The notes beneath the pieces were generated by a model. The model saw only the letters and a program-made list of their open reading frames with translations. It was not told the origin of the DNA and made no database searches. Positions 1 through 64,000 of a stretch of 64,000 bases of DNA are shown here, piece by piece. The DNA comes from Raillietiella orientalis (lineage: Eukaryota): NCBI GenBank assembly GCA_036172245.1, contig JAYWIR010000071.1:186001-250000 (forward strand), read 5' to 3'. The position numbers and the translations under genes are program-made. The number at the start of each line of letters is the position of its first letter. Position 1 is the stretch's first letter.

Positions 1-3000
1 GACATAGAAAACAAGAGCGGGCGAGCATACTTGTCTCCAAAAGCGTTGGCTTCTGCATCAGCTGCGATCGTCTTATAGTGCAATGCAGCCCTCTTTACTT
101 CAAGAAAACTCTCTCCATTTGAGTTTCATGTACTATCCTAATTCTTCCAGATTGCTACTGTCTATACATTGGTTAAAAGTCAGATAAGCTACCATTATTA
201 TTATGTTGAATGTAAAACGGCAAAGGGAATTATTCAGTATATCTCTTCTTACTGCCAACCAAGCGACTAATTTTTTACCTAGTACTAATTGTACCATCGC
301 ATCAATGGTGTTATTTGTGATGAAGTCACGATTCTTTATGGAAAATTTAAAACAGTGCCTTTACGAAGAAAAAGCTCAGCTCTCTGGAGAAAGGATTTCT
401 TTTCCATGGAGTTCTCTTATCTGACTTAGACTTCAAAGGATCGGCTTGAATTGTCACTGCATCTAAAGTGCAGGGGCAGAACATGCTTTATTATGTGATG
501 GTTTTGTTGCAGATCTACGGATAAGTTGCAAAGGAGTGGGATCTGTTTTTCGATTCTGGGTCAAAATACTCTGACAGCTGGATGTGAAGCTCTAATACAG
601 GTGGAACTGACCATCTACTGACCTCTGAGACTTCTGGGAACCACTTGCGTGGCTTAAACTCAAACCCACTATGTGCTTATAAATCCAGGCTTTTGTTTTG
701 CGCCTTTGGTTGATCAGGGTCTTTGACTGCAGGAAGAACAGTATGATTACTCTTTTTTTGTTTTTTAAGACTTACCCTACAATCAATCAAAAGTCTCAAT
801 CAAAGAATGAAAACAAAAACCATGGCTATTTGCCTCAGCAAATAATTTACTATTTTTTAATAATAAAAATTTTCTGAGGCAATTTTGTACCTCACAAACA
901 CGGACAAACCCTTGCATATTCACAATCAACCAGTAACAGGAACCGCGCATAAATTCGTCACAAGCTGTCAATGGAGGTTTTGCAAATCATGGTATGGCTG
1001 CGAAACACAAAACGACTCAGGAAGATAACATGACTGGAAGTGCTGATACGAAAAGCTTATCAAAAACTTTATTTGATATAAAAAAGAGTGGGAATAGCAA
1101 GTGTCCTTGAACGTGAGGATTTTCGCTTATTTTGGGGTGACTTTCAATCCCACATTTGGCAGCACAATGCATGCACAAATGTTTGTCCATGTCTCCATGC
1201 GATTCGATCCATGCATGGATCTGATGCTTTTGTTAGATTTTATCTCCTCATCCGTTTTTACTTTATCGGACCAAGTCGAACATCAAATTCGGGCATCGAA
1301 ACAGAGTTCAGTCCAGAATATTTCACATATTTCCTTCAAAAAGTGCTTTCAGAATCACTGTCTACGCAAAACATGAATATCAACAAGAGAGTCAAGAGCC
1401 ACCCGAGTTCGAATCATCCTTCCGTGTTTCTGACATCTGAATTGAATAATTATCTTTCTTCTCCAGATTAATGTTCGTTTTGACCCTTTCTTACAATAGA
1501 TGTTGAAACCTCCTAATGTGCTCTGTCTCTTACAATCCAGGCAAAAGCATTGCAATGAGACATTAACAAGGTTTCCCATTTAATTTGAGCTTCGAGGAGT
1601 CGTAATGTAATGTGCACTGTAAGCTCTCATCTCTGGATCATTAATCCGGCTTTTATTCCTCCTTTCTTCAGAAACATGTACAACATGTGCAAGAACGCTG
1701 CGAGAGCTCATCCTGAGTAACCAACGACGGCGATCGTTTCGATTTGATAGATTCGTGTGAGTTCTTAAAGAAATAAGCAGTAGCAAAGAGCTTTACTTGA
1801 TTACTACATTCCACAATAGTGAGAGGTGCTTCTGACAGAGCAATATGTGGTGTGTGGATCCTTCATCTCATAATACATGAGGCTGTTTCCACGCTTTCAA
1901 GATTATTGAGCAAGCAAGTCGTGGATAGTCTAAACATATCACTACTATTCCAAGAGTTGATAGTTATTGTTCTCATCAAACCTGAATATCGCTTCCATGT
2001 ATTCAGGGAATCTAACAGTCAGTTTTGCTTAGTAATTAATCAGCATGTGGGTGTTCAGCAAGAGAGTGCGTAGTTTTTTGATTCTTTATACTTGATTCCA
2101 AAAAACAGAAAAGATGTTACACTATTTCTATGAACTTCAGTTTGAAATGCTTAAAATGAAACTAAGTCACTTTTTACTTGTATTGCTGAAACGAAACAGC
2201 AATGTGTTTATTCTTATCTATGACTATTCCTATGGTCACGAACAAGGCGTTTATTTCTGTAACTTGAAAGAAAAAAAAACAAAAAAACAGCAGCATTGTA
2301 CAAACCTCAATGAGAACATATTTAGACTCAAATTTGATGATGAAACTACATATGAAGAACGAAATGGATCGGTAAATTGAGAAGAAACTGAAAAGGCCTC
2401 TAAGAATCTACAAAAAAACAATATAAAGATTTCTTAAAAGTTTCCTATATCTTCAGAAAGAAAGGAAAAAACGTCAAATTGTGAGTACTCCATAGAATAC
2501 TGGAAACGAAAAAAAACTTTGTTTATTGATATCAACTCGATGCTATCTATCCACATACGTTTAGAGAGTAGTGAAACTTTAGGGATGCCAACAATACGCT
2601 GAGAATGGTTTGGTTTATCCGAATGAATGATTCACGTTAGTTTTTTCCATGCGATCATTCTTGTCACAGATGTTACAATACGCAATCTTTTTTTTTTTTT
2701 TTTTTGCATTCTTTTGGGAAGATAACTTCGATGAGAAGAAAAATGGAAACATTGACAACTTTCTGAAGTATATAATGGAGAAGGCATATTTAAAAAAGAA
2801 AGATTAACCTAAGGTTTTGGCATAGCAGTGCAATCATAGAGTGATGATTATATATTGTAATGATTATTTTTGCAATGATGGCAAACCTTAGTTAAGGGAA
2901 AACTATTTCGAAAACTGAATTCTTAATTTTGATACCATAGCAATCAAGGATGAGAATGCATGTAGCCCAAAGGATCTTAAAAGATTCAGATTTGAAAATA

Positions 3001-5717
3001 AAGAAGTTTAATCGAAAACAATAGTAAAGAAGATGATTTCTGGTAACGGAAAAGTGAGATTCATCCTTCTTTCAAGAGAATGAAGAAAGTAAGTGAAGAA
3101 GATGCTCGATTGGAGATGAATGAGTGAGCGATGTTATTGTGAGAGAGAAAAGCTTAGAGTAAAAAAGTTCGCAAATCTAAGAATTAGAAAACAAATAAAG
3201 GATGAGTTGAATTCAAGAATGTGAGAAAAGAATCTTCGAACTGATTAGGTGTGGAACCTTTACTTATTAGGAGATATTTGCTTTGTTATATAAGTATATA
3301 TAAGAGGGAGTAGTAGAGGGTTAATAAAGGTTGGTGATAAAGATTCTAGTTTTCCCGAATAATTGGAAGTTTAAAATCAAAGAGTAAGATGTTAAAATTT
3401 TCAGAACTTATGTATAGATAGGGATTATAATACAGCTGAAGAAGATGAATCTCGGAGGAAAGTTAGAATATAAACTAAATTAGTTCATGAATGAAAAATG
3501 CAGGGAAACAATTAATGAAAGGAGAATACATCTATTAATTCATGAACTAAGAACGAAAGCAAGCTTATTTTTTGATGAAAAACTCTCTAGGAGTTCGATA
3601 ATAACCTTAACTGACATAGACTAAACGATACATTGTGATTAATCAAGTTGATGTGCATATTCTTGTTTAAAATGTTAGGTATTTTTTGTAGATAATATTA
3701 TTGAAAATACTGAAGATGTGTTCTCTCAAGTGTTTAATAATTCTACCATATTGATTAACTAATTGATCGTATTTTCGTTTTGTTGAGTTGGGTTGGTAAC
3801 GAATCGCAAAAGCAGATATAAGCGACTAAAATAAAAACAAAACATGATAGCTTCGTCAAAGTGCTTGATTGTGAGGTAGAGCAAATGATTTGCATTGAGG
3901 GAAAGAAATAGCAGATCCTTTGTAACTTCTCAGTCAACCATGCTCTCTATAAGTCGGAACATCATTATAACTAAAGAAATTTTGGATAGGAAGCGAGTAG
4001 ATTTGGGTCGCATGGTTTATTCGTGTTTTCTGACAATATTTTAATATTTTAGTTTATACAGTGAGAAGGCATGGAAAACAGCCGAAAAAGTGGAAAGAGA
4101 AATGAGATTCTTCATTTTGAGGAAAATGTCGGAATTTTCATGGTCAGCAGTTTGTATTATATTCAAAAAAAAAAAAATTGTGTACTGTGGTAGATATTTC
4201 AGTGGAAAATTAGTTGGAAATTGTTTTACATGGAAACCCATGTGAAATGTTAAGATACTGGACATGCTATGAATTCTGTTTAGTAAATTGAATAAGATGC
4301 CAACTGGGTAGAATACTGAAATAGCTTCCATCTTGTATGGGGTGTTGCAGTAGAGTATGCATGAAACATTGCTTGTAGAATTCGCTGTGGAAAAAACTAT
4401 TGAATAATACTCGTAGTGCATTAAATTATTATTCGAATATTGTACTTTCAATTTTTGCACTTTCCTAAATATTCTTTGCAATCTGACTGTTTTTGTATGT
4501 GTGACATATGTGGTGATGGATGTTGCCTTATTTTCCGTACATATTCCTCTGTGACACGTTCAGTTATTACTCAAGTTAAAAAGCGGATGAAAATATCAAA
4601 AAAATTACATCATCAAATGGATGAAATAATGTTTGTAGGCTATTTTACCCATATTGCTGACCTGGCTTTGTAACGTATTTTTATATCTTTCCATTTGCTG
4701 TGGTTCTGAATTTTGAATGGCGTAATTCTCTTAATCAAAAAGCAATACAATGAGTTTGAACCATCAAGTGGATCATGGAGAACAGCTTTTCTATTACAGT
4801 GATTACTAATATTAACAGTTTCTAAAAATTTTCTTTCTTTAACTTATATTATTTTCTTGCCAAAGACTTAAAGTTGATGGAAGCAAATGAATAGTGATTT
4901 TCCTTCTTTGAAATTAGTTTACATTATAGAGCTATTGCATTACAAGGCGTATATCCTCGTGTATTTGTGATTGTAATTGTTGTTCAGCTTCATGTTCTAT
5001 TTTAAATTGTATTCTTCATGTTTGAATGTGTAACAGTTATTTTCGATATTAACTTTATAGTTCTGTAGTAGTAAGTTGTTTGTGAAACATTTAAAGCTTT
5101 TATTTAAGAAGTTATGAATTTCAGATTTCACCATCATGAGAATTAGGCTTAGATTGTTTGCTTTCATTTTGAAAAATACTGTAGATTTTTCAATGGATAT
5201 CAATAAAAGTACTTCAAAGTTATCATCACTCTTGATTATACTATCGTACCTCGTTTGTTTTTGCTTGGATATTAAGATTTGTTCAAGATTTCCATATATG
5301 TACCTGTAAATAACTTGTAAAAGGATAATAAGCTGTATGAGTATGCCTGCAAGAAGTATTAATGAACTTGAAAATAGTGAATGTATACATTAATTATGAT
5401 GCTAACTGATTTAGATTGATTATAGTTAACGTAATTTATTGAATTGAGGTGTTTTAATTTGTGCAAATGTATTAACGTGAATTTAGAAGTAAAAACCTAT
5501 TTGAGACAATTATGTTGATGATAATTTTCCTCAGATAGCTTGTTAACATAATAAAATGCAAAGGAATGTGATTTTGATAAGTTTTAGCTTTAAGCTTTAT
5601 GAATTATTAAAATGTGATCTGACGAAAATTTTGTAATAATTTTTCATAATTCAGAACCCATGATAAAAGTAACAATGATTGAGATTTATAGGTATTAATA
5701 TTATTTTGTCATTGCAG

Positions 5718-8700
5718 GAATCTGTTGAGGAATGTATAAAAAGTAAATGTATTAAACCTTTGGAAGTTGCTTTCAAATTAACCACTGGGAGGTATATTTC
5801 AAAGTTCATTTTATATAGCTTTCACAATCTGTTCTTAGCATTTCAGACAAGAAAACTATACTGGACATGCTCTGGAGAAAATATATGGCCTCACTTTTAC
5901 TGGATGGGAATCTTAAAGATATCCAAAAGTGTGAAACATGCATTGATCTTAGCATAGAAGCTGCAAAAGCAGAATTCTGTAGTGCTGCTCTTTCATCCTT
6001 ACTGTTGTCAGATCTTTATGATGGATCTACCATAGATGAATGTGAATATTTATTTCATTTTGTTGAAGACAGAATAGACATATGGAAAACTTCCTATTTT
6101 TTTTCTACATGCAAAAATCAGCTGCTTCGATTATGCAATGGTAAAAAGTGAAATGAAAATCTCAAGCTGTAACTTTACTTTTTGAATCTGATAGATCTTT
6201 TACGAAGACTGTGTCAGTCCCAAAATACTGTGTTCAGTGGAAGAATTCTTCTCTTTTTAGCAAAGTTTTTTCCATTATCTGAAAGATCAGGTAAATAGCT
6301 TTTATTAATATGGGAATTGTTACATAATGCAAATGAATACATATACGTTCATTGATATTTGGTTGTGTAAAATTTCATTTTTTTCTCAGGTTTAAACATA
6401 GTTAGTGAATTTAATTTAGATAATGTTACAATCTTTGGAAAGGAAGAAACTAATTTAGATGGAGGCTCCATGAAGGATGTTTTTCCTGATGAAAATAGCT
6501 TAGTGTATGTTTAATTAACCACATTCTTATTTAAATTAACTTAAACAGATATTTTAAATATATATTTTATGTTCATTACAAGCTTCACAATATTAATTCA
6601 ATCACTTTAGGTCTTTTGCTGTTGATTACAATTTATATTTCAAGTTCTGGTGTCTCCAGGATTTTTTCCGCAATCCCAATCTTTGCTATAATAAGATTCC
6701 ATGGAAGACATTTAGCAGTGTAAGCTATTTTTGCTTTTATTTGAAACATTCTGTTGGCTAATTAAGCATTATATAAAGCAAGATTCAAGTTTAGTATAGT
6801 TGATGTTTATAAACATATAGTTTTATATTTCACATGGCTCAGTTTTTAACAATTACATGCATGATATAATGTTTGCAAAGGGTTGCTCTGTCCCATTTAA
6901 AAAAGAATGTATCAACTTCAAATTTCTCACAAGATTTGAAAGAGAATCTTTCATTTAATAACCTAGAATAAGCATGTTTGATAGTGTCTTTCCTGTATTG
7001 TGTAATAATGCACTTGAGTGTATTTTTCGTTTCTGAATACTCGAAATGAACAGGTAAGTCCTTAGGATATTTCAAATAGTCATTCAGTGTTCATTGTAAT
7101 GTTTGTTTAGCTAATAATTCCTAATGATTAATTTCCTAATTCCTGATGAATAATGTTTACTTTGTGAATTTATTGGCAGCACTGAAACATTTTAAACACT
7201 AGTTTTTGTCAATTATCAGCAAAATTATGTCTTTTGCTTATTGTTTTTGTCTTTAGGTTCTCGCGTCTACTTTTTCCTGCTTGTTATTGGTGTATACTCT
7301 GCATGTTCAAAAAATACACAACATTTGCTTGATGCTTTGGTTTAGACTTTTGAGTTTCCTTCTTGATAAAGTTATTTCTTAATAATTTGTCATGTTAAAT
7401 TAAATGCATCATTATATAGTTTCCGCCTAACCACAATTAAATGCGAATGTGATATGATTGCAATACATTAGAATGTAAATGAGCTCTTTTGTTGGATTGC
7501 TTGTTTTTGCCCATTTTTGCTGATGTCACAAAACGAGCATCGAAATGATTTAGATCCCATCTGCAAATTAAAAAAAAAAAACTCATGAGAATTTTTCTTT
7601 TACAGCATTCAGATGATGTTTTAGAAGCCTTTTCAAGTTTTAAATTGGATTCTTCGATTATTCAGAAAGGAGGAAAGGATCATGAGGGCAATAATATGAA
7701 ATCATTGTTTTCCCATTATTTTGCCAAATATCTTACCAGTCAAAAACTGTTGGAATTACAACTAAGTGATAGTAACTTTCGGAGATACATACTTGTTCAG
7801 TTTCTGATTCTCTTTCAATATTTGAAATCTACTGTGAAGTTTAAACCGTAAGATATTCCTCTTCATTTTTTATAAACTAATGTTTTGAACATTGAATTAC
7901 ATTCTCAGTCTTTGTGCTTTTGTCTATTCTCTAACTCAATGCTATGTGCCCATTTCCGTAATGCATATTTTCTCTATATAAATTTTAAAAACAAAACTAT
8001 AATGTGCTTCTTTTTTGTTATCGGTGCTGTCAGTGTTTTGGTGTAGTACCAAGAGCTAAAACATCTAATTCATGTAAAATGCTTTAGGCACTTATGCATC
8101 ATGAAATGATTAAAAACAAATTTGGTACCAATTCTACACAAAGATTTAGTGTAAGATAATTAGGGAAAGATTGTTGCATATGATTTTGTGCAAATGGAAT
8201 GAGCTAAGTTGCAACAAGTTCAGAACATAAAACTTTTAGCATGGCGTGGATCATTTTATATTATAAAAATGTGAGGGTGGTTATAAGAAATTGTTACTCA
8301 GAGAGCACAGTTGTGGCTTTTAGAAATCTCCAGTTCAAATTACTTAAGATGCGAAGATAAAGAATTTGATAATAGACACGATAATTTCAATTTTAATTAT
8401 GAAGACTATATCAAAGAAGGAATTTTTTCTGTAGTTGGAATAAACACATGAAGAGATGTTTTTTTGTGATCAAAGGAAGGAGCTTTGAAGGTTCGCTGAT
8501 ACTGGATGGAGCAGAGCGAAGAGTACAGATGACACTAACGAAATTGGATTCCATTCCATGTGGGCAGCTGATCTGTTTATATCACATAGTGAAGCATTCT
8601 TGTATATACAATTTGCTTGTGAAGACAACTTGCAATGTAATCATTATTGCTTATTGCGATAGAAAAAACAGCAACTTATTTGCAGAAATCAAACAAAATA

Positions 8701-10262
8701 AAATTAATGATTTTTGAAATTGAACTACATAGTTTTTCAGCAAAAAAGGGCAACTGCCCCTTTGTAACATGCATAATATAATTTCTTGCGAATTCAGGTT
8801 TAAAGTGTAATGTCCATTTTTAAAATGTGTAAGAAAGCATCTCACCAAGAATTTTTGTTTGTTCTTGTTCATCACTGACAAAGGAAGGGGTCATCATCCC
8901 GGGGTTATTTACATTAGTGTTACTTTTTAGAGAAAATTATCTTTTGGATGATGATCAGATAACTTGGATTGATAAGACAAGCGAAAAAGTTTACAAACTT
9001 ATTTGTGAAACACTTCCTTATGGAACAACATTTTGTGAATTTGTGAAGCATCAGCTTAAGGTGCAGTTGTTTTTCTATTTGCATTATTCATTTCATGCTA
9101 TGAAAAGGAGTTTCATAACGTAATTCAAGACTTAAAATTCGTTTTCCATTACGAAATGATTAATTTTGCAACATTTTTAAGAGGGAAGAAAAGTGGAGCA
9201 CATGGAAAAACGAAGGATGTCCTGAATTTAAGTCACCTCTTGCTGGTAGCCTGTCAGATGGGAACCCGAAATTAAAAGTTTCTTTGCATAGGAGAGCACG
9301 AAAACGCGCAGGAGATGAAATACGAAGTGCTCTCTCTGAGAAAAGAAGCCTAATGGGCAAGTGAGAACAGCTGATAAACAAGTGTCATTGTTAAACCATT
9401 GCTTGACCACCAGTTGTGAACTTACTCGACTTTGGAATTTATCAGCCAACAATATGGATGCATGCAGATCACAAGAGCGTGACTTCATGCCATCTCTGGA
9501 AGCTTATTTTGAAGAAGCTATACATCAGAGCCATAACGATAACATTAAAGAAGAGGAAAAGTAAGTCGGTTTTGTCTTGAATCATATGTATTGTTTCTCT
9601 TAGGCTCATCAATGATCCGAATTTTGCTTGGAGGGCTCTCCGACTTCTGGCACGTCAAAGTCCGTACTTTTTCAGTTATGGGAATATGAATACTGAAACA
9701 AAAATATCCGTGTACCTGGATTCTATGATCAGACGCATCGCCAAAGACGTAGTGGTGAGTGGAAACATCACAAGTAGATTATTGTGCTTCAAGTGTCATC
9801 CGAATTTTGCACCACCCAAAGTCGAGAGCGAAACGTTACAAACAGAAACTCAGGAAGCAGATATAGATGACGAATTGTTGAAAGTGAAAGATGAAGTAGA
9901 AGGAGATCCTGCACAGGATGATTGTTGTCCTGAGTCTCATTCTGAACGAGATAAGTTGTTTACTCTGGAAGAAGCTGAGAAGCTAGCAAGTCAGTTAGGA
10001 GAGGGTTGGAAGATTTTAGCCCTGAAGCTAGGATTTACATCAGATCAGGTACTCATGCTTTGTTTCAAGTTCTACAACTGAAATCTCAATCTAATTCTAG
10101 ATTGAATACTTTGAGTCGCAACTTTCCAATTGTACAGAGCAAGCAAAATTAATGCTACAGATCTGGATTGAAGAAAGTTCTGAAGATGCGACTGTAGATA
10201 ATTTGTTATACATAATGCAAGGTTTGCAAATGGAGAAGCAAGCAGAGGGTATTTTATGTTAA
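5718..10262 (+). CDS. THOC1: THO complex subunit 1 (Hpr1/p84N5), multi-exon, with C-terminal death domain
   Basis: GT-AG exons about 5718-5791, 5839-6140, 6195-6290, 6390-6504, 6611-6719, 7606-7847, 8931-9060, 9182-9360, 9414-9560, 9604-9754, 9794-10048, 10101-10262 (TAA). Motifs [95 protein letters not shown] and WRALRLLARQSPYFF match THOC1. The start is uncertain; a micro-exon ATG ATA AAA|gtaac at 5660-5668 is a candidate. Confidence 0.95.
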
Positions 10263-10267
10263 ATAAA
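10262..10267 (+). promoter_or_regulatory. polyadenylation signal of THOC1, overlapping the stop codon
   Basis: TAAATAAA: the AATAAA shares the last base of the TAA stop and is followed by a GT/T-rich element (gtcttgttctgtatt, about 10282-10296). Confidence 0.65.
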
Positions 10268-10380
10268 AGGATCTTCCATTAGTCTTGTTCTGTATTCACT
10301 GGTTGGGAGGATGTCTGCTCAACCATGGCATAATATCCTGCAGACCAACCTTGTTTTGTAGATTTATTTAGGCTTAGGTA

Positions 10381-10398
10381 TTGTTTTTTTTTCTTTAG
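10381..10398 (+). promoter_or_regulatory. strong 3' splice acceptor upstream of the TMEM259 start codon (cis or trans)
   Basis: ttgtttttttttctttag|g lies 31 nt before ATG 10430. The nearest donor-like site (ag|gtattg, 10378) would give only a 21-nt intron. Confidence 0.55.
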
Positions 10399-10429
10399 GT
10401 TTATGCAGTAAAGAACCACAATAGCATGA

Positions 10430-17610
<7,181 letters not shown>

Positions 17611-19816
17611 CGCTGGTCGCCCCCCGTGAGCACAACTAGCAAGGAAGAGGAGGAGGGTGCGACCTCACCCTGCACGCCTGCGATCCCCGTTTGCCCGCTG
17701 CAGCGTGAACCTCCCACCGCCGTCTCCTTGAGGAGGAGGAGGAGGTCTTTGTGGTTCCCAAACCCTCAGCGTTGTCCCATCCTCCCAGCTCCTGCACCCT
17801 ATCCTGCCCTCCGACTGGAGAAAGGACGGTTCTTGTTCCATCACGAGCTTTGGGAACGTGCGCGCACGGCGCTGTTGCGACTTTTGCCAGAAATAAACTG
17901 GTTGACGCAGCTTAAGAAACTCCACCCTACTGGGAGAGTCCCCACAGAGGCGGCGCAACCTCATGGAGGATGAACCCCCTTCCTCCTCTTTTACTGTGTA
18001 AAAGGGACCCCGATCGGAGGTAACGCAGCGGCGCGGCAACACTCCCGGGGCAAGCTGCCCGGGAGCAGCAGCACCCGACACGTCTTGAAGCCAGCGGGTG
18101 CGTTGCCCCGAAGCTACCAGTGGATGCAGAAAAGGACAAAGCAATGTTCCGGCATGCAAAAGAATACCCCTGTCCCAGACGAGGATCGGAACTGTCGCTG
18201 GACTTTCCCAGATCCTCTACTGGAGGTGGTCCGGAGCGCCAGCCCAAATGTTCCAAAGCAGCTTCCACCCACTCGGTTTCTTTTCTCACTGCGATGCCTA
18301 TACGAGTCTTTTCCTGAGGTTCTGCGATTTTGTGCCTGCTCCCCACGAGGTCTATATCCTAACAACGACCTTGTATCTGGACGTTGTCACAACCCGGAGC
18401 GAATGTCTACTTCTTTCGCCCTCTTCAAGCACCCGTTTTTGCTTATCTTGGATCATTTGCATTCTTTCATCCCCGTCTGCCCCCTGGACCCATTTTTCAA
18501 CCTGTCAGGGGGGAATTTCAGGCGATGTACGCAGCAAGCGCCGACGAAACACGCTCAAGGAGAGGGAAGGAATACCGCCGTCCACTCCTCAGAGGTCAGC
18601 TTTGCAAATTGGGTTGCGATGCGTATACTTCGTCACCTTGACTGAGCACCTCTTCTGTTGCCGAACGCAGTCCAGCGCCTTTTGCTGCTCGATAGGGAGG
18701 TACAGCGCCTTTTAATGAGTAGCCTAGCCAGACCCGAGGTACTCGTTGCTGTCGTCACCCCTCCGCGTTCTCATGCATGGTGCTGCTGCTGGTGGCATCG
18801 AAGGGTTTCCTTCGTTCCCCGTGGTGAGGGCGTTGCTGTCGCCAGCCGCATCCCAAAGACCGCCGCTCCCGTAGTGGAGCGTGGTGCTGCATCATTGTGT
18901 CGCTGACTCTGACGGTCCTTATCGAGACCATCTTGTCAGGCGAGGATGCCCTTTGCTGCCACGGGGAGTCAGCACCAGCATGGAAGCGCGAGTGCTATAG
19001 AAGCATCATACGGCATTCGCGTGCAAGAGATTGCAGAAGTATGCACTGCTAGAGGGCTCTTTCTCGGAGTACGAGCATTATTCTTCCGGCTGTCGGAGTC
19101 CTGTATTGTCCTATCCCTCAAAGGAAAGTGGATGGAGCCCCATCGATCCTACTGAATGGAAAGGAAGTTGCCGAAAGCTTATTACTTGACCGTGGCTCTC
19201 CTGGAGCTGAAGACATGGGTGGATTGTGCGCAAGCGGGAGTGCTTGTGCACACCAGAGAGACACCCGAATTACGACCTCCGTACAATAACTCCTTCAGCT
19301 TGTACTTCGTGGCGAAAATCATAATTGCTTGCTTTGATGATGCGAGTCACCGCCATTTGGTGACATACCTCACCTACTGAACTCTGTAAATGGACGAAAA
19401 ACCCCGGAATAGATGTGCAGCAATGAAAAGAGCCCTAAGACAGTGGATGGATGACACCCACGGGTGTAAATCAGGTCACACAACTTTCTTGCGAGTGGAT
19501 TGGCAGCTAAAACATACTTCCAAACCTGTCTCCCGCACGTGTTCGAGCTCGCGAAAAAAAGCTTAGCACTATAAGTCAAAGGATTGTATTGTCAATCGTG
19601 GATTTAAGCTGCATTTGCAAAGCAAGTCTAGTAGCACTAGAAACGGCGTTAGTAAGGAAGTCACTGCACCTGAGGTGCTACGATCATCGCCGGAGATCTC
19701 CGTCACCCCTCCTCGCTGAGTGCGCAGAGGCACAACGTCAATCAATTATTTCTGTGCTCCGATCATTTGAGCATTGTCCAGGGAGTGGAAGACGCGCGCT
19801 GCACAGTGAGAAACGT

Positions 19817-28467
<8,651 letters not shown>

Positions 28468-31182
28468 TTACTAAAACCGACACAAAAATTCAGTGCATAC
28501 GTATGTATATAATGCATGAGTTCCAAATCACGTGAACTACCTACATTCAAAATACAGCATAACATACGTACTTTCTTGCTCTTCAATTAATTCCTACTGC
28601 ACAAAATACTAAAATTTCATTCAATTACATGCTAGCGATATCTTTTATCAAATTAGGAAAAATCATGAGTTAAGCCTTAACACATAAACGCTCGGTTGCA
28701 TTTATCTTCAAAACTTAAGTATATTTTTATTAAATTAGGGCTTCAAACCAAACTGTATTCACAAAGTCTGAAACAAATATAAACAATCAATTCATACATA
28801 CTTCCAAGAATCTCATTCCAACATTCATAACAAAATTGGAAATCCGGTAAAAGCACCCACTAGTTTTATGAAAGTTATCCACTTCAAAATATAAAGACTA
28901 AAAAAATCAAACGTACTAATGCTACAGGCCAACTTATCAACCCAACCGTCACTCAATTAAATTAACGTGTACACCGATCAACTCCTTTCAAATGTATAAA
29001 ACGCTAAAGAATTTTGAATTTTTACTTTACAGTGTTACCATTAGCAGCAAAAAGTTTTCTATGAATTTGAATATTTCTATACAATTGTCGTTGGGGAAAT
29101 GGATAAACGTCCATAAAAGATAGAGTGAAAAATGAAAAAGAATGAATGATATGAACGAAGAATGAGATTTCGATGACAATATAAAAGAATAAGTTCTTAA
29201 TTGTTATAATCAATTTATGCAATCACAAATTTATGTAAATCTTATAATTGACTTTTATTCATAAATAGTTCTTGCTAAAGGATTTAGTCTCGTGAATTTA
29301 CATACATAAAAGAGAATACAATATTTTAATAACGCGAAAAATGTTCCCACTGAATTTGAGGCTGAAAGCGCTTCAAACAAGATTTAAATCTAGGAAATTG
29401 ATCATTGCATTTTCATGGGTCTTTTATTTAAGTGTACGTAGAAGGATTATTAGAAAAAAATTCAATAACAGTTTCTCGGGATATTTCAATCGATGAGAAA
29501 ACTTTTGATTACTTATATGTGCTAATGGTACTTAAACGGATATCATTGTTGACATTCAAGTTTTATTTTTATTGGAATGCTCATGGAAGTCTCTTGGAAG
29601 TCTCTTCTACAGAGTAATTAAGGGAATCCCATCTATAATGGAGAAGATAATGGATTTTGCCAACTTTATAAATTACTTCTCAGTTCCCTTTTTTGATTTT
29701 TATTCCGTGGATTCTCTTTTTCAAAAGTACCCATTCGATGCCGCCTACTGGTAGCGTTCACTGTATGCACTTGATTTTTGCATTCCATTTACGTTTATGT
29801 AGTGCAAAAAGATTGCTTTGGGGGTTTTGCGGGCTGATGCAAGCAGAAAGTGCCATACAATCCGATCACACCCTCTAGCGGATTACACGTGAAAATTAAA
29901 AACGTAGAAAGAGACGAGGGAGGAACAAGTCTAACAGACAAATTCAGAAGGGTACTGAAAGTTGAAAGAGGCATGCTTGGAAATCCGGTTGAACAGTGAT
30001 GCCAAGAACAATGAACCGAAGCATTCGCCATAGTGCACAGAAAAACCTGAAAGGCAAAAGTGAGAATGGGAAGCAAGGAACCAGAAAGAACATGAGCGAT
30101 ACGCAGCAAACAGGTACCTATGAGCACTCTATCTATGGAAGTTATACTCGAAAACTAAAATGGGTGTCAAAGATAGCCATTTGCAGCTATGGAGATGAGT
30201 AGCACTGCTGAAGTCACCAAGGTTGTATCTCGATGTAGATGAAAGTTCTCATTTCAGTGTCACCCTCTTACTCCTGTTTCCCGAGAGCATGGTCATGTCA
30301 GTGTCCGAGTAGGACAGCAGTCTGCTCCTGTGTTCTCCGTCTGGTTGGGAAAATCTTCATAGTAGCTGTCTGAATGAGAGGATTTCGAGGAGTTTTCGAG
30401 AAAGAATTGCCAACAAATGAGCTTGCTGTGAGCATCGGTCCACATGAGCGTGAACGTGCATTCACGTGTATTGTCAAGCAATGTTCACCTGCAATCGGAT
30501 CCCTATGTCCACGAGGGCATCTTCATACGACACTCTTCGAATATCCCCCCGATCTATGTGGACCTTAATTTTTGGCGGGAGAACGCGTTTTGCCCAGAAG
30601 CAAGCCAGTGCAGTCTAAAGTTCGGTTCCCACTTGGACACGTTGACACGCACAAGCGCCTCGATGCGCAAATACAGAGCGCCCCCTTAGCCGCTCCTTGT
30701 GTGCGAGCACTAGCAACGCCCGTCTGACCCGCTCTAGCAAAGGCTGATGTCCGCGCCGCCGCTGAAGCGCAAGAGCGAGGCTATCCTTCCGGCTTCTGTG
30801 CAAGAGAAAAGGAGCAGGGTAGGCAAAGGGGAGAGGAAGCTGCTGCTGTTGCTACCGGCCCGCTGCCAGCCTCCATCGGAGAACATCTGACCAGCTTCTG
30901 ACTGCCCATCCAAGACTAGTAGCCCGAAGTGTACGAGCAGCAGCTCTCGTGTACTCGGCGCTCGCGTTTCCAAGGACAACGGCGGAGGCATAAGTCGTCT
31001 TGGGATCTCCGGGACGCACGCCAGGGGGAAGTTATCTTCCGCGCGAGCGGCCGGGATGCTCTCGGAGTGCCAGCGTACGAGCACGGTGGCGTCTCGAGCG
31101 CGCCGGTGATCCCTCATTCGGAGACCCATCGCGGCACGACGAGTAGCTCCTCGTGCTTCCCAGTTCCTCGCTCGCCGCCGTC

Positions 31183-34100
31183 ATGGAAACGCTCTCCGCA
31201 CTAGTGTCTTCGTCCACGCAGCTCATCGGGCTGGCGGGGCTCGGCAAGTCCGCGCAAGACATGTACGACTGCTGCTTGTGGATCGTCATTCTGGGCTTTG
31301 TGTTCGCCTTCATTATGGCCATGGTTACCGGAGCAAATGACTGCGCCAACTCTTTTGGGACAAGCGTGGGATCAAAGGTGCTCAGCATGAGGATGGCATG
31401 CGGCCTCGCAACAGTGTTCGAGATCCTAGGTTGCGTTCTGATAGGTGAGATCATTTTGCTAGTTCCCCCCGCGATGGAAACCGTAATGCCAAAAAGAAAG
31501 GACGAATTCGTAAACACGGCAAAGGTGGAGCGATCGAAAGCCGTTACCACGTGTGTGGCGAAATCCAGTGGGTTGGCAAGCCCCGGGGACTTCACACCCT
31601 AGCGCATGCGCGTGCGAAAACATGCTGTTCGACCATTACGCACGCACGCTCGCACGCACGTGCGAATCGTTCGATGTGCGTGGCTCGCTTGCCACCACAG
31701 GTGGCACGCCAGGTATTTCGCAAAGGTGGGAAAACGGAGGATAAGAATAAATGACTCGTTGGCGGGTCTGGCGAATGCTCCAGGAGCTCCGTTCTGAGAC
31801 GAACCGGGTAAACCGCTTGTCGTCCGCCCAGACGGACGGGGAACCGCAGACCGCGTGCACCAGGCAACGGCACGACCTTAGCGACGTTCACTGCCGAAAA
31901 ACGTGATGTCTCCTCCCGAAGTACCCATCGATTCCGCAGCTTCCCTGCGCCACCTGCCCAACGAGCAGAATAATGCTTCTTCGTCGCCCCCCTCGCCAGT
32001 CGTCTTTATGGCCTTCCATCGGGATTTCGCGAAGAATCAAGCAAAATGCAGTGGCCAGTCCGTTTCTTGTAGCTCATCAACAGCATTTCGTTACGGACCG
32101 TTTGCCGATACTTAATTAGCCATGATTAAGAATCAGCTGGTTCATCGTCCATCCTCTTGGCCAGCTGATCCTGGCTCGTTAGGAGTGCATGCGAGAAGTT
32201 CCTCACTTTGTATTCAAAATGGAAAAATCGCATAAAAATTTTTCCCGAAGGGAACCCTAAAATCTCGAAAATTCTCCCAGTAGCTCGTGCGATTGGAAGA
32301 GCCCGGACGAAGGGTATGCTCACTCGAAAGAAGGACGTAACTATAATTAAAGGAAGACATTATGTTTGATGGACGGTTTTTTTTCTTCTTCTTATTCTTC
32401 TTCTTCCTTCGACATCAGCAGTTTGTCATTGCCCGATCACCCAAAAATCGAAAAGCGTTTCTAAAGGAATAATTCATTCCCCGCTCCCCCCCCCTTTTTT
32501 TTTAAAAAAAAAAATACAACGTCTGTGTGATTTTTTGAAGTGGTATTGATCAAACCTCGGTCTCACTGGAGACCGGTATCTCGCGTCCACCGGAAGTGTG
32601 CGGCTTGCCTGGTGGGACGTGGACGTACGCAGGCAGGCTGAGAGTGCGGTTGCTGACATGTGATGTACCTGCACTTGGTTGACTTGTCAGGCAAGGGAGA
32701 ACCCATGCCGCTGCTGCCCACTGGCCTCTTGGAAAGGAAAACTCGCGCATCGCGAGTTTCCAAGAAAGATATTCTGCTCACGACTCCAGGATGCGCATCG
32801 CGGAGAGACGTCCGACGTTCCCATTCTCCAGGGTTCCTGAAAAAGAAGCTGCTCCGCTCCTGATGATCCCATCCCCATGTGGGAAAATAAACGTATCGAT
32901 TTGTGGGCGCTATGGTCAAAAAAAAGGAAAACAAAAATGGCTTCGGGACTCTGCTGCTAAACGACCGGCATCTTATGTTAAGAAACGAATTGGAAATTTC
33001 ATCCGCAAACGCAAAAGGAAAACAAGACGACAGCTTCCGAGAGCTGGATGAGTGTTCTCACGCAGTTTGTCCAGCTTCATGAAGTGCGCTACCGGGAACG
33101 CGTCTGTGACAGAGTCGGACATACTACGAAGTTTAGCAAACACAGAAGTGTGTGTGTGGGGGGGGGTCGGCGGCGGAGGATCGGCATTTCGTTCACGGCA
33201 ATTTCTTGTCGGAAAAAGACTTTCCGGCAAAAAATCCATTGCCTTGGAAACACAATCTTATTCCAGTTTTGCATGATGACAGCGCATCGGCAGTAACAAA
33301 ACAACGTCTTCCGTTTTCGGATTCCTTTCTCAAATATAAAAAAAAAAACAATATTTGCGCAAAAAGAAAGAAAGAAGGGAAACCCCTTTATCAACGCGGA
33401 CTTAATACTTAAGGGTGCGCAAGCGGAAAACTAAATTCCGGGATTTAATATCTCATTAGCTCTTTTGAGTATGATGTTCGTCCCTGGTCCTGCACGCAAG
33501 AGGTACACATGGCCGCGCTCCAAAGTTTGTTTATCTTCATTTTCTGGTTGATCTACAAATGTATTCAAACAGCTTCTCTTCGAAAATCCATTGCAGCACG
33601 GAGAGCCCGTAAAGATTTTTTTTTTTTTTCATCTGCATTTTTTTCACCAAGTGCCATGTAGCCCATGACGTCTCTATGAGTAATGAGCCCAATGCAGTCG
33701 TGTGTGTACTCCCTCCTGCGAGTGAACATTTGAGGATTTACCATAGTGCTTGCATTGGAGTATGGCTGTACGATCAATTCAACTCAGGTGGTGGAACTTG
33801 CAAATACGATTGAGAAGAACTCGGAAGTTCGAAATGCCAGATTTTTGGCTTCAGGGAGACGGGCAGCGCATTCTGGATTGCCATGCCATGCACAGGAATA
33901 CATCGGGAACGACGAGCGAGTACGGAAAAGACCTGCCCCGCAAGCCGATTTTCTGGAGCACACAGGGATGACTGAAGCTGACCGAAGCGGAGGATACTGA
34001 AATTGAAGACAGCGTTACATTTTCCCTTCGTGTCAACGGAGGTTTTCTAGCTTAGTCGCTTTCCATCTTAATTATTTTCATGCTCTTTGAAAATAAGCAG

Positions 34101-37100
34101 CCTCCAGCGTGCTCTAGAGGATTTATCTGACTGAAGTATCTTTACAAGTCTTAGTTCGGGACCCCTGGTTACGACACTAAGTTGAGATATTCTATCGTAC
34201 TGTAAAAAGCAAAGGTCAAAATACGTGTTTTGCGTGCGAGATTACTGAGGGCATTTCGTCATTCTGCCATCCAGATCCAGGTGATTCACCCGTACTGGGT
34301 CCGTCCTCACCGTCCTCCAAAGATGATTTCCGAATCTATGAAGGAATAGCTTCCTCTGTTACTCATTTGACACTTGCATGTGTTGCGTGTAGCAAGCATA
34401 TCGTGTTTACAATTCGACGTGACATTGTATGAGTTCGTGTTTCACATGCCAGGCGGAGAGTGGTTGCCAGGAAACGGGGCGCTTTCTCACCGAGGTGGGC
34501 TACGGCGCTCGCTGAACTGTACTTGCGGGGGACCGCACCTATCGGTGCACCCAGAGATAATTCGAGTTTGGATAGCTGGTATCACGTGGCCGTGACGAGG
34601 TGAAACCTCACTAGAAAGAAAAGGAATCGGTAACCTCAAGACGCAGGCGGACACATTCTTCAGCCTTACCACTTGCGCGCGTCCCTCGACGGATGTGGTA
34701 AAAACCGAACCACTCTGCTGCTAGGCCTAGAACGGTTTCGTCACGATGGTTTTTCACCAGCATTCCAGTTCTTGAATTCCCGAGCATCACGATCGCGTTT
34801 TCCGCGCGCCCTGGATGAGCAAGGGATGGTTCTCGAGGGTTGGGTTGGATCAGATGACGTGTTTTGTGTCCCCGGGAGAAAACACGAACAAACGTACACT
34901 CCGACAGATGACTGTGCTTGTGATGGCCGGCAGTTGCGATCCCCCTCCGTTCGCGAGGAAACCTTGAGATCTCGAAAGCTGATTCGGAGCAGTTTCAACT
35001 CTGTCAGACGAGACAGGCGACTATGCTGTTCCAGTTTTTCTTGCTTCAGTTGGCAACCAGGGCGAATTGGGTAAAGGCACAAATCTCCTACCCGTTTCCC
35101 TCCAAAAAAAAAAAACTTCATTCCTGTGTGTATGTGTGCGTGCTTATGGAGGAAGTAGGGGGGGGGGGAGAACAGGTCAAAGTCTGATTCTCATGGCAAA
35201 TTGAACACTGACTGGCCCCAAGCTCGCGAAGACATTCAAGCAGCAACCTGGGAGCAGTGAACTGAGTTTTCCATATCTCTGCAAACGGGAGGTAGCCGGG
35301 AGAAGGGAAGGAAGAGGTTGTTATCTCTGATGACTTCTTCGGCATCCTCTTCTCCGAGTTCTTCACGTGGAATGCTCCAGTTCCCATGTTGTTTTGTTTT
35401 GCCCAACCTGCCCTGGCCCACTGAACCATTCCATTTTATTGTTTTGTTTCCTCCTCTTGCAATTCCCGGGATGCATAAACGACAAATGTCTTTCTATCTT
35501 CTGAGGATGCTTAAGAAAATTACCTTCCGATGTTCCTTTCTGCCAGTCCCCTCCTCTCTCTCCATTCGTACGCGCGGATTATGTGTCCTTTGCTGTATTT
35601 CCCTATTCGGCTTTTTCCTGCAAGGTTTTTGAAATGCCCCCTTCTTCTCTATATATTTGAACTGAAAGTGCACTTTTGTTGATCGGATATGCTTTTTCCG
35701 AAGGAGTGGACCAGTGAAGTTGTGTGGTTTTGCTCTCCTTCGAAATGGTACACGCTCGAGCGCGGACTTTTTCTTCAAGATGAAGGAAATGGCTCATTTT
35801 TTTTTTTTTTTTTTTTTTCATTGCTGTGGTCCACAACTTTGTGCCCGCACTTTCGGAGCTTTTCTACAGCCCATAATGTTATTTAATACGTAGTCCAAAT
35901 GACAGCGAACAAACAGCCAATGTTAATTGTGTCGAGATAACATTTGAACAGCTGCTTAATATGTCTGACTTTCCCATTCATTATCTGGATGTGATTGATA
36001 ACGAGAGAGCCATCGCATATCCGTCGGTTATCATGCGTTTCGACATAGTCGGGGGAAGCGGAGTTTCAGATCTTTTCGAAAAAATTTCTCGTGATCTTTT
36101 TCGGGTGCCGTCGCGCATCGCTTTACGTCATCCCCCCGGACGCAACGAGGAGATCCCGGGATGGCGCGACGATGGCGCCGCGCGCACCATTGAACGGCGG
36201 TCGGGTGAGCCGGTCGCCGGGGCCAGGATTGGGCAAGTGGAGAGGGGGGTCCCAGCCGAACGGAAGGCATCGAAAATGAGGCAGGAGGGAGCGAAACCAG
36301 TGGTCAGGAGAAAAAGAAAAAAAAGAGGGAGAGATGCACACAAGAGGTGAGAGCACGCCTGCTGCATCCATCGGCGAGGAAGTTGTCGAGATGCTTTGCT
36401 GGATGCCAGTGATCGGATTCTTCCCGTAGGTATTGTTTGTCAAAGGGTACAATAAGAGAGATGCATGCGACAGATGGGCGGCGAACCAGATAATGCCAAA
36501 TGCAAAAGAATGCAAAGACACAGCTTTCCGCGAACGCTATCACGGAATTCGCTTGCATCTCTTTTATCTGGAGAGAAGCTTTTCAAAAATGATATTTATC
36601 GAATGAAGCTCATTCGTGATTGACTGCATGATCTCACCGATTCAAGTACCGTCTCAGAAACTTGTCAAGATCGGTAAGAAAAAAAAAAAAAACTGGTTCT
36701 CTTAAGAATTTTGCCGAATGTTACGGGAATTCAAACATTTTTTCGGTGAACTTTTCCCTTGAAATAATTCAGTCAGCTGCCTATCAAATGGGAGGAAGGT
36801 GAAAGGAAAAAAAAAAAAAAAAACACTCACGCGCGCACACACACACAGCACACATTACTGACTACTGAAAAACAGCAACAACAACACACAGATGACAGAG
36901 GGCATGAGGGGTCGGGTTTGTGACTTTCAGCCCTGACGATTGCTCCAGTAAGGCCTGACCTAACACGGACCACGAAACCTCTCTGCACATGTGTATCACT
37001 TGCGTGCACGCGGGAGAGGCGAACACTCGTCGTTTTCGTGCACGCACCTGCAAAGTGCATGCTCTGCCGCATGCAGGGGGGGATCCTCTCGAATCCCCGG

Positions 37101-40100
37101 CCAGTATGGAATCCGAAAGGACCGGGGTGACCAGGTGTCGCCCTCCACAGGATGCCCTGGCGTTGCACACGCGCTGCGCGGATGCAAAGGGGGGAGCACA
37201 ATTGGCGCGTGGTAATCCCGTGCTGTCACATTCCACCTATGCATCGTATGTCGTGTGTTTCAGGTTACAAGGTGTCAGACACGGTGAGGAAAGGAGTCTT
37301 CGATGTCACCTTGTATTCCGGTCGGGAAAAGGAACTCATGCTGGGGTCTCTAGCTGCTCTGCGTGAGTATAGCGACGCAGCATCCGGTCGTCCTGAACAA
37401 CACTGTTGCAATTTGAATTTGTCATTTCGAAAGATACTGATGTCATGTGTTCAAGGCGGAAAGCAAAAGCGAATTCGTGAAAACGGCAAGGGAAAGTGAA
37501 TCCAGTGCACGTTCCGTCGCAAAGTAGCCTGCAGAGTGAGAATCAGCAGCCAACCCTCTCGCGAGATGCGCCCTGCAGATCCTTTTCATTTATGCAAATT
37601 TGGATTATCTCGGCGTTCTACTTGGGATCCGGATTCGCTATCGTGGTTTTTTATGACGCTCCCCCCCGCCCCCCCCCCTCCCTTTTCCCATCCCCAGCTC
37701 CGCTTCTTCTCACTACCTCAACGGCTCTGCTTTCACTGCCCGCATTTTAGATCGTTCCGCAAACCAACCGCGACCATCCGCACTCGAGGGAGAAAAGCAC
37801 CCAAGGCACGCATCACCGCAAGAAGACGGGCAGCGTGCCATTCGGCTGGAAGAGTTTGCTATTCGCGAGCATCCTCTTGGCCTCGTTTAGTATCCATGCT
37901 GCTCTTCTAGGCTGGCGAGGCACCTCCCATCCCCCCCGTACCAGCTGTCCTCGCGACGATCTGCCGTCATCGGCAATCTCTAGGTGAGGAGGTCCGAGAC
38001 CGCCTCCTCACCTAGCAGTGTTTCCCACTCTCACTCTCAGTTCATTCAGTTGGCTGAGGACAAACCCCCGTTTCCTGGAGATCTTCAGGAGGCCATGTTG
38101 CGTGGCGTCCAAAGTGCTTGAAATTTTCCACTCAAAATACGTGTGTGTGTGTGTGTGTGTGTGTGTACGTAAGTCTCCTGATTCTGCTTGTTCCTTCCTG
38201 TTCTGTTACCAAAGCTCCTCTTTTCGTGCTGTCTGCTTGCCAGTTGTAAATCCATCACGGAGCCCTTTGCGATCCGAGGGAAACCGCGGCTGAAAGGAGC
38301 GCAACACGCACTCACTTAGCGCGCGCGCACGACCGGAGAGCTGTCATTTAGTCGGTTTGGAGGAGGGGGGGGCGGACACAGCGCTGCCCCCTTTTCCGGT
38401 AAGCGCGCCTCCTCCCCATGGAGGATTATCAGAGAGGTGCGTGTTTGAACGGAACTGTCACCGTCCCGTCACTTCCGCTTTGCGAACCGTGGCAGTCCTC
38501 AACGCCCCTAGCGTCGAGCGGGGGTCGCCTGCGCGCGCGGCGTTTGCGTAGGCCGCGCGTCTTCGCCGATCGCTGCAGCCGTGGCGATGACTCTGTCACA
38601 GCCCACCGCTGCAGACAGTTCGGCAAGAGCGAGGGCCAAGTAGACTTCTGCCATACCCCTTTGAAGCACAGTTTGAGAGCCAAGCGGTGCGTCTTGAGCG
38701 TCTCAGGCTCCGTCGGCGTATTCGTGAGTCGCGCCGCTGTGCACCCTTTTTCCAATGCATCGGTGCCTCCTCTGATGGTCCATCTGGGTTGCGTGTCCAG
38801 GCAGAGCCACAAAGTTTCGTGATTTTGAAAATGGTTTCCTCGCGAAAGAGGCTTCTTGTCTTGAAAGTCTCTCCCACTCCCAAAACAAACAACCGTTGCG
38901 TGCAAAAGGTAGCGGCTGCACAAGTCGGTGAAATCAGTAGGCTGCTTTGAGCAGCGTGCCGGACTTTGCCATGACGGTAGTCCAAGAGTGAACCGCAAGA
39001 CGGGAGGCCTCCCTGACGGTTTTCATTCCCCTTCGCCTTCTTTCGCCTTTTTGTTATGCAAGGGCGAGCGAATGTAAGGCTCGGTAGAAATCCCAAACGC
39101 AAATTTGACAGTTCATCAACTCCATCATGCACCTGAGATACGCATCTTCGTGGAGCCATGCGTGAGAAGAATCCGTCTCTGGCCAGGTCGCGCACCCCTG
39201 GTTATCCTGGAGAGCGCCTTCGACCTCTTGGTATTACACCCTGTTGTTCTCGGATCCCCCTCGGGGAAAGCCACTCCGTCCCTCCACGGTACCTGCGGAC
39301 GGAAAAATGGCGACGGGAGCCTTTGGCTCGCGTCGTAGAAGAGTTGGGACGCACCGAGACGGCACGCTCGCTCCGCAGAATGTTCTTCCTACCCCCGTAT
39401 CAGATTCATCTCCCTTGCCCGATTCTTATTGAAATGATAATGATAATTTTTTTTTTCTTTTGCTGAATTTGCACATTATGAATTTGCAGTGTGTGACTGA
39501 ATTGAAATATCATCACAGTGTTGCTAATGATCAAAATCTTCTAATGATAATGTTGATCTAATACTGCCTTTGATTGATTTTCTAGATTTTACGATTGCCT
39601 TTAGCACGTAATGAAGCGGGTAACAAGAAAGCTGAAAATGAAACATCGTAGCAGGGCAGGATAATACCAGAATTTGGATTCTGGAAGCAATATTATTTTA
39701 GAATAAAGTTACCCTAATTCTCCATAATTTTTTGATTCCCCCACTTTCTTGATAAACGAACAAAAAGGTATGATGACAAACATATAGAACAGTGTGTGCT
39801 TTTCTTTTTTTTGTTTTTTTTTCCACTGAAGGAATGTGGTTCCCGCATAGATTGCCTTGTGAAAGAGGCAATCCTTGGTAGCCCGAGGCGGAACGGTGTA
39901 CGGACCCTTCTTCCGGCCCGTTCCCCCAGTTCCCTTTCGGCGCGGTTCGCCTGCGCGTTGGAAATGGACGCGCGCGCGTTGCACGCGGAGCGTGTCGTCG
40001 TTTCCCCCGGGCGGAATGTTGCGCGGGCCCAGGCCGGATCAGGGCCGTCGTGGCCCTCGGCCCAATCGCTTGTTGCCAGGAGAAGAACGCCGTGACAGTA

Positions 40101-43100
40101 GGGTGGTGCCTTTTCGCGGGCTCCTCCCTCGTTCCCTCCCTTCCTCCCTTCCCCCCCCCCTTTCCCCCTCCCTCCCTCCTCCCCTTCCTCTTCGGTCGCA
40201 GCCGTAGGAGGGCTGCTGCGACTCCCGGGCACAGCGTGGAACTCGAGTGCCATGCCACGGGGGGCGCATATCCGCGAGGACGAGCTGTATAAATCCACGC
40301 GGTGCACGTACACCTCTCCGTGGGTCGGTTTGTCCCCCTTTTCCTCTGCGAGGGCAAAAGGGGGGAGGAGACGACCCAGCCGGAGAAATCCGGCGGGAAG
40401 GCGGCGGCAGGAAGAAGGTGAAAAACCCGTCTCGAGGAGAACCGACCCTCCGCCTCCCCTTCCCTCCGTCCTCGTGCCTTCCCAGCAGCTGCCTCCGACG
40501 CACCTGACGCCAGGGGGCTCTTCCGCGGTTCCATCCCGAGTTCGTCCCATCCTGCTCTTGTCGCGCGGGGAGCGGGAGGTGCCTCCCCCCTCGTCCGGAA
40601 CCTGTCCCTCGCGGCGGCGCGGCAGCGGCTTCCTGGGGCAGGGGCTTCCGCGTGCCTTCCCTCGGGAATGGCACACGAGCTCTCGTCGCCGCCCGCCGCC
40701 CCCCTTTTCGAGTTCTCGCTGTGTCCCCTCCTCCCCCTCCTGCCTCCGCCGCTCCCGGCTGCCCACGTTACCTTTCTCTCCCTCTCCCTTTTCCAGTGGG
40801 CAGCGCGTGCTGGCAGGGAATAGCGACCTTCCTGAAGATGCCCGTCTCCGGGACACACAGCATCATCGGGGCGACCCTGGGCTTCACACTTGTCGCCAGG
40901 GGGCTCGTGGGCATCATGTGGTGGACCCTCATCCGCATCGGTGAGTCGCTCCTTCCCATCCCTCTGGAGGGAACCAGCGTCCTGTGCATCCTCCAGCTCT
41001 CTCGTGGGTCGTCTCCCCCATCCTCTCGGGGCTCATCTCTTTCCTGTTCTACTTCGGAATCCGCTTCCTCATCCTGCAGAGAGAGCACCCTATCCAGTCG
41101 GGGCTGAAGGCCCTGCCCTTCATCTACGGCTTCACCATCTTCGTTAACACCTTCTCCATCATCTTTGACGGACCCAAGCGTGAGTGCAGTCCGTGCCCTC
41201 ACAGACTCGGGCATGCCCGCGGCTTCTTCAGTGCTCAAGCTGGATGACTTGCCCCTGTGGGTGTCCCTCGTCGCGAGTCTCGCCATCAGCGCCGTCGTCT
41301 GTATCTCCGTCAGGATCCTCCTGGTTCCCTGGCTGCTGCGTCGGATCAAAGGTCAGTAGTCGAGGGTCACATCGGTGGCGCCGCGTTCGGCTGCAAGGCA
41401 GGAGCGCAGGATTCGGGGAAGGAGCTGGCGGCAGATCGCCTCCTCCCCCCTGTCCACGGTGCACGCTGGGAGCCAGAGGGGCCGCAAGTCCCCTCCTTCC
41501 TTCCTTCGTCCCATCTCCTCGCGACCTCGGCATCGGGCAGCAACGCCCCTCGTCCGCGCGGAGCATGCGGACTTTCAGGGGGATGGGAGAACCCTGGAAC
41601 GCTCCCCTTTCCCCGGGATGGGAGCGAAGCGACCGCGGTCAAAGGTAGGGGAAGCGCGCCAGCGACCCGGAGGAGGAGGATGGGAGGGGAAGACGGAAGA
41701 CTGCCGCGCGCGCACGTGCTCCCGCTGCCGGGTTCTTCCGCCAAGGACCGTCGGGGTGCGACGGCGACCGCTAAGAGGGCACAGCGCGAGCCCGTACGTG
41801 AGCTCTCTCCTGAAAGCTCCCACAGCTCCCGCCCAGGGAGAGTCGAGGGGACTCTGCTGACCCACTCTCCACTGCTACCTGGGGCTCTTCTTGCGGGACG
41901 CGCAACCGCGGCGCTCCCCCTTCTCACGCGCACAGCAGGGATTGCCTCAAGCAGCCGCGCTCCCCGCTTCCGGGTCAGCTCGCCCCCTCCTCTTCCGCCC
42001 GTCTCCGCCGTTTCCACCCACACGGCCGAGGAGGATCCACGCATCCCATCTTCCGCCTCTTCCGGCTTCTGCAACGTGAGAGCCGTCGAGAAGGAGGCCG
42101 CGCGCGGGAACTTCCCTCACCCTACTGCTGCCTCTCTCGCGCCCCCGTCTCCACGTGTCTTCTACTCCCTAGCGATGTTCGGCACGGACAGCCCACTCAG
42201 TCGGCTTGCGGACGGGAGCACCAACGTCGGAGACTCCAGCAGGACCTGCCACGTGACGTCCATCTTCCACAGCATCGTGCCGGAGAAGGTAAGGGCAGGG
42301 CTGCACCCTGCGGGGACGCCCTCCTTCCTCCGCTCGGAGCATCGGCTCTTTCCAGCTCTCCCGTCCCGTCACCTCCGCTCCCGGGGCCCGCCGAGTGCGG
42401 CCCTGGGGGCACTCGGGAGGGGCTGCGGGGGGCATCCGAAACAGGAGTAGTGAGGACCGCTCCCTTTCCTTTCCACGGTCGGGAGCATTATCGCCACCTC
42501 TCGGGGACCTCTTCCTTCCCCTCCTTGACGAGCGTGTGCTTTCCAGGGTGCCAGCGCGGTGGCCAACGGGAAGGCGATGCTGCCAAAGGGACCGCCGTCC
42601 GTCAGCAACGGGAAAGGTAAGGGAGAAGAGGCGTCCCCGCCAAACGCGTGCCACCCCCCCCTTCCAGAGAGCAACTCTCACGTGATGGAGATCCCGCTGC
42701 TAAACTCCCTAGACGCCAAGAATCAGGTGAGCCTCTGCCGCGCGGCGGGCCCGCGCTCAGGGTCTGCGCGCGGACCCGACCGTTTGCGGAGAGCGGCGCC
42801 GTGCTGGGAATGGGGAAGCTGCGAATCTGGGGCGAGACACTTCCCACCTCACCCCCGCAGGAAGAGAGAGGCTAGCAGCCACGGCAGAATGGAATGGAAA
42901 AAAGGGCACCTCTGGCCAAGGTGCTTTGACCCGGAGAGAAGCCTTGCGGACGACGAATCCGAGGCGTCTTCGGAGGACGGGAGTTCTGCGTTTGGGGAGG
43001 GTGCGGGGGAAGGGGGGGGAGCGCAGGCCTCCCGGGGAATCGTTCCAGGACTCCCCCTGCATTCCCAGAGACGAGGTGTGCCCGCTATAGGCCACCCCCT

Positions 43101-44611
43101 TGCGAGGACCGCTCGCCACACATCCTTCCTTCTCCGCCCCTCAGCTGTGACCATGAGCGGAACACCGAGGCGGGCAGCAGTCCTCCGCCCGCCGATCCCA
43201 CGAACGCCCCTCCCGACCTCTTCCCCCGTGACACGTGACCTTGTGAACTTCAGAACGCGGACGTCCCGCTGAGGGCCGCGGCCGCCGCCAAAAGCAAATT
43301 GGAGACGCGGCCGGAGGAGCTGGCGGTGTCGCACATCTTCATCCTACTGCAGATCCTTACGGCCATCTTCGGCTCCTTCGCCCACGGAGGCAACGACGTC
43401 AGGTAAAGCCCTGCACCTGCGCCCGTCTAGGATCCCTCGCACCCTCTGTCATGGCGCTGCCTCCTCGATCCCTCGCGTCCCACGCGGAACGACTTTCTGC
43501 CGCCTCACCCTCTCGGTCCTCCCAGCAACGCCATCGGGCCACTCATCGCAATTTGGCTGATCTACAGCGAAGGCGATGTGAACCAAGCTTCCGAGACCCC
43601 GTTCTTCCTGCTACTCTTCGGAGGCATCGGCATCTCTGCCGGCCTGTGGCTCTGGGGCCGGAAGGTCATGGAGACAGTGGGCACGGACCTAACGGAGATC
43701 ACCCCGTCCAGGTAGGGTACTCGCCCACCCGCGTGGGTGCTCACGCATGGCTGCTTCGACCTCCGCCCCTCCCCTTCCTTTCAGTGGCTTCAGCATCGAG
43801 ATCGGTGCGGCCTTCACCGTCCTCATCGCATCCAAGATCGGATTGCCCATCAGCACCACCCACTGCAAAGTCGGCTCAGTGGTCTTCGTGGGATGGGCCC
43901 GCTCCTCCAAAAAAGGAGTCAGCTGGAGCCTCTTCAAGTGAGTTTTGCTGGTCCGCGCGCGTTTCTTGGGACCCAACCTCTTCCAAAGAACCGGAAATGT
44001 GAAAGAAAGCCCAAGCATTTCTCCCCCCTGTCCCTTTTCTTCTTCCCCACCCACATCCGTAGTACTTGTGATAACCGGTTCGTCTCTCTGATCGGCCAAG
44101 AGAAGGATGCGGCAGACTCCCGCGTGCCCGCGAGTTCCGTGATCTCAGGCAGCACTGCTGCGGTGAGGGTGAGGGTCCCGGTGCTATCCTAGGAGGTGTC
44201 CTTTGGCGGCTTTCAGTCTGCGAAGCTGTTGTTGGTACCTGGCAACTCGGGATTGTCGGGTATAGCCAGCTTGGCAGCCCTACCCTGTGACCCACAGCGA
44301 TGGTTCAAGGACCATCATCCAAAGGGCAGGGCACGGTCCCGCCTCGCTTTTGGTCGCGACGTGCCCCTCTCCCGATAAATGCGATGCGACGTCGCAGCAT
44401 CCCTTTCCTCTGCCACTCTGCTCCTTCCCCTTACCTCGCGGATCAAGGTCCGGCCTTCAAGAAGCCGACTTCTTCCCGTGGAGATGAGCTCTGCTGCTGA
44501 CCGATCGTTCCTTTCTGCAGGAACATCGCCATCGCCTGGATAGTCACCGTGCCGATCGCAGCCCTTCTCAGCGCGGGTATCATGGCCGTGCTGAGGGCCG
44601 TGGCTCTGTAG
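31183..44611 (+). CDS. SLC20A1: SLC20/PiT type III sodium-dependent phosphate transporter
   Basis: Exons about 31183-31444, 37264-37362, 40797-40940, 40997-41179, 41232-41351, 42173-42288, 42547-42726, 43254-43402, 43526-43711, 43785-43937, 44521-44611. Signature motifs [44 protein letters not shown] and [19 protein letters not shown]. The loop exons (42173-42726) are less certain. The symbol is family-level. Confidence 0.95.
37980..38015. repeat. perfect 13-bp inverted repeat with 10-nt loop in SLC20 intron 2
   Basis: ctaggtgaggagg tccgagaccg cctcctcacctag. Confidence 0.8.
38141..38166. repeat. (GT)13 microsatellite
   Basis: Direct read of the sequence. Confidence 0.9.
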
Positions 44612-44741
44612 GAAGAAGCAGACGGACGGCGAGTAGGAAGCCGGGCAGCAGCGGGTCACATTCCCGCACCTCGCGGGGATTCTTCACCGGGACGCCGGCG
44701 GGCACGAGGGTCGGCCAGAAGACCTCTCGGTCTGCCTGCCG

Positions 44742-44747
44742 AATAAA
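44742..44747 (+). promoter_or_regulatory. polyadenylation signal of the SLC20 gene
   Basis: AATAAA about 130 nt after the TAG, in an otherwise GC-rich context. Confidence 0.6.
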
Positions 44748-46766
44748 AAGAATGGACTTTTCAGGTCACGCTCCCGCGTTGTTTCGAGTCTGGGAGAAGA
44801 ACACCTTCCCTGCGGGTGGATGCACGCACTGTGCTCGCTCACCCGCCCGAACCGAACGACGGCGAGAGTACGCGGGTCGCCGACGAGTCTTGCTTCAGAT
44901 TCCCTTCTCGGGATGGCCGCGGTTGCTTCTTGATCTCCTATGACGAGCATCGCGTGATTCTTGGAACCAATTCTTGGAACCGCTGACCAGAGATGTTCAT
45001 TCGCGCTCTTCCTAGGACTTGGTGCAAGGAGAAGGAAGCGCCTTCGTGGGAACCTGAGGGCAGCCGGACCAGGGTCTCCCGTTTGCGCTACGATAGTCGA
45101 CAGACTATGCGCGCATGCGTAGTAGCCGGGCAGGCGTCGTCCTTGCACAAGTGCACGTTTAGTCCGTGTTCCGGGTCGGTTACCAGCCGAAAAACCTTGC
45201 AGAGGGCAGGGGGGTGACCGCCGCACTAGGTCTTTTACGAAAGCAGCGGCAGCAGCACGTTAGGCTTAGTTAGGCTCATTAATTAGTGTATGCGGGGAAC
45301 GGGAACGATTCCTGCCCCATGGTTACAACAGGTGTGAAGATGCTTCCTCCCTAGCGACATTCAGCTTCCAGCTGCTTCCTGCGACCAGCTGCGATGCAAC
45401 CTGCGTGGAAATGATTCGACTTCACATCATACGAAAGAAGAAAAAAAGATCCCACCTAAAAAGTTCGGCGCCCAGTGTCATCCGTAGCTTTTAGCTTCCA
45501 CTAGGGCGCTCCCGCTAGGAGATCGAAATTTTCGTTTCCTCCTTTTTTTTTTGAACGACGAATCCACGCTCACTCTGCACTTTAAGAAGCACCATACATG
45601 GAAACATGATGCGCAATTGGTGTGCTGCGGAAAACGTGTGCACAGGAAATAATCGTTGCTTCCCAGGGTTCTATCCCTGTGTGCAGACATGACCCAAGAT
45701 AGAGCTTAAGACGGCCTCCGGGACACCTGAGACAATTCGATCCTTGTACACGAAAAGTACGACCGTCTACGTACCTTCGGGCGTTTGAGCTGAGCAAATC
45801 GGAAGGAGGCAAATAAGTGGATTCTTCTGCATGCTCTTATGTATTGAATGAATTGGATGCCCATTCAGTGTTTGGACGCTGTTACAAAGGGAGATATCGT
45901 AGGTCACTTGGTTTACTGTGAAAACCTTAGGGTCGCAAGACAAGCATCGGCCAAGACTGGAACTAACGGAAAGTGCACAACCTATTCGAATTTTATCACC
46001 AACGAAACGATTATATCTATAGAAATTTTCTCTTCCACACAAACCCTTAAAACGAAACGAGACTAACTGATGATGAGTATTATATGTGAATTATACCGCC
46101 ACATCGGTATTCACTTCTTGAGTGCAATCACACTACTTAGAAGCAGAATTTTGTGCACCGATATTGTGCAAAACCTAGTACATTTCCCTATCAGTGTCCC
46201 CTGTTTTGAGTAGCATGGAAAGTGAAGCAGAAAACCAAGTCAAAGGACAAGAACCCCATCCACTAGGTTTATGCTATTTGCATCATGTCTGCCTGCCTTC
46301 TGTGCAAAGGATATGGGGTGCACGTTTCTTCTACCTTCCGGACCTCCCGTTCATCTTCCCTTCAATGACAAAGCAAACACTCGAAAACTACGAAAACAGT
46401 TTCCTGACTCTTCAGGCACAGGTGCCAAAGACTTCCAAGTAGACAGGAATCAAATATAATATAATCCAGGATGAAAACTCATGAAAATAAACAATGCTCT
46501 AACTAAAAAAATATATTTTCCATTGTTTGATAAATAATGTGCCATTTGAGAACTACAATGCTGATAAACTGCGTATTGTAATTTTCTATTCTGATAAAAA
46601 CCAGGTCTTTGTTCTCCACACAAGAGCCAAAATATTCCACATCAGCATCCACAGCAGCAGCTGCAGCATCTAAATAAAAGAGATGAATCTGATGCCTGCT
46701 TCTGCAATGTGGAGTACTCTTGGTCTAACTTGCATTTATAGACTACCTCCTACAATATCACCAATG

Positions 46767-48810
46767 TCACTGCTCAACTGTTTTCAAGGGCTTCAGTTCT
46801 TTGATTTGCTTGATAAGATAAGCCTTTTCATCATTGAACTGCTCATCCTCTGAGCGCTCTGTATGAAACACTGTCAAAAAATCTATTAGTTTCTGTTGAT
46901 TCCTCAAAAGAATGTCCAAAATGGGTTTTGGCTTATTTGGATTAGCCACAAACACCTAGTACAAAAATGCACTCATACACATTGCATCCCACCCTTATTC
47001 ATACCTTAAAAACATGAAATGCTTCAAACTGAATGTTTTTCGATTTTTCTTTTAATATATTCATCATTAGCTTCAAATTATCGGGACTACTAATATATCT
47101 GATCATGATCTACAGGGCATCCAATAAAAGATCAAAAGTGAAGCAGAGATGCATTATAACTACATATTGGTTCATAAATGTAATAAATGTAGCAAAAGAA
47201 TTTTTGATGTATGATAATTAGAATACATGGGAACAGGAACATTACAACACAATAAGAAATCTTCAAACTTACAGACATGTTGTGTCGATCTAATAAAAGT
47301 TCACCTAGAAGCTTCAGGCTTTGGCGTCGGGTTACATAATTTTCTGAATTCAGGAGTCCCTGGTATTCATTAAAGATTCTGTCATAATTGGATACCAGAA
47401 ACTCAGCACAAAGGACTTTGTGCTTTGTAAGCAATTCCTAATGAAAGACAGTGTGTACAACCTAGACATAACGCCTTTCCCTAACTATACCTTGAACGTA
47501 GAAAAGGCATCTGAGGCAATATCAAAAGTTTGAACTTCAACATATTTAAAAAAAACATAAAATTCATTAGAATAGAGAATGATTTTGGCTAAAGGTTCAT
47601 ATCGTATACACTCTCTTAACATGCTTCCACATATCAGCGCAATGTCTTGAGATTCATAGCTGAAATTCAAATACTAATAGAAGTTCAATTTCACTTTTTT
47701 AACAATATTTGTTTGTGCTTAATATTTAGCGATATATCTATTATGTTTAATGCAAGTGCAAATTTGGCTATCGGTCTAAAGCAAGTTTTCCATTTTGAAC
47801 AAAAATTGTACAACCAAATTAGTGGTAAACATGCATAGGATCAAAACTATAAAAAATTTGCTCTCAAAACATACTTTGCATAGCATGAGCAAATGTGCAC
47901 GAAAAACAATAAAAAATTAGGAATGCGGAAAAACTTACCCTTTAAGCAATGTAAACAGGATTTCTTGATGGGCACATATATATTCCACTGTTGGTGCCCT
48001 GGTACCAATTTGCCGTCTCAACATGTTATTAAAAATTTGAGCAACATCCTTTTTGCTCTAATCAACAAAGGAAAACTGTTAAATCAATTGCGCCGGCTCT
48101 AATTAAAACAGTCAATTTCCTATGTTAAAACACGTATGCAACGAATTCTAGGCATTTTTCTTGAAAAAAAAAAAAAAAATGAACAAATAAGTACACAAAA
48201 ATATGTCTTCAAAACAACTGGAAAAACTCCTTGATTGCACAAAATAAAACTCATAGAAAATCAAAAGTATCTGTGAAGTGTAACAGAAAAAGTGTAAGTG
48301 TAACAGTTATCATCAAATTTGATGAGGATTCATGACAAGAGCATGTACACACAAGTGAACGAATAAATTTAGTGAGCAAATTACAAAAAATTTTTCATAC
48401 CTCAAATTCAACTTTGTTCAAATTATTGATCATTACTAATGGGAGATTGGAGCTATACATTTCCTGTGCAAGCTGAGCCAAAACTATATCAGCTTGAGGT
48501 TCTGTATCTGCTGTTCCATACAGCATATTTTTCATAATTAGAAGATTTTTAGTTACATCTTCTTGCGCCTATAATAATACATCAACGAAATTTTTAAAAT
48601 TCAAAAATCTGTCAAATAAATGTTGACACTCTGAAAACACATATAATGCTGCTCATTTCTGTCTTTACCAACTTTATAATTGATGGTTAAAAGTCAACTA
48701 TGGAATACCTTTTCTACTTTCTTGTCACCTTTCTCAAGAATAATAAATGCAGCTTTTAAGGTTTTAACTACATCAGCAGGACTCTTTTGTGATTTACCAA
48801 AGAGTGGCAT
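46767..48810 (-). CDS. CAB39: MO25/calcium-binding protein 39 (LKB1-STRAD scaffold), 7 coding exons
   Basis: Exons 48810-48709, 48568-48401, 48057-47939, 47659-47491, 47437-47273, 47109-47005, 46955-46767. Motifs [86 protein letters not shown] and [18 protein letters not shown]. Confidence 0.97.
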
Positions 48811-50882
48811 AGTTGAAACATCAACTTCAATATCACTTCGTAAAACTATCTTTATAATTTACTATAACTTTGAACTCGTATTTTTGAAGATGACAATTTT
48901 CCTTTTTTGATGGATAATTTCACATGTCCTTTCGGGAAACAAACAAGTCAGTTATCCTAATATATTGGTTTACACACAAATAATAAGCACAAGCACATAA
49001 AGAACATTTAAAATTAACATAGGAAAAATTAAATAAAGTGAAAATAATGTCATGGCTTTTTAAACATTGTTCTAAACTTTAGGATTCGTTGCATTTTTAT
49101 CGTACCTAGGTACTAGGAAACAATAATGAATAAATGTTTCGGTACATTGGCTTCGTTTACTTCCAAGGCTATCATCGGAGCGGTTCAACGGTGGTGAAGT
49201 TCACTAATCACCACTTAAATTATGAACGATACTTAAACTACTTAGTTGGCACAGAACTTTTCAGTTTTCAATACCGTGATAAATCAACTAGAAATTATAT
49301 TTATGGCACGTAATTATTAAACTGCATGTGCATCTTGATGGTAGATCTGTATCAATTCTTTCCAATGATGTTACTTTGCTTCGACAACTCTTACTTCAGC
49401 ACAGAATCGAAGTTTTGAGCTTTGGTAAAAAAGGTTACTTCATACCTCCGAACCATCATCAAAACTGCTTAATGCAAGCAATAAATATCAGAAAATTTTA
49501 AAAATATTTTTCACACAATCCAAGGTTAGAAATTCATTAAACCTAAAGAAAGCAGTCAGGGAAGAAAAATTGTTATCACTACGAGATTGTTGTTCAACAC
49601 ACAACCAATATTATGTAAGTGCACCATGTCCGATGAAACCAAAGTTATACTACAAGTGTAGAAAAACGAAATTAATTTAAATTACGAGAAAACATGATAC
49701 GATTTCTGCGACAGAAAAACCCACAGTGTTACTAAGTGTAAGGAAATCTTGAACCAAGTTAGCAACAAATAAAAATTAGAGTGGAGATTAAAACCTTTTC
49801 TTTACCGAATCAACATTCCGATTAACACAAGTGGAAGTCAGTATTTTTTTTTTCAGTGTGCATAATTTTTTTTTTTCGGGACTAATGAAGATTCCTCAGA
49901 CACAAAACACAAATTCACAAATTACAGTACAAAATGCTTACAAAACTCTTGCCCTTGATAATTCAAAATAAATAAACAAGAAAAAACAACAGTCTTATAA
50001 AAAAGTTTGATATGATTCATTACTTCTTATCAGACAGTCTTTTTTTAAAAAGCGATCTCATGTTCATACAATACAATATGGTATGTCGACAATTAAAATG
50101 CAATGTTTAGTGGTCACCATGAAGTCAAAAGTTCACGAAAAATGCTTACGTTGAATCTACGAAATCAAGAAAACCAGTAGATTGGAAAACTGACTTTTAG
50201 TCACAAAAATAGCTAGATCGGAACAAAACCATGCTGAGATTTCCGAGAATGTAGAACAACCGATAGATTCAAAAGAAAATTCATAATTTTAAGTGATGTA
50301 AAAGTAGTTTCTCCATTGCCATCATTTATACGAACGGATCTCCATTCCAACCTTCAAAGAGATTCCCAGCCTCTGAAAATTGTGGTTTTAATAGAAATTT
50401 GTAGCATTCTGTTTTAATATCAATAGCTATTTTAACCGTCTTGAATTCACAATCCAAAGACACTGCGGAGCTATTTTTTTTCTCGGAAATCAGTATAATT
50501 ATTCTGCAGAAAATCCAGGGATAAAAAAAAGAAAATACTTAATTTAAAAGGTAAGACTGCTGAAGTGATTTTCCTTTTCATATACATGTACATAGATACA
50601 TATTTAGTAAAAACTATGCTTCTTTCTCTCCTGCTTTAATAACTAAGCATAAAACCTAGATGGGAATTCTAATTAAGCAATGTAATGTGAAAGGGGATGA
50701 TTACCGTACATAGTGAAACAAAACTAGTTTTCTTCCTAATTCTGGAATGCCATTTGAAAAATTTCTAGCAATTTGATGTGCTTGAGAAAAAATCGAAAGA
50801 CATAATATATTATCTAAGTCATTCATTACATTCATTTTGTAGCAATACAGTTTTGTCTCTTAACGAAATATTTGCCACAGTC

Positions 50883-50924
50883 TATTAGAATCACTGTTTT
50901 TAATATTAGAATCACCGTTTTTAA
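50883..50924. repeat. 21-bp tandem duplication (2 copies, 1 mismatch)
   Basis: tattagaatcactgtttttaa / tattagaatcaccgtttttaa. Confidence 0.85.
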
Positions 50925-52653
50925 CCTACTAATACCAGGTCTGTGAAATTATATTATTACTTGCCATATATTCTTTGGAAATAAAGTGCTTAGGGAAATA
51001 CTGATTGAAAGTGAAATAAAATGAAATAACACCCTTGAAAAGTCATAAATCGAAAAGAAAGTAATGTTTAATGAATCTCTAATTGAAGTTTACATATTTA
51101 TTATTTCCCGTTATTAAAAATGGATGCTTCCACACATGTTTTTTCAACTCATATGGAGGAAACAGATTTTTTTTGGAGTAGATAAGATACGCAAAATGGC
51201 AATTAAAACCAATTAGGATTATGAAATAAGAAATTAAATTGCATATTTTTTACGCAGCCACGATTTTCACGATTTTATTAATACAGATGACTGCTTTACA
51301 GAAATACTGTTGCAATATTTTTTTATGCCTTTACATTTAGTAGGTGTATGATTTTGTGATACATGAGAATATGAGTTAGTATCGTGTTAAGATGTAAGAT
51401 TCTCTTAAATTAGGAACGAATGTCGTGCATCAATAGTGCGAAAGTTTGAAAATCCGCTGTATTCACTGCGGGAATCTTTGAATTGATGTTCACTACTTAA
51501 AGAAATAAGACTATTCTAGTGAAACAATATTATCACGTGTTTTGTATTTGACTATTAAGTCAATCCTTTAAGTATATCTGCTTTCTTACAGAAGTATTCA
51601 TTCATCATAGGTTCATAGAGTTCGAAACTGAGTTTTGAAATTTCATAATTTTGAAGGGTATTGAGACTAAAAATGTAAAGTACAAGTGATTAAAGAAATC
51701 TTTGCGAAGACTAGTACCATTGGATTTTTCAAGTGTAGGATTATAAAACAATGAATCGATAAATGCAGGAAAGGAATAAGAACCAGAAGAGTATCAATAA
51801 TGCGAAGAAAAAGTCAAAAAAGTCTGAAAAGCTAATCTTCAATCTTAACTTCATAACTATGTTCATTCTTGTTGTTTTTATAGTTTGAAAATAGGCGTGG
51901 TCATATTTTAATTTATATTAATCAGTTGTTAAATTTGTGGAAAATTACAGTGCACTGTAATTTTGAAAGTATGATACATAGATTTGAAACTTTAGGAGAT
52001 TTCTTAGGCGTATACCTAAGCTCGTTGCAACGATAAGGAGAACAATGAACCACTTAAAGGTTATGTGCTACAATTGTTTACAAAAAAATGAATATAATAA
52101 ACTAATTGAACTAGGTAATTAATATAATGTAAATAGAATATCTAATACAATATCTAATGCAGTTTAACCATTGTGCGGTTTCATTTATGCTAAAAACCAT
52201 TTATATTTTATGAGATATCATGACCTAAATAATGTGCTTTTAAGAGTTCCATTAATTTTTAGTCTTGAAAATATGAAACCGACAATTATGGAGGTTGTTC
52301 ACAATTTGTTGTTTGCAATTTCGTGTTTTTGTCCTATTGACTTTGTGTTTGAGACTACCGCAAAATATGGCGGAAAACCTATGCTCTTATCGTCATTTCC
52401 TTTTTAAATCTGTAATGTAAGTTAACGTGTGTAGTTGCTACGAAACTGTAACGTTGGGAAAGTGGTGGTTGAATAATGTACATGTGACCGAGTCGCTCTG
52501 ATGAAGTCATTGCATGTTCAGAATGACATTGAAGAAATTCCTTTATCAGCCTCATATAAGGCCTTGATGCAGTTACGAACACTGAATTTTTTTTTTTTTT
52601 CTGGAAATATATAGAACCGTGATCTGTCTAATTATTCCTTTCACTAAACGATT

Positions 52654-55579
52654 ATGGATTCTGGAAAGAAGCATTCAGTTAGTTATTTGCCTAAAAAGGC
52701 GGAAGAGTTTTCAAGAAATTGGAAGGAGCTACAGAAGGTAAAAAAATCTTCACTTGTTTGATTTGTTTCGTTTGTGTTGAATCGCAGTACTATGATGGTG
52801 TAAAAGCATTAACAATTACATTTAAATTTCGTCTAATTGGTTTTCAATTTAATTTTTTTTTATGCCCGTTTCTGTTGTAACAAAAGACTTTATTGAAGTA
52901 ATTGTTCATAAAGATGATTTTGTTTTCCAATATTAAAATTTTGTTGTAATTATGAGTTTTACTTGTTTGAAGCATCAGTGTTTAAGCACATTATTTGTGT
53001 ATAGATTGATTGAAATTTGGAATTTTGTTTTCTTCTGAAAGTATAATTAACGAAATTGTTAAGGTAATGCAGAACTCATCTGTGAAAAGGCATAAGAGTT
53101 TATTGCGTTCAAAGAAACAGTTTCGTAAATCAGATACCGTTTCAAATGAAGTATGGTTTGATGTTGATCGTAACCTTATAAAGAAACCATTCAAAAAGGA
53201 GTGCGGTGGAACAAACTTGGGGTATGTAGTTCTATAATTTTTTACCTTAATTAATTTCACTGTTCATTGTTCGAAATAGTGTATAGAATTGGAAAGTGTG
53301 CATAGAAGACGATGTTTTTCTTTGCAATTGAATTTTTTCAAAGAAAAGTTTCTTTTGAAAGTATTGCTTTAAGTAGTATTGAAATAGCAGTTTTTTAATT
53401 CTTGATGCAGTTTTTGTCTTCAAAATAATTTCATGCATATTTTATATCTAAAATTGGGGATTTTAAAAAAATATGTGGGGAACCTTTCATGTTAACAATG
53501 GGACAATTCTTTCTGGCTGTTTCATGACATTTTGCCTTCAGTGATGCACAATGGTTGAAGGACTTTAGAGATGTGCCCAATTCATCCTTCTGATAATGCA
53601 GGTGGCTTTAAAATTGTTTTTCCAATTGTCGCATTTATTTTGTGATTTTTATCAATTGCCCTGTGGATTTTGGGGAGTATTCTGATTAAAAATTGGTTTC
53701 ATAACTGACTACTGATTACTGGGATAACAGTTGATTGGTTGCTTCTATGTTTGTCATGCTTTCAGGTTTTATTTTATTGGTCATTGTTTGGTATTTTTGT
53801 TAGCCACTTGTTTCTAGAACATTAAGTATAATTGCAAATGTTGACTTATATTGGTTTGCAGTTGTTTTTTTGTTTGTGAATCACTCCAATTCATTCTTGG
53901 AATGTTTCGTATCATCTAACTCATCCTGCATATTGGTTATGTCTTGTACATCAATTGAATGAGCGAGTTTGCTTTTTGAATCTAAAACAAATGGATAAGT
54001 TAGACATTAATGTTTAACTCAAGCTTCTTAGTACCAGTGTTAACTTGACTCTTCATGTATAACATTGTACTGTAGATTGTGCATTGTTTTAAATTCTTTA
54101 TTTGTTGTTGATTACATCAAACAACAAATAAAGAATGTGTTTGAAACTTAAGATGTATAGTTTGAGTAATGCTTTGTGTAGAATGCTTAGAAAATGATTG
54201 AAAGGATAATAGATGTGATTTCAGGATGAAAATCTCTAATAGTTGAACTAATTACAGTTGTTGAACTAATAATAAATTTCTTCAATTCAAGATTTTGTGT
54301 GATCTTAGCTTTCCAGTGTTATATTTAGTAAGTATCATGAAATAGCAGGGTTGTGCTGTAATTTCAACACTGTTGCAAGTTCCTTTGGCCAAATGTATTG
54401 CTGTCATGTACTTTATTTATTCATGGTACCTCACATCATGATCAAGAATCAGTGGTCTAGAATGGATTTTTTTATCATGTTATATTTCTAATTATAAATT
54501 TTGGATTATGATTGTGTGTTCTCAGTCTTATGCTTAAATGCATTTGTGATATGTCATGTGTTCATGGCATGTCATTATATGTTACTACATGATTATGTTT
54601 TGTAAAATCCAAACTGCTAGCATTGATAAAGTGGAAAAGCTTGATTGTGGATAGTTGAATTAATTTGGAATTTCCACATCATAGATGATGTGGAGTGTCC
54701 ATTATTGTTTAGGTGCATTTGACAGGCTTTCTTTTTCAATCTTGTGATTTTTTGAGTACCCCCCCCCCCATCTCCCCCCAAGTCATGTGCATCTGTCATT
54801 AATTTTGAATTTTGAAATTGGTTGATGGGGAAGTTGTTTTGTTTGAAATTGAAAACAGCAATCTGTGATTTTCAGTGTAAGGAATATATTTGCAATTGAC
54901 TGTGAGATGGTAGGCATTGGAGAACATGGCCAAGAAAGTATGCTTGGAAGAGTATCAATTGTTGATTATTCAGGAGATTGTGTCTATGATAAATTCATCA
55001 AACCACAAGAAAAAGTCACTGACTATCGCACTGCTGTTAGTGGTATCAGACCTGAAAACTTATCTGCAGGTAATCAGTTTTTTTGTACTTGCACTAACTG
55101 TGTTGCAGGTGAACCTTTCAGCATAGTTCAAAAGGAAGTATCTAGTATCATTAGGAATTGTATCCTTGTGGGTCATTCTCTTCATCATGATTTAAAAATG
55201 CTGTATCTGTTTCACCCTAAGCATTTAATCAGGGATACTGCATTGTGTGTAATAACTTTGCTATGAACTATTTGTTAATTTGTGTCAGGTACAAACCTTT
55301 CCAACGTTTATCTGGAGGAAGAATGCCATCTCTGAAAAAGCTGGCTGCTCAATTGTTAGGTGTGAATATCCAACAAAGAGAACACTCATCAGTAAGTTGC
55401 GTGCTTCGTTAGTTTTTCCTTGATCTTGAAATTAGATTGAAGATGCCAGAGTAGCACTTCGCCTGTACACGTTGTACCAAAAAGAATGGGAACAAGAACT
55501 TGCGTGTAACGTTTCAAGGAAATGCTTGAAAAAACGAAAGAAACTAAGTTTTGTTGAAGCTACAAAAGATATTGTGTGA
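52654..55579 (+). CDS. REXO4: RNA exonuclease 4 (DEDDh 3'-5' exonuclease)
   Basis: Exons 52654-52737, about 53064/53073-53221, 54876-55069, 55109-55244, 55289-55391, 55436-55579. Motifs PKKAEEFSRNWKELQK, VWFDVD, AIDCEMVG, VTDYRTAVSGIRP, ILVGHSLHHDL, IRDTA, PSLKKLAAQLLG and EHSSIEDA. Confidence 0.93.
54093..54136. repeat. near-perfect 20-bp inverted repeat (hairpin) in REXO4 intron 2
   Basis: attctttatttgttgttgat tac atcaaacaacaaataaagaat, with one extra A in the right arm. Confidence 0.85.
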
Positions 55580-55656
55580 TGGGAGCTAATTGGCAAAACA
55601 CCATCCATTTTTAACATATTGTTTATTCAATTACTTATGATATATTATTAGATACC

Positions 55657-56491
55657 ATGAACAGCAGAGTGTGCTATAAGTGTAATCGATCTGGTCACAT
55701 AGGCCGAGATTGCATGTCTAGTCCTCGATCAACTGGTGGACGGGGTGGGTATCGCAGTACTCGAGGTGGGAACATTGGTAGTTCTAGGGGTAAGAGCAAC
55801 AAATGATAAGGAAGTAACTATAGTTCATCTCAGAGAAGTGCTACAAATGTAATCGTGTTGGCCACTTTGCAAGAGACTGTAAAGAGGAGCAAGACCATTG
55901 CTACAGATGTGATGGCGTAGGTCATATTGCACGGGATTGTCAACTGTCTCCTGATGATCGTAAGTTGACACAGCACACCTTGTGCCCATGAGGGAATGGT
56001 GCGCACAGCACTTTGCTACAACTGTAACAAAATAGGCCATATAGCCAAGGATTGCGGGCAGCCAGAAAAAAAATGCTACTATTGTGGGAAACAAGGGCAT
56101 ATCAGTCGAGATTGTGATCAAGATGATCGCAAAGTGATGGTAAATATCCATTATGGTGGTGCACAGTGTTGTGTTTTCCAGTGTTACGTATGTGGAAAAT
56201 ATGGGCACATCAGTCGGGACTGTCCAGAAGGTGAATCTGATGAAAGAAAGTGCTACAAGTGTGGATCACCTGGTCATATAAGTAGGGACTGTCCTGAAGG
56301 TGGCCCTTTGGAAGATGACTCCAATTGCTATAGGTTGATACATGTGTGTGGGAGACAGTAATAGCATTCATTTTAGGTGTGGAAAAAGAGGTCACATGGC
56401 ACGAAATTGCCCAGACAATAATAACAATAGGTGCTATCGCTGTGGAGGCACTGGGCATATAGCTCGTGAGTGTGTAGATGTGGCTGCATAG
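55657..56491 (+). CDS. CNBP: cellular nucleic acid-binding protein (CCHC zinc-knuckle and RGG protein) with nine knuckles
   Basis: Exons 55657-55789, 55834-55959, 56009-56139, 56182-56333, 56377-56491. Knuckle 1 is followed by an RGG-rich linker ([13 protein letters not shown]) and then eight more CX2CX3GHX4C motifs. Confidence 0.93.
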
Positions 56492-56724
56492 AAGAATTGA
56501 GGTGCTTTTCCCTCGTGTTGGAAGACATGCTTTCCTGCATTATCATGCTAATTGATCCAATAGGGAAGACGAAGGGAAAGTTTAGGGCAAAGGGAGGGAG
56601 GGAACTTACATACTGTAGCTCAAATTGACAGAGTTGTGAAAATAAGTGGAAAAGAAGACTGGGTACATGATATGGAATAATTCGTCGATACAATCTTATT
56701 AAGATAGTTATAGGGGAAGAAAAA

Positions 56725-56730
56725 AATAAA
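56725..56730 (+). promoter_or_regulatory. polyadenylation signal of CNBP (possibly shared with REXO4)
   Basis: AATAAA followed by the GT-rich stretch gttgtttgttcgtcttt. Confidence 0.65.
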
Positions 56731-59700
56731 GTTGTTTGTTCGTCTTTAATTGATTTTAGGAGAACATCGCCGGCTCGGTTAGTTGGCAGGTCGTTCGAGG
56801 CAGATGGTGCACATGAAGACAGCAGTGCACGAATGTCGTCTAACTTGTCCGTTGCAGCATCTCTATAATTTCACGCAGCTTGGCATCTTCCTCCCTACAC
56901 AAAGACTTTCCCTAGGATTTAGTAAGAAACCGGATTTTAGCATTCATTCAGCCGATTGCCGGAAACTCGCCTGGTTATATGAAGGTAGCTGCACTGCTAT
57001 CCCAGATGTGGACAAACGCAGCAGGGTGTTCTTTTCACGGTTCACGTCGCATTTTTCCGGTTTGTTCGTTCCATACCACACCTATGCAAGAGTTGCAGGT
57101 GGTGTGCTGGTCATGCAAAGGGTCCGAGCGTGGCGACCCCGCTCCGTGTGCCCATATGTTGGCAGGAGATTTCGCCTCCGTGTGACGTTGGTTCTCCGTC
57201 GCATTCAGTCGAGCGTGGACCTCGTGCGCAGTTAAATGTGTTTTCTCATTTCAAGAAAAAATCTTGCACGGAGACTGTAGTCGAAGCTTCGTTCGATTTC
57301 AGTATTTCGTATGACTGGCTTGAACCTGGAAAAGCTTCATCGTTTATCTTTATCATGCACAATAAACAGAGGGAAGGTGATCTTCATTAGGAAGCCGTTC
57401 GCGGAAAGAAATAGGTGCAACTCACGCAATGAAATGGGTGTTGGGTCGTGTTCAGCGTCCAGTGTTTTCTAGGACTGGAAGGAAAGTGTGGAACTAAGTA
57501 GAAGGAGAATGCACGATTTCGGGGGCGTGAAGAAACACCGACGGTCTTCGAACAGTTGGCAGTCTTGTGTTTTGACCGATCCCATTTTCGTTTTAAAGGA
57601 GGATGTTTTTTTTTTTTTTGTCTGCCCTGCCCGTGGCTTGCGGCCGCCGGAATACTTCGGATGGTATCAAGCTTCAGCTGCATCGTGGATCCGCCATTTC
57701 AGTTGGTCGTGGACCCGATCAAAGACCTTACATTGGCAATGCCATTTCCTGCAGGCCGCCCGGGATTCGGAGCCGTTCTTCGAACAGGGAGCAGTCTGGT
57801 GACGCCCATTCCCAGCATTAACGCGGGATTCTCCATTCTGGCTGCACACATCCTCCGAGGCAGCCTGCAGTCTTTCGTTACTTTCTCCAACGTGGGCGCT
57901 TGGCAAAGCACGGCACTTTCTGTATGATTATTGCCATGCGTCGGTGATTTGCATTCGCAGCACAATCTGCAAAGTTTTCTCGCCTCCCAGTCTATCTGCG
58001 GCAGCGGATGGCTGTATTTATCGGTCAGTACTCTTAGGGTACTGACGCAGAACAGATTTGAAAATCGAAACAGCAGAATGCTTCTCACTACATGGTAGGA
58101 ATCCTAACATTTCCCGTCAAACAGCATTAGTGGAAGTGGCTTAAAACTAGCGTGTCACACAGTTTAGAGTTATCTCTGTGCTCGCCGTGGAAATCTTGAG
58201 GTTCCTTGGACTTCAGAAGACTTAAGAAGATCGGTAATCACCATGTATCTCTCTGTCTCTGCGTGCGATGAGAATGCAAAACTCTGGTTTATTTGTTCTT
58301 GTATCGTCACAGAGTCGACGTGAACAAGTGCAAACAGCTTGCCGTTTGGCGGAGCTTCATCTAAGCATGAGCACGAATTGCTTCATCGTGTTTTCTGTCT
58401 TCATCGTAAATTCGATATGGGACATTTCCTTCCCTCGGTGTTTTCCTTTGATGGTTTGCTTGGAATGCACCTCCCCTTGGGTGCTGCCTTGCGATAGCCA
58501 CCAGTGTCTTGCCCTCCTGTCACGGTCAACCAGGACTGTCGCCTGTACTTCTCATACATCGTCATAGTCGAAGGTTTCAGTGATGATGATGAATACTACA
58601 GCATACCATTTCCTGGATGAGGTTTCCTTAGCCCGCCTACCATGCGCATCGGATTTGCGTTTTCCATTAGTACTCACAGTCTCTTGCGAAAACTTCATTC
58701 CTGCATCCAGTGAAAAGAGAACAAAAGGCATAGAAGGTTTCCGAGCAGGCAGACGATTACAGGAGGGGAGAGGAAGAAGCAACTTCCGTGCATCGCGGCG
58801 GTGTGGCTGACAAATCGAAGCCGCTTCGAAGTTAATCTGAACTCACCGTCGGAATTCACAAAGGTCATCACAGGAATCATGAAGCTGCCTATGTGCAAGC
58901 AGCGAAAGACAATTTTGAATTTGTTTTCTTCCGTTGTCCTCTTTCCTGTCAAGATGTGCTATACGCCGTTTTTCTTCGCTGCTTCTCGTTAGGATTGCCT
59001 TTCTGCTTACTTGTGCTCTCGTTTCTTTCAACGTGGACATCCCTCGACTTCCTCCGTCTCTGCCAGCTCGCGCTTTCGCATTCTGTCAAGAACTCAGCGA
59101 AACAAAGCTGCAACGCTCCCTGGTGCTTTGATAGAGGCTACGCGAAGGCTGCATCTTTATCGATTCGAGTAGCATTCCTCGTGTTTCAAAGAGGTGAGAT
59201 GAGTATTCCTCGATGCTGAACATGCGCGCATCACCTTTGCAACGTGCGCGACATCGCTGTTGACTTTAGGACCGGATCCAGTCTCGTCCACAACCAGTCA
59301 GTGTTCCATATTTGGGGAGGTTTTTGGGGGAATCGTGAGGTCTTGGGGATTCTTGATAAGCACTTTCTCATCTAGAATTGGTGGATGCTGCTGCTTTCGG
59401 CATCCGTGCTCTACATTGCTCCCAAGTCCTCACCATGTCATGTGCACATCCTTGCTCTACAGTTCCCGTCAAAGGAGCCGCTCTGACGGAAATGATCTCC
59501 TTACTCTTCTTGATGATATGGTCCCTCGTAACCTTTCGTAACCGAGTCTCTTGACAAAAAGAATGAAAAGCAGTTTTCAATGTTCAGATTTCGTTTCCGT
59601 GGGTTCCCTCCGCACCGTTTGGGCAAGCGAGACCATCTGGCAATTGGCACATTTGGGAATGTGCAAATTGCAGCAAGCTTCTCCCAGGAGCGACGCGCAC

Positions 59701-61842
59701 CCGGTTTCCAATAAGGAAGCCTGCAGCGTTTGGCGTTTCCGCAACGATGGCCTTGGTCCTCGCATGCATGTTTCGCCGACGCATCTCTTCGCTTTGCCTT
59801 CCCGTTTTGCTTCGGTAGCGCAGAATTCATTTCCCTTGGAAACAAAGGTTACGTGGAAAATTCGGATCCTTGCAGCTCATGGTTTTTTACAAGTGATTTC
59901 GACGGTTACCAGTGCTTTTCTGAGAGCTTTTCCTCTACGATAAGGCCCAAGCAAAGCAGATTTCAACATTGAAACCGAGCACGATAAAGTTTATTGCATT
60001 ACTGAATTGGCTGAGGTCCCGAAGAACTCTGGCCCATTCCATGCGAAAAGGAAGCTAGAAAAAGTCACTGATAAGTAAGCATTCTTGGGAAAATATAGCT
60101 CTTGATGCCAAGGAATTCACCCGATTACATGGCACTGATTGCAGTTTCGTCATGACATGAGTGGCACTGGACGTCTGCGTCAGATGACCAAAAGGGGAAC
60201 GAAGGCAAATAAAATGTTTCAGCGATTCCACGTTTGCGTCTGCTTTATATCTGAAAGCAAGGGAGGTGGTGGACCACACTCGTTCTTTCCGTAATCGAAC
60301 ATGTTGGAAGAGGTTTTCGTGGAACTACCTCTTAATAGAAAACGCATCTGGTTCCAGTCCAAAAACCTACTGAAAAATCTCAGGGGACAGAGACCCGAGG
60401 GCGTCTTAGGATTTCGGAACGTTCGGTTTCCACCCCGAGGCAAACTTTGCTTGTTCGGATTCGAAAGATCGTCCGACCTAGTACAAGACGACCAGCGTCG
60501 TCGGTTGTCGACTATTCACGAGGCAGCTACAAAAAGAGATCACTTCCTTGCATTTTTTTCTTTCCTTCCCGTTCCTTTCTTTTGAGATCACAGTATATTC
60601 TGAGCGTCCCTTGTGTAGCTGAGCAACGGGGCAAGGCAGCCTCCACAGGAAATCAAGAGAGTTTCAGTCCCAGGAGCATTTTTGGGAACAACCTCGGGTC
60701 CATTTCTGGAAGCTTTTCATTTTTCAGTCTTTCTGGTTAGTAGCCTTCAGCTCCATAGGCCGATGATCTGATAATCGGGGAGGTATAGGAAAATAAGTTG
60801 CTTTCCACGCGACAAGTGAGTGGAATCAGGTTTTCCAAGGCAACCTGATGCTGATTCCACAGGAAGGTAGCGAAGGGCTGCGTGCAAGCAAACAGGATGG
60901 GTGGCCGTCAGAAAGGGTTCCCGTTCCTGAAGGGGAGGGACATGTCGATGACTTCACTTCCCGAATCCCTGGAACCGGGAACCCATCAACCGGTCAACCA
61001 TGCAAGTGGTACCTCCCGTGCGCTTGCTTGAGGCGATGCCGGCCAACCGGGTAAACCATCGGGACTGCGGCGAGCCACCTGCGCTTTCACGGGTCGGATG
61101 GCAAGCATCGGGCACTCGCCTCTCTCTCAGTCCACTGAGGACGCAGGAGAGCAGAGGGGGTGGCTGCGGAGAAGACTCGATGCGGGATGAGCTGCCGGGT
61201 GGTGGCGGTCGCCCAAGGCAACCAGCCGCGCGAGGCGGCATGTCGATACTGCCTCGCCGGCGGGCGGATTCACCGCACCGTGTGATGCCTGCCGCTTGCG
61301 AAAGCGTAGTCCTGGAAGACGCCCGCAGGCGACGGCACTCTCGTGCCTGTCGCCAGTCTCCCGGCCCGCCGCTTGAGAGCGAGTGTCCCCGCTTGAACGG
61401 GACTTGAACAGCAGCTACTCTCCACTGCGCGCTCCTCCTCTGGGAAGGCCTCTCGCGAGGGTAGCTTAGCACGCACGTGGGATAGCAAGCGGCCTGGGAC
61501 GTCAAAAGCGCGCAAGCAACATGAGCGCAGGAGTAACATGGGGGGTCACGGGTCCAGTTCTGTAGCTTCCCTTTGCACCGACAGTCTCGCCGCTCCCTTC
61601 CAGGGCTCGAGGCGAAGGCCACAGAGGTCGAGGAGTCAGATCTCGCCGGTGCGGCCATGAGGGGGTGGGGCTGCAGAAAGTGCAAGGAGGGAAAAGGATG
61701 CTCCGCGCACCCTTCGTCCGTGGAGCCGGCAGTCCTTTTCAGCCAGCGCCTTTACCGACCCGGCTCCTCCTTCGGACGCGTGCCCGAGAGCTCTTGAAGG
61801 CGCACCTACGAGGCGGACGGCGGGACAGTGCCGGACGTTTCC

Positions 61843-61848
61843 TTTATT
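61843..61848 (-). promoter_or_regulatory. polyadenylation signal of the CBARP-like gene
   Basis: tttatt on + (AATAAA on -), about 115 nt after the stop, in a very GC-rich context. Confidence 0.55.
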
Positions 61849-61962
61849 TGGGGATGAGGATGACCCGCGCTCAAGGCATGAGGGGGGGGAGGGGGGTGAC
61901 GCGCGGTGGCATTGGTGGTTGCGGTCGCGAAGGAGGAAGGGAAGGGAAGGGCCGGGAACGCC

Positions 61963-63397
61963 TCAAAGGCGCGCAACGTCGATGACAACGTCCTGCCGTT
62001 CGGCGTGGCGGAGGCCTCCGACGCCCTCTGCGCACTCCCCTGGCTCCTCCTCGATGCTGAGCTGGCTGATCAGCTTGTGGTGCGGATGGTGGTGGTGGTG
62101 GTGGTGGTGATGGTGGTGATGCAGCGGCGGCAGCTCGTCCTCCCCGCCGACGCGGCCGATGCCGCCTCCGCTGACGTGACAGCACCGGCGCCCCGCCAGA
62201 CGCGACCGTAGCGCCTTGCTCATGTTGCCCGGCTCGAACTGCGGGTCCACGCGGCTGAACTCGCGGAAGAGCGCGTCCGACTTCTCGTCCACGCTGTAGT
62301 CGCGCGCCACCGCCGGGAGCACCCTGTGCGGCTTCTGGAAGAACCGCGACAGCAGGAAGTTCTTCAAGGCCTCCGCCTTCGTGGTCGCCGCCGGCGCCGC
62401 CCTCCCGGCCGGCTCTCGGTCTTCCTCCTCGGTACTTCCCCGCAGAAGGTGAAGATCGACGGGAACGGACCCGCCGTTTCCCCGGCAGACTCTCGCCGCA
62501 GAGCCGGAGGGCATCCCGGCGGTGCTCCAGGGTCGCGCGGGGCAGAGCTCGCTCACCCCCTCCCCCCTCGCCTCCACCTCCTCCTCCCCTGTGACGTCCT
62601 CGTCCACGCTGGCGGCGTTTTGACTCCTGCCTAGGCTCGAGGAGCCGCAGGCGCTCTCCATGCTCCTGTAGCCGCTGTCGTGCTTCATCTGATGCAGGCC
62701 GGCCCTGACAGGCGTGCCCTCCGGCTTGGGCACAGCGGCCTCAGAAGGCCCCGAAAGCCGACAGCTGCCCTCTTCGTCCTTGTCTTCCGTCGGGGACTTC
62801 TCCGGGACGCCCTCGCAGTGGTCCCTCCGCTCCCGACGGACGTCCTCCGAGGGCGGCATTCCTGCAGCCGCGATGGGGAGCGTCAGCGGTGCCAAAGATT
62901 CCCCTTCCCCCCCCTCCCTCCTCCCCCTGAGCCGACCTCCTCCTCCTCTTCGTCTGGCAGTCTCCGCCCTCGAGTCCTCGTCCATCCGGTCCAAGCCAGC
63001 GTCAGCTTCCAGCCACGCTCTCAGGTGCCACAGCTGGGAAGCGGACGGGGGATCGTCCGGATCCTCTGAGAGCCACAGCGCCTCCGTCTCCCCGGACAGC
63101 TCCCTGGAGAGACCTCCAGCCGCTGCCCGTCTACGGCCGCGGACGTCCTCGCAGATGGGCGCCGCTCCCAACGGGTCCTCGGCACTCCAGGCGGGTCCTT
63201 GCCGTCCGGGAGGTCCACGGCTGGATGGGTTCGCCTCCCCGAGATCGGAGAAGGAAGAGTGGCCCTGCCGGAGCTGCTCTGCAGCGCCCTCTCGGACCGT
63301 GAGGTGGGCGAGAGGGGGGGGGGATGCCGCGTGTCCCGGAGACACGCCGCCGCCGCCGTCTGCTGCTGCCCCCGCCTCCTTGCTCGCATCCGCGTAT
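61963..63397 (-). CDS. CBARP: terminal coding exon of a CBARP/BARP-like protein (voltage-gated calcium channel beta-subunit anchoring/regulatory protein); 5' exons not identified
   Basis: About 1.4-kb open frame after the acceptor ctgcctcccgtag|ATAC at 63397. Short motifs QLWHLRAWLE, MKHDSGYRSME, RDYSVDEKSDALFREFSRVDPQFE and LSIEEEPG occur in the same order as the remembered vertebrate CBARP motifs (WSLRASLE, DSGYASIE, RDYSIDEKTDALFHEFLRHDPHF, PVIEEEPG). Confidence 0.75.
62086..62121 (-). repeat. coding (CAY)12 repeat encoding a poly-histidine tract
   Basis: LHHHHHHHHHHHHPHHKL within the CBARP-like ORF. Confidence 0.9.
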
Positions 63398-64000
63398 CTA
63401 CGGGAGGCAGTTCAGAGGGCAGTTCGGAGTACCCCCTGGAGGCGAGAGGGGCGCAGAGGAGGATTCCTTCCACCCTCCCGGATACCAGAGGGAACCATCG
63501 GTCGGGGAAGGGCATATGGCGCACGCGGGCACGGCTGCCACATCCTGCCGTCCAGTCTCCCCAAGGCGCCACTAGAAGCGCGAGTGTCCCAACAAAATGG
63601 CGCTTTCCGAGGACGTCGAAACGCGGGGATTTTTCCTCCAGCGCTTCCCTGGCGCGTCTGTCGCACGGCGGCAAACCGGAACCGCAGCCGTCGTCTCACG
63701 TGCCCTTCCAACCGCCACAATGGCCCGGCACCGCGTTGGTCGACATTGTAACGGAGAAGACGCGCACACAGAGGTGCCTCGGACGGGTGACAGGGAGGGG
63801 GGGAGGTTCGTGGTCTGAGCTAGAGGCAGAGCACGCCACCACGTCCGAGTTCAGCCTCCCCCTCCCCCTCGTGTCCCTCGTGCCGCTACAATGCGTGGTC
63901 GAGAAGCGTGCGCGCTCCTGGGAGAACGCGCGCGCGCACGCCTCGCTCCTGACGTTTCTCGGACTTGCGGGGGCGTCACGCGAGTGGGAGAACAACGATC

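Follow-up and report, generated by a model that had tools for sequence, protein, structure and literature searches.

The question raised by this locus is how a CNBP-like gene comes to be expressed when its start codon lies just behind the stop codon of a REXO4-like gene, and what is joined in RNA to the splice acceptor that sits immediately ahead of that start codon. Both genes lie in a 64-kb (64,000 nt) stretch of DNA from Raillietiella orientalis, referred to here as the window, and the features under discussion are collected in the table. Reading the DNA directly, we recover the layout on which the original prediction was built: the genes share a strand, with 77 nt between the TGA at 55577-55579 and the ATG at 55657-55659, and they occupy different frames. 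Upstream extension of the CNBP ORF is blocked by a TAA at 55612-55614 that shares the frame of its ATG. No plausible splice donor is present in the spacer, where the sole GT (55621-55622) stands in the context GTTTAT, and the proposed acceptor closes a T/A-rich run (attattAG followed by ataccATG). A script scan from the last REXO4 exon to the CNBP ATG found neither AATAAA nor ATTAAA, again as predicted, and the first AATAAA 3' of CNBP is that at 56725.

Features of the REXO4-CNBP locus, in window coordinates
Feature	Coordinates	Strand	Details and basis
Candidate leader acceptor ahead of REXO4	52587..52614	+	T14 at 52587-52600, then ...atatAG with AG at 52613-52614; from sequence reading only
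REXO4-like gene, DEDDh RNase T-type exonuclease	52654..55579	+	Pfam PF00929; homologues; tblastn; splice-site search
REXO4 start and stop codons	ATG 52654; TGA 55577-55579	+	
REXO4 3' exons	54876-55069, 55109-55244, 55289-55391, 55436-55579	+	introns of 39, 44 and 44 nt
Intergenic spacer, stop to ATG	55580-55656	+	77 nt
Stretch absent from CNBP mRNA, stop to acceptor	55580..55651	+	72 nt; either intercistronic within a two-gene precursor or the outron 3' end
Splice acceptor AG, seen in use in RNA	55650..55651	+	exon start 55652, 5 nt 5' of the CNBP ATG; X1 contig
CNBP-like gene	55652..56745	+	RNA joints; CDS; Pfam zf-CCHC
CNBP exons	55652-55789, 55834-55959, 56036-56139, 56182-56333, 56377 to at least 56598	+	two of two RNA runs
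CNBP GT..AG introns		+	44, 76, 42 and 43 nt; RNA contigs
CNBP CDS	55657-56491 (TAG)	+	209 aa
AATAAA after CNBP	56725-56730	+	

The identity of the two genes is secure. The REXO4 exon model was obtained by tblastn of five homologues combined with an in-frame splice-site search, which leaves the two 5' exons with ambiguous boundaries. One exon (54853-55068) matches the Pfam family PF00929 (RNase_T) with E = 1.7e-7, and the DxE, D and H-x4-D elements of a DEDDh exonuclease accompany it, with AIDCEM, HHDLKML and HSSIEDA visible in the gene model. Homologues were plentiful (354 of 360 candidates at E ≤ 0.001), those with names being RNA exonuclease 4 or ISG20-like; identity to the ones named 'RNA exonuclease 4' reaches at most 58%, across mixed taxa, and the Atlas search gave the REXO4 exon only the taxonomic label 'Eukaryota'. 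The spliced CNBP CDS encodes a small protein with eight tandem C-x2-C-x4-H-x4-C knuckles and an RGG-type stretch behind knuckle 1, scoring E = 2.9e-30 against zf-CCHC in Pfam, and its full-coverage named best matches include a spider 'Cellular nucleic acid-binding protein' at 56% identity. Vertebrate CNBP has seven knuckles. Both REXO4 and CNBP are tied to ribosome production, through rRNA processing and through the translation of ribosomal-protein mRNAs, respectively.

What joins position 55652 in RNA could be addressed with contigs (k = 31) from two runs, X1 and X2, of a public metatranscriptome of a mixed sample; these derive from a 98%-identical relative and not from the Raillietiella orientalis genome itself. 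The X1 contig of 745 nt aligns to the window over 719 letters with 14 differences and no indels (~98% identity), has a mean word depth of 15.8 and lacks all four CNBP introns. Its match to the window opens at 55651, and 5' of this it carries 26 unmatched letters that form a leader not derived from the window. At 55651 the G could belong to either the site or the leader; if it is counted with the leader, this is 27 nt long and ends in ATG. Neither strand of the 64-kb window contains the leader at up to three mismatches, the longest exact word shared being 11 nt, and the best edit distances (8 of 27 on the plus strand and 7 on the minus strand) are those of five shuffles (7-8). Because the spliced contig begins at the AG with letters that are not from the window, the acceptor at 55650-55651 is used, it is joined to a non-local leader, and the spacer is not where the CNBP mRNA begins. 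That the match starts exactly on the predicted AG is also unlike a random chimera. The junction is reached by one contig from one of the two runs, the X2 contig beginning at 55744. REXO4, the spacer and 48.6-55.6 kb are covered by contigs from neither run, and such contigs indicate presence only. A 27-nt piece would lie within the 16-52 nt spanned by known leaders and would be short for an ordinary first exon, and an assembly with k = 31 would be expected to retain at most 30 nt of a leader shared between transcripts.

Fourteen other variant poly(A) hexamers were also absent by script scan from the stretch separating the REXO4 stop from the CNBP ATG. In 55436-55656 weak variants are confined to AAAAAG at 55479 and AAGAAA at 55538, both 5' of the REXO4 stop. 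A missing hexamer is the chance expectation for 77 random AT-rich bases; the site exceeds chance because the RNA junction sits at AG 55650-55651. The RNA fold of the spacer is no better than that of shuffles (z = +0.76, with 152 of 200 shuffles folding at least as well).

The best reading of these data, and one that we hold with roughly even confidence, is that spliced-leader (SL) trans-splicing resolves a two-gene transcript of REXO4 and CNBP. Under this model the REXO4 promoter, in the 3.8-kb divergent gap to Mo25, would drive a single REXO4-CNBP precursor, 3'-end formation within the 72-nt stretch on a non-canonical signal would release the REXO4 mRNA, and a leader of ~27 nt encoded elsewhere in the genome would be spliced onto the AG at 55650-55651 to give a capped CNBP mRNA. 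This presumes that the leader is a true SL common to many mRNAs, that both genes are carried on one transcript and that REXO4 is cleaved inside the 72 nt. The last step counts against the operon, since the lack of a recognisable poly(A) signal 5' of the acceptor leaves REXO4 3'-end formation unexplained. The suggestion of a dicistronic or trans-spliced unit gains direct support in its trans-spliced half from a leader of 26 or 27 nt from outside the window at the AG, whilst its dicistronic half stays conditional. Published studies call an operon where genes share a strand, are separated by no more than 250-300 nt and the downstream one has a leader acceptor (PMC12582326 and PMC12460157), and REXO4-CNBP presents each of these features: the genes are adjacent and on the same strand, their gap is 77 nt against limits of 250-300 nt, and one contig shows a leader absent from the window at an AG 5' of the downstream ATG.

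The same mature CNBP mRNA could also arise from leader trans-splicing in which no operon is involved. CNBP would then have its own start site, either in the spacer or in the final exon or intron of REXO4, from which a short outron would be removed, and REXO4 would end independently within the same few dozen bases. The CNBP RNA contig is equally compatible with this, as a short outron from an internal start would leave the mRNA indistinguishable from the product of an operon. Flatworm leader acceptors often belong to monocistronic genes (PMC12582326), and operons 'have not been reported' in copepods and amphipods, the known trans-splicing arthropods, according to a 2021 methods paper (PMC7986045). 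It would, however, require that promoter, 3'-end signal and acceptor all be crammed in and around 72 nt, in a genome whose remaining gaps between genes run to kilobases. The only TATA-like run (55641-55646) lies 6-10 nt 5' of the acceptor, too near to serve CNBP, and the presence of another closely packed same-strand pair in the window makes the spacing look systematic. We regard independent transcription of the two genes as unlikely, if still a serious contender. Dicistronic genes exist in Drosophila, and the lack of a poly(A) signal before 56725 would suit a mature mRNA bearing both ORFs, with CNBP translated by reinitiation or internal entry and no leader involved; as the CNBP mRNA in the RNA contig has a spliced 5' end of its own, this is scarcely credible as the whole account. 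A bicistronic REXO4-CNBP form may coexist with the leader-spliced CNBP mRNA but cannot be the sole form.

The 26 letters could instead come from ordinary cis-splicing of a short non-coding CNBP first exon more than 55.6 kb upstream, which would place REXO4 and other genes inside CNBP intron 1. Vertebrate CNBP has a non-coding first exon, with a 5'-UTR intron and the ATG just inside exon 2, and the acceptor 5 nt 5' of the ATG would match that arrangement; long introns also occur here, the PiT gene having exons at 31.1-31.6 kb and 40.5-41.1 kb. Against this, no part of the window contains the leader, the 55.6 kb upstream of the gene included, so that such an exon would lie beyond it. The intron would run across six or more genes, lying on both strands (REXO4, Mo25, PiT, kinesin-13, Membralin and THOC1), in a gene whose other introns measure 42-76 nt, and 27 nt would be an unusually small size for a first exon. 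Cis-splicing from afar seems improbable to us. The idea that the two genes share a 5' exon, with REXO4 nested in CNBP intron 1, finds no support for the same reason, as no upstream same-strand first exon with a GT donor was found within these 55.6 kb. Lastly, the letters might be an assembly or library artefact on CNBP transcripts that start unspliced near 55652. They come from a single contig of a mixed sample, with the junction in one run, but the break coincides precisely with a canonical AG and its pyrimidine/AT-rich tract, the mean word depth is 15.8 and the window does not contain the letters; to our knowledge they do not correspond to a common adapter. We consider an artefact very improbable.

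The wider gene order of the window is in keeping with operons. Upstream of REXO4 the window holds genes for Mo25, a PiT transporter, kinesin-13, Membralin and THOC1 on both strands. Both directly adjacent same-strand pairs are tightly spaced (77 nt for REXO4-CNBP and 167 nt for THOC1-Membralin), and the remaining neighbours are separated by kilobases, Mo25 and REXO4 by the divergent gap of 3.8 kb. In THOC1-Membralin, an AATAAA lies on the THOC1 stop, followed after ~130 nt by T9CTTTAG, 31 nt 5' of the Membralin ATG, which has the appearance of a strong acceptor-like site. The AG of the candidate acceptor ahead of REXO4 lies 39 nt 5' of the REXO4 ATG. That this is an arthropod lineage with true operons at both REXO4-CNBP and THOC1-Membralin, and with a new leader of ~27 nt ending in AUG on both, is a possibility that we put forward only tentatively.

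A leader of this kind would be expected to have an RNA gene of its own, usually multicopy, in which a GT donor and an Sm site follow the leader, and we looked for one within the window and beyond it. No leader RNA gene is present in the window, across the whole of which Rfam gave no matches at the gathering score, and tRNAs and telomere-type repeats are likewise absent from it. Within 48.8-57.2 kb, Rfam returned one miRNA-family match in REXO4 intron 2 (E = 0.9), which we take as chance, and Pfam found no families in 43 ORFs from the Mo25-REXO4 gap, REXO4 intron 2 and the sequence downstream of CNBP. A search of genome contigs and viral contigs with 25 letters of the leader gave no matches. 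Its 20-letter core occurs at two loci in metagenome contigs, of which one is rich in AT and the other in GC. Their ORFs are of bacterial type and they lack the features of a leader gene; we rejected both because about that many chance matches are expected for a 20-mer. Sub-strings of the leader in DNA and RNA letters found no match in a full-text literature search, and the leader matches neither the calanoid and siphonostomatoid copepod leaders printed in Table 1 of PMC4664967, nor the Parhyale leader in the methods of PMC5111886, nor the chaetognath leaders in Table 3 of PMC2481426.

Protein similarity points to an arthropod source for the window. For a Mo25 exon, the named rows at 84% identity or more among the 120 listed of 1086 matches are arthropods plus two Trichuris rows. 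In a FastTree analysis of Mo25 with 28 rows, of which 27 were chosen by hand among the 120 matches listed, the window sits next to myriapods on a long branch, a placement with weak support (0.68-0.81); the length of this branch may be inflated because the window row was pieced together from tblastn segments. Of the best 20 clusters for the THOC1 C-terminus, 14 are named and 12 of these are arthropods, as are all seven named within the first ten, at identities of 34-43%. The AT-rich gene blocks of the window are also depleted in CpG, which we take to be a mark of gene-body methylation; we know of no gene-body methylation in parasitic flatworms.

Comparison with established systems helps to place the locus. 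Leader-resolved operons are known in nematodes, tunicates, flatworms, chaetognaths and Hydra. As in the operons of Ciona intestinalis, the SL1-type operons of C. elegans and the RPS14-PCNA operon of chaetognaths, the gap between same-strand genes is a few to a few dozen bases, the leader is placed at an AG just 5' of the downstream ATG, and the upstream gene's 3' end adjoins the acceptor. The poly(A) site is only 3 bases from the acceptor in Spadella (PMC2481426), and two types of operon have been described (PMC12582326). Unlike those operons, REXO4 shows no visible poly(A) hexamer, and the REXO4 3' end, the precursor and the leader RNA gene are in our case presumed; the chaetognath operon differs further in its leader (PMC2481426 Table 3) and in that the proteins here are arthropod-like. 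SL2-type operons of C. elegans have ~100 nt between cistrons and a strong U-rich acceptor, and THOC1-Membralin has exactly that layout, whereas REXO4-CNBP has no AAUAAA and a leader specialised for downstream genes is not indicated. In flatworms all reported leaders end in ATG, and operon candidates are on the same strand with gaps of at most 300 nt, most of them comprising two genes (PMC12582326). Our leader likewise ends in ATG and introns of ~40 nt are shared with flatworms, but the best protein matches are to arthropods and CpG is depleted in the gene blocks. Copepods and amphipods belong to the phylum of the best protein matches, and their leaders of 19-46 nt are joined at the 5' UTR as here; in copepods AAUAAA is confined to roughly half of the cDNAs (PMC4664967). 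The leader does, however, differ from the printed ones of these groups, in which operons are stated to be unreported (PMC7986045).

A leader-resolved operon would be an arrangement not yet described in arthropods, and our literature search found no report of one later than the 2021 methods paper. If the operon reading is correct, it would provide two concrete and testable arthropod operons together with a new leader sequence, which could be used to fish out all trans-spliced mRNAs of the organism, to mend fused or truncated gene models and to examine whether arthropods evolved operons anew and independently. For annotation more generally, a gene 77 nt behind another need not be missing a first exon or a promoter. 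Should the arthropod-operon reading hold, an rRNA-processing nuclease would be coupled to a translation regulator at the levels of both transcription and translation. As the leader ends in AUG, it would add a three-codon upstream ORF whose UGA overlaps the CNBP AUG, and through this upstream ORF it may affect the translation of CNBP.

Downstream of REXO4, the gene for an RNA exonuclease 4-like protein (its homologues bear that name, at identities of up to 58%), lies a CCHC zinc-knuckle gene, CNBP, whose ATG at 55657 is 77 nt past the REXO4 stop. In a hexamer scan, the spacer between them contained neither AATAAA, ATTAAA nor any of 14 other variant hexamers. Its single GT is poor as a donor, and its 3' end reads attattAG followed by atacc, placing the AG 5 nt upstream of the CNBP ATG. 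The CNBP frame is closed upstream by a TAA at 55612, and the nearest AATAAA downstream of CNBP is at 56725. Sequence reading and the scan therefore confirm the original prediction's description of this junction in all its elements. The spacer also holds a TTTATT (55622-55627), an AATAAA when read on the opposite strand, where no gene that could use it was seen.

Two public RNA runs (X1, a metatranscriptome, and X2) that share a small fraction of the window's words were aligned to positions 48600-58500 at 90% likeness. Each gave one contig in this region, covering CNBP only, at 98% identity to the window without indels (X1 differs at 14 of 719 letters, X2 at 13 of 650), and the source is therefore a close relative rather than the window's own genome. 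Because both contigs miss the same four GT..AG introns (44, 76, 42 and 43 nt), the CNBP gene model is fixed, with a product of 209 aa and eight knuckles and a stop at 56489-91. The second intron spans 55960-56035 (76 nt); a shorter intron suggested by the AG at 56007-08 is not used, and a CxxC-like piece (CYNCNK) in the skipped part is missing from the mRNA of both runs.

The X2 contig starts at 55744. In X1 the match begins with the G (55651) of the predicted acceptor, and before it stand 26 letters that have no place in 48600-58500: ATACAAACCGTGTATTTACAGTTGAT. Since a canonical acceptor needs the exon to start at 55652, the G at 55651 belongs to this leader, which must then measure 27 nt or more, with ATG at its end. 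The acceptor AG at 55650-51 is used, as proven in RNA. The original prediction had asked what is joined to 55652, and the X1 contig answers with a 26-letter, non-window leader at the predicted AG; that these letters are an artefact seems very improbable. A three-codon ORF (Met-Ile-Pro) opens at the leader's terminal AUG and ends in a UGA that overlaps the start codon of CNBP (ATGA; 55652-55662 plus leader), and one may speculate that this ORF exerts translation control on CNBP.

The leader has no match in the window with up to three mismatches on either strand; the longest word common to both is 11 nt, and edit distances are at best 8 of 27 (plus strand) and 7 (minus strand), the level reached by five shuffles (7-8). 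The window therefore lends no support to the shared 5' exon proposed to lie just upstream of REXO4, and any cis exon would need to be more than 55.6 kb upstream. Such an intron would cross REXO4, Mo25, the PiT transporter gene, the kinesin-13 gene, Membralin and THOC1, whereas the remaining CNBP introns are only 42-76 nt, and we regard a distant cis-spliced first exon as improbable. In size, a 5' piece of 27 nt would be in the range of spliced leaders, and it would be short for an ordinary first exon. No matches to the leader were found in two further contig collections; two metagenome matches, in bacterial-looking DNA, were judged to be chance.

We put at about even the chance of a three-part reading in which REXO4 and CNBP form one transcript. 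This transcript would run from the REXO4 promoter across both genes; 3'-end formation within the 72 nt before the acceptor, using a non-canonical signal, would free the REXO4 mRNA, and trans-splicing of the leader at 55650-51 would yield the CNBP mRNA. The basis for this proposed operon is one contig of a related strain together with the genomic context. Published operon criteria (PMC12582326, PMC12460157) are a common strand, a spacing of at most 250-300 nt and a downstream leader acceptor; REXO4 and CNBP share a strand and are spaced below this limit, and CNBP, the downstream of the two, has the leader acceptor. The main rival retains leader trans-splicing and gives CNBP a start site of its own, within the end of REXO4 or close to it. 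Both readings predict an identical mature RNA, and we consider this rival unlikely, if less so than a distant cis exon.

Dicistronic mature mRNAs occur in Drosophila. As the only form here, such an mRNA is contradicted by the CNBP mRNA having its own spliced 5' end. Of the original prediction's dicistronic or trans-spliced unit, the trans-spliced half is directly supported by the X1 leader junction. A dicistronic mRNA could coexist, and would account for the missing REXO4 poly(A) signal. To judge from the DNA, REXO4, as the first gene of the proposed operon, may be trans-spliced too, via a candidate leader acceptor at 52613-14. This AG follows a 14-T run (stretch 52587-52621; ...atatAG), 39 nt upstream of the REXO4 ATG. 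The seven bases after it, AACCGTG, recur in the leader, which is within chance.

Operons that are resolved through leader splicing are well known. The closest layouts to REXO4-CNBP are operons with almost no intercistronic DNA, namely those of Ciona, the SL1-type operons of C. elegans and Spadella RPS14-PCNA, in which poly(A) site and acceptor lie directly next to each other (PMC2481426, PMC12582326). The leader matched neither the calanoid CopepodSL and five copepod SL-like sequences in Table 1 of PMC4664967, nor the four Parhyale leaders in the methods of PMC5111886, nor the chaetognath leaders in part of Table 3 of PMC2481426. Every reported flatworm leader ends in ATG (PMC12582326), and the ATG-ended leader and introns of about 40 nt seen here recall those of flatworms; protein evidence speaks against a flatworm origin of the window. 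A 2021 paper (PMC7986045) describes operons as unreported in several groups, copepods, amphipods, rotifers and ctenophores among them. Searches of an open-access library listed no later reports in arthropods or crustaceans, and the Parhyale transcriptome paper contains no occurrence of operon or polycistronic. If true, such an operon would be new, being found in an arthropod-like genome and using a leader absent from print.

Features mapped in the window, chiefly by Pfam scans of ORFs
Feature	Position	Strand	Basis
THOC1	to 10.26 kb	+	
Membralin	from 10.43 kb	+	
Kinesin-13	19.9-28.4 kb	-	
PiT	31.1 to at least 41.1 kb	+	
Mo25/CAB39, 7 exons	46788-48810 (46.79-48.81 kb)	-	
REXO4-like RNase T-type exonuclease	52.65-55.58 kb; ATG 52654, TGA stop 55577-79	+	PF00929; homologue names
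REXO4 last four exons	54876-55069, 55109-55244, 55289-55391, 55436-55579	+	
CNBP	55.66-56.49 kb	+	

Only two same-strand pairs are directly adjacent, both of them tight, and every other neighbour is kilobases away. Mo25 and REXO4 are divergent across a 3.8-kb gap, which is likely to be a shared promoter region; no Pfam family was found in this gap or in the 7 kb past CNBP (0 of 43 ORFs). In the other tight pair (window 10101-10702), the TAA stop of the last THOC1 exon (Death domain; 10260-62) overlaps an AATAAA (10261-66). An acceptor-like site, T9CTTTAG, follows about 130 nt past the stop (AG 10397-98; second AG 10407-08), and the Membralin/TMEM259 ATG at 10430 is 31 nt past the AG and 167 nt from the THOC1 stop. 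By its sequence, this spacer resembles a textbook operon junction of the kind that retains intercistronic DNA.

The protein affinities lead us to conclude that the source is an arthropod without close sequenced relatives in the searched collections. Among the 120 listed of 1086 Mo25 matches, the named ones at 84-88% identity come from myriapods, branchiopods, a decapod, an amphipod and chelicerates, along with two Trichuris entries. In a small Mo25 tree the window sits next to myriapods, on a long branch and with weak support. For the THOC1 C-terminus, 12 of the 14 named among the 20 top clusters are arthropod, including all seven named in the first ten, at identities of only 34-43%. The best full-coverage named matches for CNBP are from a pseudoscorpion (60%) and a spider (56%).

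Base composition is very uneven, with blocks of about 30% G+C that carry recognisable genes (e.g. 4-8, 24-30 and 46-56 kb) alternating with blocks of 60-69% G+C (e.g. 12-20, 40-46 and 60-64 kb), each of a few kb. Some PiT exons lie within GC-rich DNA. The long ORFs of the GC-rich blocks are of low complexity, and the 11 that were scanned contained no Pfam family. One open frame of 482 aa (61963-63411, minus strand; 63-69% G+C), with a 12-His run and no Pfam family, could represent either a genuine gene of low complexity or mere GC-rich noise. CpG observed/expected is 0.86-1.04 in the GC-rich blocks and depleted to 0.26-0.57 in the AT-rich gene blocks, which we take to be the pattern expected of gene-body methylation.
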